In this document: one piece after another, positions 1 through 64,000 of the stretch | Position numbering within the stretch: the first letter of the stretch is position 1 | How the letters are laid out: the number at the start of each line of letters is the position of its first letter | Virus record (IMG/VR): IMGVR_UViG_2974724611_000001 | Location: 12,650-76,649 of that record | Direction: 5' to 3' (one strand) | DNA length: 64,000 bases | Source of the DNA: Cinqassovirus ah1 | Taxonomy: Duplodnaviria > Heunggongvirae > Uroviricota > Caudoviricetes > Straboviridae | Program-made: the position numbers and the translations under genes | Notes under the pieces: generated by a model | The model's database searches: none | What the model was told of the DNA's origin: nothing | The model's input: the letters and a program-made list of their open reading frames with translations, nothing else

Positions 1-104
1 CCTATACATTTTGGAATAATATGATGCGTCTCAGTGTAAACACCCGCATTGTTTTGTGATTTGCACTTTTCTATTAGTTTATCATAAATGTTTTTGTAAT
101 TCAT
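1..104 (-). CDS. HNH homing endonuclease, N-terminal fragment; the gene continues past the window start
   Basis: ATG at 104. Translation MNYKNIYDKLIEKCKSQNNAGVYTETHHIIPKCIG carries the canonical HNH motif E-x-HHI(I/V)PK-x-GG, as in T4 Mob and I-TevIII-type enzymes. No clear SD. Confidence 0.5.
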   Translation of the reverse strand, partial: MNYKNIYDKLIEKCKSQNNAGVYTETHHIIPKCI

Positions 105-108
105 AAAA

Positions 109-131
109 TAAAAGAGGCTTTCGCCCTCTTC
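109..131 (-). terminator. Rho-independent terminator downstream of uvsX, GAAA tetraloop
   Basis: Minus-strand RNA GAGGGC-GAAA-GCCUCUUUUAUUUU lies immediately 3' of the uvsX stop. Confidence 0.55.
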
Positions 132-132
132 C

Positions 133-1359
133 TTAATCTAAGTTATCAAATAAACTATCCGCTTCTTCGGAATCCAGATCGATGTTTTCCAGATTTTCCA
201 ATTCATTTCCTTTTTCGGAAATTTTTCTACTAAGTTCAACTGGAAGTTCTGCCTTTCCGTCAAACAAGTCATCGATTTCTGCCATAGTTTCGTCATCGAC
301 TGTTGCCGCTTTTAGTTTGAAATGATCGGCAAATGCTTCTTTAAAAGGAGCATGGCTGAACATAGGCTTCCAAAATTCGGAACAATCGGTATCAGCCCTT
401 CTCCATTTTTTATCTTCTGTTACCAGCTCTCCCGTTTCTTTGTCCAAGAACGCTCGACTGAACCAGCCATTTGACGGTTTGACAATAAAGCCGATATCAA
501 GACCAACGTCAAGTAGGCCAGAATAGGTATTAATACCACCTTCAAACGTAACGTTCACAGGAAGTTTGGATTTCTCTTTGATGAATCGGGACTTCTCAAT
601 GTTGATGATGAAGTTATAACCAAGCAACTCTGTTCCGTCTTTCTCTTGCTGCCGACCGATAATGAACACGGTATTAGCGGAATACATCGGACCGGTACCG
701 CCGCTCATGATTGTTTTGCTGTAGGTCTCTTGGGTTTCGTATGTGTGGTTAATTACAACCATAGGGATACCGATAGTGGTAAGATATGGAGTAATCATAC
801 GGAAACAACTCTTGATTTGTTTGGCTCGGCTCATGTCTTGTGCAGATTTCAAATCAATAGCATCTTGCAATTCTTTCTTGGACGCAACGTTACCAATCGA
901 GTCAACAAAACAGATTACTTTATCACCTCGTTCCAGTGATTCCAAGTGTTGAATCGCTTCGAACTTCAATTCTTCGACGTCTTTGAACGGAATGTGTTTG
1001 ACTCTGGAAGGGTCTACGCCAGCAGATTTAAAATAACCAGGGGTAGAGCCGAATTCGTTGTCAAAGAATAAACACACCGCATCTGGGTGTTTACGCAGAT
1101 ACGCAGATACCAGAACTAATCCGATGTTTGATTTAAAGTGCTTGGACGGGCCAGCAACTGCGGTGATACCAGGAGTAAGGCCACCATCCAGTTCTCCGCT
1201 AAGAGCAACGTTTAGAATTGGAACACGAGTTCTTACCATGTCACTAGCACCAAAGAAATCACTTTCCGATAGGACAGCAGCGTTTTTTGTAACACCAACT
1301 CCCATCATTCGGGCCATCATGCTAGTTTTTGGTGATGCAGTTTTAATACCTTTAGCCAT
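133..1359 (-). CDS. uvsX: UvsX RecA-like recombinase
   Basis: 408 aa, collinear with T4 UvsX: DVVRTRVPILNVALSGE, GPSKHFKSN, AVCLFFDNEFG, INHTYETQE, FIIGRQ. Confidence 0.95.
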   Translation of the reverse strand: MAKGIKTASPKTSMMARMMGVGVTKNAAVLSESDFFGASDMVRTRVPILNVALSGELDGGLTPGITAVAGPSKHFKSNIGLVLVSAYLRKHPDAVCLFFDNEFGSTPGYFKSAGVDPSRVKHIPFKDVEELKFEAIQHLESLERGDKVICFVDSIGNVASKKELQDAIDLKSAQDMSRAKQIKSCFRMITPYLTTIGIPMVVINHTYETQETYSKTIMSGGTGPMYSANTVFIIGRQQEKDGTELLGYNFIINIEKSRFIKEKSKLPVNVTFEGGINTYSGLLDVGLDIGFIVKPSNGWFSRAFLDKETGELVTEDKKWRRADTDCSEFWKPMFSHAPFKEAFADHFKLKAATVDDETMAEIDDLFDGKAELPVELSRKISEKGNELENLENIDLDSEEADSLFDNLD

Positions 1360-1464
1360 TTTACAGTTTTGCCTCTATTTACAGTTTTAGTTTCGATTTC
1401 ATAATCTCCATAAAGTAGTCTTCAATGTAGGGCTATTATCTCATAGCCCCGAATGTTTATAAAC

Positions 1465-4224
1465 TTACATATCACCGAAAAGATCGGAAAGACTAGATAC
1501 TTTCTCGGTTTCCCAGCCAATCGCATTACAGATATTTTCGAGTGGCTTCAGGTAATGTTTTTGATACATGCCCATGAAATCGAGATATTTAGACAAATCA
1601 AGATCGAATTCATCTGGAATCTTGTCACCGCTAGGGAAAGCAAGTACCGGCGAATGAATATGATTCGGCTCTTTCAGCATCACGATCTGGATCTTCTCGC
1701 CACTTCGAATCATGTCAAGATTTCGCTGCTCTGCTACTTTGTTGTAAGCGAGTGCTCCCTTGATGTGCCCTGGACAACCTTTAACTGGTACCCAGTTGTT
1801 GTGATTCTTTTCGATGTTGTTTGCACTCGATACTGCCGCAATCTCTCGATAATCGCGCTTGGGATACTCGGCCTTGACTTCCTTAACGTAGTCTTGCATT
1901 GCCTTCTCACCCTTAGTCAGGATCAGCTTGATACTCTTCTCCAGCGATTTACCAGCGAATACCGGTGTGCTAGAACGTTGAGTTTCAATACCCATGATCT
2001 TCAACTTCGGAACAACGTTACCGTGTTCGTCAAGCTTGCGCTTACCTTCTGAGTCCCACACGTTAGCAGCATAACGCTTTTTCGCAGTCCAGAAAGCAGT
2101 ATCAGCGATGATTTCTCGGTCCATGAACAGCTTGTGATCATAACACTGGACATATTCCGCGAGTTCGCGATAGCTTTGATCGATATACGGCTCGCATTTC
2201 TCTTTGGCGAACTTCGCAAGAAAATCTACCCAACGAATAGTTTCAATGTCGCCGACTTGAATACCCTTCTTCGCTGCCATGAGATTAACGAACTTTTCAA
2301 ACGTCAAATAAATGGAGTCAGTATCGCCGTAAACGACATAATCGACGTCTTTGGTCTGACACAGCGCATTCATGTATTCATTCATCTTCCGCATGATCCA
2401 ACGAATCGCAAATTGACCACTCATGGTAATCGCTTCGGCGTTTCGAACGTCATAATAACGGAAGTGTTCGTTGCCCAATGCACCATAAAGTGAGTTGATA
2501 AGTACCTTACGTGCTTGTTGGTTAACGTTTTCGAGTTTCTCCATGAATCGGCAGTAATCAACGATGCCATGTAGAGATTCGTTGTTGAACGTTTTCAGAT
2601 TCGCGACGAAATTATCAAACGCTTCTCCCTTAATAGAGAGATCAATGCCGTGTGCGTCGAACTCAATATTGGTATCTGCGATATTATTATCTTTGCGATC
2701 AACGATTGTATCCCAAGCGATTGTCGCAATCTTATCCGCCGTAAACTCTGCATTCTTTGCGGCTTTACGTTGCAAGAACACTTTTTCGATTTCAGTCGGG
2801 ATAATACCGCGTTTCTTTCTGGTGTAACGCATCCCGTTAGCAGCGAACGACAGATCATCATTCGGAACTTGGAATTTCTTGTCAACAAGTCCCATGCCAA
2901 CGATATCTGGCACCATACGGTCTTTCACGAAAATGCGAGGAACATCATAGCAATCAACAATCGTCTCTGGACTAATGTTCCAGCCCATGATCAAGTGTGG
3001 ATACAGGGATGTTAAGTCGAAACTCAGAATCCAGCGATAAAACGCCGTAACTGGGTCTTTAACAAACGCTCCCGCATACTTGACTTTAGAAGTACGTTTG
3101 TTTTCTGGCACAACAATTCCCTGTTCAATCAGACTGTTATGAATGATCGCGTCCCAAGTCTTCAAGGGACTAAAGGTGTTGTTATAGTTGATCTTTGCGT
3201 AATAACTTACACTTGTAATCAGAGCCATCAACGACAAACGAGCATCTAGTTTAACCAACAAATCAACGTCTCGGATAAGATAGTCGATATATCTCTGTGG
3301 GTTTTTCTGACTGAATGCCAAGTATGTTTTCTCGGTAAGCTCCAGCTTTTTCATGCCGAGTTCAACTTGACCGATGTAATCTAACTTGTAAGTCGGACGA
3401 GTCTTAAACGTGAATTTCTTGTAAGCTGCCATATAATCAAGACAAGCAATGCCAAGCAATTCATACGTCACGATCTCTTCGGCTTCTTCACCTTCGTCGT
3501 CGTCTTTGAAAACGGTACGCTCGATGATTTGTTCCCAAGGACTAAGCTTGTTCGCGTATACATCACCGAGGACTTTACGATACCGGTTTACGATATAACG
3601 CAAGTCGAACATTTCAGAGTTCCAACCGGAGAAAACATCCGGGGTGTTATCTCTAAAGAACTTGAGATACCGAATCAAAAGCTCGCGCTCAGACTCACAG
3701 AACACGTAATCCACACGATCTAAGATATCAACAACGTTACCCTTGTCGTCTTTATCAAGAATCGATTTTGCCTTGTCCCACGGACGGGTAGTAAACAGTG
3801 AATACCGTTTGCGTTTTGTGCTGTAGTGACAGATGCCGTCGATTTCCCAGTCACAGATATGGGGTTCAGGGAATGGTCCGTCAGTTGGGACCTCGATATC
3901 CACAAACGCAATATCAATTTGCTCATACTTGAACGAAACTGGACCGCTATAGGTGTGATACAGATATTGGAGAACAAAATCGTCCATGCCAAGTGGCTCG
4001 CGATTAATGTCTCTCATATCTTTCATCCAGCGTCTGGCATCGCCAATGCTATCGAACTCAACTGCCGTCGCTGGCTTTCCGTAAATGTCTTTCAACTCTC
4101 CGTTATTGCTATGCTTGTACAGCGTTGGGCCAAAGTTAACTTTTCGACTTCGACTGATACCGTTATCATCGACATAACGTTCCAGAACAGTATTGCCTTG
4201 AATACATACGTTGGTATAAAACAA
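1465..4224 (-). CDS. 43: DNA polymerase gp43 (family B), apparent TTG start
   Basis: 919 aa. The N-terminus FYTNVCIQGNTVLERYVDDNG aligns with T4 gp43 EFYISIETVGNNIVERYIDENG. Carries the YGDTDS polymerase motif. There is no in-frame ATG; TTG follows an AGAGG SD. Confidence 0.93.
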   Translation of the reverse strand: MFYTNVCIQGNTVLERYVDDNGISRSRKVNFGPTLYKHSNNGELKDIYGKPATAVEFDSIGDARRWMKDMRDINREPLGMDDFVLQYLYHTYSGPVSFKYEQIDIAFVDIEVPTDGPFPEPHICDWEIDGICHYSTKRKRYSLFTTRPWDKAKSILDKDDKGNVVDILDRVDYVFCESERELLIRYLKFFRDNTPDVFSGWNSEMFDLRYIVNRYRKVLGDVYANKLSPWEQIIERTVFKDDDEGEEAEEIVTYELLGIACLDYMAAYKKFTFKTRPTYKLDYIGQVELGMKKLELTEKTYLAFSQKNPQRYIDYLIRDVDLLVKLDARLSLMALITSVSYYAKINYNNTFSPLKTWDAIIHNSLIEQGIVVPENKRTSKVKYAGAFVKDPVTAFYRWILSFDLTSLYPHLIMGWNISPETIVDCYDVPRIFVKDRMVPDIVGMGLVDKKFQVPNDDLSFAANGMRYTRKKRGIIPTEIEKVFLQRKAAKNAEFTADKIATIAWDTIVDRKDNNIADTNIEFDAHGIDLSIKGEAFDNFVANLKTFNNESLHGIVDYCRFMEKLENVNQQARKVLINSLYGALGNEHFRYYDVRNAEAITMSGQFAIRWIMRKMNEYMNALCQTKDVDYVVYGDTDSIYLTFEKFVNLMAAKKGIQVGDIETIRWVDFLAKFAKEKCEPYIDQSYRELAEYVQCYDHKLFMDREIIADTAFWTAKKRYAANVWDSEGKRKLDEHGNVVPKLKIMGIETQRSSTPVFAGKSLEKSIKLILTKGEKAMQDYVKEVKAEYPKRDYREIAAVSSANNIEKNHNNWVPVKGCPGHIKGALAYNKVAEQRNLDMIRSGEKIQIVMLKEPNHIHSPVLAFPSGDKIPDEFDLDLSKYLDFMGMYQKHYLKPLENICNAIGWETEKVSSLSDLFGDM

Positions 4225-4302
4225 AATTACTACCTCTTGTCAGTGCGCCTTTCATGGGTCGCATCTTAGGTGAAACATTCATAATAAACCTCTCACAAAA
4301 TG

Positions 4303-4346
4303 AAAGTTGATTATAAATGCGCTCTTGATTGTTGTCAAGAGCGCCG
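4303..4346 (-). promoter_or_regulatory. Consensus sigma70 early promoter for gene 43, embedded in a 10-bp-stem palindrome that also follows the regA stop
   Basis: Minus strand: TTGACA (4339-4334), 18-nt spacer, TATAAT (4315-4310). The -35 box lies within the perfect hairpin GCGCTCTTGA-caaca-TCAAGAGCGC (4319-4344). Confidence 0.5.
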
Positions 4347-4352
4347 TTTGTA

Positions 4353-4721
4353 TTAAGAGCCGAACTTGTATTTGTGTACCAGAGTCCAGTTAGCTTTCTC
4401 TTTGTGAGAGATCACTCGGAAGAAGTTGTTCCCTGGTGCGTTGTGCTCGCTCACGATATCACACATTCCCCATTCTTTCAGCAACACCGCGATATCGTTA
4501 CGACGGTCGATATCTTCTTGGCTGATTTCCACTTGACGGCCGTCGAGCTGGAGCAGTTCCTTGAAGTGAACGATGTAATACTTGCCTTGCTTTTGAAGAA
4601 TGTGGCAGCTTTGATACAGTCGCTTTTCTACGTTGTTCGCGATACCGATGCGGGTCAGTGTTTCGCGGATTTTCAGGAAGTCTTCGTCTTTTTTCAGTTG
4701 AATTTGCAGCATCATTTTCAT
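4353..4721 (-). CDS. regA: RegA translational repressor
   Basis: 122 aa, the same length as T4 RegA and in the same position between genes 43 and 62. Confidence 0.85.
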   Translation of the reverse strand: MKMMLQIQLKKDEDFLKIRETLTRIGIANNVEKRLYQSCHILQKQGKYYIVHFKELLQLDGRQVEISQEDIDRRNDIAVLLKEWGMCDIVSEHNAPGNNFFRVISHKEKANWTLVHKYKFGS

Positions 4722-4730
4722 TATGTCCTT

Positions 4731-5312
4731 TTACCAAGATCGGATAGCGCGTTGAATTTTTTCGCGCTCAGTTTTAGTTGGGATAACAGTCAAGCAACGG
4801 GCGTTGACGTCATTAACGGTAGGAGAAAACATTTTCTTTAACCGTTTGATTTGTTCATCAGAAAAATAATCAATATATTCTCTGGCTCGTGGAATCGAGA
4901 CTTCGTAATAATCAGAAACAAGGTATTCGAATACTCTTTGTTCCCAATCGTCCGTGAGTTTAGCGAACTTTACTTTCGGGAGACTACACTTCCGAACAGT
5001 AAAATAAAGGTAATCGTAATGCATCTGATCGCTAATAAACCCTTCCATAGAATTCAGTTCAGAAGCATAACCACTCATGGTAACATGCTGGGACAGAGCA
5101 TTGTTTATTGCATGTTGATCGTAATCAGAGAATCGATCAACTGTGCCGTGTCCCCGCTTCTGTGTAACGTTATCGATTATTTCGAACAGGGATTGTTCAG
5201 CCGGTACCTTAAACTGCTTGGCAAGCTCTTTTACAGCGTTCCAATCTCTGGAACGCCATGCAATCTCATGCTCGTTTAAATCTTCTTCGTCCATAAAACA
5301 GGCGAGAGACAT
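4731..5312 (-). CDS. 62: Clamp-loader small subunit gp62
   Basis: MSLACFMDEEDLNEHEIAWRSRDW aligns with T4 gp62 MSLFKDDIQLNEHQVAWYSKDW. The start is trimmed to the internal Met. Confidence 0.85.
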   Translation of the reverse strand: MSLACFMDEEDLNEHEIAWRSRDWNAVKELAKQFKVPAEQSLFEIIDNVTQKRGHGTVDRFSDYDQHAINNALSQHVTMSGYASELNSMEGFISDQMHYDYLYFTVRKCSLPKVKFAKLTDDWEQRVFEYLVSDYYEVSIPRAREYIDYFSDEQIKRLKKMFSPTVNDVNARCLTVIPTKTEREKIQRAIRSW

Positions 5313-5313
5313 T

Positions 5314-6279
5314 TTATTTCCACTCCATTTCCATACTGAGATCAGCAAGTAGATCAAACAGATGAATTTCCATGTTCGGAATACCGTTAGCGTATTTCTG
5401 ATTTTCGGCGATAAGCTTGATCATCACACGCAGAGAAGTCGGTTTAACTTCAACGAAAAGACGCTCATACAGTTTGGTGATAAAGCTATCGTAATCAACG
5501 GTAAACTTCGGAACAAGCGAACGAACATCACCGAGCTTTTTAGACTTGAGCATGGTAACAACGTCGTTCATATCTTCGGTTGCTTGCGTGGCTTTAGTCA
5601 AAACACCTTCATCGATCTTACCTGATTTTGCATAACTATCAAGCATTGTGATAGTGCCACGCAGATCAGGGAAGTTTTGTTTCACAAGAGCAGCGATAGC
5701 TTTACGAGATTCTACTACAACTCCTTCCATTTCGCAAATGGTTTCACACCGTACGATCATTTCTTTCATCATGCGGAGCTTGTCGTCCGCGGTAGGATTA
5801 CCGAATTCAATCTGACGGAATCGAGATTTCAGTGGACCGGGAATAGCTTCTACGTTGTTGCAAGTCATGATAACAGAACAGTTCGAGCTAAACGCTTCCA
5901 TCCAAGAACGGAGTTCTTCATGAACAGCTTTCATGCCCTTGTTATCGCCTTCATCGATGATGATAACTTTGCCACCCGGCTTACGAGTCATGGTAGACGC
6001 AAACGCGGTCAGGTCATTACGCAGATCATCGATACGCAGTTTACCACCAGAGATAAACATAACTTCGGCATCGATCTCATTACAAAGAACCCGTGCCATT
6101 GTAGTTTTGCCAGTACCGGGGCTTTTGGAGAACAGCAGGATGTGGGGGATTCTGCCGGTCGCAACGATACCTTTGAAACGCTCGATATCAGCAGACGGAA
6201 GAATACATTCGGAAATCAATGCGGGACGGTACTTTTGTTCCCACATAAACTCTTTTGGATCGGTGATAGTCACAGTCAT
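5314..6279 (-). CDS. 44: Clamp-loader large subunit gp44 (AAA+)
   Basis: EQKYRP, the Walker A motif SPGTGKTT, IIDEGD and SNCSVIMTCNN are all collinear with T4 gp44. Confidence 0.95.
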   Translation of the reverse strand: MTVTITDPKEFMWEQKYRPALISECILPSADIERFKGIVATGRIPHILLFSKSPGTGKTTMARVLCNEIDAEVMFISGGKLRIDDLRNDLTAFASTMTRKPGGKVIIIDEGDNKGMKAVHEELRSWMEAFSSNCSVIMTCNNVEAIPGPLKSRFRQIEFGNPTADDKLRMMKEMIVRCETICEMEGVVVESRKAIAALVKQNFPDLRGTITMLDSYAKSGKIDEGVLTKATQATEDMNDVVTMLKSKKLGDVRSLVPKFTVDYDSFITKLYERLFVEVKPTSLRVMIKLIAENQKYANGIPNMEIHLFDLLADLSMEMEWK

Positions 6280-6372
6280 TTTATATGTCTCTCAGTGCAT
6301 GGGTAAAACAGTTTGGAATAACTAGCATTCAAAACTATTCTAAAGTGGGGAGGTTGCCCTCCCCGACAGTTA

Positions 6373-7050
6373 TTAAGCAGTGTACTTGGATTTGGAGTCA
6401 ATTGCAATGATATAGCTTGCAGTTGCACCCTTGAAACAGATTGCTCCTTCTTTTGCGATCATCACGGTATATTTGCCGTCGATCATCTTCATGTTACCAA
6501 TCGCAACGATGAAATCAAAAGTAGCGTCGTCTCCTTCGAAGTCATCAGCAATAGCAATCTCAAAGCTGTTGGAGTTGCTTTCGCCGCCGGTCAGACGAGC
6601 GATAATCTTACGACCGTCGTTGACAAAGTGCAGATCTACCAGGGACATAGTAGAGGCAGATTTGTCGATTTGTTTCAGTTGCTCGGCAGTAATCTCGAAC
6701 ACAACGGAAGCAGTTGGCATGGTCAGTGCTTTCTTCGGATGTGCGATAGTACCGGCTTCTGCCATTTTGATTTTTGCCATAGCTTTGCCACCGGATGCAT
6801 TCTTGATAGTGATATATTCACCGTCTTCGGTAACATCAGCAGGCAGACCAACCATCGCAGCAACACCCAAGAATTCACCGAGGCTGTAGATTCGCAGCTC
6901 GCTATCTACGGTATCTTTGATGGTGCTTTCGGCATACAGAACGTTGTTCACGCTCTTGGTGTTGACGAAAGTACCCGGTTTCAGTACCACAGACGGGTTA
7001 ATTTTTGCGAAGTTAGACAGGATTTCTACGGTTTCTTTGCTCAGTTGCAT
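6373..7050 (-). CDS. 45: Sliding clamp gp45
   Basis: 225 aa. MQLSKETVEILSNFAKINPSV aligns with T4 gp45 MKLSKDTTALLKNFATINSGI. Confidence 0.93.
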   Translation of the reverse strand: MQLSKETVEILSNFAKINPSVVLKPGTFVNTKSVNNVLYAESTIKDTVDSELRIYSLGEFLGVAAMVGLPADVTEDGEYITIKNASGGKAMAKIKMAEAGTIAHPKKALTMPTASVVFEITAEQLKQIDKSASTMSLVDLHFVNDGRKIIARLTGGESNSNSFEIAIADDFEGDDATFDFIVAIGNMKMIDGKYTVMIAKEGAICFKGATASYIIAIDSKSKYTA

Positions 7051-7086
7051 TTTATTTCCTCAGTTCAATTCAGTTAGATAGGTATA

Positions 7087-7395
7087 TTACGCTGCTTTCC
7101 ACTCGGAGTAAACAAGAGCAGCGGCATCAGGGAAAAATTCTTCGAACTCGCGTTTGCAGTTCAGATTTTCGGTACGGAACTTCTGACTCAGACGAATCGC
7201 AGTTTCGATTACATCATCGTCAAATTCTTTGTAAATCTCAAAACGAACATCACGTTCCAGACATTGCAGGCGATCATAGTCTTCCTGAGACATGAGTCGG
7301 ACCCAGTTTTTACGAGCCAGATTCTGATAGAAGAAAGCCGCGCTCAGAGTTTTCAGGGAATCACCAGGGATAAAATCAATCATTTCGTACTCCAA
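7087..7395 (-). CDS. rpbA: RpbA-like RNA-polymerase-binding protein (by position)
   Basis: 102-aa acidic protein between genes 45 and 46, as in T4. The call rests on synteny only. Confidence 0.4.
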   Translation of the reverse strand: MEYEMIDFIPGDSLKTLSAAFFYQNLARKNWVRLMSQEDYDRLQCLERDVRFEIYKEFDDDVIETAIRLSQKFRTENLNCKREFEEFFPDAAALVYSEWKAA

Positions 7396-7564
7396 TCAGG
7401 TATGTAATGTAACGTTTCATAGAACGAGACAAGTGTTTTTGTTTCTTGTCTCTGTTGTCGTGCATTATACACGACTTGATCCAAAAGTAAAGTGCTAATA
7501 GACAAATAATCGGAAACATTATTGTCAGTATTATTCGGTCTATCATAGCTTCCATGCTATCCAA
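7376..7564 (-). CDS. Small membrane protein (45.2-like position)
   Basis: 62 aa with one predicted TM helix (IILTIMFPIICLLALYFWI). Confidence 0.4.
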   Translation of the reverse strand: MDSMEAMIDRIILTIMFPIICLLALYFWIKSCIMHDNRDKKQKHLSRSMKRYITYLIGVRND

Positions 7565-7719
7565 TGAGGATCAAAGTTGTTGATAATACGTGTCAATTGT
7601 TCTTCGCCAAATCTGGCTACCAACTGATTATACGTGACTTTGATCTCGTGGTCAATCCCTTTGTTTGATAGTACCCAGAATTCCACATCTGGGCACACGT
7701 CTTGTATGTTATCGAACAT
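7543..7719 (-). CDS. Small hypothetical protein
   Basis: ORF trimmed to the internal Met (MFDNIQDV...), just after the gp46 stop. Confidence 0.3.
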   Translation of the reverse strand: MFDNIQDVCPDVEFWVLSNKGIDHEIKVTYNQLVARFGEEQLTRIINNFDPHWIAWKL

Positions 7720-10027
7720 TCTCCACCATCGTAGTAAAGCGACCTTGCTTATGCATACGAATGTGGCGATTGAAACTGTCATCCATAGCGTCTTTACGAT
7801 GCGAGATAACAATTATGTTGGACTTCATACTATCCAGCATTTTGTTGATTCCAACGATACCCATTTCATCACAGGATCCGTCGAACACTTCGTCCATGCA
7901 TAGCAGGTTGATATTAACTCCACTAATCATACTGCTAACATCGCGCCATGTAAACAACAAACTGAGGTTGATTCTCGCTTTCTCACCTTCTGAGAAGGAA
8001 GCATAACAGAAATCTTCTCTACCACGAGATTTGATAGATTCGTTGAATCCTTCATCAAGCGCAAACACATAGTCGGCACCCAATGCTTTCAAATACTCGT
8101 TGATCTTCTTGTTAAACACAGGGATATATCGTTTAACAATGTGCGCTTTCACGCCGTTGTCTTTCAACATATCGGCAACAATTGAACGATGATGAAGTTC
8201 AAGAACAATCTTAGCGATCTCGTCCTTCAACTCATTAGCTCGTTTAAGTGCTGCATCAACTTGAGAACGATCATACTCGGTAGCTTTCAAGTCGTCAATC
8301 TGTTTTTTCAAGTTTCTTGCGTTTTCTGCGGTAGTCTCATAGGACTCGGTACCAGTAGCGATACTAGCTTTCAACGCTTCCACATTCGCTTTGTATTGTG
8401 CAACAGCCAGATTGTGTTTTGCAACACGTTCCGACTTCAAACGTTCAACTTCGTCTTCCAACTGAGACAGGCGATCTTCCAATTCGGCTTTGTTGTCTTT
8501 GAAACTGTCAATAGCCCAACGTTTTTCGTCTTCGAGTTTGCGCATATTGCGATCATACTCGATTACCTGATTTGCGTGACTCAGGCGCATTTCCTCGATC
8601 TCTCGATCAATTCGACGGATCTCGGCTTCGTGCTGTTCGCTGATAGTACGACACTGATAGGCATAATCTGCCGTCTGCTTTTCGTACTCACGGCGTTTAC
8701 GCTCGTTTTCGTCAACAGTTGCCCGATATGCTTTGAGATCAATTTCGTATTGCTGTTCCTGTGCAGTCAGATCGGAAATAATCTGTTCTTGCTCAGAAAT
8801 TTTAACATCAAAACTAGCGATTTCGTTATCGATTTCGGCAATGCGATCATGAGAATGCGTAGAGCAATCGGTGCCGCAAGTTGGACACTCACCACCTTTC
8901 TCAAAAAATTCTCGACGTCCAACGAGCTGGCGCTTATCCAGTTCGAATGCCATCTTTAGCTGATTAGCTAGTTTCAGTTCTTCGCGAACGTTCACCACAG
9001 TCGGCTCAGACGCTTCCACGTACACCGGTTCCTCGGGAATAGGAACAGCGGCAGTCTTGTCAATCAGATCTTCTTGAGTTGGCTTAGAATCGCGCAACAT
9101 CATTTCGTCATGATCCAATGCACATTCATGAGGCTGATCCAAACGCAGCATAGCAATCTTGGATTGAATCTCGTCCAACTCTTCTTTGTGGGAAGATTGG
9201 AGTTCATCAATCTGAGAATTCAGATTAGCGCGTTTGTCTTCAACTTCTTGTGAATCGTCCTGCTCAATATACTCTGGCTCTACCAGAGATTCAAGCTCAT
9301 TTTTATTTTTGGCAACACTTTCTTTAAACGCTTTCGCCTGATCTACCAACGAACGGAAGTTAGTGGTGAACATAGCGATCATGTTATCAGTCTGTTTTTG
9401 TTGCGCGGTAATCGACGCTTCGGCAGTTTGCTGTTCGCTTTCCGCGGAAGCTAGTTTTACGCGCAAAAGTTCAAGCTCGCCCTTCTTCTCTTTGATGATC
9501 CCTTTGTTGATCTTGTCCATGTCGCCTATAACGGAAACATCCAGAAGATCTTCAACGAGTTCGCGACGCTTACCAGCAGGCAGTTCCATGAACGGCTTAT
9601 ATCCAGCAGTGCCAAGAACGATGATCTGCTTGAAACTGTCGTAACTGATACCAAGCAACTCGTTTTCAAAATACGATTGATATTCCGTCGCGCTTGCAAC
9701 TTCTTTCAGCGGCTCGCCGTTCTTTGTGATTTTAAGAATGTTAGGCTTGATACCGCGCTCGATATGATAGCGATCTTTACCAACACTCAATTCACCTTCA
9801 ACATGGAGACCCTTCTTGTTCTGAGAGTTCACCAGTTGCGCTTTTGTTACATCACGAAACGCTTTGCCATAAAGCAGGAAAGTAAGTGCTTCGATAAAAG
9901 TAGACTTACCCGCGCCGTTAGTGCCAGTGACAAGCGTTTTCTTGTGTTCGTCAAGAGTGACGCGAATTGCCTTCGCGCCAACTGACATAATATTCTGGTA
10001 TTTTACCCAGTGAAATGAAATATCCAT
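7709..10027 (-). CDS. 46: Recombination endonuclease subunit gp46 (Rad50/SbcC-like), with an expanded coiled-coil
   Basis: MDISFHWVKYQNIMSVG aligns with T4 MKNFKLNRVKYKNIMSVG. Carries Walker A GTNGAGKST and the C-terminal signature SFSEGEKAR...LCMDEVFDG. 772 aa versus 560 aa in T4. Its start overlaps the gp47 stop (TAATG). Confidence 0.9.
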   Translation of the reverse strand: MDISFHWVKYQNIMSVGAKAIRVTLDEHKKTLVTGTNGAGKSTFIEALTFLLYGKAFRDVTKAQLVNSQNKKGLHVEGELSVGKDRYHIERGIKPNILKITKNGEPLKEVASATEYQSYFENELLGISYDSFKQIIVLGTAGYKPFMELPAGKRRELVEDLLDVSVIGDMDKINKGIIKEKKGELELLRVKLASAESEQQTAEASITAQQKQTDNMIAMFTTNFRSLVDQAKAFKESVAKNKNELESLVEPEYIEQDDSQEVEDKRANLNSQIDELQSSHKEELDEIQSKIAMLRLDQPHECALDHDEMMLRDSKPTQEDLIDKTAAVPIPEEPVYVEASEPTVVNVREELKLANQLKMAFELDKRQLVGRREFFEKGGECPTCGTDCSTHSHDRIAEIDNEIASFDVKISEQEQIISDLTAQEQQYEIDLKAYRATVDENERKRREYEKQTADYAYQCRTISEQHEAEIRRIDREIEEMRLSHANQVIEYDRNMRKLEDEKRWAIDSFKDNKAELEDRLSQLEDEVERLKSERVAKHNLAVAQYKANVEALKASIATGTESYETTAENARNLKKQIDDLKATEYDRSQVDAALKRANELKDEIAKIVLELHHRSIVADMLKDNGVKAHIVKRYIPVFNKKINEYLKALGADYVFALDEGFNESIKSRGREDFCYASFSEGEKARINLSLLFTWRDVSSMISGVNINLLCMDEVFDGSCDEMGIVGINKMLDSMKSNIIVISHRKDAMDDSFNRHIRMHKQGRFTTMVENVR

Positions 10028-11055
10028 TATGCTCCCTTACCGGAGTTTGCAACTGCATAAAGCTCCTGAACATAGCCGCCAACGGACTTTTTATCGTCGT
10101 CGTCAATCGCTAGTCCAGTAACGTAGTCTTTCATTTGTTCGATAACTTTTTTCGTTTCGGTGATATCTTCAACATCGGAAGAGAAGCTATACACCTGTTT
10201 ATGACGGAACTCATAGCACACGTTTTCGAATTGCGCCATGACAGCATCAAGTTTGTCATCGAACTCATAGATTACCAATTCTACGATCTTGTCCTTGCAT
10301 TTGTCAATGACTTTCGGATCAAAATCTTTCTTGTAATCGATTCGCAGATGCCAGATATCGGGGTTAGCGACAAATTCCAGTTCTTTAGTATCAGTATCGA
10401 ATACCCAGAATCCGCGAATCTCGTTGCAATCGCCCATAGTCAGGGTGTACGGTGTGCCGGTATACAATACATTGCCCTTACGGCTTGATGTGTGATAGTG
10501 GCCACTAATAACTTGCTTGTAGTTGCTCAGGAAGTCAATTGCTTCACCGGTAGACGGAATTCCCTTGTAGAACTCGAATCCGTCAAGCTCCCAGTGTCCA
10601 ACGCAGTATTCGGAATCCGTCTCGGCGGCGTATTTCTCGATTGCTTCTTTGTTCTCAGAGCACTTCCACGGATACAGATCCCAAAGAGTATCACCAAACG
10701 CAACAGTGGTTGGCTTATCGATGATATGGATACCTGGTACATCATGAAACATTTCGGTAACACTATTCGGCATGATCTTGTCTTTAAGATGCATATCGTG
10801 GTTGCCGATAATGATATACTCGTCTGTAAACGCATCCTGGTACATCGGACTAAGCACTTCGCGTTGGAACTTCATCGTCTCTTGCGAGAGACCAGCACGA
10901 ACGTCAAACCAGTCGCCAGTTTGAATCAGCGTTTTGATATCGTGTTTCTTGGCGTAGTCGCACAGAAATTTGGAACCAAGATAGATAGCGTTTTGCATGT
11001 ATGCGCTATCTTTTTGGGTTCCAACATGCTTATCGCCTTCAATGATAAGTTTCAT
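10027..11055 (-). CDS. 47: Recombination endonuclease subunit gp47 (Mre11/SbcD-like)
   Basis: Phosphoesterase motifs GDWFD, GNHD and GHWE. Start set at MKLIIEGD with a GAGGAA SD. Confidence 0.9.
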   Translation of the reverse strand: MKLIIEGDKHVGTQKDSAYMQNAIYLGSKFLCDYAKKHDIKTLIQTGDWFDVRAGLSQETMKFQREVLSPMYQDAFTDEYIIIGNHDMHLKDKIMPNSVTEMFHDVPGIHIIDKPTTVAFGDTLWDLYPWKCSENKEAIEKYAAETDSEYCVGHWELDGFEFYKGIPSTGEAIDFLSNYKQVISGHYHTSSRKGNVLYTGTPYTLTMGDCNEIRGFWVFDTDTKELEFVANPDIWHLRIDYKKDFDPKVIDKCKDKIVELVIYEFDDKLDAVMAQFENVCYEFRHKQVYSFSSDVEDITETKKVIEQMKDYVTGLAIDDDDKKSVGGYVQELYAVANSGKGA

Positions 11056-11114
11056 ATTATTTCCTCGTGAATAAGTATAGCTATGATACATCAAGGTCAG
11101 CGAGTAGTCAACAT

Positions 11115-11230
11115 GTGCGCGGCACTTCGAGCGTAGCGAGACAAAACAAAATCTCTTATAGATCTTTAATGAGAATCTATTTTGTCTTCCTTAAGGTAAT
11201 CAATGAGTTAGCTTCGCGGTGGCTTGCCAC
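11115..11230. repeat. Copy 1 of a ~125-bp inverted-repeat element (partner at 27214-27340)
   Basis: The reverse complement matches 27231-27309 almost exactly (gcgaagctaactcattgattaccttaaggaagacaaaatagattctcattaaagatctataagagatttt...), with flanking similarity. Confidence 0.6.
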
Positions 11231-11238
11231 TTACCATA

Positions 11239-11262
11239 CGAAAAAGCCACCCGAAGGTGGCT
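11239..11262 (-). terminator. Rho-independent terminator, UUCG tetraloop
   Basis: Minus-strand RNA GCCACC-UUCG-GGUGGC followed by UUUUUCG. Confidence 0.6.
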
Positions 11263-11825
11263 CAAATGTCAAGCGTCTTAGCTTTGATGTATCCAGTTTG
11301 TTCGATGTACTGTTCCAACTCTTCTTTCGTCCACCGCTCTTTGTCAAGAGAAAGAACTTCCTTGATTTTTTCCTGATACTTCGTTCCCATAACGTCGTAA
11401 TCTTTTCCGCATCGATTCTCATATCTCTGTCTTGCTAATGCTTCATCAATAGGAAACTCTACCAACACGAAATCGTATTTAAGTCGCTTATACTCAATAA
11501 CAGGTTTATGGCCGTCCAAAATAACATACTCATATCCCATAGATTCGAGTTGTTCTAAAGAATATTGTAATGCACTATAAAATTGGACAGCAGGAGTTGT
11601 TTCGAAGCAATGATATGTATGATTTGAACTCCTACATTTCTTATTTCGATCATATGCTCCTATTGCACAAATCTTATCGTTGAACTTGGTATAACTAACC
11701 GTTGCTCCTTTCGGAGAAGGACAATCTATTTTATTTCTTGCATCCGGATTGAATTTATCTACAAGCGAATACATATAGGTAGTTTTTCCTGCGCCAGGAA
11801 TACCTAATAGCATTATTACTCTCAT
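11262..11825 (-). CDS. P-loop NTPase/kinase-like protein
   Basis: N-terminal Walker A MLLGIPGAGKTTY and a hhhhDG Walker B-like motif (YVILDGH). Confidence 0.55.
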   Translation of the reverse strand: MRVIMLLGIPGAGKTTYMYSLVDKFNPDARNKIDCPSPKGATVSYTKFNDKICAIGAYDRNKKCRSSNHTYHCFETTPAVQFYSALQYSLEQLESMGYEYVILDGHKPVIEYKRLKYDFVLVEFPIDEALARQRYENRCGKDYDVMGTKYQEKIKEVLSLDKERWTKEELEQYIEQTGYIKAKTLDI

Positions 11826-11843
11826 GATACCTCTTTTAGTTTT

Positions 11844-12239
11844 TCATAACCTAATTATGGCACACTTTATTTGAATAGTAAACAAAAGCCACCCGAAGGT
11901 GGCTATATTTATTAAAACATCTTCGCTATTTGTTGGATCGAGATATGGAACACCAGCTTCAATTTTTAACACATACGTGATATTTGTTGCTGTATCCAGA
12001 ATTTCATCCTGCTTAATTGCTTCTTCAACGAGTTTATCACCGACAACAACGCGACGCTTGCCGTCATTCGTTGCTGGTTTAGCGAGAGCTCCTACCATAT
12101 CGGCAGTATAGTCGCCAGCTTGCGGAAGAACGTTACCGTTTCTGTTATTGAACGACGAAACGTTAGCAGGCTTAGTACCCTCTGCCAAAATACCAGCAAC
12201 TCGTGGGTGTAAATTTTTGGATTTTAAACTGAGTGCCAA
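11844..12239 (-). CDS. Hypothetical protein (TTG start; 3' end reads through a terminator hairpin)
   Basis: 131-aa ORF with no in-frame ATG. The coding sequence runs through the GCCACC-UUCG-GGUGGC hairpin at 11884-11903. Confidence 0.3.
   Translation of the reverse strand: MALSLKSKNLHPRVAGILAEGTKPANVSSFNNRNGNVLPQAGDYTADMVGALAKPATNDGKRRVVVGDKLVEEAIKQDEILDTATNITYVLKIEAGVPYLDPTNSEDVLINIATFGWLLFTIQIKCAIIRL
11884..11903 (-). terminator. UUCG-tetraloop hairpin terminator (identical stem to 11246-11261)
   Basis: aaaagccacccgaaggtggc followed by a T-rich tract on the minus strand. Confidence 0.45.
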
Positions 12240-12344
12240 CAGGAATACCAGTAGCAGCGTTCAGAGGAATCCATGCTTTACCAACAATCACGTTTGGGAT
12301 TGTCTGCCATTTTAAATCTCCTATGTTTTATGTTATTTAACAAA

Positions 12345-12374
12345 ACAAAAAGGGAGCCGAAGCTCCCTTTTTGT
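12345..12374 (-). terminator. Bidirectional rho-independent terminator
   Basis: AAAAAGGGAGC-CGAA-GCTCCCTTTTT, with A/T runs on both sides. Confidence 0.55.
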
Positions 12375-12770
12375 TTAGACAGAACACACTGGTGTCAGTG
12401 AAACTTTCTCAGTCTCGCTGGCAGCTTCTGGCTTGCTTTCTTTTACTTTCTGATATGCTTCCATTACTAGCTCGTCATAACGCTGTTTGGAACTCATCCA
12501 GAGCGATTCCAGAACGTCTCTAGCAATAGGCTTTTGCAAAGTCAGAACACGGAGTTTCTCGATTGCGTAGATATACCCGTCTTTGTTACATACATGCAGA
12601 CATTCTTCCGCGTGTAGTCTCAGACGCTCAATCTCTTTCCGATTCTTGGCAAGATATTTCTTACTCTTCTTTTCTACCATAGATTTAATCGCGGCTTGTT
12701 CACGCTCTTTCGCTTCTTCGATTTCGCGTTGATCTTCGGCAATTACAGATTCAAGTTGTGTTTCAGTCAT
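12375..12770 (-). CDS. Hypothetical protein
   Basis: 131-aa ORF, charged and coiled-coil-like; its start overlaps the upstream gene stop. Confidence 0.5.
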   Translation of the reverse strand: MTETQLESVIAEDQREIEEAKEREQAAIKSMVEKKSKKYLAKNRKEIERLRLHAEECLHVCNKDGYIYAIEKLRVLTLQKPIARDVLESLWMSSKQRYDELVMEAYQKVKESKPEAASETEKVSLTPVCSV

Positions 12771-13078
12771 TTATTTTTCCATGTATAAGTGATAGTCAAA
12801 CCATTATCCACAATAGATAATTCACCATGCTTTAATACCATACGGTTAGAACGAATAGAAAGAGGATCAATAATCACCGGGATTCCAGATTCGAGCAATT
12901 TTAAATTTAGCATATAGGAAACTAGATCTAGTTCATAGTTTGACTCAATTAATAAGTCGATGGGATTTATGGATAATGAGATATTATTCGCTATCATCTT
13001 CATCATCCTCAAGGAATGACAGTCCGCCGAGTTGCTTGGGTTTCTTGGGCTTAATTTTTCTATTAGCCTCAAACTCAT
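12767..13078 (-). CDS. Hypothetical protein
   Basis: 103-aa ORF overlapping the gp55 3' end in another frame. Confidence 0.35.
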   Translation of the reverse strand: MSLRLIEKLSPRNPSNSADCHSLRMMKMIANNISLSINPIDLLIESNYELDLVSYMLNLKLLESGIPVIIDPLSIRSNRMVLKHGELSIVDNGLTITYTWKNK

Positions 13079-13505
13079 TCGCTTTCGTCATCATGTCATT
13101 ATAGAAGGCAACATCCACAAGTTTGGCCATGTCTTCGTCTTCGCCGTCATGAACATGTTCCAAGAAATATTTGTATTTAGCCGCTTCTTCCTGTTTCATG
13201 AATTTGATTCGATTGAAAAAGGCTCTGGCACAGATCATACTAATATATGCATGTGGATTACTATAACGCTGGGTATCAAAATTCTTGCAATATCGCAAGC
13301 ATACATCGATTGCCGCACCTACCATTGCTTCTTTCCATGTGTCGGTATAGCGATTAAATCGCCAATGATGCGTAAATCCTTCTGCGATCTTCATGATCGC
13401 TCCCCCGATAAATTCGGGCATTCTTTCATTTGGGTTTTCTTTTAACTTCTCTTTCCAAGCGACAAATGCCTGGTAAAGTTCCTCGTTATCAACATAATTT
13501 GCCAT
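12984..13505 (-). CDS. 55: Late-transcription sigma factor gp55
   Basis: 173 aa. YVDNEELYQAFVAWKEKL...NPHAYISMICARAFFNRIK aligns with T4 gp55 YVNNKELLQAIIDWKTEL...NPHAYITQACFNAFVQRIK. Confidence 0.85.
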   Translation of the reverse strand: MANYVDNEELYQAFVAWKEKLKENPNERMPEFIGGAIMKIAEGFTHHWRFNRYTDTWKEAMVGAAIDVCLRYCKNFDTQRYSNPHAYISMICARAFFNRIKFMKQEEAAKYKYFLEHVHDGEDEDMAKLVDVAFYNDMMTKANEFEANRKIKPKKPKQLGGLSFLEDDEDDSE

Positions 13506-13567
13506 AAAGGTATACTTCCCTCGTTTGTTTACAAGAGAAGTATACTATGAAAAGTTGATATTATAAA

Positions 13568-15007
13568 CTAAGGACGAATTGTAGAAACCCAATCTCGGAC
13601 CATTTTAACATGCTCCGGTTGTATAATGTCAAGCTTAAAATCCAATTTTCTGCACCAGCGATAGAACTTTCCTTGTTCTTCTTTTGACAACTCAAACATG
13701 GTGCCAAACGTGACTTTCTTCTTTCTTGGTGTAGTTTCTTTCTTACGCTCTTTGCGTTCTGGACCACTCACCATATGATCGGTATCAATCTTTGCCTCTG
13801 GTAGATATCTCGATTTCAGATATTCAGCGGCTCGCATATCTGGAACGATTAGCGTCACTTTCCATTTCGAATGCTGATTTCGAATATCGGTTCGCAAACA
13901 AAGCTGGAACACAGGCTCAAGATATTTCGATACCAGATAAGCGTCGATTAGTTTGTTTGTGTCCATATTATGGCAACTCGACAAGCATTTAAGCAACTCT
14001 ATTTGCCATGGCATTGGGTTATAGCTGAATAACGCTACCGCAGTCGTATGGCTCATGTAACTATTAAGTCCATGTGGATTATAAGCTACTCTGTGCCCCA
14101 CTTTCAGTGCCGCTCTATAGCTGTTCGTTGTATAGATGAACGGACTTATTCCAACCAAGTCGTAAACAACGTCCTTGACTTTGTTATAAACGCTTTCACC
14201 GTTGACGTCCTTATCTGCCGCATATCTAGACCATATGCCGTCATAAACGGGAATAATCTCAACTCGATTTGAGTTCGGATACTGAATGAAATCCAGCTTC
14301 TTCATTAGCGGACTTGTTTTAAACTTCCAGCCACAAAAGTCTTTGAGTACAACTCCGGTAAACGTTTCTCTAAAGTTAGCACAAGCGATTGTGATCTTAT
14401 CGAACTTGTTCCACTTTTGAGTTGTGCTATCATCGATGAAATATACCACATTATCTTTGACGATAACGGGAATACCCTGCAACAACGAGCGAGCCAACGA
14501 GAAAACGGAGCTTGAAACAACATCATGACCATATAGACCGTCTGTTGCTATCTTGTTTAGTTTTTCTCTATGATCTTCATCCAGCGTCATTCTACCGTCT
14601 TCGATCTTACAGTATTTTCCAATAAAGTCAAGGTTGTCCGTGAACTTTAATTGATTCAACTGCACAAAATCAGGCACTTCGTCAATATACAATTCGTGAC
14701 CACTCAGATCTTCATAATCTGGATATGTCAACAATGCGGCGTGAGTAATAAACAACACTCGATAATTGCCAGCACTTTCTTTGATTACCTCAGCCACGCT
14801 TTTGCTTCTACTAACATGATCCGAGTCGATGATAATACTATCATTTTCTCCTCCCAAGTTGTTATAGAAGTCATAACTTTGTTGTGATAGTTGACAACTA
14901 ATTGACGCAATCACACAAGGCTTTTTATTCTTTCTAACATGAGTCAGAATTGCTTTTGTCTTGCCAGCAGCAGGAACTGCCTGTAGAATCTCAACGTTTA
15001 ATGCCAT
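13568..15007 (-). CDS. P-loop NTPase of unknown function
   Basis: 479 aa. Walker-A-like AVPAAGKTKAI, Walker-B-like LYIDEVPDF, basic C-terminus. Confidence 0.5.
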   Translation of the reverse strand: MALNVEILQAVPAAGKTKAILTHVRKNKKPCVIASISCQLSQQSYDFYNNLGGENDSIIIDSDHVSRSKSVAEVIKESAGNYRVLFITHAALLTYPDYEDLSGHELYIDEVPDFVQLNQLKFTDNLDFIGKYCKIEDGRMTLDEDHREKLNKIATDGLYGHDVVSSSVFSLARSLLQGIPVIVKDNVVYFIDDSTTQKWNKFDKITIACANFRETFTGVVLKDFCGWKFKTSPLMKKLDFIQYPNSNRVEIIPVYDGIWSRYAADKDVNGESVYNKVKDVVYDLVGISPFIYTTNSYRAALKVGHRVAYNPHGLNSYMSHTTAVALFSYNPMPWQIELLKCLSSCHNMDTNKLIDAYLVSKYLEPVFQLCLRTDIRNQHSKWKVTLIVPDMRAAEYLKSRYLPEAKIDTDHMVSGPERKERKKETTPRKKKVTFGTMFELSKEEQGKFYRWCRKLDFKLDIIQPEHVKMVRDWVSTIRP

Positions 15008-15239
15008 TATCTACACCAAAAGCAATAGTATCGTACTCACGGAGAATAAAAGCAACCAGATGTTCGCGGAGAGCTTTCTTCATCCATGGAGTATCCTCTA
15101 CGACTTTTGTAACTGCATCATGCATCCACTTTACTTGTTCGTCTAGCCAAGCTGGATCACAAGCGAATCCAGTTTTCTTGCGAGATTCAACGGCTTCAAC
15201 GATTCTTGTATTGCAGATGTTTCCAAAAACGACGTTCAT
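14991..15239 (-). CDS. Hypothetical protein
   Basis: 82-aa ORF; 17-nt overlap with the downstream gene. Confidence 0.4.
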   Translation of the reverse strand: MNVVFGNICNTRIVEAVESRKKTGFACDPAWLDEQVKWMHDAVTKVVEDTPWMKKALREHLVAFILREYDTIAFGVDNGIKR

Positions 15240-15314
15240 TTATTCACCTCTCGTTACTGTATAAGCACTATTCTTGCATAGAATAGGACTTTAGTCAACA
15301 AAAAAGGTTCTGAC

Positions 15315-15815
15315 TTACGCCAGAACCTTGTTCCAATACTTATAGTTCATCTTTCGTGCTGTCTTGTAGCATTCAGCGGGATGTAACGGTTGTTTGTGCA
15401 AACGTTTCGCGCTTTTGACTACTTTAGCCCAGCCGTCGGGACGAATGTAGATCAGCCCTGCCCATTTAGGAACGTCATCTGGCGAAATGAGTCCTTCGGG
15501 TACTGCATACCAGAAATAGTTTGACATATCTCCGGCTTCCAACGCTTCTCGTTTCGTCTTGCGAGTCATCTTATGCGTTCGATACAGTGTGGGTTTCTCT
15601 AATTTTTCAAATATGCGAACAGACTTCTTGGCATCGGCTTTGAAATCTGCTTTACTTACCTTGATCTCTATTTCATCACACAAGCCACTCGGACGCAAGC
15701 AAAATAAATCTGCTTCGTTGTCATATAGCGTGTAACAATTTGGGACAATCAGATCATATCGTTTCTGAAATTCAGGTGTTCGTCCTATTGCTTTTTGTAC
15801 GTCCGATTCAGTCAT
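15315..15815 (-). CDS. Hypothetical protein, possible PD-(D/E)XK nuclease
   Basis: 166 aa. D(45)...CDEIEIK has the spacing expected of a PD-(D/E)XK catalytic core. The assignment is weak. Confidence 0.4.
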   Translation of the reverse strand: MTESDVQKAIGRTPEFQKRYDLIVPNCYTLYDNEADLFCLRPSGLCDEIEIKVSKADFKADAKKSVRIFEKLEKPTLYRTHKMTRKTKREALEAGDMSNYFWYAVPEGLISPDDVPKWAGLIYIRPDGWAKVVKSAKRLHKQPLHPAECYKTARKMNYKYWNKVLA

Positions 15816-16096
15816 ACCTGCTCCCCGTATTTTTGCTTGAAAGTCTCAAAACTTCCTATCCACTTATCGTCAACGAATATCTGTGGATATTGCCGAGGAG
15901 AGGTATCTTTGCCTGCTCTAATTCGACATTCTTCAATAGCGGGTCTGTTATATGCAAACCCTATTTGATTTGAATCTCGAACTATAACCGGAATGAATGT
16001 ATAATCGAGCCCATATGAGCGACAGAAATCAACGGCAGCAATACACCCAGGACATTTGAATAAGTCTTCTGGTATGCCGTAGATTTCTATTTTCAT
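15812..16096 (-). CDS. Glutaredoxin-like protein
   Basis: 94 aa with a CPGC active site and a Grx fold pattern (PxIFV.D.wIGG-like). Confidence 0.7.
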   Translation of the reverse strand: MKIEIYGIPEDLFKCPGCIAAVDFCRSYGLDYTFIPVIVRDSNQIGFAYNRPAIEECRIRAGKDTSPRQYPQIFVDDKWIGSFETFKQKYGEQV

Positions 16097-16365
16097 GCGT
16101 TTTCGTTTACCCAGGCTTTCAGTTCTTCAAAGCCACCGATGTATTCACCATCAGCGAATACTTGAGGCATAGAAGTAACAACAACACCATGCTCTTTTGC
16201 GCGGCGAGTTAGATCAGCTTTATTTGTTTTGTGTTCTTCTGTCTTACTGATTTTTGCAATCGGCAGAAAAACATAGTCTACCATTCTGGTGTCAAGCAGA
16301 CGCTTGGCATTCAGACAGGGTTTGCATTCGAGTTCGAGAGGATCGAAACCGTACACTTCCAGCAT
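16093..16365 (-). CDS. nrdH: NrdH-like glutaredoxin
   Basis: 90 aa with a CKPC active site, VPQVFADGEYIGGFEEL, and a position adjacent to the nrdDG cluster. Confidence 0.7.
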   Translation of the reverse strand: MLEVYGFDPLELECKPCLNAKRLLDTRMVDYVFLPIAKISKTEEHKTNKADLTRRAKEHGVVVTSMPQVFADGEYIGGFEELKAWVNENA

Positions 16366-16374
16366 TATTATTCC

Positions 16375-16758
16375 TTAAATTACTTGAGTAAAAGTTCGAT
16401 TGATAATATCAAGTTGTTGCTCGTTGGTCAGAGCAGAGAAACGAACGGCGTAGCCTGAAACTCTGATTGTCAGATTCGGATATTGTTCCGGGTGTTCCAT
16501 AGCATTTACCAGAGTTTCACGGGTGAACACATTAACATTGAGGTGTTGGCCACCGTTCGGCTGATATTCTTTAACGATGTCGATTTCGCGAGTAACAGCG
16601 AGATCAACTTGATGTTTCACGGCAACATATTTAACGCTGCCAGCTTTTAGAATTTCATCATCATGATAGCCGGGAGCACAAATAACTCGGATTGCATCTT
16701 CGGTAACAAATAGAATTGCACCACGCAAATGCCCGCTTAATACTTGAATTGCTTTCAT
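16375..16758 (-). CDS. grcA: Autonomous glycyl-radical cofactor (GrcA/YfiD, T4 Y06I-like)
   Basis: 127 aa. GGQHLNVNV...LTIRVSGYAVRF...LTNEQQLDIINRTFT is near-collinear with E. coli GrcA, including the RVSGY glycyl-radical motif. Confidence 0.88.
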   Translation of the reverse strand: MKAIQVLSGHLRGAILFVTEDAIRVICAPGYHDDEILKAGSVKYVAVKHQVDLAVTREIDIVKEYQPNGGQHLNVNVFTRETLVNAMEHPEQYPNLTIRVSGYAVRFSALTNEQQLDIINRTFTQVI

Positions 16759-17237
16759 ACATTCTCACTTATGTAAATGATGCGTTGATTACTGGACCCA
16801 CGGAACTTTAAATCAACGTCTTTAAGTTCTTCAACGAATTTTCCGTCAACAAGAACGTCAATCAGTGAAGTAACTATAACATTCTTTTTAGACTCAAGTA
16901 AACATTCTTCTTTGGTATATCCTGTCCAGAGCCAAACAGTTTTATTCGGGAACTCAGCACGAAACCATTTCAGAAACTCGATTAACGCATCCAGATTGCG
17001 CTCATACAACGGATCACCACCAAGCAGTGATATCCCATCACGCTTGATACGGGTATCGTTCATATCGCGTTCCACGAGCTTCCTTAGCTGAAACTCTTCT
17101 TCTGTCTTACCTTCCCATTTCCAAGTATTCTTTCCAAAGCAACCTTTGCATTGGTGACTACATCCAGCAAGCCAAATACTTGCGCGAGTACCAGTTCCGT
17201 TTAATACATCTAACGACTTATAATCCAAGATCTTCAT
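16755..17237 (-). CDS. nrdG: Anaerobic RNR activating enzyme NrdG (radical SAM)
   Basis: 160 aa with the CxxxCxxC cluster CSHQCKGC. Adjacent to nrdD. Confidence 0.9.
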   Translation of the reverse strand: MKILDYKSLDVLNGTGTRASIWLAGCSHQCKGCFGKNTWKWEGKTEEEFQLRKLVERDMNDTRIKRDGISLLGGDPLYERNLDALIEFLKWFRAEFPNKTVWLWTGYTKEECLLESKKNVIVTSLIDVLVDGKFVEELKDVDLKFRGSSNQRIIYISENV

Positions 17238-17255
17238 ATATTTTCCTTAATAAGA

Positions 17256-17276
17256 AAAGGGGCTTTCGCCCCTTTA
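17256..17276 (-). terminator. Hairpin terminator/attenuator between nrdD and nrdG, GAAA tetraloop
   Basis: AAAGGGGC-GAAA-GCCCCUUUU on the minus strand. Confidence 0.45.
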
Positions 17277-17277
17277 A

Positions 17278-19392
17278 TCACAAATGTTTACACCGCAACA
17301 TAACTTCTTGTTGTTTCCCGTGGTTGAATGGACGAGCATTTACTTCTCCCAGATAACCACAAACACGACGAATAACGTTCATTTTCTTGTCGTCGTGATT
17401 GCCGCATTTCGGACATTCGTACCCTTTGGAAGTAGCAGTGAATTCGCCATGATAGCCACATTCAAAGCAAACATCAACCGGAGTATTTGTTCCGTAATAC
17501 GGTGTGTTCAGATAAGCATAATCCCAAACGTCTTCCAGCGCTTTCAGATTATCTTTCATATTCGGATATTCACCGTATGAAATAAATCCGCCTGTACTCA
17601 GAGGAATAAATTGCTTTTCAAAATCGATCTTGTCATACGGATTAGTATTATGACGAACGTCGAGGTGAAAGCTGTTTGTGTAATAATCTTTATCGAACAC
17701 TTTATTTTCTGGATAACGTTCGCGATCAATCTTGGCGAAACGATAGCACAGACTTTCGGACGGAGTGCCGTACAGACTAAAAGCGAGTCCAGTTTGTTCT
17801 TTCCATGCATCTGCCAGCTCTTTCATTCGTTGAAGAACAGAAACAGCAAATACTTGTTTTGATTGATTTTCCATGATGTGTTCATCGATACCACGCATCA
17901 TAATTTCGGTGACTTCATGCAGACCGATATATCCAATACTCACGGAAGCGCGACCGTTATCAAACGCTTTCATGATATCATCATCTGGATTCAGACGTAC
18001 ACCACAAGCGCCTTCGACGTAAAGAATCGGAGCGACGCTGGCTTTGACTCCACGCAGACGATCAACGCGAGCAATCAACGCTTGCTTAACAACTTCCATA
18101 CGCTGTTCCAGAAGTTCCCAGAATCGCATATGATTGCCATTTGAATCGAGAGCGATTCGCGGCAGATTCAGAGTCACAACACCGAGATTATTTCTACCGT
18201 CGTGAACTTCATTACCGTTTTCGTCTTCCCAACGATGCAAGAAACTACGGCATCCCATAGGGAATTTAAAGCTACCTGTGATTTCAACAACTTTATCATA
18301 ACTCAGGATATCTGGATACATACGCTTAGAAGCGCACTCCAGTGCCAGTTGCTTGATTCGATAAAGCGGGTCAGTCGGCTTTAAGTTGTGTCCGTCTTTC
18401 AGAGCAAACACAAGTTTCGGGAACACCGGAGTGATACCCTCTTTGCCGAGTCCAGCTAATCGAACTTTCAAGATTGCTTCTTGAATCAGTTCGGCTTCCC
18501 AGCTTTCACCTAGACCAAATCCGAATGTGCAGAACGGGGTTTGGCCGTTTGCGGAGTGAAGAGTATTCACTTCGTATTCGAGACCCTGCATTGCATCATA
18601 CACAGCTTTGCGAGTCTTTGCAATAGCATATTCTTTCGCGTCTGGAATCTTCCAATAGCGAGCTTCGTCCAAATGCTTTTCGTGAGTCATTTTAACATAC
18701 GGTGCCAGCACTTCGTCAATGCGATTGATTGTGTTACCGCCATAAATGTGACTTGCCACTTGTGCAATAATCTGAGCGACTACAGCAGCAGCGGTAGAAA
18801 TGCTTTTCGGAGTTTCAATTTGTGCATTACCCATACGGAATCCACGTTCTAACATGCCTTTAACATCAATGAGCTGGCAGTTAAACATCGGGAAGAACGG
18901 TGAATAGTCAAGATCGTGGAAATGAATCCAACCCATTTCATGTGCTTGCATGACTTCGACAGGCAGATAATGCTTTGCAAAATGCTTGCTAACAATACCA
19001 GCTACCAGATCGCGTTGAGTAGGGATTACCTTAGCGTCTTTGTTGGCGTTTTCGTTCATGATTGATTCGTCGGATTGACGCATCAGGCCCATAATACGCT
19101 TTGTCATGTCAGAGTTAAGATCGCGGGCAACATCACGATCATATCGATATTCGATATAAGCGCGAGCCACAGCAGGATAGCGAGATCTCATTAGGGTATC
19201 TTCTACAGTATGCTGGATTTCTTCAATCGTTACTGTAGAGCGTCCAATGAGCTTACGAACAACAGCCTCGGTAGCGTGTTGCGGGAAAGTCATATCATTG
19301 ATGCCGATTGACTTGAGGGAATTGGTGATTGCGGTTTCAATAAAAGAACGATCAAAATCAACGATTCGACCGTCGCGTTTTTGTACTTGCAT
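17278..19392 (-). CDS. nrdD: Anaerobic ribonucleoside-triphosphate reductase NrdD
   Basis: 704 aa. ATP-cone N-terminus, a C-terminal CxxC...CPKCG zinc ribbon, and the glycyl-radical motif RRVCGYLG. Confidence 0.95.
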   Translation of the reverse strand: MQVQKRDGRIVDFDRSFIETAITNSLKSIGINDMTFPQHATEAVVRKLIGRSTVTIEEIQHTVEDTLMRSRYPAVARAYIEYRYDRDVARDLNSDMTKRIMGLMRQSDESIMNENANKDAKVIPTQRDLVAGIVSKHFAKHYLPVEVMQAHEMGWIHFHDLDYSPFFPMFNCQLIDVKGMLERGFRMGNAQIETPKSISTAAAVVAQIIAQVASHIYGGNTINRIDEVLAPYVKMTHEKHLDEARYWKIPDAKEYAIAKTRKAVYDAMQGLEYEVNTLHSANGQTPFCTFGFGLGESWEAELIQEAILKVRLAGLGKEGITPVFPKLVFALKDGHNLKPTDPLYRIKQLALECASKRMYPDILSYDKVVEITGSFKFPMGCRSFLHRWEDENGNEVHDGRNNLGVVTLNLPRIALDSNGNHMRFWELLEQRMEVVKQALIARVDRLRGVKASVAPILYVEGACGVRLNPDDDIMKAFDNGRASVSIGYIGLHEVTEIMMRGIDEHIMENQSKQVFAVSVLQRMKELADAWKEQTGLAFSLYGTPSESLCYRFAKIDRERYPENKVFDKDYYTNSFHLDVRHNTNPYDKIDFEKQFIPLSTGGFISYGEYPNMKDNLKALEDVWDYAYLNTPYYGTNTPVDVCFECGYHGEFTATSKGYECPKCGNHDDKKMNVIRRVCGYLGEVNARPFNHGKQQEVMLRCKHL

Positions 19393-19514
19393 TTTGTTTC
19401 CGTTGTGAGTGTGTAGGAAAAGAAAAACGAGTCTCTCGACTCGTTCTTATAGTAATACTATTTATGTCGGTAATAAACTTAGCCGAACAAAGAAAGTAAC
19501 TCGGTATCTTCTTT

Positions 19515-19601
19515 TTAGAAAATTGCTGGAGCAACAACGCCGAAAAGAATTCCCAGGATTGCAACAACAACAATCAATTCGATCAGAGTAAAGCCTTTCA
19601 T
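19515..19601 (-). CDS. 28-aa type-IV-prepilin-like hydrophobic peptide, translationally coupled to the upstream gene
   Basis: MKGFTLIELIVVVAILGILFGVVAPAIF. Its ATG overlaps the upstream TGA as ATGA, and GAGGA sits 8 nt upstream. It was missed by the ORF track's length cutoff. Confidence 0.45.
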   Translation of the reverse strand: MKGFTLIELIVVVAILGILFGVVAPAIF

Positions 19602-19862
19602 TTCAGATCCTCACATTGAGTAATGAGTTTAAAACCTTGTTTACGAACAATCGAACGAGCAGCACAGAAAGCACCGAACTTGCTCTTTGCTTCTATGTTC
19701 ATGATATCAGAGTCAAATTCAGATGTGTTCATATCATAGAACACCATACCAAACATACGGTGCGCGAAATCTTTGTTTTCTGACGCCATAGCCTCTCCGT
19801 TTGCAGCAACATAAGCTTGCTTAGTTTGTTCGTTCTTAAAAACCCGAATTTGGTATTTCATG
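19598..19862 (-). CDS. Hypothetical protein
   Basis: ORF trimmed to MKYQIRVFK, with an AGGAACA SD. Confidence 0.5.
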
Positions 19863-19931
19863 ATTTGTTCCTCTCGTTTAGATGTGTCCATATTATCAGA
19901 ACGATACCAAGTGTCAACACATTTTGGAAAT

Positions 19932-19957
19932 AAAAAATCCGCCCGAAGGCGGATTCT
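19932..19957 (-). terminator. Rho-independent terminator, UUCG tetraloop
   Basis: AAUCCGCC-UUCG-GGCGGAUUUUUUA on the minus strand. Confidence 0.6.
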
Positions 19958-19958
19958 G

Positions 19959-21089
19959 TTAAACTTCTAGTTCTTCAAAGAAACTATCATCGAGAGTTGA
20001 ATCAACTTGTCCGATCAGATAGCTAGACAACTCAGCCTCTTGGGCAGCGACTTGAACGGAATCACTATTCAGCCACTTGCGAATCCACGGAAGAGGGTGT
20101 TTCATGCTGGTATTCAGTTCTTCCGGTGCAGGAAGACCAGCAGAGCGCATACGGCTTACAGTCAGATAATCGATGTAATCCAACATGCTAGATAGACTCA
20201 GGCCAGGAATAGTAACATTACCAAGCAAGTCTCTTGCCCAGTCTTTCTCTTGTTCGGCAACTTCCAAGAAGATTTGTACCGCTTTGTGTTCGAGACGTTT
20301 AGCAATCTCATACATTTCGGTATCATCTTCTGCATTCTGCCAAGCACGGATCAGATACTGGGTGCCTTTCAGATGAAGCTGTTCATCACGCGCAATCAGA
20401 CGCATAATCTTAGCATTGCCTTCCATGATACCGCGTTCAGCGAACGAGAAGGTGCAAGCAAAGCTAACATAAAAACGAATTGCTTCCAAAGCGTTTACGG
20501 CGTGCATTGCAAGATACAACGCTTCTTTGACCTTGGTCAGTTGTGCAATTCGCAACTCCGGAGAGAATACGGGCTGTGATACCAGATCGTATGTTTTCAA
20601 CTCTTTGATCAGATTATCGTAATACTGAGTTACAGAAGTGGCACGTGCCATGATCTTACTGTCAAGCAGAATCTTATCAAACACAGCAGACGGATCAACA
20701 TAGATATTCCGCATGATGTGAGTATAAGAACGGCTATGAATTGTCTCACTAAAACTCCAAGTAGTGATCCAAGTCTCAAGCGCAACATCGGACACGATTG
20801 GCAAGAATACCAAGTTAGGTGCGCGACCCTGCACGGAGTCAAGCAGACTTTGATATTTCAGATTCTGGGTGAAAACATGCTGTTCGGCTTCACTCAGTTG
20901 ATTGTAGTCGATTGCATCTTTGGACAAATCCACTTCTTCGGGACGCCAGAAAAATGAGAGCGAACGTTCCGTTAATTTATCAATCGCTGGGTGTTTTACT
21001 GTTTCATATCTGGCTAATCCCATTGCTTCGCCCAAGAACAACGGAGCTTTCATATGATCAACTACATTTTTATTAAATACGGTATCCAT
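19959..21089 (-). CDS. nrdB: Ribonucleotide reductase class Ia beta subunit NrdB
   Basis: 376 aa. Carries the diiron/tyrosyl-radical family signature (SFFWRPEEVD, ETIHSRSY) and the conserved C-terminal tail. Confidence 0.93.
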   Translation of the reverse strand: MDTVFNKNVVDHMKAPLFLGEAMGLARYETVKHPAIDKLTERSLSFFWRPEEVDLSKDAIDYNQLSEAEQHVFTQNLKYQSLLDSVQGRAPNLVFLPIVSDVALETWITTWSFSETIHSRSYTHIMRNIYVDPSAVFDKILLDSKIMARATSVTQYYDNLIKELKTYDLVSQPVFSPELRIAQLTKVKEALYLAMHAVNALEAIRFYVSFACTFSFAERGIMEGNAKIMRLIARDEQLHLKGTQYLIRAWQNAEDDTEMYEIAKRLEHKAVQIFLEVAEQEKDWARDLLGNVTIPGLSLSSMLDYIDYLTVSRMRSAGLPAPEELNTSMKHPLPWIRKWLNSDSVQVAAQEAELSSYLIGQVDSTLDDSFFEELEV

Positions 21090-21106
21090 TTTTATTCCTT
21101 GTTATA

Positions 21107-21120
21107 GGGGCCGAAGCCCC
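21107..21120 (-). terminator. Hairpin, UUCG tetraloop, between nrdA and nrdB
   Basis: GGGGC-UUCG-GCCCC. Confidence 0.4.
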
Positions 21121-21137
21121 TAGTGATAGACTTGATA

Positions 21138-23372
21138 TTAGACCTTGCACGTCTCGCATTCGGAAGAAGTATCTTCTGTGCCGTCTGCGCCGTCGCGAGT
21201 ATTAGAATAATACAGTGATTTAACACCATGTTTCTGTGCTCTTGACATATCTTTCAATACGACTTTCATCGGGATCTTCTCACCCGGATACACAGCAGGA
21301 TCATAATAAGTATTCGCACTAATCATTTGATCCACAAACTTCTGCATAATAGCTACAATGTCCAAGTAACCCTTCATGCCGCGTTTAGTCATCTGCCAAG
21401 CTGTTTCATACTCGCTACCAAGCATGTCTACCTCAGGCACTAGCTGATTAAACACACCATCTTTTGATTGCTTGGTACTCACTAGGCCGCGTGGTGGCTC
21501 AATACCGTTTGTGCTGTTGGTGATCTGTGAACTACTCTCACATGGCATAAATGCGCTTAGAGTATCGTTTCGCAATCCGTGCTTTTTGATCTCAGAACGT
21601 AGCCATTCCCAATCCATTTTCAGATCATTCGGAACGATATTATCAACGTTTTTGTTATACCAGTCAATCGGCAGCAGGCCATCAGCCCATTTTGTCTTAT
21701 GATGCCACTCGTTTGCACCGCGTTCTTTCGCCAGCTCCATAGACGCTACCAAGTTCGCAAACTGCATCATTTCCATGGTGCGGTGAACAAGCTTGTTTGC
21801 ATTGCCGCTAGAGTAGTTAACAAAATTCTTCGCCAAGAAATAAGCAAAGTTTGTTACACCAATACCCAATGCGCGACGCTTCTTAGCTGCCAGTGCTTGA
21901 ACAACTGGATAATCCTGATAGTCAAGCAAGTTATCGAGTGCGCGAACAGCAGCACGAGCCACGTTTAGGAAGTCTTCATAACCCTCAATTGCACCGAGAT
22001 TATATGCTGCTAAAGTGCAGAGCGCCACCTCCCCGGACCCGTCTTTCTTGACTGGGTATGTGGGCAAGGCAATTTCAATGCAAAGGTTGGACTGTCGAAT
22101 CGGCTCTTTGTACGGAGTAGCCGAGTTAACGTTATCAACGAACATCGGATAAATGCGACCGGTACCAGTTCTTTCTTGTGCGAACAGATTGAACAACTCA
22201 GAGGCTTTGATACGCTTCTTACGACACCAAGGTTCATTTTCCAACATTTCGTACATTTCTTTGAACTTCACTGGATCAGAATAGAACAGATTGTAAAGCT
22301 CGCCGTTTTGAACGTCCGGACTAAAGAGCGTGATATAGTCGTCATTTTTCAGACGCTCGAAAAACAGCTTGTTGATTTGGATACCGTAGTCAAGCTGACG
22401 AATTCGATTTTCTTCCACGCCCTTGTTGTTTTTCAAAACAAGGATTTTTTCAACTTCAAGATGCCACATCGGATAGTAAAGAGTAGCAGCACCGCCGCGA
22501 ACACCACCCTGTGAGCAACTTTTTACCGCAGTCTGGAAATGTTTCCAGAACGGAATAATACCAGTGTGACGAACTTCACCACTTCGAATGCGAGAGCCTT
22601 CGGCACGAATAGCGCCACCGTTGATGCCGATACCAGCTCGTTTGCTGATATAGTCAACGATTGAACTTGCGGTAGCGTTAATGCTATCGAGTTCATCACC
22701 ACATTCAATCTTGACGCATGAGCTAAATTGACGAGTCGGAGTACGAACACCAGCAAGAATCGGCGTCGGTAGACTCAGTTTGCCCAAAGAAGTTACGTCA
22801 TAAAAGTTTTTAACTTTAGCAATTCTATCTGTTTTTTCGTCTTGGTGCAAGCACATTGCAACAAGCATATACAACATTTGCGGGGTTTCGTACAATTCGC
22901 CTGTACTGCGATCTTTCGCCAAATACTTTTCTTTGAATTGCATTACACCAGCATAAGCCAGATTAAAATCGCGTTCATGTTTGATATAGCTATTCAGCTC
23001 ATTAAATTCTTCGTCTGTCCACTTAGCGGCAAGATCTTTATCATAGATGCCGTCTTGTACCAAGTCCAGAGTGTGTCGTTTCAGATGAATCGGATCAAAC
23101 TGATTATAAACGTCTTTGCGAATAGCGTACATTTGCAGACGAGCAGAAACATATTGATAATCAGATTGTTCAATAGAGATTCGATCCGCCGCAAACTTGA
23201 TTGCCAGCTTTTGAATGTCTTTTGTACTCATGCCGTCAGTGATTGAAGGCATAATACCACTCATGATTTCGTTTGGATCGATTCGAGTTCCAGCGGTGGC
23301 GAACCCAAGAATTTTCAACAGCTTGTTGGAATCAAAATTCTCAGTTATACCACTTGATTTTCTTACCAGCAT
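21138..23372 (-). CDS. nrdA: Ribonucleotide reductase class Ia alpha subunit NrdA
   Basis: 744 aa. N-terminal ATP cone (VRKSSGITENFDSNKL) and a C-terminal CxxC tail. Confidence 0.95.
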   Translation of the reverse strand: MLVRKSSGITENFDSNKLLKILGFATAGTRIDPNEIMSGIMPSITDGMSTKDIQKLAIKFAADRISIEQSDYQYVSARLQMYAIRKDVYNQFDPIHLKRHTLDLVQDGIYDKDLAAKWTDEEFNELNSYIKHERDFNLAYAGVMQFKEKYLAKDRSTGELYETPQMLYMLVAMCLHQDEKTDRIAKVKNFYDVTSLGKLSLPTPILAGVRTPTRQFSSCVKIECGDELDSINATASSIVDYISKRAGIGINGGAIRAEGSRIRSGEVRHTGIIPFWKHFQTAVKSCSQGGVRGGAATLYYPMWHLEVEKILVLKNNKGVEENRIRQLDYGIQINKLFFERLKNDDYITLFSPDVQNGELYNLFYSDPVKFKEMYEMLENEPWCRKKRIKASELFNLFAQERTGTGRIYPMFVDNVNSATPYKEPIRQSNLCIEIALPTYPVKKDGSGEVALCTLAAYNLGAIEGYEDFLNVARAAVRALDNLLDYQDYPVVQALAAKKRRALGIGVTNFAYFLAKNFVNYSSGNANKLVHRTMEMMQFANLVASMELAKERGANEWHHKTKWADGLLPIDWYNKNVDNIVPNDLKMDWEWLRSEIKKHGLRNDTLSAFMPCESSSQITNSTNGIEPPRGLVSTKQSKDGVFNQLVPEVDMLGSEYETAWQMTKRGMKGYLDIVAIMQKFVDQMISANTYYDPAVYPGEKIPMKVVLKDMSRAQKHGVKSLYYSNTRDGADGTEDTSSECETCKV

Positions 23373-23409
23373 TAAAGCTCCGTTGTGTTATGTGTTGGAG
23401 GAGAGTTTC

Positions 23410-23446
23410 ATTATACAACAATCACGGTTGATGTAAACAAATTACA
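23410..23446 (-). promoter_or_regulatory. Sigma70-type promoter for nrdA, with a palindrome over the -35 box
   Basis: Minus strand: TTTACA, 16 nt, TATAAT. The -35 box lies in the 7-bp inverted repeat GATGTAA-acaaa-TTACATC (23428-23446). Confidence 0.45.
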
Positions 23447-23463
23447 TCTTTAGTTTCAAAGAA

Positions 23464-23483
23464 AATCCCTCATCTGCGGGATT
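23464..23483 (-). terminator. Hairpin terminator after the 299-aa repeat protein
   Basis: AATCCC-gcagatga-GGGATT followed by a U-rich tract. Confidence 0.4.
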
Positions 23484-23582
23484 GTTATTTAGATTTGATT
23501 GTAATGATTATCACCAAATGTCATTACATTTAGCCAATGACGAGCCAGCTCAATCCTAGCATCATAATATTTTACATTCTTA

Positions 23583-24482
23583 CTATAGCATACCGCATTT
23601 TGAGGACTGGTATCGTCTTTGATGCCAATTAGTTTTCGCGATTTTCATCACATTTTCGATTACTTTCAGCCAATGACGAGCCAGCTCCAAACGCGCCTCA
23701 TAGTATGAGGTATCATACTTCATCAAACCGTGAGCTTCGTCCTTAAACTGTTTGATTGCTTGATCTCGCTTGTGATCTTCGATTGTGTAGTGTTTTGCGC
23801 GAGGATCCGGCATGAAGTTCTTAACTTCATCATTATCAAGCATGATGATGTAACCTTTCCAACCACTCCAATATTTGTAGTCTTGAAGCAAGTATTCATC
23901 GTTCAACTTTACTTTGATCATTTCACACAGACCTTCCTTGAGATGGTCGCGAGTGATTTTACCAGAGATTACATCGCGCAAAATTTCGCGAGATTCTTCC
24001 CAGTCTTGGCGATTATATACATAATGACGAACCAAATCGTTCATTTTATCCTGACGTTCAATAGCATCACAATATTCGGATTGAAGTTTAAGAATGTAGC
24101 GCAGCCAGTGACGAGCCAGTTCCAGGCGAGCTTCCCAGTATCCGTCGTTACCAACTTCGTCTTCTTCGTGATATTGTCTGATTGCCTCTTTCAGAGGATC
24201 TTCCATTTCATCCGGATTGCCAATGATAATACAGTGACCTTCCCAACCACTAAAGAATTTATAATCGTCCAGTGTACCAAGACTACACAAATCGATGCCA
24301 CCTGCTCGGGAGCCAGTTACATAACAGAGACCGATTTTACACTCTTCACGGGTAATGCTACCGTCGATTACGGCTTGCAGTTTTGATTTTGTTACGTCGA
24401 AACGTGCTTTGTTCTTGACGTAGTGTTTAACAGCTTCGGAAACCATCGGGTCGTTGATGATGCGAGTTTGCAGTTCGTTCAT
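23583..24482 (-). CDS. Hypothetical protein with an internal tandem duplication
   Basis: 299 aa. Two ~140-aa repeats each end in YWEARLELARHWL / YYEARLELARHWL. Confidence 0.55.
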   Translation of the reverse strand: MNELQTRIINDPMVSEAVKHYVKNKARFDVTKSKLQAVIDGSITREECKIGLCYVTGSRAGGIDLCSLGTLDDYKFFSGWEGHCIIIGNPDEMEDPLKEAIRQYHEEDEVGNDGYWEARLELARHWLRYILKLQSEYCDAIERQDKMNDLVRHYVYNRQDWEESREILRDVISGKITRDHLKEGLCEMIKVKLNDEYLLQDYKYWSGWKGYIIMLDNDEVKNFMPDPRAKHYTIEDHKRDQAIKQFKDEAHGLMKYDTSYYEARLELARHWLKVIENVMKIAKTNWHQRRYQSSKCGML

Positions 24483-24535
24483 AATGTATTCCTAGTTTAT
24501 GTTATGTAGCTATATTAGCGGGTTCGCGAGTTGTG

Positions 24536-24706
24536 TCAATTGGTTTCGGAAAGAAATTTGATATCTTCTTTTGCGTCTTCAATGCGAAGATATTCACCAC
24601 GTAGAACACTGTCCATTACCATAGCAGTAGAGCGTTCATTTTTGTCCTTGCTCTTGAGCATAGCGTTAATCTTTGATCTGATTTCAAATGCTTCTTCTAG
24701 TGTCAT
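24536..24706 (-). CDS. Small hypothetical protein (56 aa)
   Basis: MTLEEAFEIRSKINAMLKSK..., with an AGAGGA SD 7 nt upstream. Below the ORF-track cutoff. Confidence 0.4.
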   Translation of the reverse strand: MTLEEAFEIRSKINAMLKSKDKNERSTAMVMDSVLRGEYLRIEDAKEDIKFLSETN

Positions 24707-24762
24707 GGTATTATCCTCTAAAACAATAAAGCCAGTCTACATGGACTGGCTGTTATGTCAAA

Positions 24763-25257
24763 TCAATTATGAAGTTTTTTCATCATTTTTGGAAATTCCT
24801 TGTTGAACACTTTGCAGAGTTCTGCCTTAGTCATTCCTTCATTATACGCGAATCCATATCGTTGCAGTTCTGCGATCATCGCTGGCTTATCTTGGCGAGC
24901 GAATCGCTTTTTAGTATCAGGAACAAGTTTCGGGTGTATGTCGTTTTTGCTGCTATCTTTTTTCAGATAAGCCAACAACGCTTCCAGATACTCGATGTAA
25001 TCGATACCACGTCCTGCTAATCCAGAGCGCATAAACTCATGGCGAGTTCGTCCTTCAGACCCGTTGCAGAGATTACAAAGCAGACCGCGCACACGACCGG
25101 CTTGTGGTCCGTCTAGTTCGTGATCGTGATCCAAATGATTCTTGTTGATTTCTTTGTCTAGTTCGCGTTTGCAAATCGGACAAATTCCATTTTGAGCATG
25201 ATACAGTTTTTCTTTTGCGAGATCATAAGTTTTGGGAGTTAGGAGCATTAGAGTCAT
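24763..25257 (-). CDS. 49: Endonuclease VII (Holliday-junction resolvase) gp49
   Basis: YHAQNGICPICKREL...NHLDHDHELDGPQAGRVRGLLCNLCN is collinear with T4 EndoVII YDAQNGKCLICQREL...NHLDHDHELNGPKAGKVRGLLCNLCN. Confidence 0.92.
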   Translation of the reverse strand: MTLMLLTPKTYDLAKEKLYHAQNGICPICKRELDKEINKNHLDHDHELDGPQAGRVRGLLCNLCNGSEGRTRHEFMRSGLAGRGIDYIEYLEALLAYLKKDSSKNDIHPKLVPDTKKRFARQDKPAMIAELQRYGFAYNEGMTKAELCKVFNKEFPKMMKKLHN

Positions 25258-25299
25258 TCCATTTTTGATAGTATGACTCTATTTAGCGATTACAGGTGG

Positions 25300-25881
25300 T
25301 TATCTACCCATTTTCAGGACTTGATGCGTTTCGATATATTTGATGTTTGATTTCACCATTTTACCGTCTTTGTGCATATACCAATTGCCGTTTTTGTCAT
25401 AAGCATAGATTAGCCCAGTCTGACCCATAAACAGCATTGCATTCGATGATGGGTTATTGGTAAACGATGTATAACTAATGATTCCACCTTGTTCCATAAA
25501 TCCCTGAACAAATCCCATGAATCGAGTAACAACACGACTCGGCGGAATACCGTTTTCTTGACTCATAATCCGAAGCGGGAAATTGCGCCCAATCGCAATT
25601 TCTTTCTGCCGTTTTGCATCGGCACCTACCCAGATTTTGTCGTCTTTCAGTATCAGATTGATCGGACTCGAATACTCATTATTGATCCAGTTATCACGGG
25701 TCAGATGATGAAACTTAGCAGTAACATCCATATCACCGATTGTCATGAAAAACGTGGCAACTTTTGATTTCGGATCAAACTCAACAAGTCGGCAGCGTTT
25801 GCTTTTGATGATAGTATAATCACCAACGCACAACTCTCGGTATTGATCTTCTGGCTTTGCGATTTCTTCAATTACAAACAT
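25300..25881 (-). CDS. Hypothetical protein
   Basis: 193-aa ORF. Confidence 0.5.
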   Translation of the reverse strand: MFVIEEIAKPEDQYRELCVGDYTIIKSKRCRLVEFDPKSKVATFFMTIGDMDVTAKFHHLTRDNWINNEYSSPINLILKDDKIWVGADAKRQKEIAIGRNFPLRIMSQENGIPPSRVVTRFMGFVQGFMEQGGIISYTSFTNNPSSNAMLFMGQTGLIYAYDKNGNWYMHKDGKMVKSNIKYIETHQVLKMGR

Positions 25882-25926
25882 TAATCATATCTCCATGGCA
25901 AATCGAGTACATGTTCCAGACTACCG

Positions 25927-26397
25927 TTATTGGTAGAGTTGAACGGCTTCATAATCGCCAGATTCAACAGCGATAGCATAGTGCGCCATGCCTTTGTTGT
26001 CAATCAAAATCAAACAAGGATCTGCTTCTATGATACCAATTCGCACACCCTCAACTTTAGAGCTGGTTTTATCCCATAGCAGTGTGATCCCAGTTTCGGC
26101 AACAACTTTCACTTCATCAACAAAATCGCCAACATTGATCACACTGCGATTGGTATAGAAAAGCTCACCATTTTCGATTGTATAGTCGGACATATGAATT
26201 AGATACATCGGGCGACCAATCGGATCTTTTGCATTGCGCCAGCGTCCATTTTCAAACACGAGTTCGGAATAAGCGATTTCTCCGATTGTGATCTTGATTG
26301 AGTTCGATGTTACCTCAGTCAAAACACCTTGCAGTCCTTTTACACGAACAACATTGCCGATTTCAACTTTTTTCTTGTCTTCTGAATAACGAAACAT
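25927..26397 (-). CDS. Hypothetical protein
   Basis: 156-aa ORF. Confidence 0.5.
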   Translation of the reverse strand: MFRYSEDKKKVEIGNVVRVKGLQGVLTEVTSNSIKITIGEIAYSELVFENGRWRNAKDPIGRPMYLIHMSDYTIENGELFYTNRSVINVGDFVDEVKVVAETGITLLWDKTSSKVEGVRIGIIEADPCLILIDNKGMAHYAIAVESGDYEAVQLYQ

Positions 26398-26398
26398 G

Positions 26399-26956
26399 TT
26401 AACCCCGATATTGATTGACTACACAGATATGGGTATTGTTAATGAACATACGACCTTCCGAGTCCGGTTCTACAAAGTAGAGTGTTTGTCCAGTTGCAAC
26501 AATAACACGCTCTTTACCGTCTTCTGTTTTTACCACGATAGCGTTTTTCTCGCCACGACTTGGATTGAAAATGATCTCGTTTTTAGACATACCAAACGAG
26601 CCAACAGCAATTACCGTGCCCTTGTAATAGGTAGAGTCCACACAGAAGCCAATCTCTTCGCCAGCAGCGATTGGCTGCTTTATGCCGTAATCATACAGCA
26701 TACCGAGACTCATTCCATAGCGTGAGTTCATACCGCTACCAGAAACAGTGTAGCCATGATCTGAACTATGACAGGTATAACGATAGGACTTGGAACTCAG
26801 TTGATAGAATTCCATTTCTATTTTTTCACCGGTTTCGCTATCAGTCAAGTAAACTTTCTTTCCTTCGATTTTGTTGATAGTCAACAGTTGATAACGTCCG
26901 AAGCCAATAACATCACCAACAGTAAGACGTTTAGGATTAACAATTTTACAAATCAT
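26399..26956 (-). CDS. Hypothetical protein
   Basis: 185-aa ORF, 1 nt after the upstream start. Confidence 0.5.
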   Translation of the reverse strand: MICKIVNPKRLTVGDVIGFGRYQLLTINKIEGKKVYLTDSETGEKIEMEFYQLSSKSYRYTCHSSDHGYTVSGSGMNSRYGMSLGMLYDYGIKQPIAAGEEIGFCVDSTYYKGTVIAVGSFGMSKNEIIFNPSRGEKNAIVVKTEDGKERVIVATGQTLYFVEPDSEGRMFINNTHICVVNQYRG

Positions 26957-27126
26957 TTGTTCATTCTCATTTCACGTTTAAGGCGTTCGATGCGCTGCTT
27001 AATAGCAACACCGTCAGGAGTACACACAGAAGCACCGGACGCGGTATGGATCTGCATAGCATAAGCATTGATTTTGATCATCGGCTTGTACTTCATACGA
27101 TTCATAATACGTTTCAGGTAGTTCAT
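26953..27126 (-). CDS. Small basic hypothetical protein
   Basis: ORF trimmed to MNYLKRIMNRMKYK... with a GGAG SD. The track's longer ORF reads into the repeat element. Confidence 0.4.
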   Translation of the reverse strand: MNYLKRIMNRMKYKPMIKINAYAMQIHTASGASVCTPDGVAIKQRIERLKREMRMNK

Positions 27127-27213
27127 GATGTTCTCCGTAGTTGATAATTGGAGTATAGCGATTGGATTCCTACTGTCAAACATTATTTCGATCAAATAGT
27201 AATCTACTCCAGA

Positions 27214-27340
27214 AAGTCGCGCCAGCGACTGCGAAGCTAACTCATTGATTACCTTAAGGAAGACAAAATAGATTCTCATTAAAGATCTATAAGAGATTTT
27301 ATTTTGTCTTTGTTCGCTACGCTCACAAGTGCTGGCGCAC
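27214..27340. repeat. Copy 2 of the inverted-repeat element, plus adjacent nested stem-loops
   Basis: 27231-27309 is near-identical to the reverse complement of 11133-11217. Flanking hairpins: AGTCGC-gcca-GCGACT, and CCAGCGATTC...GAATCGCTGG (27335-27395). Confidence 0.6.
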
Positions 27341-27424
27341 GTTACCAGCGATTCTATGATCTTCTAATACGTTCATATCAGTATACCGTAGGAATCGCTG
27401 GTACGTTGATCCACAGCGTTTGGC

Positions 27425-27883
27425 TTAATACCTGAGATTGAATCGAGTCAATACTATGTTCGAAGTCTCATGGTCCAATGTTACTTGATACCAACGTCCG
27501 CTCTCGGTACAAATATGGCTATGGCCGATTTTGCAATTCGGACTAGCCCAACTCAGAGTATTGCTAATTCCCTGATCTGTTCTATCTGAACTCATTTTGA
27601 TCAGCACATTTTTGCCGGTGTTTACTATGCATCCAGAGCTGATAAAATCTTTGTCAAACTCTTCCGGTGTGATCTCGATATCAATCATACGGATAAAGCG
27701 CATAGGAAGACGTACCACTGTGTCCTTTAGATTAACGTCAACAAAGTATTCGTTATAACGAGTCGCTTCCAAAACGCGATTGGTTAGCGAATAGTGATAG
27801 AGTTCCATCACCTGATACTTGTCAAGTGCAGGACGTGCCTTGAACTCATAGAAATCGATCATGTTGATTATTTGTACTATCAT
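27425..27883 (-). CDS. Hypothetical protein
   Basis: 152-aa ORF. Confidence 0.5.
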   Translation of the reverse strand: MIVQIINMIDFYEFKARPALDKYQVMELYHYSLTNRVLEATRYNEYFVDVNLKDTVVRLPMRFIRMIDIEITPEEFDKDFISSGCIVNTGKNVLIKMSSDRTDQGISNTLSWASPNCKIGHSHICTESGRWYQVTLDHETSNIVLTRFNLRY

Positions 27884-27896
27884 TTATTTCTCCAAT

Positions 27897-27921
27897 GAAA
27901 AAGGGCCCGAAGGCCCTTGTT
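27897..27921 (-). terminator. Rho-independent terminator, UUCG tetraloop
   Basis: AAGGGCC-UUCG-GGCCCUUUUU. Confidence 0.55.
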
Positions 27922-28140
27922 TTAAATTTCACTCAAATGCATACCGTGAATCGCATCAACTTTAGTGCCGTCTTGCAACACGATATCAAAATAGTTATCA
28001 GCACAAGCACAAATGATGGTTACATGTTCACCGTACACTTGCGCTTTCAACAGTTTACCGAACACTTCATCGCCGTAAGCGAATTCCCACTCAGATGAAT
28101 CCACTTGGTCCAGTTTAACGATTTTTGCTTTGGCTTGCAT
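27922..28140 (-). CDS. Hypothetical protein
   Basis: 72-aa ORF preceded by a promoter–leader cassette. Confidence 0.5.
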   Translation of the reverse strand: MQAKAKIVKLDQVDSSEWEFAYGDEVFGKLLKAQVYGEHVTIICACADNYFDIVLQDGTKVDAIHGMHLSEI

Positions 28141-28203
28141 GATATTTTCCTCAGTTGTTTGGCTTCAATGAGGATATAATAACAGGACCAAAAATCAGTG
28201 CAA
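28138..28203 (-). promoter_or_regulatory. Promoter–leader cassette (MotA-box-like TGCTTGC variant)
   Basis: Minus strand: aaagTGCTTGCA, 17 nt, TATTAT, aTCCTCATTGAAGCC, leader, GAGGAAAAtatcATG. Confidence 0.45.
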
Positions 28204-28566
28204 GCACTTTTTCAGAAAGTGATGATGTTTTTGCTTGTTGAAAGTATAGCCAAACTCAGGACGAGCCACGATGCCTTCAAACAGCGCGGGTTTCTTTGCT
28301 ACCACAACAACATCATAGCCAATCAGTTCGCGCTCGGCATTGATATTCGGGACCTTGATTTCACGTTCCACAAATTGATGAACAACAACACCATGAATAG
28401 TCTGAAACAAAGAACCAGTAACAGTTTTCTTGATCATCGCTGGGATAGTGAAAATCTCTTTGATCCGAATACCTTCGATGTGACCATTAGCGATCATTTG
28501 TTGATAGACGGCCAGTGATGCTTTCATATCTTGAATCTTGATAAACATAATATTTTCCTTAAACAA
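28195..28566 (-). CDS. Hypothetical protein
   Basis: 123-aa ORF. Confidence 0.45.
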   Translation of the reverse strand: MFKENIMFIKIQDMKASLAVYQQMIANGHIEGIRIKEIFTIPAMIKKTVTGSLFQTIHGVVVHQFVEREIKVPNINAERELIGYDVVVVAKKPALFEGIVARPEFGYTFNKQKHHHFLKKCLH

Positions 28567-28890
28567 TCAGTTGCGATAAAGTTCGGATTTGATGTCGTTC
28601 ATAACTTGATTCTTGACATCCTCGTTGATATTGAACTCGATTTCTTGAATCAGTTCAATAAATTTAGACGGGATATCTTCAAACATGATACAGTTCAGCT
28701 CAAAGCTATAGCCGTTTTCTGTCTCTTCGATTTCAAACTCGGTCTGTTGTTCAGCGTGATAGAAGAACACATGGAGACCGTGAATGCCAACAAGTTCATA
28801 GAGGTAATCACTTTCATCAGACGAAACATATGCCTCGATGTTAATACCGAAATCTTTGATACGCGCTTTCATTATCGACCTTCTTTGCAA
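28567..28890 (-). CDS. Hypothetical protein
   Basis: 107-aa acidic ORF. Confidence 0.5.
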   Translation of the reverse strand: MQRRSIMKARIKDFGINIEAYVSSDESDYLYELVGIHGLHVFFYHAEQQTEFEIEETENGYSFELNCIMFEDIPSKFIELIQEIEFNINEDVKNQVMNDIKSELYRN

Positions 28891-29255
28891 GAAATGAAAC
28901 CGTATATGCCGAGTTTAGAACCCCGGGACATTGCATCTTGCCAGTTGCTTACATGACCACGAACATACTTTGAAGCAGCTTTCCAACCGTTAGCTTTCAG
29001 AATGTCACCGGTTTCCATGTTCACAAACCAGACAACGCTACGAGTAGATTGATTTGCATAGTCAGCACGGAAGATTCTTGCATTCTTTTTGCCGAATTCA
29101 ACACCGTAAACATAACGAGAGATATTACCGTCTACCAGACGCTGGGCATGGTCTTGCTCATAACGCTTGTAGAAGTCCGGAACACTGATATTAAAATAAA
29201 CGTGATTTGAAAACTCGTTCATTTCTTTTACCATTTGCTCGATTGCTGCTTTCAT
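28872..29255 (-). CDS. Hypothetical protein
   Basis: Start set at MKAAIEQ, directly behind the cassette SD GAGGAAAACATC. Confidence 0.5.
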   Translation of the reverse strand: MKAAIEQMVKEMNEFSNHVYFNISVPDFYKRYEQDHAQRLVDGNISRYVYGVEFGKKNARIFRADYANQSTRSVVWFVNMETGDILKANGWKAASKYVRGHVSNWQDAMSRGSKLGIYGFISCKEGR

Positions 29256-29332
29256 GATGTTTTCCTCAGAGTTTGTTTTGTTTCGATGTGGACATATTAT
29301 CATGTCCACACCTAGCGTCAACTACTTTTTCA
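29253..29332 (-). promoter_or_regulatory. Early promoter–leader cassette with a hairpin spanning the -10 box
   Basis: Minus strand: aaaagtaGTTGAC (29322-29317), 17 nt, TAATAT (29299-29294), gTCCACATCGAAACAAAACAAACTCTGAGGAAAACATCATG. Palindrome GTGGACAT-gataatat-GTCCAC. Confidence 0.55.
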
Positions 29333-29334
29333 AT

Positions 29335-29907
29335 TTATTTTTCGATGCCAGTGGTATCATAATTGTGATCTAGTGTGTTGAAAAACGCTTTTGTCATTTC
29401 TCGCATTTCCTCGTTATGCAGAGGACAATCACGATTGATACGCTTGAAAATTTCACCGGCTCGATTCTCTGGACAAGTACAATGCGGCAGATTGTGTTTG
29501 TGGAAAGACGAATCGATATCAAAACCCCAGAGAGATTGCAATTCGTATTCGATATCCCGAATCCAGCCAAGATGTTCGGCAATTCGTTGTTTTTGTACTA
29601 ATTGACCAACGGTACCAACATTGTAAAGTTTCTCGTTTTTAAGTTGCTTTACATGGATATCCCGATAGTGTTGTAATTGATCGATTTTGAGAATCGTTTC
29701 ATCCGAAAGACCCCGAGAGATAGCCAGATCCAGATTGACGGTAGTATGACGCTGTTTGATAGCGAGTTCCCATTTCTCTACCATGAATGCAATAATCTTT
29801 TGCGCATTCACTCGATCTTTCGCTTCAAACGCGCCGAGAAGTTTCAGCGCGTCTTTTTGTGCAAGTTTAATGCGGAGTTTATCCGCATCAGTTATCAGTT
29901 TTTTCAT
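29335..29907 (-). CDS. Hypothetical Cys/His-rich protein
   Basis: Start at MKKLITD with a GGAG SD. C-terminal cluster HCTCPEN...RDCPLH. Confidence 0.5.
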   Translation of the reverse strand: MKKLITDADKLRIKLAQKDALKLLGAFEAKDRVNAQKIIAFMVEKWELAIKQRHTTVNLDLAISRGLSDETILKIDQLQHYRDIHVKQLKNEKLYNVGTVGQLVQKQRIAEHLGWIRDIEYELQSLWGFDIDSSFHKHNLPHCTCPENRAGEIFKRINRDCPLHNEEMREMTKAFFNTLDHNYDTTGIEK

Positions 29908-30130
29908 TGACAAACTCCATAAATTCTTTTTCGTACCCGCGATTGATAGCGAATGATACCACATCTTCACCGCCAGCTACCATATGACGACGCACGGATT
30001 CTAAGAAGTAATCAAACTCACTGAATCCATGAGAACTTTGCATTTTCAGATGCCAGTTGATCTTTTGATCCAACTCTTTCAAATTGATTGTATGATGTTT
30101 CCAGTGAAAAACTCGACTTTGATTTTTCAT
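29888..30130 (-). CDS. Hypothetical protein
   Basis: Start at MKNQSRVF with a GGAG SD. Confidence 0.45.
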   Translation of the reverse strand: MKNQSRVFHWKHHTINLKELDQKINWHLKMQSSHGFSEFDYFLESVRRHMVAGGEDVVSFAINRGYEKEFMEFVNEKTDN

Positions 30131-30184
30131 AATGACTCCGCTTTGTTTCTGGGACCAATATAACATGATCCCAGATAGAGTCAA

Positions 30185-31066
30185 TCACTTTTTACCAACA
30201 TACCAAGCGAATACGCTATGAAATGCGGAGCTTGCACTCTTACCACCGCGAGCTTCATACTCGGCAATAAACTTCACGCGATCCCGAATCCCTTCTTCCC
30301 ACAGCGCGTTAGCAAGTTTAGACGGACGGTGACGAACAATTTCACCACTCGGAGCAACATAACGCTTTTTACCGTCTCCAGTATCAACAACTTGAGCAGC
30401 TACTTTCTTACCAACAACTTTAGCAGGAACTTTGATTTCGACTTTGTTTTGCTTGACTTCTACCTTCTGATTAACAACAGTAACAGTAGGAGCAGCTTCA
30501 CCCTTACGAGTCGGCACATAAGTCAGCATGGATTTATCTTGCGGACCAACATAGTCGAACGGCTTGATTGGGTGATTACCTTTCCGAGTACGATAAACAT
30601 GACCTTTCTGGATGTTATCGTGAATTTTTTTAGTAACAACAACTTTTTGACCAGCAACACCGTAAATGTGCTGATTAACAGGAACTTCCAGATCATGGTA
30701 AGTGTTACCGCTGCCGCCCAACATTTTGTGAATGTATTTCCAACGAGCGTCGTGTCCGCTTTTGCCGCGTTGTACATAATCAACAATGTGAGCAACTTCG
30801 TGGCTTACGGTTTCGTCAAGCAGATGCCACCAAGCTTTCTCGCTCATGATCATCATGTTAACGTTGAAATTCAGTTCATACTTGCGGTTGAAGCTGTAGC
30901 CTTGCATCATTGCGCGACCAGCAGAACGAGCGCGGAGAGTGAACTTTACTGCCAAATTCTTACCAATCACGAGGTCAACACCGAACAGATCGTTGGCTTT
31001 TTTAACTTCGATTTCTACCCGGGCTTTGAGTGCTGCGATTGCTTGATCTTTCAGATTCAAAGTCAT
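30185..31066 (-). CDS. SprT-like zinc metallopeptidase domain protein
   Basis: 293 aa. HExxH in the context DETVSHEVAHIVDY; Lys-rich C-terminal half. Confidence 0.55.
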   Translation of the reverse strand: MTLNLKDQAIAALKARVEIEVKKANDLFGVDLVIGKNLAVKFTLRARSAGRAMMQGYSFNRKYELNFNVNMMIMSEKAWWHLLDETVSHEVAHIVDYVQRGKSGHDARWKYIHKMLGGSGNTYHDLEVPVNQHIYGVAGQKVVVTKKIHDNIQKGHVYRTRKGNHPIKPFDYVGPQDKSMLTYVPTRKGEAAPTVTVVNQKVEVKQNKVEIKVPAKVVGKKVAAQVVDTGDGKKRYVAPSGEIVRHRPSKLANALWEEGIRDRVKFIAEYEARGGKSASSAFHSVFAWYVGKK

Positions 31067-31145
31067 GATGTTTTCCTCAGTTGAATTCGTTGATTGGCTT
31101 CAATGAGGACATAATATCAGGTAGATCCCAAACGTCAACAACTTT
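31064..31145 (-). promoter_or_regulatory. Early promoter–leader cassette
   Basis: GTTGAC (+ strand gtcaac ~31131), then TATTAT, TCCTCATTGAAGCC, leader, GAGGAAAACATCATG. Confidence 0.45.
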
Positions 31146-31177
31146 TTGGAAATAAAAATCCGCCCGAAGGCGGATCA

Positions 31178-31486
31178 TCATTTCTTTGTTGCTAGTTTCA
31201 GCAAATGTCTGAGTTGGGCGCTATCAATGTTGGTTTTGATTTGTTCAGCCAGATCCGCTGGATTTGCATCCGGTAGCGCATCAGCATACGCTTGATAAAC
31301 ATCATCAGCACTATCAAAACCACGATATCGCTTGATCCGACTTTTTGTGATCGATTGCACCACAAATGATTCAAACTTATCACGATAGATACCACACCGA
31401 ACGATGTTTCTATCCAAGAACAAAGCGACATTCATCAGAACATAGAAGAAACAGAACGAAACAATATTTTTGATCTTGATTAACAT
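31178..31486 (-). CDS. Hypothetical membrane protein
   Basis: 102-aa ORF with one TM helix. Confidence 0.4.
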   Translation of the reverse strand: MLIKIKNIVSFCFFYVLMNVALFLDRNIVRCGIYRDKFESFVVQSITKSRIKRYRGFDSADDVYQAYADALPDANPADLAEQIKTNIDSAQLRHLLKLATKK

Positions 31487-31497
31487 ATTTCTCCTTA

Positions 31498-31524
31498 AAA
31501 GAAAAGAGGCTTTCGCCCTCTCTT
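31498..31524 (-). terminator. Hairpin terminator, GAAA tetraloop
   Basis: AGAGGGC-GAAA-GCCUCUUUUC. Confidence 0.5.
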
Positions 31525-31526
31525 GA

Positions 31527-32471
31527 TTACTGCATTTGTTTCAGGAACAGCGGAGCTTGACCGTTGCCCATCATAGTGAAGTTTGCAGGTACTTGACCGT
31601 TCCAACCGGTACCAGCTTTCTTCATTTCAACTTCTAGACGCTTCAACTCGATGATCTGAGGAGTCAGAGAAGATGCCAATTTGGCGTTACCAATCGCGGT
31701 TTGTTCAGCCATGTAACGATCTGCATCTGCTTTCTGTTTTACACCGTCAGCATAAGCTTTGGCTTGAACGAAAGTTTGGTAAGCAGCGGCTTCATACTTC
31801 GCTTTATCTGCGGCAGCTTGACCCTTAGCAGTTGCTTCGGTAGTCTGTGCAGCAGTGGTAGCGATTCGCAACTGGGATTTCTCAGCTTCTTCCTTCTGGA
31901 TTCGATCTTGAGTTTGCAGAATTTGATTCTGAATTCGCGGATCGAAAGTTACATCTTGTACCAGAACTTCTTGCAGAGTGATACCAGTGCCGGTCAGTGC
32001 TTCTTGCAGACGACGCTTGGTATTCTCTTGCATCGCGGTTACATTGAAGCTATCAGCCAGACCACGGGAGTCAGCAATTTTACGGCCTTCGTCTTTGATA
32101 ATGCTAGTCAGGAACTGAGACATTGCCTTATCAACAAACATTTCCATAGTACCGTAGTTCTTTTTGATGAACGGGGTCTTGGAGTTGTCTACACGATACA
32201 ACACGGTAACGTTGGCGGTACTGTTGAAACGGTCTTTAGTCGGGATCAGCAAGTTTTCTTTAACAAACTTGTTGTTCCGGGTATCGAAAGTATCAAATCC
32301 CATAAACGGGTTTACAAAGTGCAGACCTTCTTCCAGCGGACGATCTTGAACTTCGCCCATCAGAGTACCGACTTTGGTAGTACCGGCGTCAACGATAGTA
32401 AAGCAGTTGGAACCGATAACGATAGCTACCAGAGCAGCAACACCAGTAATACCCATTTTGAATTGATTCAT
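31527..32471 (-). CDS. SPFH/band-7 (prohibitin/HflC-like) membrane protein
   Basis: 314 aa. N-terminal TM (GVAALVAIVIGSNCF), then an SPFH-like core and an Ala/Gln/Lys-rich coiled coil. Confidence 0.7.
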   Translation of the reverse strand: MNQFKMGITGVAALVAIVIGSNCFTIVDAGTTKVGTLMGEVQDRPLEEGLHFVNPFMGFDTFDTRNNKFVKENLLIPTKDRFNSTANVTVLYRVDNSKTPFIKKNYGTMEMFVDKAMSQFLTSIIKDEGRKIADSRGLADSFNVTAMQENTKRRLQEALTGTGITLQEVLVQDVTFDPRIQNQILQTQDRIQKEEAEKSQLRIATTAAQTTEATAKGQAAADKAKYEAAAYQTFVQAKAYADGVKQKADADRYMAEQTAIGNAKLASSLTPQIIELKRLEVEMKKAGTGWNGQVPANFTMMGNGQAPLFLKQMQ

Positions 32472-32816
32472 TTAAACATTCCTTTTATATTCTCCCATAA
32501 CATCCAGATAGTTTTCGATGTTAAAAGCTGGGAGAGAGCAGCTTAGATTAGAACCACAGAAGTGATTCACCAGTTGATCGATAACATTGTCATTAAGACG
32601 GAAGTTATCAGCTTCATAAGTTTCCCAGGCATCACGTATCATTTGTTCGGTGACTGAGAAACAGAAATTGTTAACACCATACACTTTGATTTCAATCTCT
32701 TTACCGTCAAACAGAGCAATCAGATTTTGCACATTCGGGCTGGTAACCATGTTTGCGCGAGTTGCATTGTAGATACCACGAGCATTGATTTTAGCTTTTA
32801 CAGTAACAAAGTGCAT
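32472..32816 (-). CDS. Hypothetical protein
   Basis: 114-aa ORF. Confidence 0.5.
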   Translation of the reverse strand: MHFVTVKAKINARGIYNATRANMVTSPNVQNLIALFDGKEIEIKVYGVNNFCFSVTEQMIRDAWETYEADNFRLNDNVIDQLVNHFCGSNLSCSLPAFNIENYLDVMGEYKRNV

Positions 32817-32885
32817 AATGTATTCCTCATTCGTTATTTGATAGAGCCATTATCGCATGGCTCTTAGCGGTAGTCAACAACTTTT
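32814..32885 (-). promoter_or_regulatory. Early promoter–leader cassette (copy A of an exact duplicate)
   Basis: tgatagagccattatcgcatggctcttagcggtagtcaacaacttt is identical to 33190-33235. Palindrome AGAGCCAT-gcgata-ATGGCTCT. Confidence 0.5.
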
Positions 32886-33172
32886 TATTCGGCTTTACAA
32901 ATCATTTTGAGTTGCATAACCTTTTCAGAATCACCAGCACCAGACAACCAAGCGGTGTGATCCCATTGCTCAGTGATAGAAGCGTTGGTAAACATCTTAG
33001 AACGAGACAGGTCGCGCTCGATTGCTTGCAGTGTGCCAACGTAGTCGGAAGTAACAACAATCATGTTATTGCCTTCACATTTACCATCGAAGTTAACGAT
33101 GATTTGCACATTACGAACAGAGTATTTGCGAGTTGCGAACAGTGCTTTGAATTCAGCGGCTACGTTTTTCAT
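32885..33172 (-). CDS. Hypothetical protein
   Basis: 95-aa ORF. Confidence 0.5.
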   Translation of the reverse strand: MKNVAAEFKALFATRKYSVRNVQIIVNFDGKCEGNNMIVVTSDYVGTLQAIERDLSRSKMFTNASITEQWDHTAWLSGAGDSEKVMQLKMICKAE

Positions 33173-33245
33173 GATGTATTCCTCAGTTGTCTTGATTTGA
33201 TAGAGCCATTATCGCATGGCTCTTAGCGGTAGTCAACAACTTTTA
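33170..33245 (-). promoter_or_regulatory. Early promoter–leader cassette (copy B of an exact duplicate)
   Basis: Same ~46-bp sequence as 32835-32880. Confidence 0.5.
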
Positions 33246-33247
33246 AA

Positions 33248-33661
33248 TCAATCTTCGTAATAATCGTCCATTTCGAGTGGGTAATCCATTCCCCAATCCC
33301 ATGAGATATTGGATTCAAACTTGATGCCGGTTTGTTTGCACAGTTCACAGTAACGATCTGCGGTACGCTTGTTGTAGAATGCGCGATGTTTGTTGTACCC
33401 GTTCTGGCGTTCTACGTTACAATCCAACAGACTGAAACTATTCAATGCCCGCAGAGTATCTTGGATTGCTTGAATTTCGCCGTTGCTGTATACCATACGA
33501 CACGGAACAAACAGAGAATCGGATTTTGAGCCATCAACATAAGTATGGCGCTCGGGACGACCGGTAATCAGATATTTGGTAACAAAAGAGTTTTCGCCAA
33601 GTGCGCTTACATAATAAACAGTCTTACCAGCTTTCAGATTCTTAACAGTTACCTTTTTCAT
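33248..33661 (-). CDS. Hypothetical protein
   Basis: 137-aa ORF. Confidence 0.5.
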   Translation of the reverse strand: MKKVTVKNLKAGKTVYYVSALGENSFVTKYLITGRPERHTYVDGSKSDSLFVPCRMVYSNGEIQAIQDTLRALNSFSLLDCNVERQNGYNKHRAFYNKRTADRYCELCKQTGIKFESNISWDWGMDYPLEMDDYYED

Positions 33662-33664
33662 GAT

Positions 33665-33940
33665 TTATTCCTCATAGTTTTTGATTGATTTGATAATGCT
33701 TTCTATGAATTCCAGATCCGTGTCTTCGAAGATAGTTGGCTCCATGTTATCAGTAACGTCATTGTAATAATGAACAGTATAACCGAAAACTTTGGTATAA
33801 ACAACTAACATTTTCGAAACCGGCATTCTGATATAAACAGAGTTGCTAGGAAACGCTATCGATTTGTAACCATTGTATCCCAACGATTTAAAGAAAGCAA
33901 CCAGTTTTTCGCATTTTCTTTCTTTAATGAACTCAAACAT
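33665..33940 (-). CDS. Hypothetical protein
   Basis: 91-aa ORF. Confidence 0.45.
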   Translation of the reverse strand: MFEFIKERKCEKLVAFFKSLGYNGYKSIAFPSNSVYIRMPVSKMLVVYTKVFGYTVHYYNDVTDNMEPTIFEDTDLEFIESIIKSIKNYEE

Positions 33941-34007
33941 GATTGGTTCCTCTCGTATTGATTGTGGCTATAATAACAGGTATAGTCACACTCGCAAGCA
34001 CTTTCAA

Positions 34008-34238
34008 TTAATCCAAATAAATTTTTGGACCGTAGTGTTCGAATCCCTCGGTAATCAAGAATTCACATTCTTGTCCTTCTCGCAATTCGTCATGGACATA
34101 GGTACCAATCCATGACCACTGGCCAGTTTCACTTCGTACCGGCTTTGTTTTGCACACAAATCGAAACACAGAAAATCCGCAGCATTCAACAAACGGAGTA
34201 CCGACTTCCAGTTTCTTTACATTATCCAGACTACTCAC
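34008..34238 (-). CDS. Hypothetical protein
   Basis: 76-aa ORF. Confidence 0.45.
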   Translation of the reverse strand: MSSLDNVKKLEVGTPFVECCGFSVFRFVCKTKPVRSETGQWSWIGTYVHDELREGQECEFLITEGFEHYGPKIYLD

Positions 34239-34476
34239 CTAAAAACCCCTTCTTGTCCAATACTTTACAAGCTTTACGGACGGCTTCAACGTTTTCCGAA
34301 ATGATTTCATCGTGTCCGTACACCGCAACATGACGCATCACACGGTCCATGCAGCCGGGCAGATTGTTGTTCCAAATCGCGGATACCGGATCTACCAACG
34401 GACGATCTTTCAAGAAAGTCGCCAGCATGATTTTGTTAACGTGATCTTTAGTTTCTTGCCAATAACTCATTGCCAA
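34231..34476 (-). CDS. Hypothetical protein
   Basis: 81-aa ORF preceded by a cassette. Confidence 0.45.
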   Translation of the reverse strand: MAMSYWQETKDHVNKIMLATFLKDRPLVDPVSAIWNNNLPGCMDRVMRHVAVYGHDEIISENVEAVRKACKVLDKKGFLGE

Positions 34477-34535
34477 TCTCCTTGTTTCAATGTGGATATA
34501 TTAACAGGTTGATTCCAGTTTGCAAGCACTAAAAC
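34476..34535 (-). promoter_or_regulatory. Promoter–leader cassette (TGCTTGC variant)
   Basis: Minus strand: ttagTGCTTGCaaac...TTAATATATCCACATTGAAAC...GAGATTGGCAATG. Confidence 0.4.
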
Positions 34536-34562
34536 GAAAAAAGCACCCGAAGGTGCCTTTTA
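34536..34562 (-). terminator. Rho-independent terminator, UUCG tetraloop
   Basis: GCACC-UUCG-GGUGCUUUUUUCG. Confidence 0.55.
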
Positions 34563-35120
34563 TTTTACGAATACAACATCAGTCAAGCTTTCGCCCAACA
34601 CGGTTTCAGCTTCTTCAATCCAATCAGCGGATTCAACGCTTTCATAAAAATCATCCACGCTTTCGAAAATAGCTTGTTTCTGTCCCATTTCCGTGCGCTT
34701 CTTAGACTGAAATCCACCTGTTCCCTTAGGATAAACAGTAGCGATCTCTATCTGACGATTGCGAACACGCCCAGCGACGCTGATATCCATGCTCTTAGAA
34801 TGAAACATGAATTGACCGTTTCGAATTTTTTCATCTTCAACATAATGAGCAATCTTCCGATAAAATGCTTTCCAGTCTTCTGGTGTAACATCATTTCGGC
34901 GTTGTGCTGCACGTGCCTGCGCATGAATCGAACTCATGAAATCATAGACCCCAACTTTCATCTTGGTAGCCAATTTAGATCTCTTTGAGAGTTCGAACTC
35001 CTGTTCTTTAGTCAATTCAACAACTTGATTTTTGCTATAAACAGGCTTCTTTTGATCCTTTTCTAGTTGTTCCTCGCCGGGCATATGAGACTCGGCTAGA
35101 AAATCAGCCAGTGATTTCAT
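34560..35120 (-). CDS. Hypothetical protein
   Basis: 186-aa ORF. Confidence 0.5.
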   Translation of the reverse strand: MKSLADFLAESHMPGEEQLEKDQKKPVYSKNQVVELTKEQEFELSKRSKLATKMKVGVYDFMSSIHAQARAAQRRNDVTPEDWKAFYRKIAHYVEDEKIRNGQFMFHSKSMDISVAGRVRNRQIEIATVYPKGTGGFQSKKRTEMGQKQAIFESVDDFYESVESADWIEEAETVLGESLTDVVFVK

Positions 35121-35361
35121 CTTTATCCCTCTTGATTCGTTTGCGTAGCATGATATCCACTACAATAAGAACAGCAATAACCGCGCCAAAATACATCGCA
35201 AACGGACCGTCACTTTCGATAAAAGTATCGGTAATCCAAGCTTGACCGGCAGCGAATAACAGAGTTCCTAGCAATAGTTGCCATAGTGTGCAACAAAGTT
35301 TTTGAAAGAACTTGATATCGAATCCAGCCAACGCCCTTTTCAACTCTTCATCTTGATTCAT
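35104..35361 (-). CDS. Small membrane protein
   Basis: 85 aa with two TM helices. Confidence 0.45.
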   Translation of the reverse strand: MNQDEELKRALAGFDIKFFQKLCCTLWQLLLGTLLFAAGQAWITDTFIESDGPFAMYFGAVIAVLIVVDIMLRKRIKRDKDEITG

Positions 35362-35546
35362 TTTTGATCTCCTAAAACTGTATTTAGAAGAGAATCGATT
35401 TTGTTTCCTCTATAACACTCCGATTTGACTCAAATAAACCATTAAAACGATAGCAACAGAAAAACCACGAGTAAATCCATTGCCGAATATAAAACAAACA
35501 GCAAGCAATGATACAACAATGACTTCCACCGCTTGATCGCTAATGA

Positions 35547-35705
35547 TTATTTGCATTGTGTTAGACTCAGATCGTTGATTCCCATTCCCATTGTGATGAT
35601 GATTACCATAACAAACATAGCAACCAGAAAACGGATTGTCCTGTCTTCATGCATGATGCTATAAAATATTGCAATCAGGGAAACAGATGCGATTAAAGTT
35701 GACAT
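35547..35705 (-). CDS. Possible small hydrophobic peptide (52 aa)
   Basis: MSTLIASVSLIAIFYSIMHEDRTIRFLVAMFVMVIIITMGMGINDLSLTQCK, with a GGAG SD. It overlaps the 3' end of the upstream ORF by 47 nt. Confidence 0.25.
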   Translation of the reverse strand: MSTLIASVSLIAIFYSIMHEDRTIRFLVAMFVMVIIITMGMGINDLSLTQCK

Positions 35706-35986
35706 TACAGAACTCCAGTTCAATTAACTCGTAATCATCGGCAGTCTTACGCTTGATATCGTAATCAGACGGAGACGGATTATCAATGCCAGAGTTATAC
35801 CACTCAACTGATTTTTTGTGATGAATCACGTTTTCAAAGATACTGCGATCTGATGAAATGAACGGAACAGAACACAGAAAATCGAAATCAGCGGTTACCG
35901 AATTGCAGAACTCCGCATTTCCGTTTGCGGTAGTGGAGATACCAAGCCACATATCTTTCTTTTTTGTGACGCATTGCATAGAACAT
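35659..35986 (-). CDS. Hypothetical protein
   Basis: Start at MFYAMQCV behind the cassette SD GAGAGGAAAATATC. Confidence 0.45.
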
Positions 35987-36045
35987 GATATTTTCCTCTC
36001 TAAAAGATAGGCTCATTCTACACGAACGAGCCTAGTTGTCAATCA
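35984..36045 (-). promoter_or_regulatory. Early promoter–leader cassette (TTGACA / TAGAAT) with a hairpin over the -10 box
   Basis: Minus strand: gattTTGACAactAGGCTCgttcgtgTAGAATGAGCCTatc. Confidence 0.4.
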
Positions 36046-36405
36046 AATCAGACCAAGAATTTTCTTTTCTTCGTCACTCAGTTTTGCGAGTGCGGCAGCT
36101 TTCTTCTCGTTGTTGATTTTGATTTCGTAGTCTTCGCGCTTGCGAATGACTGTGATCCGATCTTTAACGAGGAAGCTGAATTCTTCACCGTCGATATCGA
36201 ATGTCAGAACATCTTTTGCACCAGAGTAGCAAGCGCCGTTACCACCGTACCAACCCTTTCCTTTAGATAGTTCTAAACCCAAAGACTCGCTAGTGGAGTA
36301 GCAGAACACAGCAGAGCGACGTTCGTCGGTAGATATGGTGATTTCGTATGCTTTTTCTTTTTTCATTTGTACAGTCATATTAACCTCACAGATATTCAGT
36401 TGCAC
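36043..36405 (-). CDS. Hypothetical protein
   Basis: 120-aa ORF. Confidence 0.5.
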   Translation of the reverse strand: MQLNICEVNMTVQMKKEKAYEITISTDERRSAVFCYSTSESLGLELSKGKGWYGGNGACYSGAKDVLTFDIDGEEFSFLVKDRITVIRKREDYEIKINNEKKAAALAKLSDEEKKILGLI

Positions 36406-36595
36406 TTGCGATTTCGTTGCCGTTCAGTTTGATACTGATTTCCAATGTCACATCGTTATAATAACCGTGACGGCGATTCATTGAAATATCGAGATTTGAT
36501 TTCAGGTATTCTTCTACCTTGTCTTCGATCTTCTGTTCCAACTCTTCTTCGCTGATATTAATCATTTTGCTCATTTTACCAGTTGTCCTTTTCAC
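36386..36595 (-). CDS. Hypothetical protein
   Basis: 69-aa ORF. Confidence 0.45.
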   Translation of the reverse strand: MKRTTGKMSKMINISEEELEQKIEDKVEEYLKSNLDISMNRRHGYYNDVTLEISIKLNGNEIASATEYL

Positions 36596-36603
36596 CTACG
36601 ATA

Positions 36604-36816
36604 TCACAAATGTATTCTGAATCTTTGGCGATTACTTCGCCGTTCTACTTCGAGTTTGCCGTTGGTAGCACTCATTGGGACTTCCAGCTTTTCTTTCAGA
36701 TACGCTTTAAGTTGTTCCAGTATATCTGAACTCAAACTGTTGTCAACTGATTTTTCCACAATTTTTATGCTCTTTACATTGCGTTGTTGTGTAGCCGTCA
36801 AACACAGAACGAGCAC
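36604..36816 (-). CDS. Hypothetical protein (probably shorter, GTG start near 36765)
   Basis: The track ORF overlaps the HAD gene 3' end by 74 nt. An internal GTG start would reduce the overlap to about 17 nt. Confidence 0.3.
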   Translation of the reverse strand: MLVLCLTATQQRNVKSIKIVEKSVDNSLSSDILEQLKAYLKEKLEVPMSATNGKLEVERRSNRQRFRIHL

Positions 36817-37233
36817 GATAATAGTCCTTAGCTGTGAATCCGTTCACACTATCAACGTGAATGAAATTTTGCTTTTGTGACTCCAACATGTCGTCGTCAT
36901 CGTCAACAATCACATAATTCTCACATTCTTGATGTTTGTTCAGCCACTCTTGAATCAACTCTCCGCGATTTTCACCAACAAGATCTCTTGTTTTGAAATC
37001 CTCATGTAAGCATTCGGGAGGGAATCCTGCCATAGCAAGTTGATCCTTCACCATCTGCAAATCACATCCAAGTCTCCAAGTGCTACTGTATACCACTTTC
37101 AAACCGTAGTCAACGATTAGTTGGATAAAAGCTTTACAGCTCCTATGTCTACCATTTGTCCGTATTTCAAGTAACTGCTATCGCTATGAAATACTCCGTC
37201 AACATCGAGAAACAATACACGGCATTTTTTCAT
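36743..37233 (-). pseudogene. HAD-superfamily phosphatase disrupted by a -1 frameshift
   Basis: Frame A, 37233-37117: MKKCRVLFLDVDGVFHSDSSYLKYGQMVDIGAVKLLSN, stop. This carries HAD motif I (DxDG). Frame B, 37177-36743, continues ...CKAFIQLIVDYGLKVVYSSTWRLG...YVIVDDDDDM (motifs II-IV). The frame-A ATG overlaps the upstream TGA as ATGA. Confidence 0.55.
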
Positions 37234-38477
37234 ACGTCAAGAGTCCACATCGTATCTTTCAGCCAATCTGGATACTTTCTACCGTCGCTGGTGTCAGTCT
37301 CGTCTAATGTGTTGCAATAAGCGATTTGATTTTCGATTTGAGTTCGGTATTCCTCTCCCAAAATCTTCACCAATCGCTCTATGGCAGCGTTTCTATTGTC
37401 CAGCATATACTCACAAGCGTATATACGAGAAACGATTGTACCAGCGTTCTGGCCTGCTTCCAGCATACGTTTCACGATACCTTCGAGTATGTTACCGTCA
37501 CCGCATGAAGGCTCAAAGAAAGTCGAACTGGAATCCGGATCATCTATGTCGGTATGATCCAACATCTGATTTACGAGTTCAATCGGAGTGAAAAACTCGG
37601 CAGTTTTCTTCTGACGATCTCTATCAATCTTATCGGTAAACATCCTGGTATCACCAACGACTTGCGTTTTGTGACGCTTACCGCCATAGTAATCTTCGAT
37701 TACTTCTGGAACCCTAGATTTGATATCAAGCATATCGAATTTTTCGAATAGCTCGTCATCTGTCCAACGCTTCGTCATGTCTACCCATGGAATTGCATGT
37801 AGCTCTCCACTATCTAGGTGAACATTCATCTTATACAGAGAAAGCATGAATCTTGCAAAGTCCGTTTTCAGATAAGCAATAAAATTCTCTGCCTCTTCTA
37901 ATGTCTTGAATGCGAAATTAGTGCCACGTTTAGGCATTTCCGTAGTTGGAATGTAGTCAACTGGGAACATGGTAAAGAAGTCTGAATTAAAGCGTTTGCC
38001 AGCTTCTGGCGGGTGTCCTCTAACACTTGCTATAGTGACGTAGTGACTCGCATCACTAACTTCACCAGAGCAGGCATGATGCGCTACAGACTGAATTGGA
38101 AATCTGTCATACAGTTTAACACACCAATCGCCAATCATATTCAGACGATTGATAGGCAGTCTAGCGTCATAGTAGCCAGACACATTAATCAGACCAGCTT
38201 TCATTGTTTTGTCAATAACGGTTATACTAAGCGGAGTCAAAAACCCGGCTTTGAAAACGGCATTACCGTCAAACAGATGAACACTTGTTGTATATGTTTT
38301 CATGTTGTCGAGTAGTTCGGCAACTCGTTTTGTTTGTCGCGTTGGCTTTCTGTTAATAAAAGGTCCAGACGGATGCACAGCGATAGTAACATCACATTTC
38401 TTTACACCTAAGTTAACAAAGTCAACGTGCAAACCAGCACTATATGGCGGGTTTGCAATCATATAATCAAAGTGCAT
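37230..38477 (-). CDS. Beta-class N6-adenine DNA methyltransferase
   Basis: 415 aa. Motif IV NPPY at the N-terminus (MIANPPYSAG), then C-terminal motif X FFTP and motif I FFEPSCGDGN. Confidence 0.7.
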   Translation of the reverse strand: MHFDYMIANPPYSAGLHVDFVNLGVKKCDVTIAVHPSGPFINRKPTRQTKRVAELLDNMKTYTTSVHLFDGNAVFKAGFLTPLSITVIDKTMKAGLINVSGYYDARLPINRLNMIGDWCVKLYDRFPIQSVAHHACSGEVSDASHYVTIASVRGHPPEAGKRFNSDFFTMFPVDYIPTTEMPKRGTNFAFKTLEEAENFIAYLKTDFARFMLSLYKMNVHLDSGELHAIPWVDMTKRWTDDELFEKFDMLDIKSRVPEVIEDYYGGKRHKTQVVGDTRMFTDKIDRDRQKKTAEFFTPIELVNQMLDHTDIDDPDSSSTFFEPSCGDGNILEGIVKRMLEAGQNAGTIVSRIYACEYMLDNRNAAIERLVKILGEEYRTQIENQIAYCNTLDETDTSDGRKYPDWLKDTMWTLDV

Positions 38478-39162
38478 GAGTGCTCAGACGTTCTCCGTAT
38501 TCGCGATCCATGCCGTATTCTTTTGCTATCTTCATAATAGCGATGTTCATTTTTACCAGCTTATCACGTTCCACGATGTAATCATTCATCATTACATCGA
38601 GTTCATGAGATTGGCGACGTCTGATCTCCGATTCAATTTGTTTGATTTGAAGTTTCAAGATATCGGTAGAAACTTCTTTGATATCCTTTTCCACTTTAGC
38701 AATGATCTCCGGTTTCTGTTGCTTAGGCTGTTTTTGTAGCAGATCGATTTTGCGCTCAGGAATTCGAACGTTCATCTTGAATCCATATTCGGTGCGCTTT
38801 GCTGCGAAAGGAGAAAATGCTTTCATTTGTTCGATCATTTTGTCCACAATCGACTGACTACCACGGCTGAACTCAAACTCAACGATATTAACAACGATGC
38901 CTTCGCCAAGTTTCGTTACATTAACACCCATCAACTCCGGGCACTGACCGTCTTCAATATACGCGCCAAACAATTCGTTTAGATGCGCTTTGCTGAATGA
39001 GCGGCTACCGATCATCGATTCTGTATAGCGTCTGATGTTTTTGCGGAACTTCGCTGGGTCGATATCGACTTTAGTTCCAGCTGGCTTGGAATGGGTTTCG
39101 CAAGCAATATTCAGGAATTTGTACCACTGATTACGCGCAACTAGCTTCCGTTTTTCGTTCAT
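38467..39162 (-). CDS. Hypothetical protein with a C-terminal coiled coil
   Basis: Start at MNEKRKLVARN with a GGAGATATC SD. Confidence 0.5.
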   Translation of the reverse strand: MNEKRKLVARNQWYKFLNIACETHSKPAGTKVDIDPAKFRKNIRRYTESMIGSRSFSKAHLNELFGAYIEDGQCPELMGVNVTKLGEGIVVNIVEFEFSRGSQSIVDKMIEQMKAFSPFAAKRTEYGFKMNVRIPERKIDLLQKQPKQQKPEIIAKVEKDIKEVSTDILKLQIKQIESEIRRRQSHELDVMMNDYIVERDKLVKMNIAIMKIAKEYGMDREYGERLSTHAL

Positions 39163-39176
39163 GATATCTCCTATAA

Positions 39177-39192
39177 GAGGGCCGAAGCCCTC
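39177..39192 (-). terminator. UUCG-tetraloop hairpin
   Basis: GAGGGC-UUCG-GCCCUC, followed by a weak U-tract. Confidence 0.35.
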
Positions 39193-39391
39193 AAATGTCA
39201 AACAGTGATGCAAGTCCTGGATGCTGTGGGAACTTCACATGTTTGGTGTTTTTGTCAATTGCCAATCCGGTTTGTTTAACAAACGCATCGAACTTTTCTT
39301 TAGAAGCAAAACGAACTTTGATCGTCCGTTTGCCACTCTTCATTTTCTCGATTACGTGTTCCGGTGCGGCATCTGGGTTAACATATGCCAT
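39191..39391 (-). CDS. Hypothetical protein
   Basis: 66-aa ORF. Confidence 0.45.
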   Translation of the reverse strand: MAYVNPDAAPEHVIEKMKSGKRTIKVRFASKEKFDAFVKQTGLAIDKNTKHVKFPQHPGLASLFDI

Positions 39392-40590
39392 TATTCTTCC
39401 TCGTCGTTAGCGTCTTGTTCGGACGCTTTGATAGATGTTAGCACCATTCCGTATTCATTGCAACCTTCCGGAATAACATTTTTCAGTTTCAGACGATTAG
39501 AACGATACGGTGCATAGTCTACCCAGTGGTGCCAGCGACCGTTCATCCACTGCAATCTGGCAACGTCTGGATGCATGTCCACAATCATTTGCGACTTAGG
39601 CAGAGTACCTTCTTTTGAATAGAAAGCTTCTGTGTTACCGCCTGCCATCGCTTGAGTAACGAGTTTACCAGTCAAGAAAGCGTTATATTGAATCGTGCAA
39701 TGACCGTCTTTCAAAACACGCAGGCTCAAATCGGTATCTTCGTTATAGCGACCTCTCCAACGATACGGGATATCATTGAGAATCAACAGAGTGCTATAAA
39801 TCCGACAGTTTTGAACGAACGGAGGCAACGACTCTTTCGGCACAGCAAAGAAGCGATAATGCGGACCAGCGATATAGACGTTTTCATAACGATCAACGTG
39901 ATCTTCCATAGCACGGAAGATCGCGCCACTGTTAACGATTGTGCGCTTGTTTCCGTCAAGACGGAAGAAGTGTTGTTGGTTATCGTCCATTACCCAGTGA
40001 CGCTTGAACCCCATTTTCATAGAGTGTTCCCAAGCAAAGTTACGAGCAGCGCCTGGACCCTTGCTTCGAGTGTTACCGAGATTATCAAATGTATCATATT
40101 CGTCAAGATATTTCTGATCAAGAATGATAACGGTCACATATTCATGATCAACGCGGCTGTTATATTCTTCGAATTGAGATTCTTCTACAACGATATAATG
40201 CTTGACTTTCATACGCACCAAACTATCGGAAGTCAATCGCTTTTCCCATCGGGATTTTGATACGATGTAAATCGGATATTTTGGCTGATTCAAATCGGTG
40301 TAATCAGATACATACCGAATCACGGAGTAATCGTCTGGACCTTTCTTCGGCCACCAAATGCTCTTTGTCTTGTCACTTAACGGCAAGTCTGCGAGCTTAG
40401 AAAACTCGGCAACATCATCGTTATTATCGAACTCGAATTCAATCTCGGCATAAGCGTCGATGATATCTTTCGGCTCATAGTGTGGCATTTGCTGCCAGTG
40501 GTCCCATGGATTATCTTCGTTGGCATATCGCTCATTGCGATAAATCAAATTGCCATCTAAGTCTCTTGTTTTTTCTACTTGTTTGCGCAT
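39391..40590 (-). CDS. Hypothetical protein, possibly a nucleotide-sugar (GT-A-like) transferase
   Basis: 399 aa with a DxD-like motif (VMDDN). The assignment is weak. Confidence 0.35.
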   Translation of the reverse strand: MRKQVEKTRDLDGNLIYRNERYANEDNPWDHWQQMPHYEPKDIIDAYAEIEFEFDNNDDVAEFSKLADLPLSDKTKSIWWPKKGPDDYSVIRYVSDYTDLNQPKYPIYIVSKSRWEKRLTSDSLVRMKVKHYIVVEESQFEEYNSRVDHEYVTVIILDQKYLDEYDTFDNLGNTRSKGPGAARNFAWEHSMKMGFKRHWVMDDNQQHFFRLDGNKRTIVNSGAIFRAMEDHVDRYENVYIAGPHYRFFAVPKESLPPFVQNCRIYSTLLILNDIPYRWRGRYNEDTDLSLRVLKDGHCTIQYNAFLTGKLVTQAMAGGNTEAFYSKEGTLPKSQMIVDMHPDVARLQWMNGRWHHWVDYAPYRSNRLKLKNVIPEGCNEYGMVLTSIKASEQDANDEEE

Positions 40591-40652
40591 GTTCTTTCCA
40601 ATAATGAAAACAGTGATATAAGGATATCACCGTTTCCGTGTTTTGTAAACAA

Positions 40653-41432
40653 TTAGAATGTTAGTAGGCTTTCGCGAACTTTGTTAATTTCTTCCGTAAG
40701 TGCTTTTGATTCTTTTTCATACTTGGCACGTTCGGATTGGAGCTTTGCAATTTCTTGATCCACATTTCGTTGCTTTTCTTCCAGTAGACGAATGCGATCA
40801 AACTTGGAGCCATAGTTCAGTTCGAGGAAACGATTCACTTGAATCAAGTATTGGCGTTTCATTTCGTTTTCGCTAACCGGAGGGCGAGCTGAGGTAATTG
40901 TTTGTTCTTGTTTCACAGTTTCTTCCTTTTTGAAGGGTTTCACCAGATCTGCGGCAACCAAAACTTTGTTTTCTTGCTTGAGATAAGGCATCATCGGCAG
41001 CGGCTTGAGAGTCTTTCTATCGGGAGACAAAAAGATCTTGGACTCGATTTGAACAACACCGTTAACGATCTCGGCATATCCCAGCTTAACAAGATTTGAT
41101 TCTGCCATATGAGAGATAGTTTTAGATCGGATTACCATACGAATACAAGCAAACGACGTAAACTGATTGATGTTTCTCATAACAGAAGCGGAGTCCCACA
41201 CTACCGATTCTCCACCAATAGCAATGTTAAACTTTTGTTTGACGTTATCGTCTTTGTCGAGTCGATCAGCTTTTCTCACATGACCCGCGGTATAATGATT
41301 ATACACGCGAATTGTTTTACCGTCAACGGTAACGTTTTTGAAAAAGATGTGATTCAGAATCGCCCGGCAAGCATTGTGTACCTTGATCTCCGCTTTCATC
41401 TTATTCCGATTAGATTTTACTTGACTACTCAT
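40653..41432 (-). CDS. Hypothetical protein, paralog A (N-terminal domain plus C-terminal coiled coil)
   Basis: 259 aa. Shares FxNVTVDGxT and overall architecture with the next gene. Confidence 0.5.
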   Translation of the reverse strand: MSSQVKSNRNKMKAEIKVHNACRAILNHIFFKNVTVDGKTIRVYNHYTAGHVRKADRLDKDDNVKQKFNIAIGGESVVWDSASVMRNINQFTSFACIRMVIRSKTISHMAESNLVKLGYAEIVNGVVQIESKIFLSPDRKTLKPLPMMPYLKQENKVLVAADLVKPFKKEETVKQEQTITSARPPVSENEMKRQYLIQVNRFLELNYGSKFDRIRLLEEKQRNVDQEIAKLQSERAKYEKESKALTEEINKVRESLLTF

Positions 41433-42310
41433 TACGCTTCCTTAAAGCTATATTTGTCTAGGATCTGAGTCATGATAGTGATTTTCGGTTGCAAAGTCAA
41501 CATCACTTCATGATATTCCGCGTCTGCTTGTTGTTGTTCAGCGATAGCCATGTCCAGTTGCGCTTGTGCTTGTGCTACCAGTTGTTTAGCAGTTTTCACA
41601 TTAACGGCTTTATTCGAGCGAACACGATCCAGCTTCTGGAGTTCAGCAAATCCTGGCAACACTTTTTCGAGGTCGATATCAAAAACATCTTGACGAACAT
41701 CTTCTTTCTTACTCATTTCGTCCAATGTTTTTGCGTTTTCTTTCCGAGTATCTTTGTACATGATATCGTGTCCAATAGACTTTTTATCGGTACGCGGTAG
41801 ATAATCTTCTCCAACTTTTGACTCAGGAACCGGAATAATGACGCGGCACTTGTATTCGAACGGGTCGCAATGCCACACGCGCATACCAGTTTCACCGTCT
41901 CGAAAACTCCAGTTTTCCATAGAGAAGTGTTTGCCGATTTTAGATTCGAGCAACTTTCTCGGAACTTCGCACTTGAAATAAAGCGCGATTTGGTTTGGAG
42001 AAATTACTCGATACTGCCAACCCGCAGTTTGTAGACCAGGCCACATTGCACCAAGCTTTTCGAACGGACGATATTTGCCGTCGTTGTTATTGTACATAGA
42101 CTTGGTAAACGCGGTATGAGATCCGAACATCCGAATGAATGCGGAACCAATGCGAACGAGATTTGTACTAGAGAACAAGTTACCCTCAAGGATTCGGGTA
42201 CGAGTTTGACCGTCCACAGTCACGTTTTCGCAGAACAGATTTTGTTCCATGCGGATAAGAAAGTTCTTGAATTTCTTATCTTTGAATACTAATTTACGAC
42301 CTTCTTTCAT
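41432..42310 (-). CDS. Hypothetical protein, paralog B
   Basis: 292 aa. FCENVTVDGQTRTRI matches FKNVTVDGKTIRVY in paralog A. Gln/Ala-rich C-terminal coiled coil. Confidence 0.5.
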   Translation of the reverse strand: MKEGRKLVFKDKKFKNFLIRMEQNLFCENVTVDGQTRTRILEGNLFSSTNLVRIGSAFIRMFGSHTAFTKSMYNNNDGKYRPFEKLGAMWPGLQTAGWQYRVISPNQIALYFKCEVPRKLLESKIGKHFSMENWSFRDGETGMRVWHCDPFEYKCRVIIPVPESKVGEDYLPRTDKKSIGHDIMYKDTRKENAKTLDEMSKKEDVRQDVFDIDLEKVLPGFAELQKLDRVRSNKAVNVKTAKQLVAQAQAQLDMAIAEQQQADAEYHEVMLTLQPKITIMTQILDKYSFKEA

Positions 42311-42312
42311 TA

Positions 42313-42537
42313 TTAAGCCTCCGCTTTGATATAGCCAACGATATCAGAGAAAGTAACAGACTCCATACCAACCCCGATTTTATCATTAACACTATACACC
42401 GTGCCATAGTCTTCATCTTCGCGCTGTGATACAATGAAAACCTTGCCGTTTTTCATATGAACTTCCATATCATTCTGATTAGACAGATCCAAGTTGATGT
42501 ATTGAACAGTTTTGATAGCGGAGATTTGAGCCAACAT
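42313..42537 (-). CDS. Hypothetical protein
   Basis: 74-aa ORF preceded by a cassette. Confidence 0.5.
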   Translation of the reverse strand: MLAQISAIKTVQYINLDLSNQNDMEVHMKNGKVFIVSQREDEDYGTVYSVNDKIGVGMESVTFSDIVGYIKAEA

Positions 42538-42600
42538 GGTGTATTCCTCGTTTCGTTTGATGTAGCTATATTATCATATCAATATTCTACGTCAAGCACT
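42537..42600 (-). promoter_or_regulatory. Promoter–leader cassette
   Basis: Minus strand: gaaaaGTGCTTGACgtagaatattgatatgaTAATATagctacatcaaacgaaacGAGGAATACACCATG. Confidence 0.4.
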
Positions 42601-43115
42601 TTTCTAGCGTGATCCACATTTTTTACACATCGGATTAGTTCACCAATCTTGTCTTTCTTGATAACAAGCGTAGTAAAGTCGCCGTCGCTATTCATATCAA
42701 AGATTATGTTTTGTTTTGAAGTTCTAACACCAAGCCGAGAGTTCTTGATCTTCATTCTGCCAACTTGTATGTTAGCTGATTTAAATCTGGACTCGGTAAC
42801 AATAGAATCAGAACGTTTCATGAAATTAACAAATCGATCATGATCCTCTCGCTTAGGCAACTGGAACCAAACTTTCTTATTGAAATTCTCAGTTACCTCC
42901 ATAACAGTCGTATGATCTTTGATATAAAAAGAGATTGTATAAAACTGATTTACACATACACCAGAACAAGCAACGACTTCCTTATTACCGGCGTTTAGTC
43001 TTGAATAGAACTCTTGGTCACTCACAATAGCAGCGTTGGCAGATGTTACTGCCAACGCGATTGCAAGATTACTCCAGAGATTCGTCGCATTCTTCATACA
43101 GAACGGATTCATCAC
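42579..43115 (-). CDS. Secreted/periplasmic protein (signal peptide)
   Basis: Signal peptide: MKNATNLWSNLAIALAVTSANA-AIV. Confidence 0.5.
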   Translation of the reverse strand: MMNPFCMKNATNLWSNLAIALAVTSANAAIVSDQEFYSRLNAGNKEVVACSGVCVNQFYTISFYIKDHTTVMEVTENFNKKVWFQLPKREDHDRFVNFMKRSDSIVTESRFKSANIQVGRMKIKNSRLGVRTSKQNIIFDMNSDGDFTTLVIKKDKIGELIRCVKNVDHARKVLDVEY

Positions 43116-43395
43116 AGATTACCTCGTCTTCATTGGTACCGTCTTCTACTTGATCCGCAGTGCTATTCTGCATAGCATTCATGAGCATCATAGTAGTTAC
43201 TACGTTAGAAGCAGTGTTGGTGTGAACGGCTGCATTGCTCACAGTAGCAGGACGAGACACCGGAGCACTAACAGGACGCGATACAGTCATCGGTCGGCTG
43301 ATAGTCATAGGACGACTCATACTAATAGCGGCATTAGCAAATTCAACAACACACAGGCCAGCAAACATCATAACAGCAATAACAGATTTTTTCAT
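43069..43395 (-). CDS. Secreted protein with SRP(M/V)T(I/V)S repeats
   Basis: Start at MKKSVIAVMMFAGL (signal peptide). Repeats SRPMTISRPMTVSRPVSAPVSRPATVS; acidic C-terminus. Confidence 0.5.
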   Translation of the reverse strand: MKKSVIAVMMFAGLCVVEFANAAISMSRPMTISRPMTVSRPVSAPVSRPATVSNAAVHTNTASNVVTTMMLMNAMQNSTADQVEDGTNEDEVICDESVLYEECDESLE

Positions 43396-43509
43396 TTGAA
43401 CCCCAGAAATATTACACACAAAAACATCATAAACATTTGAATAAACGTTTCCACTTTCTTAATTCTCTTGCCAGAATTCTAAGAAAGTGGGGACAATCCC
43501 CACCCGTTT

Positions 43510-43776
43510 TTAATCTACTTTTCTGATAACGTAATGATAGCCAAGCATTTTCAGTTTATTTTCGAAGTTGCACCCTTTCTTGAAATCACCGTCGATTGTG
43601 TGAATCGCGTTGTAACCAATAACATGTCCTACTTTAGAACGAATCGGCTCAATGGTCATGATTGCACCTGCCATAGACAGTTTGAAATCAGCGGTGATAT
43701 CGATGTAACGTGCAGTCGGAACAACAACAGTAAACACATATTTCATAACAATCTCCTCATCAGAAAGTGGAGTCAT
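43510..43776 (-). CDS. Hypothetical protein
   Basis: 88-aa ORF behind a cassette. Confidence 0.5.
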   Translation of the reverse strand: MTPLSDEEIVMKYVFTVVVPTARYIDITADFKLSMAGAIMTIEPIRSKVGHVIGYNAIHTIDGDFKKGCNFENKLKMLGYHYVIRKVD

Positions 43777-43830
43777 TATCTATGGATTACCAACAGCCGT
43801 CAACAACTTTTTATCGAAAATCCGAAACTT
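43774..43830 (-). promoter_or_regulatory. Early promoter–leader cassette
   Basis: Minus strand: aaagttGTTGACggctgttggtaatccaTAGATAatgactccactttctgatGAGGAGATTGTTATG. Confidence 0.4.
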
Positions 43831-44353
43831 TTGACTGATTCACGCTTTGATCTTGTTCTACCGCGGCATTCATCTGAGAGCAGCCTTGCAGCATCATATA
43901 AGGATTGGTATGCATTAGATTAGAACCAATCGCAACTCCTTCCTCGAATCCAGCTTGAACTTTAGCGGCATCATAGTTCGGATTCTTTTTCGCTTCTTCA
44001 ATCATTCGAGTTCGGAACACGTTGTAATAAGCATTGTTGCTCATACGCGCTTGGGCACACTTACTGGTAATTCCAAGACCGCGACCGATGTTATATGAGA
44101 ATGATTCGGCTTCTTGCTTGGCAATATTATCATCGATTCGCTTTTGATCTTCTACTGCCCAAGCTTTATACTCAGCTTCTTGTTTGTTGCGGATCTCGCG
44201 CTCTTGCAAATTGATAGCCAGTTGCTTGTCTTGCTCTTCCAATTGCTTGAGATAAACTACCTGTTGGTGTTGAGCGTCGATATCATACTGATCGGACGGC
44301 ATAGAAGCGCAACCAGTCAACATAAGTCCAGCGAGAATAATCAAACGTTTCAT
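43811..44353 (-). CDS. Lipoprotein
   Basis: Signal peptide plus lipobox: MKRLIILAGLMLTGC. Confidence 0.6.
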   Translation of the reverse strand: MKRLIILAGLMLTGCASMPSDQYDIDAQHQQVVYLKQLEEQDKQLAINLQEREIRNKQEAEYKAWAVEDQKRIDDNIAKQEAESFSYNIGRGLGITSKCAQARMSNNAYYNVFRTRMIEEAKKNPNYDAAKVQAGFEEGVAIGSNLMHTNPYMMLQGCSQMNAAVEQDQSVNQSKVSDFR

Positions 44354-44673
44354 TTTGCACCTACACAGTTAGCGAAACTACGAAAATTCACGTTATCAAG
44401 TTCTACCATAACGCGATCATTTTTCAACACAACATCTTGGCCGGATTTGCTTGCGATCTCTTCTTTACTCATTTCAAAGAATACATGAGTCGGATCAACC
44501 GGATTAAACGGGTCGGTACCATAATCAGTAACAGCTACACCAGATTTGGTGCCAACAGTTGCATACGAAATCAGGGTATGGCTTTCTTTGTCATGTTTAA
44601 CAAAAGTCTGGCACTCAATATGAGCAGCATTTACACTGATAGAAAACAAAGCAAGGATAATCAATTTTTTCAT
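44350..44673 (-). CDS. Secreted protein
   Basis: Start at MKKLIILALFSISVNA (signal peptide). Confidence 0.5.
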   Translation of the reverse strand: MKKLIILALFSISVNAAHIECQTFVKHDKESHTLISYATVGTKSGVAVTDYGTDPFNPVDPTHVFFEMSKEEIASKSGQDVVLKNDRVMVELDNVNFRSFANCVGAK

Positions 44674-44683
44674 TTTGTTTCGC

Positions 44684-44785
44684 GACCCACTAACGATAGC
44701 TCTAAGAATGCCCCCATTCACCTAGCACAAACAATTAATTTAAGTTAAAAATTAGTGTAAAGAAAAGAGCTACCGTTAGTGGGTC
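44684..44785. repeat. 20-bp imperfect inverted repeat with a 62-nt spacer (large stem-loop)
   Basis: gacccactaacgatagctct (44684-44703) versus agagctaccgttagtgggtc (44766-44785): 19 of 20 positions are complementary. The left arm sits 11 nt upstream of the 44673 start. Confidence 0.55.
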
Positions 44786-44798
44786 CCGTCTCCCACTG

Positions 44799-45332
44799 TT
44801 AGTTCAGATAAGTCGTTGCAGTTGATACGCAATCAGCAACCATGGAACTCATGTCTTTGATATCAACGGCATAGCCACCAATCAAAGATGTGTCGTCTTG
44901 AACACCGATATAAACTTCTTTGGTAGCGTATTTTTCGACGCTTGCGGTTACACCGTTGGAAGATTTGTATTCGTGCTGATAAAATTGATCGTCAACAAGT
45001 TCAGAAACATCACCAGCGGCAACGAGTTTGATTTGACGCGCAAACTCAACGGCAGTATCTTTGCCCATCGCAGAGAACATAGGCATAACTGCTTGTTGTC
45101 CTTCGAGCATATACCCGATCATAACAACAGTGTTTGATTTCAGATTCACGCCGATGCCGAGTTGTTCTGGACCAGCTTCTCCTTGAAAATCGATAGTACA
45201 AACGTTGGCACTATGTTTTGTTGATAGTTGTGCTTGAACTTCGTCCATAGTCAGTTGGGTGAAGTTTTCAGCGGGAGAGGCATTCGCTACACAAGAGAAG
45301 CCGAGAAGCATTGCAAGTAATGTCTTTTTCAT
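44799..45332 (-). CDS. Secreted protein
   Basis: Signal peptide: MKKTLLAMLLGFSCVANA-SP. Confidence 0.55.
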   Translation of the reverse strand: MKKTLLAMLLGFSCVANASPAENFTQLTMDEVQAQLSTKHSANVCTIDFQGEAGPEQLGIGVNLKSNTVVMIGYMLEGQQAVMPMFSAMGKDTAVEFARQIKLVAAGDVSELVDDQFYQHEYKSSNGVTASVEKYATKEVYIGVQDDTSLIGGYAVDIKDMSSMVADCVSTATTYLN

Positions 45333-45352
45333 GATAATTCTCTTTAGTTAGG

Positions 45353-45673
45353 TTATTTGACTATGGTAATCTCTTTTGCCACATCAGTCAATGTATTTTT
45401 GAAATTTTTTGCGATTTCGAGTTCAGTTTCACCAAATACTTGGACGATTTGCCACATGTAAATGGTATCAAAATCGGAAGTCTCATGAGAATAAACACTT
45501 CTCAGAACTACCCAGTGATCCGAATATTTGTATTCAGGCGAACCCCACCTATGACTGATTCGTTGACGTTTAGTAGCAAACGCAACAGCATAAGCACCGC
45601 GAGGAACAGGACCTTGGTATGTGCTATCACTGATATCATATTGTTCATCCCTAAAATAATATTTCATAATCAT
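45353..45673 (-). CDS. Hypothetical protein
   Basis: 106-aa ORF. Confidence 0.5.
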   Translation of the reverse strand: MIMKYYFRDEQYDISDSTYQGPVPRGAYAVAFATKRQRISHRWGSPEYKYSDHWVVLRSVYSHETSDFDTIYMWQIVQVFGETELEIAKNFKNTLTDVAKEITIVK

Positions 45674-46131
45674 TCCTCAAATGTAAGAAGTGTGATAACT
45701 CGATCATCTTGGCGAATGATTCGAACGTCGTCGGGAGGATTTTTAACATATTCCCGAATCTCATTTTGTAGTCTATCGGTGAACATACCATGACGATTAG
45801 CCCAACGGATTTTCATCATATCACTATCAGTAGGACAATAATAGCCATATTCTAGTTTAATCTGTTCTTCATCAAACTTGTAGTTTCGAACTCGCTCCAT
45901 ATAACGAACGAGAAAATGATCCGACAGATTCAAGCATCCAACAGTTCGCCACGTATTATAACAAAAGTTATCTTTTATTCTTCCGTTAGCCCAGTCACCC
46001 GGCAAAACAGTTCGTTCCACGCTGTTCAGAATGCGGTGGCTTTCTGCGATACAATCATTAATTCGTTGAATTTCTTGATTGATTTTCAGAACTTTTGCCG
46101 GGCGTACCCTTCTCAGTCTACGCCCTTGCAT
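45670..46131 (-). CDS. Hypothetical protein
   Basis: 153-aa ORF. Confidence 0.5.
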   Translation of the reverse strand: MQGRRLRRVRPAKVLKINQEIQRINDCIAESHRILNSVERTVLPGDWANGRIKDNFCYNTWRTVGCLNLSDHFLVRYMERVRNYKFDEEQIKLEYGYYCPTDSDMMKIRWANRHGMFTDRLQNEIREYVKNPPDDVRIIRQDDRVITLLTFEE

Positions 46132-46133
46132 AC

Positions 46134-46745
46134 TTATTTCCCAATATAAAAGTCAATTGCTTTATGCGGGTCAAAAAAGATTTTAACTCCGGCATCCGAT
46201 ACATCACATTCATTGCCGTTGTCAGTTCTTTTAAAATAATGCCGAGTTTCGGTATGATCGCAATACCAAGTCTTACCGTCGATCTCTCGCGTTTCTCTAG
46301 TATTGTTACTATACACTTTATGATCCCTAATTTCAATAGGCATCTGTCTGATTTCGTTATGATAGAAAACCGCATATTTGAGTTCTACCGTTGAATCCAT
46401 ACGAAGCAAAACAGATTCATACTTGGTCAACTCCATGTTATTGAGTCGATTCGCGTATGCCATTGCCTCATGTTCGGTGTTAAACACACGATTGACATTA
46501 TACGGCTCATAATGAGCACCTTCCATGGTGATATTAAAATCACCGTAGAATATTTCTCGAAAGCTACCGGTTCCTGTTAGCTGAATTGTAGTCTTTCTGT
46601 CATGAATCGCAACAACTTTACCAGATACACACGACGCTACCAATCGATCATTCTTTTTCACAACAGAAATGGCATACAATGTCTTTTCATATTGGATTTG
46701 TGATTTCTTTGTAACTAACATGATGATTCCTCTTGTTTTTGACAA
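46134..46745 (-). CDS. Hypothetical protein
   Basis: 203-aa ORF. Confidence 0.5.
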   Translation of the reverse strand: MSKTRGIIMLVTKKSQIQYEKTLYAISVVKKNDRLVASCVSGKVVAIHDRKTTIQLTGTGSFREIFYGDFNITMEGAHYEPYNVNRVFNTEHEAMAYANRLNNMELTKYESVLLRMDSTVELKYAVFYHNEIRQMPIEIRDHKVYSNNTRETREIDGKTWYCDHTETRHYFKRTDNGNECDVSDAGVKIFFDPHKAIDFYIGK

Positions 46746-46777
46746 TAGGCACTCGTTGGAGTGCCCATCAGCAACAC

Positions 46778-47416
46778 TTAGATCAAATCAAACACGCTTA
46801 CAACTTTCTTGGCAAACACCGGAACTTCGGTAACACGGAGAGTTTTCATGATTTCACGAATGGTCTCTTCGGTAGCTGGTACCATTTTGCCGTTGTTTTC
46901 AACGTAGAACTCAGAAGCGTCGAAACCAGACGCTTGTGCGATCTTGGTTTCAATTTTGATATGTTCTACCGGTTTAACAGCGACCGGAGCAACGACTTCC
47001 ATTTTCACATTAGCCATAGGGAATTCATGACCGATATATGGGAAGCTCTTAGAGAACTCGATTGCGCCACCAGTGAAATTCTCTACTTTCGGAGTAAACG
47101 CACCACTACGAATGATATCCAGATTCATGACTTCGGTAATCTGAGTTTCACCCAAGTTGTTCAGAGTCTTTGACACAATGTAGCCAACAGAAACAGAAGA
47201 GTTCGGGCGACGAATAGCAAGACGGCGATAGCAGCCAGTTGAATCCATATACCACATCGCACCGATAGTATAAGTAGGATATACTTTGTCGATAGTGCCA
47301 GGAGTGTTACCTTTGGATTTACCCAGACCGGTAACTTTACCAAACACGCCAGCAAACTTACCAGCAGTTACCATAACCAGAGTGCCAACTTTGTGTTTGT
47401 GATTTACGTTTTGCAT
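46778..47416 (-). CDS. Hypothetical protein with a KOW-like N-terminus
   Basis: Start at MQNVNHKHKVGTLVMVTAGKFAGVFGKV behind a cassette. Confidence 0.5.
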   Translation of the reverse strand: MQNVNHKHKVGTLVMVTAGKFAGVFGKVTGLGKSKGNTPGTIDKVYPTYTIGAMWYMDSTGCYRRLAIRRPNSSVSVGYIVSKTLNNLGETQITEVMNLDIIRSGAFTPKVENFTGGAIEFSKSFPYIGHEFPMANVKMEVVAPVAVKPVEHIKIETKIAQASGFDASEFYVENNGKMVPATEETIREIMKTLRVTEVPVFAKKVVSVFDLI

Positions 47417-47490
47417 TTTTAATCTCTCAGTTTGTTTCGATGTGGATATATTAACAGGATGATTTTGTCTGTCAACTACTTTTTTCGACA
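47414..47490 (-). promoter_or_regulatory. Early promoter–leader cassette
   Basis: Minus strand: aaaagtaGTTGACagac...cctgTTAATATATCCACATCGAAACAAACTGAGAGATTAAAAATG. Confidence 0.45.
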
Positions 47491-47521
47491 ATGGACACTA
47501 ATTAAAGTGCCCATTAGCAAA

Positions 47522-47881
47522 TTACGCAGTAACGAAATCGGCGATGATACGCGGATTAGCAATGTGACCGCTCAGTTTCCAGATAGAAACGGTTTCTGTA
47601 GGATTCTTGATCTTGTGCTCACGCGCTACTTCCATAGCCTGCTTGTCGGTCATCGGACTCATAAACACGCTTTGACCGTCGGCTTTGGTGATCTGAACAA
47701 TAGAAGTCAGTTTACCTTGTTTGACACCAACACCAATATCACTCATGATTTGTTTGGCTTCGGTATCGCTAATCTCGTCCAGAGACTTGACACTCAGATA
47801 AACACGCTTGCCATCAATGCGCAGAACACCGGAACAAACACCATCACGCCAGGTATAGTCTTCCATCTTGCAACAGCGCAT
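47522..47881 (-). CDS. Hypothetical protein (start uncertain)
   Basis: 119-aa ORF. An upstream 32-codon ORF with a strong GAGGTG SD (ATG at 47942) overlaps it in the +1 frame. Confidence 0.4.
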   Translation of the reverse strand: MRCCKMEDYTWRDGVCSGVLRIDGKRVYLSVKSLDEISDTEAKQIMSDIGVGVKQGKLTSIVQITKADGQSVFMSPMTDKQAMEVAREHKIKNPTETVSIWKLSGHIANPRIIADFVTA

Positions 47882-48102
47882 GATGTTTAGATTTTACGTT
47901 GTTAACACGTACCATACCACGATAAGAAGTTTTTACAGTCATTTTTCACCTCAGATAAATTTAAATGTTTTGAATTCTTCTTGACTCAGTTGCACTACCA
48001 TATCTTTTTCGATACAGAGATTTGAATACAGGTCCAGTTTATCAGCTTTCACCAGTATGTCAATGATTTTATCGAACTTTTCTTTTGCCAAACGAATAGT
48101 CA

Positions 48103-48366
48103 TTACATGTCCTCCAGAATAACAATCTCGCGGTCTTTCGGGTTTGCGTCATAGTCAAAGAAAGACATTTTACCGTCTTTACGAACAGTCAGATAACCCA
48201 GATGATTATCAACTTGCTCGATTGTGTAGCCGTTTTCTTTCAGGAACATCACCACTTCTTGGTGCGCGTGAGTGCGACCACAACCAGTCCAGTCAATCAC
48301 AGCAGCTTTGGCACCAGAGTTAGTAGAAACAAACAGAGCGTTGCGAATGTTATTCGGATTAAACAT
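48103..48366 (-). CDS. Hypothetical protein
   Basis: 87-aa ORF behind a cassette. Confidence 0.5.
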   Translation of the reverse strand: MFNPNNIRNALFVSTNSGAKAAVIDWTGCGRTHAHQEVVMFLKENGYTIEQVDNHLGYLTVRKDGKMSFFDYDANPKDREIVILEDM

Positions 48367-48440
48367 GACGATTTTCTCTCGTTGTTGTCTTGATGTGGCT
48401 CATTATACAGTAACAAGCCACACAGTCAATCACTTTTTGG
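48364..48440 (-). promoter_or_regulatory. Early promoter–leader cassette with a hairpin
   Basis: Minus strand: aaaagtgaTTGACTgTGTGGCTtgttactgtataatgAGCCACATCAAGACAACAACGAGAGAAAATCGTCATG. Confidence 0.45.
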
Positions 48441-48843
48441 AAGATTTCACGAGTTTTGGATTATAGTGCCAAGAGTTGATTTTCTTGCCGTTAAGCACGT
48501 AATTGCCAAACTCGATGCCATGAGTTTCCAACATATACTTGATATTTGCATCTGTTTGTTTGAACACTTCTCGGACATTGCGCTCCCAAGTCTCAATCCA
48601 GCGAGTTTTCGAAGTCTCGTTGGTCTTGTCGTCCTTGCGATCAAACATGTCCAGATATTCGTTAAACTTAGAGTTCGACCGAAGTTGATCTACCATGTCG
48701 TTGTTGCTGAATTTCAGAAACGGAATCCGTTTGATTTCGCAAATAGCATACAGTTCAACGGCAGCTTTTACGCTCATTTTATTTTTCATTTCGAAGTCTC
48801 CACAAGAACTTTCATACCGGCTGGAACAGTAACTACCAGGCAA
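48430..48843 (-). CDS. Hypothetical protein
   Basis: 137-aa ORF. Confidence 0.45.
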   Translation of the reverse strand: MPGSYCSSRYESSCGDFEMKNKMSVKAAVELYAICEIKRIPFLKFSNNDMVDQLRSNSKFNEYLDMFDRKDDKTNETSKTRWIETWERNVREVFKQTDANIKYMLETHGIEFGNYVLNGKKINSWHYNPKLVKSSKK

Positions 48844-49265
48844 TCACGATACATACGGGTTGTCGGCAAAGACATTTCTTCCTTATCGAACAGTTTGGAC
48901 AAGTCATTCTGTTTTGACTCCTGTTTCATGGTCCAAGCTTCACCGTCGTGGAAAATTCCTTGTTTGTTGAATTTTATCTTCGATGTGGCAGGACGCAGCA
49001 ACTCACGAACTATTGATTTCCAACGAGGACGACGGTCAACTTGATTAGGATTTTTTGGATTTGGACCAGTGATTAACATCAGGTCAGGACACCGATTAAG
49101 TGCATCAACGAACACCGGGTCTCGCTCAAGTACACCATACATCATTGTTGGAGTAACCCTTTTAGTTTTTACCAATGACAGAAATACAGTCATAATATAG
49201 GTCTTGATTTCATTCCGCACATCACTGGAAACAGTTGGATGTCGATTTTTTAAAACTTGTGTCAT
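48786..49265 (-). CDS. Hypothetical protein
   Basis: 159-aa ORF. Confidence 0.5.
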   Translation of the reverse strand: MTQVLKNRHPTVSSDVRNEIKTYIMTVFLSLVKTKRVTPTMMYGVLERDPVFVDALNRCPDLMLITGPNPKNPNQVDRRPRWKSIVRELLRPATSKIKFNKQGIFHDGEAWTMKQESKQNDLSKLFDKEEMSLPTTRMYRDCLVVTVPAGMKVLVETSK

Positions 49266-49267
49266 TA

Positions 49268-49417
49268 TTAACCTCTTACGTTTTTAATTACAGATGAACC
49301 GATATCAGCGATTGTGCCAATCACGGCGATAAGTAGAATGATTATTCCAACACAGAAACCCAGGAGTGTCAATGCAATATATGCCCAGTTTTCCATAATC
49401 CAGTGAACAATTGACAT
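49268..49417 (-). CDS. Small membrane protein (49 aa)
   Basis: MSIVHWIMENWAYIALTLLGFCVGIIILLIAVIGTIADIGSSVIKNVRG. Its TAATAATG overlaps the next gene start. Confidence 0.35.
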   Translation of the reverse strand: MSIVHWIMENWAYIALTLLGFCVGIIILLIAVIGTIADIGSSVIKNVRG

Positions 49418-49424
49418 AAAAGAA

Positions 49425-49766
49425 TCAAGCATTCAAATGCTCCTTCAAAACTCGAATATGTTCAGGACTAAGTCCACGAAGACTCTTCTTAACTTCTTCC
49501 AGTAGATTATGATCTCGATTTGCGCTTTCGTCAACAACAACCTTATAAGATTCACCAAAAGATTTTGTAACTTTCACTCCGTTAGCTTCTTTCATATGAT
49601 CCGCATTGAGGATCTCTACCGGTTGAAAAGTATAGGTGTAATACGGATTCTTTCCCTGCAATAACAGAAGACTTACAATCCGCTTGATCTCTCCGCTATA
49701 AACACCAAGCTGACGAACGGAGCGACCTTCACAATCGCCCTCAGTTGAAACACGATACGTTGCCAT
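49425..49766 (-). CDS. Hypothetical protein
   Basis: 113-aa ORF. Confidence 0.5.
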   Translation of the reverse strand: MATYRVSTEGDCEGRSVRQLGVYSGEIKRIVSLLLLQGKNPYYTYTFQPVEILNADHMKEANGVKVTKSFGESYKVVVDESANRDHNLLEEVKKSLRGLSPEHIRVLKEHLNA

Positions 49767-49775
49767 GATAACTCC

Positions 49776-49973
49776 TTAGATTTTGAATTTCACACATTCC
49801 GACCCGTGAATCACAATCACAGTTTGACGACGACGCCAGAATTGGTACCATTTCACCTTAGCATACTCGGCCATTTGCATTACCTCTTCAACTGACGCGG
49901 AAGTAACGGAAATTTCACCGTTTGGCAGAGTCATCATAACTTGATCATTCACGATTTGCAGATTCATAATCAT
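49776..49973 (-). CDS. Hypothetical protein
   Basis: 65-aa ORF. Confidence 0.45.
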   Translation of the reverse strand: MIMNLQIVNDQVMMTLPNGEISVTSASVEEVMQMAEYAKVKWYQFWRRRQTVIVIHGSECVKFKI

Positions 49974-49977
49974 TTCC

Positions 49978-50064
49978 TCAATTAAGTTGATTCAGAGCAC
50001 TTGACAGGGCTTCGGCATACGCTATTGCAAATCCCATCATCATTATAAAGAATGCGACTTTCAT
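49978..50064 (-). CDS. 28-aa hydrophobic peptide with its own promoter cassette
   Basis: MKVAFFIMMMGFAIAYAEALSSALNQLN. A full cassette lies upstream at 50065-50125 (TTGACA...catatcagg; hairpin CGTGGACAT/ATGTCCACG). Confidence 0.4.
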   Translation of the reverse strand: MKVAFFIMMMGFAIAYAEALSSALNQLN

Positions 50065-50066
50065 TT

Positions 50067-50125
50067 TGTTTGTCCGATTTCGTCTTGACGTGGACATCAT
50101 ATCAGGATGTCCACGAGTGTCAATC
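50067..50125 (-). promoter_or_regulatory. Early promoter–leader cassette with a 9-bp-arm hairpin
   Basis: Minus strand: tattTGATTGACActCGTGGACATcctgatatgATGTCCACGtcaagacgaaatcggacaaacaaaATG. Confidence 0.45.
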
Positions 50126-50624
50126 AAATATCGAAAAGATTTTCTAAAGAATTTTGCTTTACTATGCCACGAGCTTCTAACAGCCAGTCTGGATATTTTC
50201 TACCCTCGCTGATATCAGTGTGATCGATTGTGTTACAATACGCAATGTTATTCAGCGCAATATCTCGGATTTCATCTGTCTGCCAATCACTGGTTAGATT
50301 GAGTTCAGCTAATAACGCTCCAATTCGAGCTATAATCGCTTCCCAGTTATCTCGCATATACTCACAAGCATAAACATCGGAAACAGCTTGGATCGCGTTG
50401 GACCGAGTTACGCCGGCTTTCTTGATCTTACGCTCGATAACTCTAACAACAAAATTACCGTCGCCAGCAGCAGGCTCAAACATGGTAACGCCGAGATTAT
50501 CCACGTCCGATACCATATCAATCATATGATCAACGATATGAATAGGAGTAAAAACTTCGTCGGTTTTCTTTTGTCGATCACGACTGATTGGACCAGTAAA
50601 CGTTCTCGCATCATCTTTTATCAT
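50124..50624 (-). CDS. N6-adenine methyltransferase C-terminal half (motif X/I module), separate ORF
   Basis: Start at MIKDD with a GGAGA SD. DRQKKTDEVFTPIHIV...MFEPAAGDGNF...VYACEYM...IAYCNT...GRKYPDWL is collinear with residues ~285-410 of the 37230-38477 methyltransferase. Confidence 0.6.
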   Translation of the reverse strand: MIKDDARTFTGPISRDRQKKTDEVFTPIHIVDHMIDMVSDVDNLGVTMFEPAAGDGNFVVRVIERKIKKAGVTRSNAIQAVSDVYACEYMRDNWEAIIARIGALLAELNLTSDWQTDEIRDIALNNIAYCNTIDHTDISEGRKYPDWLLEARGIVKQNSLENLFDI

Positions 50625-50636
50625 AATTATCTCCAA

Positions 50637-50662
50637 AGAAAAAGGGGCCGCAGCCCCTTTAT
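50637..50662 (-). terminator. Bidirectional hairpin terminator separating the two methyltransferase halves
   Basis: AAAGGGGC-UGCG-GCCCCUUUUUCUUUGGAGA. The GGAGA SD of the next ORF follows immediately. Confidence 0.5.
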
Positions 50663-50663
50663 A

Positions 50664-52301
50664 TTATCGTACCAATTCAGCAAAATCAACCGGAATTGCA
50701 TTTCTTTGTTCTTCGGTGATGCCAAAATGGTTGAACAACTTTTCATCGTCCCAAGACTGGGTGAAATCAAGCCACGGAATGGATTTCAACTCACCTCGGT
50801 GTAGATTTCCGTTCATTTTCAGCGTTGCCAGACACGAGCGAAAAAAGAGTGTTTTGGTATACGATAGGAAATTGTCTGCCTCTTCCTTGGTAGAAAATTC
50901 CCAAGATAACCAGCTATTGTTAGTCAGTCTTGAATCCGATACTACCGCATTTGTAAATCGTTTCCATAGAGTACATACGAACCATTTTCCATTTTTGTAT
51001 TCCGGTTCGTTATCTCCATTCATATACTTATGATCATCAACGCTATCCGCGAACGTGATATTATAAAATGGAAGAAGCCATTCGCCGTACATGTTTACTT
51101 GATCTATCGTTTCGGCTGTGTATTTTCCATGTTTTGCAATAACTCGAACGCGATCCAACTTCGTGAGCTTATTGATATAGGTAATTCCAACCGGAGACGA
51201 AATATCAGCAGAGAAACAATCAAATCCGATATATTCCCATGAGCAGTCATATTTGGAAACATATGTTAGAAATGCCTTGGCATCATTAGAACGACGAACT
51301 TCCTTTCTGTTTGTGATTGTGCTACACGGATGAATAGCAACAACGCGATCTGCCACTTCTAAGCCTATATTCACAAACTTGAGATCTTCCGCAAAAGGAG
51401 GATTCTGCAAGCATACATCAAATTTCATTTTTGCTCCCAGTTTATCTTTGTTTTTCATCGCATCTGTAGAAATTGCTCCAACCAACATAGAACGCATTTC
51501 TTTTGCCTTCTTATCAGAAGAAGTTGCCAGAGTAATCTTTGCTGGATTATATCCCATTTTAACTAGAGTATAAACAAACTCCACAGCTTCGACAACAAGG
51601 ACAGACGGCTGCATATACTTACAAAGATCCGCATAGGAGATCATCTTGTGTGCAGTTTCGAAGTCCATGACATAAGGCTGATTGGATTTCGCGCTATCGA
51701 CATAAGTCAAATCCTTGATCCGAACTTCGGAGTTATACCAATCGCGCAATCCGATCATTTCGATGGCATAGTGATTCATGTAAACGGGCTTTTCAATGAC
51801 GCTTACACTGGCAACCGGAGCAGGAGCGATCATGTTTTCGATAAGAAAAACGATACGCTTCATTTTTACGATGATAAAGTTGGAAACAATTTTGTTCATT
51901 TGTTCCGGACTAACATTATAGTCGAATGCGTCTTTTACCATGCTTTCAGGAACAGCTACTTCGAACCACTCGGTGCTATTCTTTTCTTTGCGGTCCACGC
52001 GAACAAAACCACAGTGTTCCATCATCAGGTGAAGTTGGTGATCGGTATTGACGGAAGAATTGGACAGTGACATTTTCCAAGCTTCCACGCAATCTTCGCT
52101 AACTGCGGTAGTCTTAGTTTGTCCTTTTACACGAAGGGAAGTATCTTCGTGTTTGGTTTCACCAACTTTGAACTTGATTTTACGCTCGGCTCGAATCATG
52201 TTCCGCACTTCGTTCGGATAGAAATATGCGTACACGTTCTTGCTTTTGTTGGTGCAGTTTTCGCCCAGGGTTTTCAGCTTAGTGATCAGTTCGTTTTTCA
52301 T
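50664..52301 (-). CDS. Methyltransferase N-terminal half (motif IV NPPF / TRD module), fused to a ~290-aa novel N-terminal domain
   Basis: Start set at MKNELITKLKTLGENC, directly behind the cassette SD GAGGAATACATCATG. Residues ~295-545 (FDVCLQNPPFAEDL...HPCSTITNRK...) align with residues 1-280 of the intact paralog. Residues 1-290 have no recognisable match. Confidence 0.6.
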   Translation of the reverse strand: MKNELITKLKTLGENCTNKSKNVYAYFYPNEVRNMIRAERKIKFKVGETKHEDTSLRVKGQTKTTAVSEDCVEAWKMSLSNSSVNTDHQLHLMMEHCGFVRVDRKEKNSTEWFEVAVPESMVKDAFDYNVSPEQMNKIVSNFIIVKMKRIVFLIENMIAPAPVASVSVIEKPVYMNHYAIEMIGLRDWYNSEVRIKDLTYVDSAKSNQPYVMDFETAHKMISYADLCKYMQPSVLVVEAVEFVYTLVKMGYNPAKITLATSSDKKAKEMRSMLVGAISTDAMKNKDKLGAKMKFDVCLQNPPFAEDLKFVNIGLEVADRVVAIHPCSTITNRKEVRRSNDAKAFLTYVSKYDCSWEYIGFDCFSADISSPVGITYINKLTKLDRVRVIAKHGKYTAETIDQVNMYGEWLLPFYNITFADSVDDHKYMNGDNEPEYKNGKWFVCTLWKRFTNAVVSDSRLTNNSWLSWEFSTKEEADNFLSYTKTLFFRSCLATLKMNGNLHRGELKSIPWLDFTQSWDDEKLFNHFGITEEQRNAIPVDFAELVR

Positions 52302-52385
52302 GATGTATTCCTCAGTGTTTTGTTTCGATGTGGAACATAATAACAGAATTGGATTACTGTGCAAGCACTTTCTGGAACTTTTTAT
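52299..52385 (-). promoter_or_regulatory. Promoter–leader cassette (TGCTTGC variant)
   Basis: Minus strand: ccagaaaGTGCTTGCACagtaatccaattctgTTATTATGTTCCACATCGAAACAAAACACTGAGGAATACATCATG. Confidence 0.45.
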
Positions 52386-52408
52386 ATAAAAATCCCGACG
52401 AAGCGGGA

Positions 52409-52630
52409 TCAGTCTTTCTTGGATGCCAACATTGCTGCCATCAGCATGTCGTGGCGTTTTTGTTCTTCTTTCTCTTTGCGTAGATTCGGCAGAATCAGTA
52501 ACAGAATGATAGAGAAAAGAGGAGTCAGAAAAATGGTGATGATTAACCAACCCAGAACAGAACGCCAGCGAGAGTTTGCCAATACCAAAGTTACGATCAG
52601 AAATACAAGCCAGCCAATTGCGATTGTCAT
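52409..52630 (-). CDS. Small membrane protein
   Basis: 73 aa with two TM helices. Confidence 0.45.
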   Translation of the reverse strand: MTIAIGWLVFLIVTLVLANSRWRSVLGWLIITIFLTPLFSIILLLILPNLRKEKEEQKRHDMLMAAMLASKKD

Positions 52631-53082
52631 TTAAACACCGTTATGATAGTTGATAACGTATTCTTTCAGCTCTTGATAAAAAGCCTGATACTCGATAGCG
52701 CGAATAATGTCCTTCGGACCAACACCCTTCAAACGTCTTATATCGCTATTGTGTCGGAGATCGCTCATTTTGATGTAGACAGAACGAATGTCGGACTTGA
52801 CTCGTTGCTTGTAAGAATCCATACTTTCGCCCTTGATCTTACTCACATTTTGAACAAGTTGAACGGCTTCTAGCTCATGCCGTTAGAGATCAAGAGATCT
52901 CGTCCACCTTCGATATCTTCAATGATATCATGAGCCAACGCTGCCTGTTTAGTAGCTTCGTCAGCACACTCCGGAAGACCCTCCATAACCGCCAAGCAGT
53001 GTTCGAAATAGGGACGTCCACCTTTGTCGTTAGTTTCCGAGAAAGCAGTTGCTACCAGTGCGTACAGTTTAGCTAAAGTCAT
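52631..53082 (-). pseudogene. Small alarmone hydrolase (RelA/SpoT-type HD-domain (p)ppGpp hydrolase) split by a -1 frameshift
   Basis: ORF 53082-52870 carries the HD half: GGRPYFEHCLAVMEG...AALAHDIIEDIEGG, then a stop. ORF 52846-52631 (reading frame open from 52882) continues ...ELEAVQLVQNVSKIK...YIKMSDLRHNSDIRRL, the KLADRLHNMRT-like motif. Confidence 0.55.
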
Positions 53083-53313
53083 GTTCCTTCTCCAGTTCGT
53101 TTAACTCTTGAGTTAACATCTTATCACGGTTTGCGTGATATTCAACTTTTTTCTTTGAATGTTCAATTTCTCGGACTAAATGTTTCCTAGTATTGCTTGA
53201 ACTCGCCGTTTACAACTTCACCCATTTGACACGCAAAACCGTACATCATATATTCCTCAGTTGATTTGAAAGTGCGATCTATAATGATCGCACCGATTTG
53301 GATTACAAGCTTT

Positions 53314-53736
53314 TTAGAACTCTGGATTCATTTTGCTGTGAGTGCCAGCGACAAGAGCAAATGTCTTGGAGTATAGCCACTGACCAGTCAACTTTTTACG
53401 CCAGAACACACGACCGCTGGAAGTCTTGATAGTTTTCAGACTATCGGAAATCTTAACGATTGTTCCACACGGGTAATAATCGCCGTTAAACGTCATGCTC
53501 ACTTCATCACCAACTTTCGGCATTTCGATTACATCAAATCTAGGGCTTGCCCATTCGCCTTTGTCGATTGCCAGCAGATTTTTACCTTCGAATTCATCAA
53601 CGATAGCTTGAGCATTCGCCAGTGACTTGAAATCCCAGCGAGAAACGATGTAGTGAGTACGATCAGCTTCGCGGGCAGCCATGGCGGCTTTGATATCGGT
53701 GTAGATTTCTTTGGTGTTCATATTGAAGTGCAGCAT
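53314..53736 (-). CDS. Hypothetical protein
   Basis: 140-aa ORF behind a cassette. Confidence 0.5.
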   Translation of the reverse strand: MLHFNMNTKEIYTDIKAAMAAREADRTHYIVSRWDFKSLANAQAIVDEFEGKNLLAIDKGEWASPRFDVIEMPKVGDEVSMTFNGDYYPCGTIVKISDSLKTIKTSSGRVFWRKKLTGQWLYSKTFALVAGTHSKMNPEF

Positions 53737-53815
53737 GATGTAATCCTCAGAAGTTGTTTTGTTTTGATGTGGCTATAGTATCAATAGCCACACCTAGCGT
53801 CAACTACTTTTTTCG
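53734..53815 (-). promoter_or_regulatory. Early promoter–leader cassette with a hairpin
   Basis: Minus strand: aaaagtaGTTGACgctagGTGTGGCTATtgatactATAGCCACATCAAAACAAAACAACTTCTGAGGATTACATCATG. Confidence 0.5.
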
Positions 53816-53820
53816 AAAAA

Positions 53821-54192
53821 TTAGTAATCTTTTCCATTTCGACCGGCGTGATATATCATTTCTCGATATATCTTGATGCTCTTTTCATACGGATCTGGCA
53901 CATTATCCATATCTCGATAGAACTCTCTGTTGTTCTTACTGTCTCTGATGTATTTTCCGAGATAGCCACTGATTCCATTCAGATAGGTACGCATGGATTG
54001 CGTATTGAGCATTTCAGACGGAATTGTTTGGAGTAGTTCTTTCAGTTCGTTGAAACGTTCTACCACTTTCTGGTATTGTTCATCGAACTTAGAGAACTCG
54101 GCCAGATTCATACGAAGTCGATTCATGTGCCTAAGTTCAAACGCGAGTTCGCGAGAGATTACTCCAAATTTACTTGCAAAATCAGGATTCAT
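53821..54192 (-). CDS. Hypothetical protein
   Basis: 123-aa ORF. Confidence 0.5.
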   Translation of the reverse strand: MNPDFASKFGVISRELAFELRHMNRLRMNLAEFSKFDEQYQKVVERFNELKELLQTIPSEMLNTQSMRTYLNGISGYLGKYIRDSKNNREFYRDMDNVPDPYEKSIKIYREMIYHAGRNGKDY

Positions 54193-54469
54193 TTGATCTC
54201 CCTTTTAAGATTCGCATTTCCATTTCAGCGCAAGCGACATTATAGAAATCACGCTTTGCTTGAGCCAGTTCCGGAACAACTACGTTCATTCGATGCATAT
54301 ACAGATCATCAAGACGATTCAGAATCTTGACACCATCGCGAGACAGTTTACCGTTTTCGGTCTGTGCCTGCTTTTCAATCTCAACTTCTCGAATGCATTC
54401 CAACTGATAATCCGCCGACATTTGCCGATCTTTCAGTCGCTTGTATACTTCCAAAATATCAATTTGCAT
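54182..54469 (-). CDS. Hypothetical protein
   Basis: 95-aa ORF. Confidence 0.45.
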   Translation of the reverse strand: MQIDILEVYKRLKDRQMSADYQLECIREVEIEKQAQTENGKLSRDGVKILNRLDDLYMHRMNVVVPELAQAKRDFYNVACAEMEMRILKGRSNES

Positions 54470-54731
54470 TTTTCAATCCTATATACCACAGTTTACCAAC
54501 ACTGGTATGTTGATACCGTTCTTTATCCCACATACGGCGTCTAACGGCACTTGTGTGTTCATTGCCACCGCTTGTTTTGTCTAGCCAGCGCATCATGATA
54601 CGGAAACAGAGTCCCACGTCCATTCTGAATTCGCAAGCCATTTCGTCATACAGTTTATCATTTACATAAAGCCGACAATGATACTTGTTGTTGATCCTTG
54701 TCAGCTTGGTCTCGGTTTTTAGTTCGCTCAA
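54459..54731 (-). CDS. Hypothetical protein
   Basis: 90-aa ORF. Confidence 0.45.
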   Translation of the reverse strand: MSELKTETKLTRINNKYHCRLYVNDKLYDEMACEFRMDVGLCFRIMMRWLDKTSGGNEHTSAVRRRMWDKERYQHTSVGKLWYIGLKNAN

Positions 54732-55012
54732 ATAAGACGCTCCCCAGTTACAACAGTTTTACCACTTGAATAGTAGCCGTACTGTTTCCACTTTCTCATA
54801 TTGCTAATCATGATATTCTTTGCCGCTTGTTCCGCTTTCTCCGCAGTATCATAAGAAATAGTATAATCAACACGGGAAATACCTACAGCACATACGAACG
54901 GATAAAATTTCATGATTAGCTCCTCGATTTGATAAAGTGATTGTATCAGAGTCCAAACCGATACGCAATGTATTGTTTGTAAGAATCCAAAGAAATTACG
55001 TTTTTGTGCCAA
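54728..55012 (-). CDS. Hypothetical protein (likely starts at the internal Met, ~54911)
   Basis: 94-aa ORF. The alternative start MKFYPFVCAV reduces the overlap. Confidence 0.4.
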   Translation of the reverse strand: MAQKRNFFGFLQTIHCVSVWTLIQSLYQIEELIMKFYPFVCAVGISRVDYTISYDTAEKAEQAAKNIMISNMRKWKQYGYYSSGKTVVTGERLI

Positions 55013-55212
55013 CTTACGTGCAGTTCAACACCAGCAACAGAATCAACACTACCTAATTTGGTATCCCAGAAGTGAGTTTTCACTTTACGTTTCGGGCGCT
55101 CCAAAAAGAAATTTAAACTGCCGTCTTTGTCTTGCGCAACGTATGACCCGCAGAAGTTTTTGCCTTCTTTAACGAGAGATTCAACAACGATTTCCATGAA
55201 TGACTTTTTCAT
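54946..55212 (-). CDS. Hypothetical protein
   Basis: 88-aa ORF behind a cassette. Confidence 0.5.
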   Translation of the reverse strand: MKKSFMEIVVESLVKEGKNFCGSYVAQDKDGSLNFFLERPKRKVKTHFWDTKLGSVDSVAGVELHVSWHKNVISLDSYKQYIAYRFGL

Positions 55213-55272
55213 AATAAACCTCGGCGTTTCGATGTGGCTATATTATCAGGTCCATATCCGGTGTCAACAAAA
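55210..55272 (-). promoter_or_regulatory. Early promoter–leader cassette, immediately after the NAMPT terminator
   Basis: Minus strand: tttttGTTGACaccggatatggacctgaTAATATAGCCACATCGAAACGCCGAGGTTTATTATG. Confidence 0.45.
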
Positions 55273-55300
55273 AAGCCACCCGAAGGTGGCTTTTATTTTT
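55270..55300 (-). terminator. Bidirectional rho-independent terminator, UUCG tetraloop
   Basis: GCCACC-UUCG-GGUGGC, with U/A runs on both sides. Confidence 0.6.
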
Positions 55301-56744
55301 ACGCTTGTTCGTCGCTACGTGCGCGAGCTTCGTCAAACAGTGCTTTGTTGTAGCTGTGAGCACAAACACCGTCCATCAGATAAGTAACAAACTCGTTACT
55401 GTTCTCATACTGTGCGAATCGCGGGTCAAGAACGTTTACAGTCTTATATTGACCGTCGATCTTAACGAGACGCATACGACCAGCTTTGGAAGCTTTCCAT
55501 GCAGCGTCTTTTGGATTCTTACGAACACCACGCCATTTGCCATTTACGCGAATCGCAGAGCATTTGTAAGCCCACTTCTGAGTGTCGCGGTCGCATTTTT
55601 GCAGCAAGCCACCACCCATACCGAAAGCAACGTTTTCAACACTGAAACCCAGTTCTTTGATGAACTTCAAGCAAGCTTCGACATCCTTATCGGAACTCAG
55701 GCCGTCTCCTTGAATCACGCGGTAGCTACCATGCAGAACTTTATAACCTTTGCTGTTTACAGTGAAGCCAACGTTTTTCGCGATAGTCTCCAGTGCATAT
55801 CCGATATTGTCGAACATGTCGCCAGAGTCAGGACGAATCACGCAAGTACCGCCACGTGCCAAAATCTCTTTCTTGAATTCACCGGTAGTCAGACGATCAA
55901 CGGCAGATTTGTAGTCGATAGAGTCAGCAACTACAGCATAAACACCGTCACCCCATTGACGAATACTGTTCCAGAATGCTTCATCTTCTTGTTCAGGAGT
56001 CAGCATACCTTCATCACCATAACAAATGGTAGTGCTGTGCTCACGCGCTGGAATACTGATACCAACCGCGATATCATGAGCCAGATTATAGATATCTTGT
56101 GCCATAATCAGAGCTTCAACGGTATCGGTACCGATAAAGTTGATCAGGTGCGCCAGACCACCCAGTTTTGCCGCTTGTTCGCAAGTCGCGCCGCGAGCAC
56201 CGAAGTCGTGCAAGCGAGTTTTCAGAACGAAATCAAAGTCGGCACCGGTCAGATCTGAGGTTTCTTTCAGATACTTTTTCACCAGCTTCTTGATTTTGAA
56301 ACTCAGAGTGGCAACAGAACTCGGATACCAGTGACCACGCAACAGGAAAGTTTCCAGATGCCCACCAATGCTGAATTCAGGACCGAAAGTCTCAACAACC
56401 ATAGTTGCATTGCGACCGGGGATAACTTGTCCGTCTTTTACACCGTACATATTAACCGGCAGCTTACCACCACGTTCAGTTGCAATTTTCATCCACATGT
56501 CATAGGCGAATACATCGCGACCGAAATGTGATTTGTAAAGCATGTTAGCGCGAGTTACGTCAGCGACGGTAATGCCCTGCTCCAGGACACGCGAAACAAA
56601 GTGCAGACCCGATACCATCAACTTATCATCAATACGAGGTTCAGCATAGAAACTCGCGGCGTCAGTACCTTGTGGGAACTGCCATGGATGAGTGATTTTG
56701 TAAGAGTCGGTGGAAGTACACAGGTTAGATTTAAATACGTTCAT
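55299..56744 (-). CDS. nadV: Nicotinamide phosphoribosyltransferase (NAMPT/NadV)
   Basis: ~481 aa from MNVFKSN. The NAMPT family signature runs throughout (TDSYKITH, GHLETFLLRGHWYPS, FGARG, IRPDSGD, GGGLLQK). Confidence 0.88.
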   Translation of the reverse strand: MNVFKSNLCTSTDSYKITHPWQFPQGTDAASFYAEPRIDDKLMVSGLHFVSRVLEQGITVADVTRANMLYKSHFGRDVFAYDMWMKIATERGGKLPVNMYGVKDGQVIPGRNATMVVETFGPEFSIGGHLETFLLRGHWYPSSVATLSFKIKKLVKKYLKETSDLTGADFDFVLKTRLHDFGARGATCEQAAKLGGLAHLINFIGTDTVEALIMAQDIYNLAHDIAVGISIPAREHSTTICYGDEGMLTPEQEDEAFWNSIRQWGDGVYAVVADSIDYKSAVDRLTTGEFKKEILARGGTCVIRPDSGDMFDNIGYALETIAKNVGFTVNSKGYKVLHGSYRVIQGDGLSSDKDVEACLKFIKELGFSVENVAFGMGGGLLQKCDRDTQKWAYKCSAIRVNGKWRGVRKNPKDAAWKASKAGRMRLVKIDGQYKTVNVLDPRFAQYENSNEFVTYLMDGVCAHSYNKALFDEARARSDEQA

Positions 56745-56865
56745 TTTGAAGGCTCCCTTCATTGATTGTGGTTTGTTTGTGATTTCTTATCACAAAAAGA
56801 TTGTCTCATATCTTTAGACACAAAACAAGCTTTTTGTGAGGGGTATTTTCTACCCCGTCACGTTA

Positions 56866-57543
56866 TCAGAATACCAGTGCGATACCAGCAACAGCAGAGT
56901 TATCATAGCCAACACCGGTAGTTACAGTGTGGCGCAGTTTAACATAGGGCTGGAACAGCTCGCCAGTCAGAGTCATAGCGATTTCGTGTTCATTGGAAGT
57001 CGGAAGACCCAGAGAGAAATCGGTACGTTCATGTTGGGTTTTACGGGTAAAGTTATATCCTACAGTCATTTCGGGGTGAATTTCATAACTCACACCAGCT
57101 TTGATCTTGCTATAGTCTTGACCTTCGTTCATGAAGCTATAACCAGCGCCAGCGTAGGAATACAGTTTGGCGAACGGCATGTATTCAACGATGCCCTGGA
57201 AGTAAGTTTCATGATCGGTATTCACATCACCTTCATAGATGCCGTATTCAGCACTAGGAACAAAGGTAAAATCATCAGAGATCTGAATTGTCTTGCCCAG
57301 AGTACCGGCAGTGTGCTTGGTAGTGTCGTGTTTGACTTCCAGGAAGTAGGAGTCAGGCAGAGCAACGGAAGCACCGTATTCAGAAACATCGGTAGAGACG
57401 TTACGCTCTACATAGATCTTTTCAAATTGAACTTGAGCGGCAGCTTCGGTCAGATCGGAAGCTTGTGCTTGGGTACAGCCAAAAGATGCAGCAGCTACGG
57501 CCAAGCCAATGATTACACTGTGAATAAAGTTTTTGGACATCAA
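56866..57543 (-). CDS. Outer-membrane beta-barrel protein (porin/OmpW/KdgM-like)
   Basis: Signal peptide MSKNFIHSVIIGLAVAAASFGCTQAQA. Alternating amphipathic beta-strands. C-terminal aromatic residue (..GIALVF). Confidence 0.55.
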   Translation of the reverse strand: MMSKNFIHSVIIGLAVAAASFGCTQAQASDLTEAAAQVQFEKIYVERNVSTDVSEYGASVALPDSYFLEVKHDTTKHTAGTLGKTIQISDDFTFVPSAEYGIYEGDVNTDHETYFQGIVEYMPFAKLYSYAGAGYSFMNEGQDYSKIKAGVSYEIHPEMTVGYNFTRKTQHERTDFSLGLPTSNEHEIAMTLTGELFQPYVKLRHTVTTGVGYDNSAVAGIALVF

Positions 57544-57554
57544 GGTATTACCTC

Positions 57555-57773
57555 TTAGTTGATTGAGAATAAAGCAACAACAAGTATCAACATTATTATT
57601 AGGATCTTGTTGTCACCATGTTTACTTAACGTTTCCAGTATACGTCGCTCGATTGCAACTGTCAACAACTTTTTCGCGATTGCTAACGGTATAACAAGAA
57701 ACGTTAAGACTAGGAACTTATGTTGATTATACATTAGCTCCAGAAGATTGCAAACACTATCGTAAAAATCCAT
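57555..57773 (-). CDS. Small membrane protein
   Basis: 72 aa with two TM helices. Confidence 0.4.
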   Translation of the reverse strand: MDFYDSVCNLLELMYNQHKFLVLTFLVIPLAIAKKLLTVAIERRILETLSKHGDNKILIIMLILVVALFSIN

Positions 57774-57822
57774 ATCGTTACTATAGTTGACGGTCGATGA
57801 AGAAAAATCAAACCAATCGTCC

Positions 57823-58056
57823 TTACAGTAACTCCGTCATATAACGGCTATACGAGATTGTATAGTCAGAGCCAAATCCGGTGATATCTTCCCAGTCTTG
57901 ACCCGGGTCCACTTTTACAATAAACCCGTAACCGAGAAATGGAATTTCATGATTGGTTCCTAAACCGACAACGGTACATTTAAACTTTTGAACGTTGCCG
58001 AATATACCGGAGACGAGTTCAACTTCAACCCGATCTCCATTTTCAAACGGATACAT
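57823..58056 (-). CDS. Hypothetical protein
   Basis: ORF trimmed to MYPFENGDRV. Confidence 0.4.
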   Translation of the reverse strand: MYPFENGDRVEVELVSGIFGNVQKFKCTVVGLGTNHEIPFLGYGFIVKVDPGQDWEDITGFGSDYTISYSRYMTELL

Positions 58057-58282
58057 CGAATAGTCCTTGTTGTTTAGCTTTTTCAAAAAGCGGGTGATTG
58101 TCCGATATCGAGATATCAAGAGCTTTTATGATAAGACTAATGTCTTCCAATGTCAACTCTTTTTTCGTGATTTTATGGGTTTTCGGGATGCGAATAGATC
58201 CAGTCAGACTATTGTCACCACGATGATACCAGTCTTCTCGTTGCTCGATCAGTTCGTCTTGATGGAGTGCGTCCTGACTCAT
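58043..58282 (-). CDS. Hypothetical protein
   Basis: 79 aa. 4-nt overlap (ATGA) with the upstream nucleotidyltransferase gene. Confidence 0.5.
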   Translation of the reverse strand: MSQDALHQDELIEQREDWYHRGDNSLTGSIRIPKTHKITKKELTLEDISLIIKALDISISDNHPLFEKAKQQGLFDVSV

Positions 58283-59232
58283 TTGTTGATTTCCTCTACA
58301 TAAACATCATAAAGGAAATTATCCCAGAATTCCTTGTCCACGGACTCGCGCATACCGTTTTTCTTGGCAATAACGATTTCCGCTTCCACGTCATTCATGA
58401 GCTGTTCAAGATACGGATTAACTTCATCTACCAGATTACGATTTCCCAACTTAATGTCAAGAATAAATTCACGATGTTTCAACGGGAATTTCAGATCACC
58501 AGTCCGATAAATTTCAAGCAGTTGCTCGCCACCACGGACGGCATGAGAAAGTGCTTTCCAGTCCACACCGACTTCTTCTTTCGCCTTCTTAGCGCGATCA
58601 CCGTACTCTTCCCAGATCTTCGTGATCTGTTGTTCAAACTCAGTGAACTTGATTCCATAAAGATACTTGCGCCCCAGAACTTCATAGAAGCTCACCGGCT
58701 CGCCAGTTCGAGAGAGTTCACACCCAGGGAACGTGAATTCGTCGCTAGGAAGACGTCCAATAAAGCTGGACAGACGGTAGCCACGTTCGTCTTGTGGTAC
58801 TGCTTTGACTACTGCCATAACTCGTTCCAGCGCGGCCAAGCGTGTGCCCTTAACGCCGTACTTGGTAGCTTGCTTACGACAGTAACCCAAGAATGCATCC
58901 ATTTTTGTGGTATAGAACATCGAGCGATTTTCGTGGATATATTCCCAGTGCTTTGAAGTCTCCAGCAGTTGATTACTATGCAACATATCAATACACATAG
59001 TTTCGCCTTTGCTTGCGAGTCGCAAGAACTGGCGCAAGGACATCATTTCGGTATCGATATCATCAACGGTATTCTTGCCTTTGCCACCGGTCGATTCGTT
59101 GTAGACTTCTCGCCCACCCAGTACGATTTCTCTGGGAGTAGGGATAAAGATTCCTTTATAATCTCGATCCGAAGTCGGGGTACTCAGCCCGTACAGGTGC
59201 GAGCCGAATACAGTTTTCATCAAAGTTTTCAT
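58279..59232 (-). CDS. Pol-beta-superfamily nucleotidyltransferase (RlaP/YcgL-like minimal NTase with a C-terminal extension)
   Basis: 317 aa. N-terminal hGS-x9-SDxD motif: VFGSHLYGLSTPTSDRDYKGIFI. Confidence 0.55.
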   Translation of the reverse strand: MKTLMKTVFGSHLYGLSTPTSDRDYKGIFIPTPREIVLGGREVYNESTGGKGKNTVDDIDTEMMSLRQFLRLASKGETMCIDMLHSNQLLETSKHWEYIHENRSMFYTTKMDAFLGYCRKQATKYGVKGTRLAALERVMAVVKAVPQDERGYRLSSFIGRLPSDEFTFPGCELSRTGEPVSFYEVLGRKYLYGIKFTEFEQQITKIWEEYGDRAKKAKEEVGVDWKALSHAVRGGEQLLEIYRTGDLKFPLKHREFILDIKLGNRNLVDEVNPYLEQLMNDVEAEIVIAKKNGMRESVDKEFWDNFLYDVYVEEINK

Positions 59233-59588
59233 TCTGTTTCCTTAAAGAAATCAACACTCTTTTTAATTACACTTGAGCTTTCTTTGTAGTAATCTACCAC
59301 AAGTTCTTCGTCTCGTCCGAGTGCAAGCATGAATCGTTTTGCTTGACTAACTGACATTGGTCCAGTAGTTCTTCCCCAGCCAAGAAAAACGAAATCTTTC
59401 TCTTGCTCATGAATTTGAATCCCATATTTGAGCATATTCTTATTCACAACGGGGAGCTTATTCAAAAATGAATCGCGATCCAGATAGTTCATAATCTTAA
59501 CATAGATAATACGACACACGATTGAAGACAAAAACAAAACCAAAATAAAAATCGCGTATTCTTTGGCACCAATTTCGATAATGTTCAT
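59229..59588 (-). CDS. Membrane-anchored protein (N-terminal TM)
   Basis: 119 aa. TM helix YAIFILVLFLSSIVCRIIYV. 4-nt overlap with the nucleotidyltransferase gene. Confidence 0.5.
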   Translation of the reverse strand: MNIIEIGAKEYAIFILVLFLSSIVCRIIYVKIMNYLDRDSFLNKLPVVNKNMLKYGIQIHEQEKDFVFLGWGRTTGPMSVSQAKRFMLALGRDEELVVDYYKESSSVIKKSVDFFKETE

Positions 59589-59914
59589 TATTGCATTGCC
59601 TTCTGTTGATAGAGTTCAGCCAAGTTTTTGTTCAGTCGCTCGATTGCTTGTTCCAAAGTCTCAGCATTCGGATCATAGTTATCGGCAGTTGAATCGTAAT
59701 GTGATTTTGATTTACCATGAGAAACATCCCAATGAGTGGAAGTAGTCTCAGGACAACGAGTCACATACAGATTTTGATCTGATTTAGACCGTAGATAAAA
59801 CACTTTACACCCGGCCAGACCACTAGGCATTTGATATGCGTTCGTGGTCTCAGTTGTTACAGTATCGCATCCAATCAGAGCGAATGCAAGAGTAATTACG
59901 GCAAACTTTTTCAT
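59588..59914 (-). CDS. Lipoprotein
   Basis: MKKFAVITLAFALIGC (lipobox). Confidence 0.55.
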   Translation of the reverse strand: MKKFAVITLAFALIGCDTVTTETTNAYQMPSGLAGCKVFYLRSKSDQNLYVTRCPETTSTHWDVSHGKSKSHYDSTADNYDPNAETLEQAIERLNKNLAELYQQKAMQ

Positions 59915-60032
59915 ATTTCAAGCCGCTCCAGTACAGGTAAAATTGATTTGAAGACCATGATCATAAAGTCGTTGCTTCCGACCATGGCCCAGATCACAAA
60001 GTTAAGAACAATCAGTAACACCCAGATTGCAT

Positions 60033-60287
60033 TTAATCCTTTCGCCACCATACGTCTTCGTCTCTCATGTCACTTGATGTATTGGATCTTATCACAACAG
60101 GACGAGGAGTTACAAGTGGATTTTTCATTATTTTTGTTTCTGTGCTTGCGTAAACAGGGATATATTTCTGGCTGAAATCTTGACCCTGTAGCATTAGCTC
60201 AAAGTTACGCAAAACGCTCTCCTTAGAGGGCGCACTAATGTCCTGATACCTACTTGACATTAAACTGCCTGTACAGATACTTGCCAA
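60033..60287 (-). CDS. Hypothetical protein
   Basis: 84-aa ORF. Confidence 0.35.
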   Translation of the reverse strand: MASICTGSLMSSRYQDISAPSKESVLRNFELMLQGQDFSQKYIPVYASTETKIMKNPLVTPRPVVIRSNTSSDMRDEDVWWRKD

Positions 60288-60627
60288 AGATCAGTTTATG
60301 AACGTCGTTGGATTTCTCTGCCTGTTGCAGGATATCGTAAAATTCAGGAATAGTCAATACTCTGGTTTGTTTTCCGTCTGAACTAACGAAATCATATCCG
60401 TGAGTGCTATCAGTCGGCACTTTTGGAATTCCGTAGTGGTCATAAAGGCGAATAGTGATTCCTTTCTTTTGGAAAGCATCAACAATTTCATTGAAATGTT
60501 GTTTGATCCAAATACGTCGATTGGTTGCTTTTTCGCTACGACGCTTTTTGATCAAGTCTGAGATCCAGATAGCAAAAGCGATAATTGCAACAAAAATAAT
60601 TGTGATCATCGCGGCAACATAAGCCAT
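60250..60627 (-). CDS. Membrane protein
   Basis: 125 aa with an N-terminal TM helix (AAMITIIFVAIIAFAIWI). Confidence 0.5.
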   Translation of the reverse strand: MAYVAAMITIIFVAIIAFAIWISDLIKKRRSEKATNRRIWIKQHFNEIVDAFQKKGITIRLYDHYGIPKVPTDSTHGYDFVSSDGKQTRVLTIPEFYDILQQAEKSNDVHKLIFGKYLYRQFNVK

Positions 60628-60631
60628 TTTA

Positions 60632-60961
60632 TTACCTCACAGTGAATAGATCAGACGTAACCGGTTTATCGCTCAAAGGAACGGTGTGTTCTTCGAACTT
60701 TTCTCCGTATTCACATTTTCGCCAGAACAGCATTACCTCAGACGGATATAGATCTCGGCTGATTCTTTCTCCGTTGGTAAACACGAAACGGACTTTGTGT
60801 ACCTTTTTGAGCTGTACTCCATGTTTCATAAGATTGTGTTGGATGATATCCCAACTCTTTCTGATACGACGATAGGAGACAAACTCAACGATAGCACACA
60901 TTAACAATATTGCGGCAAGAATAACTGCCGCAACGATTCCCATGATATCGATTGTAGTCAT
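60632..60961 (-). CDS. Membrane protein
   Basis: 109 aa with an N-terminal TM helix (IVAAVILAAILLMCAIV). Confidence 0.5.
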   Translation of the reverse strand: MTTIDIMGIVAAVILAAILLMCAIVEFVSYRRIRKSWDIIQHNLMKHGVQLKKVHKVRFVFTNGERISRDLYPSEVMLFWRKCEYGEKFEEHTVPLSDKPVTSDLFTVR

Positions 60962-61314
60962 TATACCTCTAGTTTGTAACAGTCAATAAACGCCTGTGCA
61001 TTCTTATTAACAAAGTCCACGATTTTGTCACAAGCCAACTCACGGGACTTTTGTTTCCGCAGAACCGGAAACTTAACACCAGATTTCCACTTACAATCAC
61101 CACAAAGAGATTCGAACTTGGTTTCACCGGCGTGAAGCATGAAATGCGCCCAACGATTGTTGAAAAACTCAAGATCAGAACAACCGATCTTAGCACCAAC
61201 CATGATCACTTCCATGATTTCTTCGCCCAGAGATTTACGTGATCTAACTCGAACATACTCTACCAGACGCGGGTCAATCTTGGATTTTACTTGTTCTACC
61301 AGAGCTTGATTCAT
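60961..61314 (-). CDS. Hypothetical protein
   Basis: Start at MNQALVEQ behind a cassette. Confidence 0.5.
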   Translation of the reverse strand: MNQALVEQVKSKIDPRLVEYVRVRSRKSLGEEIMEVIMVGAKIGCSDLEFFNNRWAHFMLHAGETKFESLCGDCKWKSGVKFPVLRKQKSRELACDKIVDFVNKNAQAFIDCYKLEV

Positions 61315-61385
61315 GATGTTTTCCTCAGAGTGATTGCTTTGTTTCAATGAGGCCATTATTACATGGCCTCCGATTTATGTCAAAC
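61312..61385 (-). promoter_or_regulatory. Early promoter–leader cassette with a hairpin
   Basis: Minus strand: taagtTTGACAtaaatcGGAGGCCATgtaataATGGCCTCATTGAAACAAAGCAATCACTCTGAGGAAAACATCATG. Confidence 0.5.
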
Positions 61386-61688
61386 TTATTTTTGAACTTT
61401 TTTCTGTTGCTTCTGGATTTCTTTCCAGACTTGCTTTTGCAGCTTTTCGCGGCAGCCGTTCTTGTTCATCAGATAATCGTTGGTGATCTTCTGTTGAGCG
61501 TGGAACCAGTGGGCAACAGCTTCACTAAGAATAACACGTTGTTCGGCTTCTGGGAGTTTCTTGAACTTCTCAATACCGAAGTATTTGATACGAGATACAA
61601 CACCGTTTGTCATACGCTCCAGAGCATCACGATTCACATTAAACTGCTTTGCGATTGCGTCGAATTGTGCTTGAATTGCCATGTCCAT
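61386..61688 (-). CDS. Hypothetical protein
   Basis: 100 aa. Start at MDMAIQ behind a cassette. Confidence 0.5.
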   Translation of the reverse strand: MDMAIQAQFDAIAKQFNVNRDALERMTNGVVSRIKYFGIEKFKKLPEAEQRVILSEAVAHWFHAQQKITNDYLMNKNGCREKLQKQVWKEIQKQQKKVQK

Positions 61689-61771
61689 GATGTTTTCCTC
61701 AGTGTTTTGTTTTGCGACGAGTCGCGTTGTTTCGATGTGGACATCATAACAGGCCGATCCTTGCTGTCAAC
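61686..61771 (-). promoter_or_regulatory. Early promoter–leader cassette
   Basis: GTTGAC (61771-61766), 17 nt, TATGAT (61748-61743), GTCCACATCGAAAC...GCGACgagTCGC...GAGGAAAACATCATG. Confidence 0.5.
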
Positions 61772-61800
61772 AAAAAAAGGCACCCGAAGGTGCCTTTTAT
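61772..61800 (-). terminator. Rho-independent terminator, UUCG tetraloop
   Basis: AAAAGGCACC-UUCG-GGUGCCUUUUUUUG. Confidence 0.6.
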
Positions 61801-61802
61801 TT

Positions 61803-63977
61803 TTATAGCTGTTCGGTGAGTTTCAGATAGTCTTTCAACTCTTTGCCTTTCAGCTTCTTACACGCTGAATACTCGCGGTACTCTGTGCGCTTGGCTGGGA
61901 TATAGACACGAACGTATCCGTCATCCTCGTTGCCACCTTCGATTTTGATCCCAGAAGGGAAATCGACTTTCTTGGGTTCCACGTACTCAAGACGTCCGTT
62001 CTTCAATCTCGGCAATTCGCCGTCTCGGAAAGAATACACGATATAATCTTGAACACCGGAACGCTTGGATTCGGTAAGTAGTTCACTGAACTTCATTGTT
62101 TTACTTTCTTCCAATGTTCCCTTCATTTTCTCTTGATATGCTTTGAACTTGTCGTATCGATTCAGTTCAACCTCATAGCATTTTAGAATTCGCAGTTGTT
62201 TTTCTGGACTAAACACTGCCCATTCTGGACTGATTACGTTTGATTTTGATGTTGCATTAGGCACACCAGCAGAACGATAATCCTTGATAGGCTGACCCAG
62301 AATAGATTCCATTTCGAAAACATACCCACGGGTACCAGCTTGACGTCCATAACCGGAGTTACCAACGTATTGCAAGATCTTATCAATCTTGTTACTAAAG
62401 TAAATCCCGTCACCAAGCATACGTCCAACAACAGATGAATCCTTGCTAGGAATAATCTTGAAGCCGTAACGCAAGATCATGTTAGCAGCGATACCACCGG
62501 TTCCGTGGAAACATGGAACAACTTGTTCAAGTTTACCAGCGTCGATCTGTTCTTGCATGAACTTTTTGAATTCACCGTCTGGGAAACTCACGGTCATACT
62601 ACGCAGAATTAGAGGATAAACGTTACCGTGTTTACCAGCGTAATAGTTATCGATCAAATGCTTACCAATCAGGTATTTCTGTTCGTTGGTAATATTGTCG
62701 TCAACTGCTTTAACTTTCGGAACAACACCGTCACCTTTCGCAGCTTCGGCTTCCACACGCTTGATATAATCGGTGAACTTCTCATTCTTGCCGAGTTTGA
62801 TCTTCGCTTGTTTCACCAACTCAGTTGGGTTAATTTCGTTAAACTCAAACATCTGCTTAACACGACGACGATCCAACTTGTCGAACAAGTTAATTGGACC
62901 CTCAAGAACTTGTCCGTAAACAAACTTGATTGCAGCCAATTGATCTCGCACTTTACCACGATAATATGTTTCCAAGTTATCGAAGAAAATGTCCGTGATA
63001 GCAGGATCAGTTTCTACGGCGTCAGTCATAATGTCTACCAATGCTTGTTGCATACCTTGCTTATGATCACGAACACTGATAGATTTACCGTTCTCGGCGT
63101 TAAAGAACTTAAATCCGTTCTTAACTTCAAGCTTCATGAATTCTACCGCGTCTTCTCCATCAAAATCATAATATTTCAGGAAAGCGGAGTAAAGATTATC
63201 ATACTTACTGTTTTTATTGATGCCAAGATCGTAAATGTCCAGATCTTTGCCTAGTGCTCTGTATCCACCAAGGAAAATCTTTTGTCTGTATTCGGGCATT
63301 GTACCACGATTCGACATAAAGAAAATTCGAGTCTTAGCACCCGCGTTTGGAGTTCCCTTGATTTTATTGATAACATATTCAGCACCAGCAGCAACGTCGC
63401 TTTCACCATGAATGAAGGCAGCGGACATCAAAGCGTTTTCTTGCTCTTCCCAAGAAGAACCCACGCTGGTATCTTTTGTGATATATGCATCCAATGCGTC
63501 TCTAACTCGCTGCTTCATGCTTGGTACCATGTTATAAGCCATAGCATTAACACGATTCGGGAAAATAACACCAAGCTCAAGAGCACGAATAACACACTTA
63601 GCAATCATGGAAACATCTGCCGCGTCCATGTTTTCTAGTGGATATTCAACTGAACTCTTATAAGAGTCTTTTACTCGCTTGATTGTATCAACGAAATCCG
63701 CGTCATCGAGTGCGTACAGTTTAGTCCAATGATCGTTGATGAACGAGAAATCGGCGTTGGCTTTATTCGCGGGAGTCAACAGAAACTCAAGTCCATGACG
63801 ACACATCGAAACTTTGTTATTTGCGTTCCAGGAATCCCATTTATAAGGAGGATATACTCGCTTGTATCTTTCCAGCACGTAACTCGTTACTGTATCCCAA
63901 CCAATCATATCAGCAAATGAGCCGTCAAACAACAGAGATTTGAAAGCATCCGATAGATAGCTAGAATAGGACATCAT
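61803..63977 (-). CDS. Large protein with a C-terminal PARP-like (H-Y-E) ADP-ribosyltransferase domain; Alt-like candidate injected effector
   Basis: 724 aa. The C-terminal ~130 aa carries VPCFHGTGGIAANMILRYGF (H-G-T), GDGIYFSNKIDKILQY (matching PARP GKGIYFAD) and YVFEMES (catalytic Glu). The 5' end may extend past the window. Confidence 0.55.
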   Translation of the reverse strand: MMSYSSYLSDAFKSLLFDGSFADMIGWDTVTSYVLERYKRVYPPYKWDSWNANNKVSMCRHGLEFLLTPANKANADFSFINDHWTKLYALDDADFVDTIKRVKDSYKSSVEYPLENMDAADVSMIAKCVIRALELGVIFPNRVNAMAYNMVPSMKQRVRDALDAYITKDTSVGSSWEEQENALMSAAFIHGESDVAAGAEYVINKIKGTPNAGAKTRIFFMSNRGTMPEYRQKIFLGGYRALGKDLDIYDLGINKNSKYDNLYSAFLKYYDFDGEDAVEFMKLEVKNGFKFFNAENGKSISVRDHKQGMQQALVDIMTDAVETDPAITDIFFDNLETYYRGKVRDQLAAIKFVYGQVLEGPINLFDKLDRRRVKQMFEFNEINPTELVKQAKIKLGKNEKFTDYIKRVEAEAAKGDGVVPKVKAVDDNITNEQKYLIGKHLIDNYYAGKHGNVYPLILRSMTVSFPDGEFKKFMQEQIDAGKLEQVVPCFHGTGGIAANMILRYGFKIIPSKDSSVVGRMLGDGIYFSNKIDKILQYVGNSGYGRQAGTRGYVFEMESILGQPIKDYRSAGVPNATSKSNVISPEWAVFSPEKQLRILKCYEVELNRYDKFKAYQEKMKGTLEESKTMKFSELLTESKRSGVQDYIVYSFRDGELPRLKNGRLEYVEPKKVDFPSGIKIEGGNEDDGYVRVYIPAKRTEYREYSACKKLKGKELKDYLKLTEQL

Positions 63978-64000
63978 ATAGACATAAGCAGTTGAAATTA

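Follow-up and report, generated by a model that had tools for sequence, protein, structure and literature searches.

A one-base loss that splits a HAD-family phosphatase gene in the Aeromonas phage Ah1 record is probably an error of the deposited sequence

Main finding

In the deposited genome of the T4-like Aeromonas phage Ah1 (MG250483.1; RefSeq copy NC_055733.1), a gene for a phosphatase of the haloacid dehalogenase (HAD) superfamily is divided between two reading frames, one A of codon 38 being absent. The interruption is likely to be an error in MG250483.1, the gene of the phage being ordinary and intact, as judged from uninterrupted orthologues, from selection past the lesion and from the recurrence of this type of lesion in genes of the record that the phage cannot do without. 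According to this explanation, one base of a short run was under-called, AAA being read as AA at positions 37122-37121 of the window (the whole stretch of 64,000 nucleotides analysed here), and the under-call would shift the frame at codon 38 straight into a TAA stop. The phage itself would then have the gene whole: 163 codons specifying a small capless HAD_SAK_2 phosphatase, with a start ATG that shares bases with the stop codon of a methyltransferase-like gene upstream. A first-pass annotation of the DNA had described the enzyme as apparently inactivated, naming a one-base assembly or sequencing error as the observation that would overturn this reading; on our analysis, such an error is the most probable explanation.

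A single missing A divides the gene in the Ah1 record

Window positions correspond to those of MG250483.1 minus 12,649, on the same strand. A megablast search with window positions 36600-37400 recovered MG250483.1 itself (100%), Ah1 being a Cinqassovirus of the Straboviridae, followed by avDM12-TAAL (93.8%), Aeh1 (92.4%) and PX29/AsFcp (~79%), with 9 phage records in all matching the HAD locus. The genes in this part of the Ah1 genome lie on the minus strand. Delimited by ORFs, three-frame translation, a four-way DNA alignment and Pfam, the whole HAD_SAK_2 phosphatase gene spans 36743..37233 (minus strand) and measures 491 nt in the Ah1 record, compared with 492 nt (163 codons plus stop) in avDM12-TAAL, Aeh1 and a contig from the Logan assemblies, and 489 nt in PX29.

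The N-terminal fragment (37117..37233, minus strand), identified from ORFs and translation and annotated in GenBank as Ah1_00076, starts with the ATG at 37233, reads MKKCRVLFLDVDGVFHSDSSYLKYGQMVDIGAVKLLSN* and ends after 38 codons at a TAA stop (37119-37117). It contains HAD motif I, D10-V-D12-G-V (37206-37192, minus strand). The C-terminal 125 codons and stop (36743..37120, minus strand) are found by translation in the -1 frame, which stays open from 37177 until a stop at 36745-36743 and yields ...LIVDYGLKVVYSSTWR...VIVDDDDDM..., with motif II S50-S51-T52 at 37087-37079 and motif IV D111-D115 at 36904-36890 (both minus strand). The GenBank coding sequence Ah1_00075 covers 36743-37033 only, begun at an internal ATG. 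Neither a second stop nor an indel was found in the C-terminal -1 frame by translation and alignment with the relatives. The -1 interruption reported by the first-pass annotation, with a stop after 38 codons and a -1 frame open from 37177, is therefore present in the deposited sequence, and since the frame change parts motif I, in the 38-residue piece, from motifs II-IV, the lesion, if real, would leave a dead enzyme.

DNA alignments place the lesion at 37121..37122 (minus strand), where Ah1 has AA and four relatives have AAA (codon K38). The relatives read TCC AAA CTA ATC GTT (S-K-L-I-V) and Ah1 reads TCC AAC TAA TCG, so that the TAA stop at codon 38 is the direct product of the loss of a single A; on the plus strand, the missing base is a T at 37123, TTT having become TT. 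The deposited allele with AA reads TCCAACTAA, and this is the sole gap inside the Ah1 gene in the four-way DNA alignment. Across the junction, the protein of the relatives reads ...AVKLLSKLIVDY..., and the repaired Ah1 protein continues ...AVKLLSKLIVDYGLK.... The splice proposed earlier, 'AVK-AFIQLIV', was slightly misplaced: 'AFIQ' is out-of-frame read-through, and the true junction is at K38. Exact-match scans of IMG/VR returned neither the deleted allele (GCTTTTATCCAACTAATCGTTGAC) nor the intact one (…CCAAACTAA…), and so do not help to decide between them. The 38-aa product has no record in public assemblies, where ORFs this short probably go uncalled.

The two-frame layout could in principle be a programmed one, with the full-length enzyme arising near 37122 by ribosomal frameshifting to -1 or by transcriptional slippage; the frames do share ~60 nt (37177-37117), and conservation of the downstream one is complete. 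Against this stands the sequence of the overlap zone. The earlier statement that the zone lacks a slippery heptamer holds, since no in-frame X XXY YYZ occurs between 37233 and 37100 and the lone heptamer is off-frame at the start codon; the accompanying statement that it lacks a homopolymer is only roughly right, as the lesion itself falls within a brief stretch of As and a T4 run is found close by at 37130-37127. To judge from the codons involved, tRNA-Asn on AAC would be unable to re-pair on CAA, and the A-run of 2 bases is far too short for polymerase (transcriptional) slippage. The 93 nt downstream have a minimum free energy of -17.6 kcal/mol compared with a shuffle mean of -17.6 (z = -0.01), that is, no structure. 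Above all, the layout is not conserved, the gene being single-frame in avDM12, Aeh1, PX29 and the Logan contig, and this non-conservation essentially refutes recoding as read from sequence comparison, leaving it a very low probability.

The repaired protein is a HAD_SAK_2 phosphatase

The joined protein matches the Pfam profile PF18143 (HAD_SAK_2) with 80.3 bits (cut-off 27.5; E = 2e-22) over profile positions 1-138 of 139, and a match to the whole profile implies that the two ORFs are not a chance pair. Together with the match of the repaired protein to phrog_1818 (E = 6e-47) and the presence of PF18143 in all 30 homologues, this upholds the initial assignment to the HAD phosphatases: the gene encodes a typical representative of a phage HAD phosphatase family (PF18143, phrog_1818) that has yet to be characterised, its motif I falling in the first fragment and its motifs II-IV in the other.

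The catalytic positions are conserved throughout the alignment of 31 sequences. In motif I (F8-L9-D10-V-D12-G13-V14), which follows strand E4-9 of the structural model, D10 and D12 are invariant; in motif II, which comes after strand E45-49, S50 and S51 are invariant and T52 nearly so; and in motif IV, which closes strand E104-111, the same is true of D111 and D112. R90, likewise invariant, is a candidate motif III by its position in the alignment and in the model. The predicted catalytic set would thus comprise D10/D12 as nucleophile and acid, S50-T52, the basic R90 and the metal-binding pair D111/D112. An AlphaFold2 model of the repaired protein (pLDDT 89, pTM 0.85) consists of alternating strands and helices, and its top Foldseek matches in the PDB are HAD phosphatases, with probabilities of 0.96-0.99, weak E-values (5e-3 to 2e-2), TM-scores of 0.42-0.52 and 14-18% identity. 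These matches, the phosphatase domain of T4 polynucleotide kinase/phosphatase (PDB 2ia5), MDP-1 (1u7p) and AQ2171 (2p9j), have a Rossmann-like HAD core like that of the Ah1 model; the likeness to 2ia5 is one of fold class only and not of membership in the PNKP family, Ah1 having its own PseT elsewhere. A search of PDB sequences with the repaired protein gave only spurious low-complexity matches (Knr4/SMI1 via DDDDD, E ~0.03).

Fold class and catalytic motifs, as predicted from the model and the alignment, support a small capless HAD-superfamily enzyme, which we infer to be a phosphomonoesterase; its substrate may be a polynucleotide 3'-phosphate or a nucleotide. The DxD, S/T and DD motifs of PF18143 ('HAD domain in Swiss Army Knife RNA repair proteins') are common to the Ah1 protein, but whereas the namesakes of the family carry the domain within a multidomain repair protein, in Ah1 HAD_SAK_2 is a stand-alone protein of 163 aa. 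The suggestion that the two ORFs form no gene at all and resemble HAD motifs by chance, for which nothing speaks except the shortness of the fragments, is refuted by the full-length Pfam match at 80 bits, the phrog_1818 match, the 30 homologues that all carry PF18143, the strong purifying selection on the gene and the confident AlphaFold model with its HAD-like fold, and we give it practically no weight.

Relatives carry an intact gene under purifying selection

Comparison with orthologues, which the first-pass annotation had proposed as a check, showed four relatives with DNA identities of 97%, 94%, 92% and 79%, all with an uninterrupted gene of 162-163 codons and AAA where Ah1 has AA. In avDM12-TAAL, Aeh1 and PX29 the gene is a single frame of 163, 163 and 162 codons, respectively, located as in Ah1 and likewise with an ATGA overlap; their products (UYD60322.1, Aeh1ORF083c [AAQ17744.1] and PX29p082) are orthologous hypothetical proteins with the same HAD motifs, encoded ATGA behind a 415-aa methyltransferase-like gene, and differ from the Ah1 case in being uninterrupted where the Ah1 gene is without one A in codon 38. 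The closest of the four, an independent relative reached through the protein search, is the Logan contig from run SRR9330608 (38.6 kb): along 13 kb it has 97.3% identity with the window, and it retains the base. Its protein, which has the Ah1-specific G44, matches the repaired Ah1 protein at 99% identity. The Aeh1 and PX29-type proteins are 96% and 85% identical to the repaired Ah1 protein, respectively, and that of avDM12 differs from it at 3 of 163 residues.

With the missing base restored, dN/dS was calculated by the Nei-Gojobori method over codons 38-163. Between Ah1 and avDM12 the value past the lesion was 0.08 (11 synonymous and 4 non-synonymous differences), between Ah1 and Aeh1 it was 0.06, and between avDM12 and Aeh1, both intact, it was also 0.06. 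The changes past the lesion that are specific to Ah1 comprise 8 synonymous ones and two non-synonymous codons (N44G and D74E). The downstream frame is fully under purifying selection along the Ah1 lineage, with no sign of relaxation in Ah1 (dN/dS of 0.08, equal to that of intact pairs), and this means that the lesion is either extremely young or unreal.

The first of these options amounts to a real, very recent loss of function, in which the isolate or laboratory stock lost one A, makes only the 38-residue peptide and does without the phosphatase on its propagation host. The lesion does stand in the sole Ah1 sequence, and the gene is accessory, being missing from most T4-like phages, with only the 9 records mentioned above matching the locus, so that a real knockout would be viable; the complete PseT polynucleotide kinase/3'-phosphatase of Ah1 may moreover make the enzyme redundant, and an adjoining small gene carries a genuine-looking 11-nt deletion. 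However, the unrelaxed constraint past the lesion demands an event of extreme youth, all four of the relatives are intact, the same lesion type is found in gp23, gp8 and gp54 of the same record, where it is unreal, and such events are no commoner in accessory genes than in essential ones. A recent knockout is accordingly rather unlikely, albeit the most credible of the alternatives; if the HAD lesion alone were real, the phosphatase would be shown to be dispensable.

The same lesion type breaks essential genes of the Ah1 record

A genome-wide census of the Ah1 record (positions 12,650-221,116) against avDM12, interpreted through the avDM12 annotation, found ~16 annotated Ah1 genes broken by isolated 1-nt indels in a highly identical context. 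Deletions account for ~14 of the 16, and nearly all are in runs of 2-6 identical bases. The reverse situation, with Ah1 intact and avDM12 broken, was encountered in at most 1-2 ambiguous cases. At least 8 virion genes are affected, namely those for gp23 (lesion at 146708 of MG250483.1), gp8 (122578), gp54 (two losses, at 108442 and 108447), a gp48-like cap protein (110951), the baseplate hub (112741), fibritin (wac, 131048), gp13 (135109) and a gp35-like fibre protein (204351); the other broken genes are Alt, five hypotheticals, one more that is affected at its C-terminus, and the HAD gene. By a rough count, the structural modules (~62 kb) contain 9-11 events and the rest of the sequence 6-7; with no excess of indels in accessory genes by this count, real mutations are not needed as an explanation.

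Base-by-base alignment shows what the lesions look like in the genes for virion proteins. In gp23, one C is missing (GAAGC[C]AACATC) relative to both avDM12 (99.4% identical over 1.75 kb) and Aeh1, and in gp8 one C is missing (CTAG[C]CGTG) relative to avDM12, which is ~99% identical and keeps gp23, gp8, gp54 and gp48 intact. Both MG250483.1 and NC_055733.1 annotate the broken genes as pairs: 23_1/23_2 (major head protein), 8_1/8_2 and 54_1/54_2 (both baseplate), and wac_1/wac_2. The halves of these split genes, two coding sequences each, have ~97-100% protein identity to the intact avDM12 gene, and each gene has lost one base from a short run, the same type of lesion as in the HAD gene. Most other lesions of Ah1 shorten GG to G or CC to C; that of the HAD gene, AAA to AA, differs in this respect, which is a point against the error explanation.

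As is established for T4 morphogenesis, no plaque-forming T4-like phage is possible without its major capsid protein (gp23) or its baseplate wedge. As gp23 is indispensable and yet broken, the Ah1 record must carry systematic base under-calls. In the split genes 23, 8, 54 and wac, which are indispensable, the lesions must be artefacts, whereas for the accessory HAD gene membership in the same error class is something we infer from these lesions in essential genes. The apparent inactivation claimed in the first-pass annotation is hence hard to maintain: one-base losses of the same kind break gp23, gp8, gp54, gp48, the hub, gp13 and fibritin in the record, and selection on the HAD gene is unrelaxed. 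One could suppose instead that the ~16 losses, including those in gp23, gp8 and gp54, are all real in the DNA and that the phage restores the frames after replication, a route that may involve, for example, bases added to the transcripts without a template, or frameshifting that is efficient and site-specific although its sites are non-canonical. Recoding would in that case operate across the whole genome, with the HAD gene as one of the genes it serves; we assign this scenario a negligible probability.

A separate census, of indels within the window, was made against Aeh1 and avDM12 in genes intact in both. The Aeh1ORF101c homologue proved to have lost single bases at two window positions, 47870 and 47879 (GG to G and CC to C), and that of Aeh1ORF110c one base at 52873 (GG to G); there were also a 1-nt gain (T4 to T5, at 12218) together with a 2-nt loss (at 12307) in that of Aeh1ORF028c. 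These indels probably belong to the same error class as the HAD lesion. Apparent frame switches at ~31505, ~56780 and ~6280, which had emerged from a stop-to-stop ORF census, are upstream of the annotated starts of the relatives and were set aside as intergenic indels; likewise, plus-strand 'split ORFs' in the indel censuses proved to be antisense shadows of the same indels.

Independently of this work, an analysis of the Tevenvirinae pan-genome left out Ah1 because the reading frame of one of its core head-assembly genes is shifted (PMC8056088). In the literature, the accession MG250483 was not found mentioned, and 'Aeromonas phage Ah1' is named only in that study. With ~16 genes split by 1-nt indels in MG250483.1/NC_055733.1, the value of the present result is mainly one of quality control: 'pseudogene', 'split gene' and 'frameshift' calls that derive from MG250483.1 are suspect, and at least 3 further cases lie inside the window.

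Genomic neighbourhood of the HAD gene

The HAD start codon and the stop codon of the upstream gene share an ATGA overlap (37230..37233, minus strand, from ORF coordinates), the TGA of the 415-codon gene being overlapped by the HAD ATG. The upstream gene (37230..38477, minus strand), which belongs to the context and lies outside the lesion, encodes a methyltransferase-like protein of 415 aa with NPPY at residues 9-12 and EPSCGDG near residue 307. Its profile matches comprise N6_Mtase (19.8 bits, just under the cut-off of 20.4), phrog_11371 and the DNA methyltransferase family phrog_21201 (E = 2e-42). The order of its motifs is permuted, NPPY being N-terminal and the SAM-binding-like EPSCGDG lying near the C-terminus. 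The coupling to a methyltransferase gene described at first sight is thus borne out by the ATGA overlap, NPPY at 9-12, the weak N6_Mtase match and phrog_21201.

The 'nucleotide-metabolism theme' once proposed for the surroundings is a loose description, as the neighbours, a methyltransferase-like protein and a TET-associated glycosyltransferase (PF20691), point to DNA modification. The glycosyltransferase (399 aa; 39391-40590, minus strand; PF20691, E = 9e-45; phrog_842) is encoded four genes upstream of the HAD gene, and a 231-aa protein matching phrog_20146 is encoded at 38467-39162 (minus strand). These two genes and that of the methyltransferase-like protein may form a DNA-modification cluster upstream of the HAD gene. 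In Aeh1, the product of ORF087c is listed as presumably modifying DNA with an unknown base (PMC8056088). The overlap with a methyltransferase-like gene near a TET-associated glycosyltransferase offers a mild lead on DNA modification in Aeh1-like phages, and it does so independently of the frameshift. In three distant homologue contigs, a methyltransferase-like gene was never called beside the HAD gene, so that gene context lends no firm support to a functional link between the two.

In one of these three, a 73.6-kb phage contig of the Logan assemblies (SRR14489481), a stand-alone HAD_SAK_2 gene (6001-6477) lies ~2 kb from a region (8108-9993) that encodes an AAA_33 kinase and an RNA ligase (PF09414). 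It is as if the parts of a polynucleotide kinase/phosphatase had been distributed over separate genes, a hint that the family may act as 3'-phosphatases.

Downstream of the HAD gene, 11 nt are absent from Ah1 at 36644 (CAAGCTGAATT in Aeh1 and CAAGCTGGACT in avDM12; also present in the Logan contig from SRR9330608). Their loss breaks a small minus-strand gene running from 36595 to ~36790, the homologue of Aeh1ORF082c, which lies directly downstream of the HAD gene and has no Ah1 coding sequence annotated in its place. Unlike the 1-nt losses, this one looks like a genuine deletion, and, being unlike a base-calling error and 480 nt downstream, it may reflect genuine gene decay near the HAD gene.

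A further split annotation concerns Aeh1, in which nrdA is annotated as nrdA-A and nrdA-B around the homing-endonuclease gene mobE (record positions 41489-44628; L005 21490-24629); in avDM12, nrdA is annotated as a single gene.

Follow-up and report, generated by a model that had tools for sequence, protein, structure and literature searches.

Five genes with predicted export signals, probably organized as separate modules, and a structured RNA leader in the T4-like Aeromonas phage Ah1

The DNA considered in this study, a stretch of 64,000 nucleotides to which we refer as the window, comes from Aeromonas phage Ah1 (Straboviridae, Cinqassovirus), a T4-like phage. The region between positions 42579 and 45332 contains six annotated genes, gp084 to gp089, on the minus strand, where all the features of this region described below are located. 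Five of the six encode proteins that carry an export signal at the N-terminus, which is of the Sec/signal-peptidase-I type in four of them and the lipobox LTGC in one. A previous sequence-only reading of the window had described a four-gene run of secreted proteins. The secreted run stands, as do the motifs quoted for it (LTGC, ANA/SP, and VNA/AH, where the slash marks cleavage), all of which are found on the minus strand at the coordinates given for them; the count does not, as there are six genes, five with signals, and gp086, which has none, interrupts the signal-bearing run.

For our analysis, a Sec signal is defined by a positive n-region, a hydrophobic h-region of 7-15 residues, and an AXA site (with small residues at both -3 and -1) no more than about 15-35 residues from the start, and a lipoprotein signal by a lipobox [LVI][ASTVI][GAS]C closing the h-region. 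A rule-based scan identified the first type in gp084, gp085, gp088, and gp089 and the second in gp087 (LTGC, Cys15), and no hydrophobic segment beyond the signal peptide in the cluster proteins. The sites derived here agree with the cleavage sites published for Aeh1, in which SignalP 3.0 predicts signal peptides at residues 1-27 of Aeh1ORF091c (the gp084 orthologue), 1-20 of ORF092c (gp085), 1-17 of ORF094c, 1-16 of ORF095c (gp088), and 1-18 of ORF096c (gp089), and none in ORF093c (Nolan et al. 2006, PMC1524935, Additional file 2). The signals are thus also recognized by a dedicated predictor in all five orthologues. The type of signal is retained across Cinqassovirus, Angelvirus, and Chrysonvirus despite sequence drift, the lipobox of gp087 being LGGC in Angelvirus and LSGC in phiAS5. 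When the families are compared with hhalign, the alignment is confined to the signal peptides. The sub-threshold NCBIfam matches to gp087 are mostly lipoprotein families (Lpp/OprI, Sbal_3080, IglE, T6SS immunity lipoprotein, and RcsF) and all start at its first residues, and the sub-threshold match of gp088 corresponds to the first 22 residues of StxB.

These sequence features indicate that the host Sec pathway very probably exports the five products, to the periplasm or the outer membrane. The opposite reading, which denies that the N-terminal hydrophobic segments serve in export and leaves the proteins in the cytoplasm or just anchored to the membrane, could appeal to the TMHMM transmembrane calls on the N-termini of the Aeh1 orthologues of gp084 and gp085 (residues 12-30 and 5-25, respectively; PMC1524935) and to the weak signal of Ah1 gp084, which has one Lys and a short h-region. 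We consider it extremely improbable, however, given the positive SignalP 3.0 calls in five of five Aeh1 orthologues, the AXA or lipobox sites kept in all the genera, the location of the invariant Cys pairs only in the mature parts, and the lack of additional hydrophobic segments.

Five of the seven convincing export signals found among the 107 genes of the window fall within these six consecutive genes (permutation P = 1.5e-4), and clustering is also seen when the list published for Aeh1 is used (39 of about 352 ORFs; P = 0.019). The run of export signals is real, yet it is not unique in these genomes, and comparable runs are found elsewhere in Aeh1 (ORF124c-127c and 283c-288c). In their hyperplastic regions, these phages often have consecutive genes for proteins predicted to be exported or membrane-bound, and the shared location of the genes may therefore mean little functionally. 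The co-occurrence of the six genes in three genera also has little weight, because the whole gp081-gp093 region is syntenic there.

The first gene in the direction of transcription, gp089 (KNT77_gp089, 44799..45332), encodes 177 aa with a Sec signal peptide at residues 1-18 (CVANA/SPAEN) and a mature part of 159 aa with a pI of 4.3 and two invariant cysteines, Cys45 and Cys168. Its AF2 model is poor (pLDDT 51), with the topology alpha-beta4-alpha...beta2-alpha, and a Foldseek search of the PDB with this low-confidence model gave no significant fold match. This gene alone would constitute a first module, encoding a soluble periplasmic protein.

Between gp089 and gp088, we found a structured RNA leader of gp088 (44681..44794), of about 114 nt and predicted to fold as a three-way junction. 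It carries at its 5' end a Shine-Dalgarno (SD)-like GGAG (44793-44790), followed by a 22-bp stem, P1, in which approximately positions 44788-44767 pair with 44702-44681, and inside P1 there are an AU-rich hairpin, P2, and a second hairpin, P3 (GAAUG-GGGG-CAUUC). The AUG of gp088 is at 44673, 7 nt past the end of P1, so that the folded leader would set the distant GGAG 8 nt from the start codon, according to the predicted structure. The minimum free energy is -48.8 kcal/mol (z = -5.65), and the antisense strand folds worse (-40.7). Among six aligned sequences, five of them distinct, the GGAG or GAGG directly 5' of P1 is invariant, the 22-bp P1 is predicted in all six, and the gap from P1 to the AUG is 7-8 nt, with no SD within those nucleotides. 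Natural variation in the leader supplies only a single compensatory change, from A-U to G-C, and two base pairs are disrupted in phiAS5. The leader is 94% identical to that of AsFcp_4 and 83% to that of phiAS5, compared with 53-78% for the flanking coding DNA; in terms of sequence identity, it is conserved above any flanking gene. The window contains it only once, as does each genome of all 13 related records. No Rfam match at E <= 1 was obtained in a search of 4.5 kb, and the leader alone matched only generic miRNA-hairpin models in Rfam, scoring 12-22 bits where the gathering scores are 69-88; no tRNA was found in it, and no convincing early promoter was predicted at this site.

The gene that follows, gp088 (44350..44673), encodes 107 aa with a Sec signal peptide at residues 1-16 (ISVNA/AHIEC) and a mature part of 91 aa in which Cys21 and Cys103, near both ends, are invariant. 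It has no proximal Shine-Dalgarno sequence, and its stop codon overlaps the start of gp087 (ATGA), which suggests that the two genes are translationally coupled. gp087 (43811..44353) encodes a lipoprotein of 180 aa (MKRLIILAGLMLTG/C) in which the lipobox cysteine, Cys15, is followed by Ala at +2; its mature length is 166 aa, with Cys99, Cys158, and a C-terminal KVSDF all invariant, and UniProt/UniRef names the Ah1 protein "Lipoprotein". The AF2 model of gp087 (pLDDT 77) consists of an 83-residue helix (20-102) and three further helices (107-173), and an independent BFVD model is concordant (TM 0.85). A gp087 HMM searched against 1.84 billion representatives retrieved phage orthologues only, and Foldseek searches of the PDB and BFVD with the model gave no significant match, the top PDB match being a PulS/GspS pilotin aligned to the head domain at a non-significant E of 2.4 (TM 0.52 on target). 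The E. coli Lol sorting rule, applied here to an Aeromonas host, would place gp087 in the outer membrane because its +2 residue is Ala or Thr, and the model predicts a helical stalk of ~12 nm bearing a helical head. The RNA leader followed by the small periplasmic protein gp088 and the lipoprotein gp087 would constitute a second module.

The interrupting gene, gp086 (43510..43746), encodes a basic protein of 78 aa (pI 9.3) with one Cys. No export signal was found by our scan, and its Aeh1 orthologue is also absent from the published SignalP/TMHMM list. Upstream of it is an early-promoter-like site (43775..43803), TTGACG-17-GATAAT with AAAAGTTG in front, which coincides with the orthologous place of the predicted Aeh1 early promoter Pe:67873; the motif AAAAGTTGTTGAC occurs at four further sites in the window (31145, 32884, 33243, and 57672). 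Just 3' of gp086 is an intrinsic-terminator-like hairpin (43487..43503), GTGGGGA-TTG-TCCCCAC followed by TTTCTT, and TransTerm places a terminator at the orthologous Aeh1 positions 67547-67563, between ORF093c and ORF092c (PMC1524935). gp086 is probably an unrelated, cytoplasmic product whose gene has a promoter and a terminator to itself. Apart from this site (43803-43775), a second sigma70/T4-early-like promoter is found at 42595-42568, and the early promoters published for Aeh1 include Pe:71455, Pe:67873, and Pe:66670. No TATAAATA late promoter was found in the 64-kb window, and no promoter was predicted directly upstream of gp085/gp084, past the terminator. The location of the block and these promoter predictions point to its early expression.

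The last two genes also form a pair. gp085 (43069..43395) encodes 108 aa, with a Sec signal peptide at residues 1-22 (EFANA/AIS) and an acidic mature part of 86 aa (pI 4.2) that includes a segment rich in Met and an acidic tail, in which a Cys-x8-Cys is invariant. The tandem SRPxT(V/I)S repeats described in the sequence-only reading are seen in this peptide, as four SRP-x-T-(V/I) repeats after the signal (SRPMTI-SRPMTV-SRP(VSAPV)-SRPATV); Tandem Repeats Finder detects no repeat in the DNA, and the repetition exists only at the peptide level. gp084 (42579..43112) encodes 177 aa with a signal peptide at residues 1-27 (TSANA/AIV), which is far clearer in its orthologues, for example KSAKKPKTWIIASLLSFSVNA/EV in phiAS5, and a basic mature part of 150 aa (pI 9.3) with invariant Cys49 and Cys162. 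It overlaps the 3' end of gp085 by 44 nt, and its SD (GAGGT) is inside gp085. The pair is also present in a fourth phage lineage, Ahp1_CNU-2021, where the gp084 homologue (hhalign probability 98.3%, E 1.3e-14) immediately follows that of gp085 and no homologues of gp087, gp088, or gp089 are detectable. A gp085-like gene occurs alone in the T7-like Aeromonas phages PZL-Ah8 and PZL-Ah152. The acidic, proline-repeat gp085 and the basic gp084, encoded by overlapping genes conserved as a pair, would constitute a third module.

Each mature exported protein has exactly two invariant cysteines, in five of five families and across seven phages, compared with one in gp086, and disulfide bonds are predicted to form in the periplasm. 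The dN/dS values of the five exported proteins (0.05-0.39) indicate that their genes are under purifying selection. Across the three genera, synonymous sites are largely saturated, and gene order and content are kept; in Angelvirus, a Dam-like methyltransferase cassette is inserted mid-run. As judged from the homologues found, all of which occur in Aeromonas phages, the five families are restricted to this group. The idea that the block is one multi-component system, as previously suggested, is contradicted by the early promoter and terminator flanking gp086, by mature proteins that are mutually unrelated, and by the different phyletic distributions of the modules. These observations make it likely that the block is organized as separate modules, and the products of each gene pair may associate in pairwise complexes.

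We compared the cluster with the known envelope and lysis proteins of phages. T4 Spackle (Sp, gene 61.3), the periplasmic inhibitor of the gp5 tail lysozyme and a superinfection-exclusion factor (PMC7677548), is likewise small and early and has, as read from its sequence, a cleavable signal peptide of the Sec type and two Cys in its mature part, and Ah1 is annotated with a gp5-type tail lysozyme. However, the cluster is not at the gene 61/41 position, a tblastn search of the complete Ah1 genome with Sp gave a best E of 1.4, blastp of Sp against the cluster proteins matched signal peptides alone, and no Sp entry was obtained at E <= 10 when the models of gp087 and gp089 (the latter with pLDDT 51) were searched against the PDB with Foldseek. 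T4 Imm, an integral inner-membrane immunity protein, is also the product of an early accessory gene and acts on the envelope; as read from its sequence, it is mostly hydrophobic and has no AXA-type site, whereas the cluster proteins have one N-terminal segment followed by an AXA site or lipobox. No Imm match was found by tblastn in the Ah1 genome (best E 2.9), and nothing occupies the syntenic slot between uvsX and gene 43.

T5 Llp and Cor of phi80/N15/T1 are small outer-membrane lipoproteins that block FhuA (PMC9586334), and gp087 resembles them as a phage lipoprotein with a non-Asp +2 residue. It differs in being about three times larger, with an 83-residue helix, a helical head, and no fold match in the PDB or BFVD. 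Its match to PHROG 1119 (Cor; E 1.8e-5) covers residues 1-47 only, which amount to the signal peptide plus a short stretch after it, and homology of the mature part to Llp or Cor was rejected on the basis of this and of the fold searches. A spanin role for gp087 was also discarded: it has no C-terminal transmembrane domain and no neighboring type-II membrane protein, its PHROG matches to Rz-like spanins are limited to the signal peptide (residues 1-47 or fewer), and Ah1 has annotated T4-type PseT.3/PseT.2 spanins at 173.6-174.3 kb, the families in which those of Aeh1, PX29, and phiAS5 have been placed (PMC6139136). Homologues of T4 Sp, Imm, RI, and T are undetectable both in the whole Ah1 genome and at the syntenic sites, the PADLOC, Pfam, and NCBIfam searches with the cluster proteins gave nothing but the sub-threshold NCBIfam matches, and none of the five is linked by homology to exclusion, to receptors, or to lysozyme.

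T-even and T5-like phages control the cell surface through exported early proteins, of which, to our knowledge, only a handful are understood (Sp, Imm, Llp, Cor, and RI), all of them from coliphages. Because the products considered here are encoded in the early region of a phage and would be exported, action on the envelope is their natural reading. Our preferred interpretation, to which we assign a probability of roughly 0.4, is that the block comprises separate accessory-gene modules whose products are exported via Sec, carry predicted disulfide bonds, and act on the envelope, including an early protective or remodeling role. They could remodel or protect the envelope of the infected Aeromonas cell early in infection; possible roles are to keep secondary phages out, to guard the cell against lysis from without, or to neutralize an Aeromonas-specific periplasmic or outer-membrane component. 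They would then resemble T4 Sp, T5 Llp, or Cor in function without being homologous to them. The idea that the cluster excludes superinfecting phages or masks receptors is only an analogy.

Three other explanations have to be weighed against this one. The proteins could inhibit Aeromonas envelope machinery, such as nucleases, proteases, secretins, pili, or the stress response, and thus serve counter-defense or host take-over and not act against other phages. Every family is confined to Aeromonas phages, and the gp085-like gene is common to unrelated T4-like and T7-like ones, which suggests a host-specific target; PulS/GspS pilotins, which the gp087 head weakly resembles, are outer-membrane lipoproteins that bind secretins. 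Nevertheless, the pilotin match falls well short of significance, chance matches occur between helical bundles, and the PADLOC, Pfam, and NCBIfam searches offer nothing in favor of this function, which we regard as unlikely. Similarly doubtful is the possibility that these are unrelated ORFans gathered by the hyperplastic early region, with export as their sole common theme. The unrelated mature proteins, the separate transcription signals, the differing phyletic distributions, the methyltransferase cassette of Angelvirus, and several other runs of signal-peptide ORFs in Aeh1 would all be expected from such a gathering; a clustering of export signals that exceeds chance, an order and content kept over three genera despite largely saturated synonymous sites, and two gene pairs whose overlapping junctions suggest translational coupling would not.

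Finally, one or more of the periplasmic proteins could control the timing of lysis, as an analogue of the RI antiholin or another component of lysis inhibition that senses superinfection and restrains the holin. T4 RI is periplasmic and expressed early, and, as read from its sequence, it is also small, with an N-terminal signal-like segment and a C-terminal Cys pair. By tblastn, the whole Ah1 genome has no RI or T-holin homologue, although rIIA, rIIB, and rIII are annotated and homologues of rI.1 and rI.-1 are present. The latter, however, are far from the cluster (at about 84.7 and 93.3 kb), the signals resemble cleavable AXA peptides and not signal-anchor-release domains, the cluster proteins have no similarity to RI, and lysis inhibition needs fewer than five unrelated proteins, all of which makes this role quite improbable.

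The five well-defined Aeromonas-phage families (one single gene and two pairs) are candidates for functions analogous to those of the coliphage proteins, and concrete ones, because they belong to a phage group without detectable Sp, Imm, RI, or T. Phage cocktails are in development against Aeromonas, a pathogen in aquaculture, and exclusion between the members of a cocktail would matter.

The RNA leader can be compared with two types of known elements. The PeSL (promoter/stem-loop) cassettes of T4-like hyperplastic regions consist of an early promoter close to the consensus and a short stem-loop, and are present in multiple copies (PMC2839356, PMC4122927). Like them, the leader contains an intergenic stem-loop, lies in a hyperplastic early region, and adjoins ORFan genes; unlike them, it is single-copy, has no convincing promoter, and forms a much larger structure. 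Its single copy in the window and in the 13 genomes, together with the lack of a predicted early promoter, rules out a PeSL cassette.

The second type is the split SD sequences of T4, in which an intervening structure brings the spacing between the SD and the AUG to about 5-11 nt; it is cut from 22 to 5 nt in gene 38 and from 27 to 11 nt in gene 25 (PMC3014915). The gp088 leader has the corresponding sequence features, namely a distal SD, no proximal SD, and a stable intervening structure, and, as in genes 38 and 25, its sole SD-like sequence is far 5' of the AUG and the structure would shorten the spacing (to ~8 nt). In contrast to the small hairpin of those genes, the intervening element of gp088 is a three-way junction of 108 nt with near-invariant loops, and its higher conservation relative to the flanking genes implies more than a spacer function. 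We tentatively suggest, while considering it unlikely, that the leader is a cis-regulatory RNA not described before, which could be a switch that responds to a ligand or protein, or else a processing signal. It would gate the synthesis of gp088 and gp087 through the formation or breaking of P1, its near-invariance across the three genera reflecting a specific binding partner and not a spacer. In that case, gp088 and gp087 would be made only when the infected cell is in a certain state, for example under superinfection or envelope stress, and the split-SD principle would be widened from small hairpins to a large structured element.

Over the 4 kb around the run, the sequence matches Aeromonas phage Ah1 (Straboviridae, Cinqassovirus; NC_055733.1) at 100% identity; its record coordinates are converted to window coordinates by subtracting 12649. 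Every annotated gene of the window is on the minus strand, within the T4-type early and DNA-metabolism arm; there, uvsX, gene 43, regA, 62/44/45, 46/47, 55 and the nrd genes come first, and a long series of small hypothetical genes comes after them. According to the record annotation, the run comprises gp084 (42579-43112, 177 aa), gp085 (43069-43395, 108 aa), gp086 (43510-43746, 78 aa), gp087 (43811-44353, 180 aa), gp088 (44350-44673, 107 aa) and gp089 (44799-45332, 177 aa), all on the minus strand. The sequence-only reading had described a run of four secreted proteins and lipoproteins; export stands as proposed, and the count has to be revised, since six genes are annotated, five of which carry a signal; gp086 does not, and its product, predicted to be cytoplasmic, interrupts the run. 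Nearby, gp092 (46134-46721) has a Phage_g100-like domain (E 1.2e-10). In gp093 (46778-47416), a KOW match at the N-terminus stays below threshold (E 0.001; 19.3 bits, cut-off 22.3 bits). The short motif NVTVDG occurs at the N-terminus of both gp081 and gp082 (40653-42310), which may be distant paralogues, at an E value of only 0.027.

The motifs originally quoted are all present, namely LTGC in gp087 (Cys15), ANA|SP in gp089 and VNA|AH in gp088, as are the SRP repeats of gp085, which read SRPMTI-SRPMTV-SRP...-SRPATV at the peptide level; gp084 also has a signal, TSANA|AIV. A tandem repeat at the DNA level was rejected for gp085, as TRF finds none. Phage Aeh1, whose ORF091c to ORF096c are the orthologues of gp084 to gp089, was analyzed with SignalP 3.0 and TMHMM by Nolan et al. 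2006 (PMC1524935, Additional file 2), and the published SignalP calls are positive for all five orthologues: residues 1-27 in ORF091c, 1-20 in 092c, 1-17 in 094c, 1-16 in 095c and 1-18 in 096c, with ORF093c, the gp086 orthologue, absent from the published signal and transmembrane list (PMC1524935). These cleavage sites are the same as those obtained with a rule-based scan of the Ah1 proteins. The signals are kept in kind and not in sequence across Cinqassovirus (Ah1, Aeh1, avDM12-TAAL), Angelvirus (PX29, AsFcp_1/2/4) and Chrysonvirus (phiAS5, phiWae14); that of gp085 drifts across the genera from VIAVMMFAGLCVVEFANA to ILAIALFSMIGSANA to FAFAGLILIAGMSAAQA, and that of gp084 is weak in Ah1 and textbook in phiAS5 (KSAKKPK-TWIIASLLSFSV-NA|E). 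The gp084 orthologues of PX29 (locus L005, 2943-3425) and phiAS5 (locus L010, 908-1219, ORF0222) are annotated with starts too far downstream, so that the signal peptide is lost.

Exactly two cysteines per mature protein are invariant in all seven phages compared (C49/C162 in gp084, C94/C103 in gp085, C99/C158 in gp087, C21/C103 in gp088 and C45/C168 in gp089), and gp086 has a single cysteine. Paired cysteines are expected of periplasmic proteins oxidised by DsbA. In profile-profile comparisons among the five families, the signal peptides are the sole part that aligns; sub-threshold library matches to gp087 are only N-terminal and to other lipoproteins, and its UniRef name is "Lipoprotein". 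Four independent lines of evidence drawn from the sequences agree that the export signals are probably real, and we place the probability that the five proteins are exported at about 0.9.

Five of the seven convincing signals in the window fall within six consecutive genes (P = 1.5e-4), and the clustering is also found genome-wide with the published Aeh1 list (P = 0.019). That list contains further runs, ORF124c-127c and 283c-288c, so the run is a recurrent feature of these genomes. The observation is thus correct and better than chance, and the signal-peptide predictions were already in a supplementary table of 2006. Outside the run, the window encodes an exported protein, gp115 (56866-57540), whose signal peptide ends in AQA|SDL, and a lipoprotein, gp120 (59588-59914; LIGC, Cys16, Asp at +2), both without a Pfam match. 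The product of gp061 (31527-32471) is annotated as "lipoprotein", yet it belongs to the SPFH/Band 7 family (Pfam E 1.4e-21) and has an N-terminal membrane anchor; a lipobox was not found in it by the rule-based scan.

The arrangement of transcription signals divides the run. A T4-early-like promoter, AAAAGTTGTTGACG-17-GATAAT, lies upstream of gp086, and a GC hairpin followed by TTTCTT comes directly after this gene. Upstream of the promoter, at 43810, is the motif AAAAGTTGTTGAC, of which four more copies occur on the minus strand of the window (31145, 32884, 33243 and 57672); it is likely an early-promoter -35/UP consensus. The late-promoter motif TATAAATA is absent from both strands of the whole 64-kb window, where 2.5 copies would be expected by chance. 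The layout agrees with predictions published for Aeh1, which place early promoters before the orthologues of gp086 (Pe:67873), gp083 (Pe:66670) and gp093 (Pe:71455), and a TransTerm terminator between those of gp086 and gp085. From these signals, gp086 is a predicted transcription unit of its own, gp085 and gp084 come after a putative terminator, and gp089, gp088 and gp087 would form the last part of a long early unit that begins at gp093. The gp088 stop and the gp087 start overlap (ATGA), and the 3' end of gp085 shares 44 nt with gp084, which uses a GAGGT inside gp085. In Angelvirus, an extra cassette separates the gp086 and gp087 orthologues and encodes an adenine methyltransferase of Dam-like (DPPY) type; the enzyme is intact in AsFcp_2 (locus L009, 2534-4941), together with two further ORFs of 350 and 135 aa, and truncated in PX29 (L005, 4150-4440) and AsFcp_4 (locus L006, 4170-4643). 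The run thus has a plastic site near its middle.

The distribution of the genes is also uneven. By tblastn, gp084, gp087, gp088 and gp089 occur in the same 13 phage records, from three genera only, and a search of 5.8 billion proteins with gp087, gp089 and a gp084 profile returned clade members only. With gp087 as query, an HMM search over 1.84 billion cluster representatives gave clade members and one extra match, P0007, a repeat-rich, apparently Big_2-like protein that was discarded as spurious. The gp089 and gp088 profiles and the core of the RNA element described below found nothing beyond Aeh1, PX29 and phiAS5 in IMG/VR, JGI metagenomes and GTDB genomes. A homologue of gp085 with 43% identity is encoded by Ahp1_CNU-2021, an unclassified straboviral Aeromonas phage, and is followed directly, with a one-base overlap, by a gp084 homologue (hhalign probability 98.3%, E 1.3e-14, both cysteines aligned; pair at 3001-3869 of locus L028). 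A protein with the gp085 architecture (signal peptide, S/T-R-P repeats, C-terminal Cys pair) is present in the T7-like Aeromonas podophages PZL-Ah8 and PZL-Ah152, where its gene is just upstream of that for SSB (in PZL-Ah8, locus L027, 3492-3869; hhalign probability 94.6%, E 6.6e-8). The wider distribution of gp085 and the presence of the pair in Ahp1_CNU-2021, a fourth straboviral lineage, indicate that gp085 and gp084 form a pair with its own history, and these homologues indicate that gp085-like proteins move between unrelated phages of one host genus, which suggests horizontal sharing of a putative Aeromonas-specific envelope factor. The taxonomy line of avDM12-TAAL (locus L008, OP380604.1) says Chrysonvirus, but the region is 97.8% identical to Ah1 and far from phiAS5, which suggests a taxonomic mislabel.

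Relative to phiAS5, the exported proteins are 37-56% identical while the cytoplasmic neighbour gp091 is 85% identical, so that the exported ones diverge faster; their dN/dS values are 0.05-0.39 in pairwise comparisons with Aeh1, AsFcp_4 and phiAS5, in which dS is often >1. Scans of the five proteins against Pfam, NCBIfam and PADLOC gave nothing informative, with sub-threshold matches mostly from the N-terminal signal region, and phmmer against the PDB gave nothing below E 0.5 for the four proteins searched. The PHROGs that the five match are clade-specific families without known function. Paralogy among them was rejected, as their mature parts lack mutual similarity; in its mature form, gp085 is acidic (pI 4.2) and largely of low complexity, and its partner gp084 is basic (pI 9.3). 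The gp087 model, of moderate confidence (AF2 pLDDT 77), agrees with an independent BFVD model (TM 0.85) and predicts one long helix of 83 residues (20-102; about 12 nm) with three more helices after it; the invariant cysteines sit where the long helix ends and within the last one. The Ala or Thr at +2 of gp087 would direct it to the outer membrane by the E. coli Lol rule. Its fold has no significant match in the PDB (top match, PulS/GspS pilotin, E 2.4), and in BFVD its own UniProt entry is the sole significant match. The gp089 model is poor (pLDDT 51), with a secondary-structure pattern of alpha-beta4-alpha...beta2-alpha, and from this model no fold match is significant, the best being PUR repeats with TM <0.5. 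The five represent new families within a known kind of protein, the exported accessory proteins that phages make early.

The sequence-only reading had seen in the run a possible multi-component envelope-modifying system, analogous to superinfection-exclusion and receptor-masking factors. A single four-component system is contradicted by the promoter and terminator layout, the lack of relatedness and the differing distributions; this reading would give way to one in which the exported accessory proteins form separate modules, encoded among the early genes, and would work in the periplasm or at the outer membrane once an Aeromonas cell is infected. T4 Sp has a layout like that of the five, with a signal peptide and two cysteines, as read from the T4 sequence. 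By tblastn, however, T4 Sp and Imm (taken from the T4 record) have no match in the complete Ah1 genome (best E 1.4 and 2.9, respectively), and their syntenic slots are empty: gene 41 comes straight after gene 61.1, and gene 43 straight after uvsX. At the sequence level, none of the five can be assigned to the Sp, Imm, Llp/Cor or spanin families; the possibility that the run encodes spanins was rejected because Ah1 encodes PseT.2/PseT.3 spanins elsewhere.

For the modules, protection or remodelling of the envelope against secondary attack, that is, exclusion in a broad sense, is plausible by analogy only, and we regard it as a tentative proposal, somewhat on the doubtful side. Its rivals are control of lysis timing, interference with the envelope machinery of the host, and the absence of any shared role. 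With regard to lysis, homologues of T4 RI and of the T holin are undetectable by tblastn in the whole Ah1 genome; rI.1 (at about 84.7 kb), rI.-1 (at about 93.3 kb), rIII, rIIA/B and e are encoded elsewhere in Ah1. The niche of Sp, Imm, RI and T thus appears to be without a recognisable homologue, which is compatible with the exclusion and lysis-inhibition readings and does not constitute support for them.

No DNA of the locus is better conserved than the 125-nt spacer that separates gp089 from gp088: across its full length, its identity is 94% with AsFcp_4 and 83% with phiAS5 (97% and 89% in the BLAST-aligned core), while the genes flanking it, the highly conserved gp091 included, are 53-78% identical. 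The element within it occurs once per genome in 13 of 13 records and nowhere else among the sequences searched (window 44681-44794, minus strand; phiAS5 L010, 3007-3124; relative locus L002, 6545-6666). On the sense strand it is predicted to fold into a three-way junction, in which a closing stem of 22 bp, P1, encloses an AU-rich hairpin and a GAAUG-GGGG-CAUUC hairpin; the minimum free energy is -48.8 kcal/mol (z = -5.65), and the antisense fold is 8 kcal/mol worse. Between Ah1 and phiAS5, one pair of P1 changes from A-U to G-C and one from G-U to A-U, and two pairs are lost.

gp088 is the sole gene of the run without a Shine-Dalgarno (SD) sequence near its AUG. An invariant GGAG or GAGG directly precedes P1, and 7-8 nt separate the 3' side of P1 from the AUG, so that folding would give an SD-AUG spacing of about 8 nt. 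Several other identities were considered for the element. A coding extension of gp088 is in frame in Ah1, but in PX29 and AsFcp_4 an additional base puts the conserved sequence out of frame with the gp088 start; no Rfam family matches, there is no match to a tRNA or tmRNA, and a PeSL or other repeat was rejected as the element is not multi-copy. Part of the loop presumably resembles the RegA SELEX motif, a resemblance that was dropped as the bases vary between Aeh1/phiAS5 and Ah1. The arrangement of GGAG, P1 and AUG corresponds to the "split SD" principle known from T4 genes 38 and 25 (PMC3014915); the insert of the gp088 leader is far larger and far more conserved, which suggests that it may have an additional binding or processing function. 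GGAG is the target motif of RegB in T4 (PMC3014915), and regB does not appear in the Ah1 annotation tables. In PX29 (L005, 5081-5428), AsFcp_2 and AsFcp_4 (L006, 5608-5982), the annotated gp088 orthologues wrongly run upstream into the non-coding RNA element.

Follow-up and report, generated by a model that had tools for sequence, protein, structure and literature searches.

The genome of Cinqassovirus ah1 (Aeromonas phage Ah1) raises the question of why what appears to be one adenine methyltransferase is encoded at one position by a single gene and at another by two adjacent genes. Within the window, a stretch of 64,000 nucleotides of this genome (IMGVR_UViG_2974724611_000001:12650-76649), two open reading frames, here termed ORF A and ORF B, follow each other on the minus strand (Table 1). 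ORF A runs from an ATG at 52301 to a stop codon at 50664-50666, and ORF B from an ATG at 50624 to a stop codon at 50124-50126; the GenBank/RefSeq annotation contains the same two genes, gp104 and gp103. An earlier note on this DNA had matched ORF A, with its CLQNPPF, to the first part of the single-chain paralog gp077 and ORF B, with motifs X and I, to the second, and had considered a functional heterodimer with a stoichiometry set by termination, a recent fission or a decaying copy. The alignments bear out this correspondence: residues 292-530 of ORF A match residues 1-251 of the paralog (38477-37230, 415 aa) with 31% identity (E=1e-32), and residues 5-148 of ORF B match its residues 276-406 with 49% identity (E=2e-38). 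The two ORFs can accordingly be described as matching the halves of the paralog, but not simply as the same enzyme in two polypeptides, since ORF A is more than a bare half: its residues ~190-291 constitute a degenerate copy of the AdoMet-binding half, hereafter the pseudo-half. We see about an even chance that the two genes constitute a single cassette, conserved and horizontally mobile among T4-like phages, and encode a Type IIG-like nuclease-methylase for which AdoMet binding would be provided in trans.

Table 1. Features of the two-gene locus and of the single-chain paralog, in positions of the window.
Feature	Position	Strand	Basis or remarks
ORF A (Ah1 gp104)	50664..52301	-	ORF, translation, annotation; 545 aa
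ORF A residues 18-120, T5orf172/GIY-YIG-superfamily nuclease-like domain	51942..52250	-	Pfam and invariant residues
ORF A residues 121-190, helical linker	51732..51941	-	predicted helices 132-158 and 177-198 (AlphaFold)
ORF A residues 191-291, degenerate X/I-III half (pseudo-half)	51429..51731	-	alignment and AlphaFold
ORF A residues 292-545, motif IV NPPF, motifs V-VIII and C-terminal TRD	50667..51428	-	alignment to paralog
Terminator-like hairpin, ORF A/ORF B junction	50641..50660	-	8-bp stem, UGCG loop, U-rich tail
GGAG ribosome-binding site of ORF B	50631..50634	-	read from sequence; 6 nt upstream of ATG
ORF B (Ah1 gp103), stand-alone AdoMet-binding half	50124..50624	-	166 aa; phrog_21201, E=1e-76
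Sigma-70-type promoter-like site, TTGACA-16-TATGAT	50096..50123	-	11/12 matches, strong
Terminator-like hairpin upstream of ORF A, 5' boundary of the cassette	52391..52410	-	terminator scan
Single-chain paralog (Ah1 gp077)	37230..38477	-	415 aa; phrog_11371, E=1e-203

The domain order of ORF A is a T5orf172/GIY-YIG-like domain, a helical linker, the degenerate AdoMet-binding half, the catalytic half with NPPF, and the TRD. The catalytic half contains the sequence FDVCLQNPPF, in which NPPF occupies residues 300-303 (nt 51393-51404), and has 865 relatives at E<=1e-3. N300, P301 and P302 are invariant in an alignment of 14 sequences, while among 62 aligned sequences the two prolines remain invariant and N300 shows a conservation of at least 90%. 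ORF B carries VFTPIHIV, FEPAAGDGNF, ACEY and IAYCNT, comprising motif X (FTP, nt 50544-50552), motif I (EPAAGDGNF, nt 50451-50477), motif II (ACEY) and motif III (CNTID), followed by a C-terminal DGRKYPDWL motif. It spans motifs X, I, II and III with all cofactor-binding motifs intact and ends at the III/IV boundary; across 12 sequences its family keeps FTP, EPxxGDGN, AxE..DN and N..D invariant. The motif X helix positions the asparagine of NPPY (PMC4738411).

As the earlier note had required of a functional split enzyme, the two-chain form is conserved in relatives. The succession of an A-type and a B-type gene occurs in Ah1 and avDM12-TAAL, in four distant metagenomic lineages (L005/L004, L006, L083 and L085; identity 36-40% for A and 47-54% for B) and in the cultured T4-like phages Klebsiella PKO111, Shigella PSD9 and Vibrio phi-ST2, the pairing being found in at least eight lineages. 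Between Ah1 and avDM12, pN/pS amounts to 0.10 for ORF A (24 synonymous and 9 non-synonymous differences) and to 0.05 for ORF B (5 synonymous and 1 non-synonymous). The adjacent products, both conserved, jointly hold one full motif set. Comparative analysis thus indicates that both genes are under purifying selection and reflect neither error nor decay, and the notion of a decaying copy can be set aside.

The position of the ORF B ATG, 559 codons past that of ORF A and in frame with it, with one TAA in between, could also be explained by a split that is an artefact, a recent lesion or a stop codon read through into a fused protein, and the Ah1 record does include other apparently broken genes (HD hydrolase gp106/107, 54_1/54_2 and 8_1/8_2). 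However, avDM12 keeps the same stop but, through a 1-nt deletion in the spacer, no longer has ORF B in frame with ORF A. A and B are separate genes, with differing spacers or overlaps, in at least seven further lineages, the end of ORF A coincides with the end of the whole family, and ORF B possesses its own GGAG ribosome-binding site; purifying selection on both genes points the same way. This explanation, and with it the sequencing error at the junction that the earlier note had named as fatal to its proposal, is already contradicted by the comparative data and scarcely credible. The junction itself contains, as that note had observed, a hairpin with a U-run and then a GGAG(A) Shine-Dalgarno sequence. 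The hairpin, AAAGGGGC-TGCG-GCCCCTTT followed by TTCTTTGG (8 pairs, 5 of them G-C), was detected by a terminator scan, is present in both the minimum-energy and the centroid folds, and lies 3 nt past the ORF A stop and 16 nt ahead of the ORF B start. The whole 81-nt intergenic stretch did not fold significantly better than its shuffles (z=-1.7), and the region contains four terminator-like sites where 2.1 +/- 1.4 would be expected; the hairpin, though real, is nothing out of the ordinary in an early region of T4 type. Were it a designed attenuator, partial termination would keep ORF A at a fixed surplus relative to ORF B, and this stoichiometry would be the reason for the split, in line with its canonical stem, U-run and placement and with the terminator hairpin of L006 and the hairpin of L005 at the same junction. 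Against such a design, the A and B genes overlap without any spacer in L085, PKO111, PSD9 and phi-ST2, the L083 junction has no clean hairpin, the hairpin of L005 lacks a U-run, and downstream of that of L006 lies a promoter-like TTGCAT-16-TATAAT, more in keeping with separate transcription than with attenuation. Moreover, avDM12 tolerates a 1-nt deletion in the 3' arm that weakens the stem, and terminator-like sites are common in the region. The combination of G+C-rich stem and U-run is therefore not conserved with the gene pair across lineages, and control of stoichiometry by termination is at most a lineage-specific refinement; an attenuator as the cause of the split appears quite improbable. 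By this comparison of junctions, the hairpin is lineage-specific and outside the conserved design; it would represent an ordinary T4-type intergenic terminator or RNA-stability element, and may lower the expression of ORF B relative to ORF A.

Closely related genomes differ in whether a fixed slot between conserved genes contains the cassette. It is present in Ah1 and avDM12, and the same slot in Aeh1 is occupied by a different gene of 243 aa. Within Jiaodavirus, the cassette is carried by 9-11 records of the PKO111 group, and ~127 records have no cassette although both flanks are retained (90-95% identity), a MobE homing endonuclease lying in the slot in some genomes. In Ah1, the promoter-like site beginning directly after the ORF B stop forms the 3' boundary. 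A 10-bp inverted repeat, read by eye, overlaps this promoter-like site.

The 290 residues preceding the catalytic half of ORF A had been described in the earlier note as a novel domain without recognisable motif; they are instead composed of a T5orf172/GIY-YIG-like domain, a helical linker and the pseudo-half. The HMM search that the note had suggested for this region returned T5orf172 at 22.4 bits (cut-off 20, E=1.8e-4) and MUG113 at 19.4 bits when residues 1-130 were scanned alone, full-length ORF A giving a borderline T5orf172 score of 19 bits, below the cut-off of 20; individually, only two of the six A-type N-termini match the T5orf172 profile. Residues Y24, Y28, K45, G47, R57, Q61, T62, D87, H91 and T110-E111-W112-F113 are invariant in the six A-type proteins. 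ORF A has the core GIY-YIG residues (Tyr of GIY, Gly of YIG, Arg and Glu) and an alpha/beta fold, residues 22-116 being predicted by AlphaFold as b-a-b-a-b-a-b-b. In PKO111, PSD9 and phi-ST2, a LEM-3 GIY-YIG domain stands in place of T5orf172 at the equivalent position (E=3e-15, 4e-9 and 6e-16, respectively), and Y26, G47, N108 and E111 of ORF A align with these domains. T5orf172 or GIY-YIG domains, the methylase family and the B module recur jointly in differing fusions, and T5orf172 has been named among the nuclease domains of N6A R-M systems (PMC4738411). Collectively, these features suggest that ORF A may act as a nuclease. The linker that follows, which includes a predicted disordered stretch (residues 162-174, AlphaFold), is the least conserved part of the A-type proteins, with a mean pairwise identity of 0.26.

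The pseudo-half aligns with the N-terminal half of single-chain relatives, with its glycine loop deleted and motif I shrunk to VVEAVEF instead of E/D-P-x-x-G-x-G. Across the six A-type proteins there is no FTP, no G-loop and no conserved motif II acid, the G-loop position reading E-(A/C)-(V/I)-E-(F/I/V), although NPP(F/Y) is invariant among them. Alignment of the pseudo-half with the ORF B profile by hhalign recovered the motif X helix alone. The AdoMet motifs X, I, II and III, which a self-sufficient enzyme of this order would carry N-terminal to motif IV in the same chain, are intact in ORF B only. With a mean identity of 0.40, compared with 0.26 for the linker, and a conserved E-x-x-E-h motif, the pseudo-half is not in free decay and probably has a role of its own. 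The AlphaFold model of ORF A (pLDDT 86) places a helix (214-224) and three strands (234-237, 256-260 and 275-278) ahead of b4 (294-299) at pLDDT 92-96, and Foldseek matched this model to M.TaqI and CamA (E around 1e-6, >320 columns aligned). The model predicts that ORF A adopts a complete gamma-class (M.TaqI/CamA-like) methylase fold, in gamma order and followed by a C-terminal TRD, with b1-b3 contributed by the pseudo-half.

This result bears on the enzyme class, which the earlier note had given as beta. The label agrees with the linear motif order of the paralog, which comprises a catalytic half and TRD (residues 1-265, NPPY at 9-12), DYYGG, a linker and an ORF B-like module (275-415, FTP/EPSCGDG at 295-328); the order IV-VIII, TRD, X, I-III also results from reading ORF A and then ORF B in gene order while disregarding the pseudo-half. 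It does not agree with kinship: among all the matches found, by sequence or fold, there was none to the beta-class N6_N4_Mtase, and all of them (N6_Mtase, Eco57I, MmeI_Mtase, HsdM, Alw26I-type, M.TaqI and CamA) were gamma-class. The model of the paralog is compact (AlphaFold pLDDT 87, pTM 0.87), and its fused relatives measure 394-417 aa. The fused paralogs retain in their interior (DYYGG...) the usual C-terminus of the family (I/L-P-x-Y-Y), a sign that the paralog originated from the fusion of two genes; for the same reason, and given that the split layout prevails in the family, a recent fission is unlikely. As judged from sequence, the paralog is beta-ordered yet gamma-derived, and the product of fusing such a gene pair. 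It would have arisen from the same kind of pair by losing the dummy half and joining an ORF B-type gene to its 3' end, a loss and fusion that would yield an enzyme of gamma ancestry with circularly permuted, beta-ordered motifs. The family contains canonical proteins, canonical proteins with an extra half, degenerate halves with an extra half, cores alone with a half, and fused permuted proteins.

The mechanism that we favour starts from the Type IIG layout of ORF A, with its nuclease-like domain, spacer, gamma N6-adenine methyltransferase body and C-terminal TRD. ORF A and ORF B would associate physically into a heteromer, with AdoMet binding for the catalytic and recognition module of ORF A coming from ORF B; methylation, and possibly AdoMet-dependent nuclease action as well, would then need both chains. 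The AlphaFold model of ORF A speaks against such a supply in trans: the pseudo-half is packed as b1-b3 against b4 (pLDDT 92-96), so that the site where ORF B would dock is already taken, and a short connection joins b3 to b4. ORF A might instead work alone, with ORF B as an accessory paralog rather than a complementing half, a reading that we hold to be rather unlikely. ORF A could then be a methylase with an unconventional cofactor pocket, or a methylation-dead, base-flipping DNA-recognition module steering the GIY-YIG-like nuclease, and ORF B would be a regulatory or stimulatory partner, by analogy with DNMT3L or METTL14, an AdoMet sensor or an unrelated AdoMet-dependent protein. The complete Rossmann fold predicted without ORF B and the conserved pseudo-half with its own motif are compatible with this alternative, whereas ORF B keeps exactly the residues needed for holding AdoMet beside motif IV, including the motif X helix, and the joint loss of motifs X, I and II from the A-type proteins beside an invariant NPP(F/Y) argues for complementation.

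The gene neighbourhoods across the family bear on both readings. Of the 61 viral loci fetched by core patterns, 43 (~70%) have a B module, separate in 41 and C-terminally fused in 2. When 53 clusters at 50% identity were compared, the G-loop was present in 8 and absent from 25 of those with a separate B module, and present in 8 and absent from 3 of those with an N-half and no B module, so that loss of the G-loop from the large protein is associated with having a B module (Fisher p=0.009), contrary to what an independent ORF A would suggest. Likewise, cores without any N-half are confined to short contigs and to loci where a B module is fused to them or lies next to them, and B genes accompany stand-alone cores that begin at motif IV in L020 and L086; together with the compact model of the fused paralog, these stand-alone cores indicate that the module is able to complete a core devoid of an N-half. 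On the other hand, a separate B module accompanies an intact G-loop in 8 clusters (e.g. L088, L095, L143 and L148), which implies that the module is not just a replacement part. In favour of ORF A acting alone, a B module also lies between two complete methylase genes (L143/L144), and B-like proteins in L015, L017 and L022-L027 have no NPPY partner nearby.

The proposed A/B enzyme can be compared with several known systems. M.TaqI, CamA and Eco57I/N6_Mtase share with the ORF A fold NPP(F/Y) and the order X, I-III, IV-VIII, TRD; M.TaqI and CamA are the best fold matches of the model, and the Pfam, NCBIfam and PADLOC matches are weak but consistent. Unlike that group, ORF A lacks motifs X, I and II of its own, the intact half coming from the downstream gene, and has a nuclease-like domain at its N-terminus. 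The Type IIG/IIL enzymes (MmeI, Eco57I and BpuSI) and Type ISP enzymes (LlaGI) combine nuclease, helical spacer, gamma methyltransferase and TRD in one chain, as does ORF A, and some relatives with a T5orf172-helicase partner match the PADLOC 'REase_MTase_IIG' model. In contrast to these enzymes, ORF A has no self-contained AdoMet binding, this subdomain residing on a second chain, its nuclease is of the T5orf172/GIY-YIG rather than the PD-(D/E)xK or Mrr type, it has no helicase, and it is carried by a lytic phage. Splitting of a catalytic methyltransferase fold between two polypeptides from adjacent genes is likewise seen in the natural M.AquI alpha/beta (cited in PMC5944983) and in engineered split M.HhaI/M.SssI. 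Unlike these, the A/B pair is an amino-methyltransferase whose break, between motifs III and IV, lies at the AdoMet-binding b1/b4 switch point, and its large chain retains a dummy copy of the missing half. The free-standing Seg GIY-YIG homing endonucleases of T4-like phages (PMC2988022, PMC2330249) resemble ORF A in placing a GIY-YIG-family domain at the N-terminus, ahead of a DNA-recognition module, and resemble the cassette in lying between conserved genes with presence/absence polymorphism. ORF A differs from them in recognition through a methyltransferase/TRD body instead of NUMOD/HTH, and in always being accompanied by a second gene.

With respect to evolution, circular-permutation models for DNA methyltransferases have reportedly been put forward by Jeltsch 1999 (J Mol Evol 49:161) and Bujnicki 2002 (BMC Evol Biol 2:3). 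The paralog corresponds to such a permuted M.EcoKI/TaqI-like enzyme, and the stages that these models predict are present in the family; the intermediates here, however, would be heteromeric pairs generated by partial duplication of the N-half, not by tandem duplication of a whole gene. A 'circularly permuted M.EcoKI-like DAM' has been noted in jumbo phages (PMC7824862), and no description of the split stage of permutation was found in the literature searched.

Finally, we tentatively propose, while considering it unlikely, that the cassette represents a selfish element of novel construction, borne by phages and acting in restriction-modification or homing, in which the GIY-YIG nuclease would be steered by the methyltransferase/TRD body and the latter, with its in-built dummy cofactor half, would be competent for AdoMet only with ORF B docked or swapped in. 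If so, the ratio of A to B would set the balance between self-protection by methylation and attack by cleavage, and the gene pairs would represent living heteromeric intermediates in the circular permutation of gamma-class methyltransferases.

Phage Ah1 (T4-like; Straboviridae, Cinqassovirus; NC_055733.1/MG250483.1; window position = record position - 12,649) carries, among small early-type genes on the minus strand, gp104 (ORF A), annotated as 'hypothetical protein', and gp103 (ORF B), annotated as 'DNA methyltransferase'. Residues 292–530 of ORF A align with residues 1–251 of the single-chain paralog gp077 (415-aa ORF, 38477–37230; 31% identity, E=1e-32), and residues 5–148 of ORF B align with its residues 276–406 (49% identity, E=2e-38). 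Both alignments confirm that the two ORFs correspond to the two halves of the paralog; the observation made in the earlier note is confirmed, and its interpretation is supported in part. A domain profile scan revealed no alternative, core-only partner for ORF B in the 64-kb window, and the annotation of the 50-kb stretch of Ah1 from 76.6 to 126.6 kb lists no methyltransferase.

Features of the ORF A/ORF B locus in Ah1 (window positions)
Feature	Position	Strand	Details
ORF A	ATG 52301, stop 50664-50666	-	545 aa; has FDVCLQNPPF
ORF B	ATG 50624, stop 50124-50126	-	166 aa; has VFTPIHIV, FEPAAGDGNF, ACEY, IAYCNT
Hairpin AAAGGGGC-UGCG-GCCCCUUU with U-rich tail	50660-50641	-	fold and terminator scan
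GGAG	between hairpin and ORF B, 6 nt before ATG	-	read from sequence
Terminator-like hairpin	52410-52391	-	upstream bracket of the A+B cassette; terminator scan
Strong promoter-like site TTGACA-16-TATGAT	50123-50096	-	right after ORF B; 11/12 matches; scan

In Ah1 the two ORFs lie in the same frame with one TAA between them. The close relative avDM12-TAAL, 97.4% identical across the region, has the identical stop, and its ORF B is out of frame with ORF A because of a 1-nt deletion in the 3' arm of the intergenic hairpin. Between the two phages, ORF A shows 24 synonymous and 9 non-synonymous differences (pN/pS 0.10), and ORF B 5 and 1 (pN/pS 0.05). All ten ORF B homologs (41–54% identity) are short, stand-alone proteins of 147–224 aa, and the closest of those with fetchable context have, each time, a full-length ORF A homolog directly upstream (36–40% identity, N-terminus included). 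The A and B homologs measure 551 and 192 aa in L005/L004 (71-nt spacer), 536 and 199 aa in L006 (105-nt spacer), 544 and 202 aa in L083 (78-nt spacer) and 567 and 200 aa in L085, where the genes overlap. The avDM12 frame, the separate genes in other lineages and the selection on both ORFs rule out stop-codon read-through or a sequencing error, including the junction error that the earlier note had considered. The decaying copy that it also proposed is contradicted by the low pN/pS values and by the recurrence of the pair in relatives.

This comparison matters because the Ah1 record contains other broken-looking genes. Immediately upstream of the cassette, an HD-domain phosphohydrolase that avDM12 and Aeh1 encode as a single 150-aa gene is broken into two ORFs in Ah1 (gp106/gp107, window 52631-53082, minus strand), where 1 nt is missing compared with those two phages (GAGCCTAG to GAG-CTAG). 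Genes 54_1/54_2 and 8_1/8_2 are likewise annotated in two pieces. These breaks are either indel errors in the record or real frameshifts in the phage. In Aeh1 and avDM12, a gene for a UV-damage endonuclease and a further small ORF separate the HD hydrolase from the conserved gene that comes next; both are absent from Ah1 (window 53100-53300 versus L002:5713-6915 and L003:5663-6862).

The N-terminal 290 aa of ORF A had been described as novel and devoid of motifs; profile scans and AlphaFold modelling instead resolved them into a T5orf172-like domain, a helical linker and a degenerate copy of the X/I–III half, here called the pseudo-half. A word-indexed search with ORF A returned the self-match only, and exhaustive phmmer retrieved 865 relatives at E<=1e-3. 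Residues 18–120 form a compact alpha/beta domain, conserved like the catalytic half (0.48 vs 0.51), with Y24, Y28, G47, R57, D87, H91 and T-E-W-F 110–113 invariant; on its own, this domain scored 22.4 bits against T5orf172 (Pfam threshold 20) and 19.4 bits against MUG113. WD40-repeat matches to it in a PDB profile search were spurious and were discarded. T5orf172 is listed as one nuclease domain of N6A R-M systems (PMC4738411). The helical linker (121–190) shows the lowest conservation (identity 0.26). The pseudo-half (~190–291) aligns to the N-terminal X/I–III region of single-chain relatives of 370–420 aa; it has no FTP, its motif I (VVEAVEF) is ~4 residues short of E-P-x-x-G-x-G-x-F, and its motif II acid is unconserved among six ORF A-type proteins. 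In hhalign against the ORF B profile, the motif X helix alone was aligned (probability 34%); for the remaining pseudo-half, homology is based on how it aligns with single-chain relatives and on its predicted fold.

ORF A was modelled with AlphaFold from a 62-sequence alignment without the L005 protein (pLDDT 86). In this model a helix (214–224) and three strands (234–237, 256–260 and 275–278), all with pLDDT 92–96, precede b4 (FDVCLQ, 294–299). ORF A is thereby predicted to have the whole Rossmann fold, arranged in gamma order, ahead of its TRD; among PDB folds, the model best matches M.TaqI, CamA and HsdM. The order of nuclease, helical spacer, gamma methyltransferase and TRD is that of Type IIG enzymes, although their nuclease fold is different. 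The locus is a predicted Type IIG-like nuclease-methyltransferase whose AdoMet-binding half is separately encoded.

Matching pairs were found by tblastn with ORF B in three cultured phages, namely Klebsiella PKO111 (gp114, 495 aa; gp115, 153 aa), Shigella PSD9 (ORF103, 499 aa; ORF102, 160 aa) and Vibrio phi-ST2 (0371, 552 aa; 0372, 167 aa), with the large gene labelled 'hypothetical protein' and the small one 'DNA methyltransferase'. Their large proteins have the pseudo-half (VLCVECIEVVYL, LCVIESIEVIRLL), NPPF/Y and TRD in common with ORF A, and a clear LEM-3-type GIY-YIG nuclease domain replaces the T5orf172-like one (E=3e-15, 4e-9 and 6e-16, respectively). ORF B-like modules also occur in ten Prevotella Lak megaphage genomes (tblastn matches H73-H82, 29–33% identity). 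The phi-ST2 cassette (L154:846-4671) lies directly upstream of QueD- and QueC-like genes of the 7-deazaguanine pathway, which again connects the cassette with loci for DNA hypermodification. In Ah1, the 399-aa ORF at 39391-40590 (minus strand), separated from the downstream paralog by one gene, encodes a TET-associated glycosyltransferase by its Pfam match (TAGT, E=9e-45). It suggests a DNA hypermodification cluster (glycosylated hydroxymethyl-pyrimidine) beside the paralog, in which case Ah1 DNA would be resistant to a nuclease targeting unmodified DNA. Directly downstream of the paralog, ORF 36743-37102 (minus strand) matches Pfam HAD_SAK_2 (E=2e-14), the HAD domain found in 'Swiss Army Knife' proteins of RNA repair.

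The cassette is sporadically distributed. Aeh1 retains flanks 86% identical to those of Ah1, and its slot is occupied by an unrelated 243-aa gene, Aeh1p114, which neither resembles ORF A nor matches any Pfam family. In the Jiaodavirus PKO111 the cassette lies between DNA primase and dCTPase; ~127 Jiaodavirus records lack it and keep both flanks at 90–95% identity, only 9–11 carry it, and others have a MobE or 'homing endonuclease' gene in the slot. This presence/absence pattern is what a free-standing nuclease cassette would show. In Ah1, a perfect inverted repeat of 10 bp (CGTGGACATC ... GATGTCCACG) overlaps the promoter-like site following ORF B, and a hairpin-plus-promoter-like arrangement, identified partly by eye, is also found upstream of ORF A (52410-52337). 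These flanking sites resemble promoter/stem-loop cassettes through which, as Arbiol et al. 2010 reportedly proposed, genes are shuffled in T4-type phages.

The fold and terminator scan recovered the hairpin with a U-rich tail that had been noticed between the ORFs, and the SD after it was confirmed by reading the sequence. The hairpin is real yet unremarkable: 2.9 kb contain 4 terminator-like sites versus 2.1 +/- 1.4 expected, and the whole spacer folds no better than shuffles (z=-1.7). The L006 junction has a hairpin with a U-run followed by a promoter-like TTGCAT-16-TATAAT, the L005 junction has a hairpin without a U-run, none was seen at the L083 junction, and in L085, PKO111, PSD9 and phi-ST2 the A and B genes overlap. 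The suggestion that termination sets subunit stoichiometry holds to the extent that attenuation may tune the A:B ratio in Ah1; given the missing hairpin in L083 and the overlaps elsewhere, attenuation is not the reason for the two-piece enzyme.

In this methyltransferase family, having an ORF B-type module is the norm. The fetched loci were scanned with four HMMs, built for the N-terminal domain, the pseudo-half, the core and the B module. Among 86 B-module loci, 55 have a same-strand adjoining core gene (<=150 nt away in 45), 4 are fused, and in 27 none was seen, some being contig ends and some truly solitary. Of the 62 viral loci fetched from the core side, 41 have a separate B gene (36 within 150 nt) and 2 a fused one; no B module was seen in 18, and no core ORF was called in 1. 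The cut falls between motifs III and IV in every arrangement. Besides the Ah1 type (nuclease, pseudo-half and core, then B), these comprise pseudo-half and core followed by B (L019, L048, L066, L087, L099), core only with B (L020, L086, L149), a large helicase-containing protein with a C-terminal core followed by B (L033, L035, L075, L093-95), and the fused core-B form of the paralog (L007-9, L084, L089, L101). A three-gene set is very common in viral contigs (L021, L028-L030, L038-L047, L050-L073, L104-L145; e.g. L062:4292-9396) and encodes a 215–260-aa B-module protein with a C-terminal extension, an Eco57I-family methylase of ~510 aa (motif I D-P-x-x-K-S/T-G, Cys-rich insert) and a ~1000-aa T5orf172 + ResIII helicase protein. 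The set is similar to a PADLOC 'REase_MTase_IIG' model in split form and looks like a split Type ISP/IIG-like R-M system.

The B module would stand in for the lost cofactor site of the large protein, with ORF A and ORF B forming a heteromer whose AdoMet-binding half is provided by the second gene. We consider this mechanism the best reading and give it an even chance of being correct. When 115 core genes were clustered at 50% identity into 53 clusters, the G-loop was present in 8 and absent in 25 clusters with a separate B module, versus 8 and 3 among those with an N-half and without a B module (Fisher p=0.009, odds ratio 0.12). Cores without any N-half have B fused in 3 clusters, nearby in 3, and none seen in the fetched DNA in 3. 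ORF B retains FTP, E-P-x-x-G-D-G-N, A-x-E and N-x-x-D invariant across 12 sequences. The AlphaFold model of the fused paralog is compact (pLDDT 87, pTM 0.87; B part pLDDT 94–98), and a sequential structure aligner matched only ~210 columns between the paralog and CamA, a limit expected for a permutation.

Several observations point to either an exchange of halves or a B module that binds in another way with a regulatory role. If the pseudo-half packs as AlphaFold has it, with a short b3-to-b4 link, the place that ORF B requires would be occupied. The pseudo-half (identity 0.40) is under selection, E-(A/S/C)-h-E-h being kept from Aeromonas to Klebsiella and Vibrio phages. Eight clusters combine an intact G-loop with a B module. 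In L143/L144:1350-4171, a 152-aa B-module gene lies between two complete methylase genes (both DPAMGGG + NPPY), an arrangement that simple complementation does not explain. Some short B-like proteins of 130–150 aa with all cofactor motifs (L015, L017/L018, L022-L027, L074) are solitary: no gene with NPPY lies within 600 nt of them on their strand.

The family also bears on the direction of evolution. Its members, including ORF A (…IPVDFAELVR), have a common C-terminal (I/L)-P-x-Y-Y tail, which in the fused forms survives internally (…DYYGG…), with a linker of ~25 aa and then the B module behind it. This internal tail argues against the recent fission proposed in the earlier note and points to a paralog that arose by fusing a gene pair. 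The paralog is therefore beta-ordered yet of gamma descent, so that the label 'beta class' suits its motif order and not its ancestry. A 'circularly permuted version' of M.EcoKI-like methylases has already been noted in jumbo phages (PMC7824862). The literature searched yielded no description of the split stage or of split adenine methyltransferases in phages. Circular permutation through duplication and loss was reportedly modelled by Jeltsch in 1999 and Bujnicki in 2002. The extant architectures match the stages expected for such a route; they differ from those models in that the N-half alone is duplicated and the intermediates are heteromeric.

If the heteromer reading is true, the pair would represent an amino-methyltransferase that is split in nature between motifs III and IV, where the cofactor-binding switch point lies; no natural split at that position was described in the literature searched, and the M.AquI-type split is cut elsewhere. 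The permutation route has been under debate since 1999, chiefly in theoretical terms. The locus is informative on how methyltransferases became permuted, as the family shows every stage of a concrete route from gamma to beta order, with intermediates that are expressible phage genes. An in-trans cofactor site could also offer a natural starting point for designing split methylation tools whose activity is conditional. The cassette is widespread, undescribed and labelled 'hypothetical protein' in T4-like phages, including cultured phages that infect Aeromonas, Klebsiella, Shigella and Vibrio, and some of these are candidates for phage therapy. Should it encode a nuclease-methylase, the cassette could influence how host DNA is broken down, whether co-infecting phages are excluded, how host restriction is evaded and how markers are inherited in crosses.
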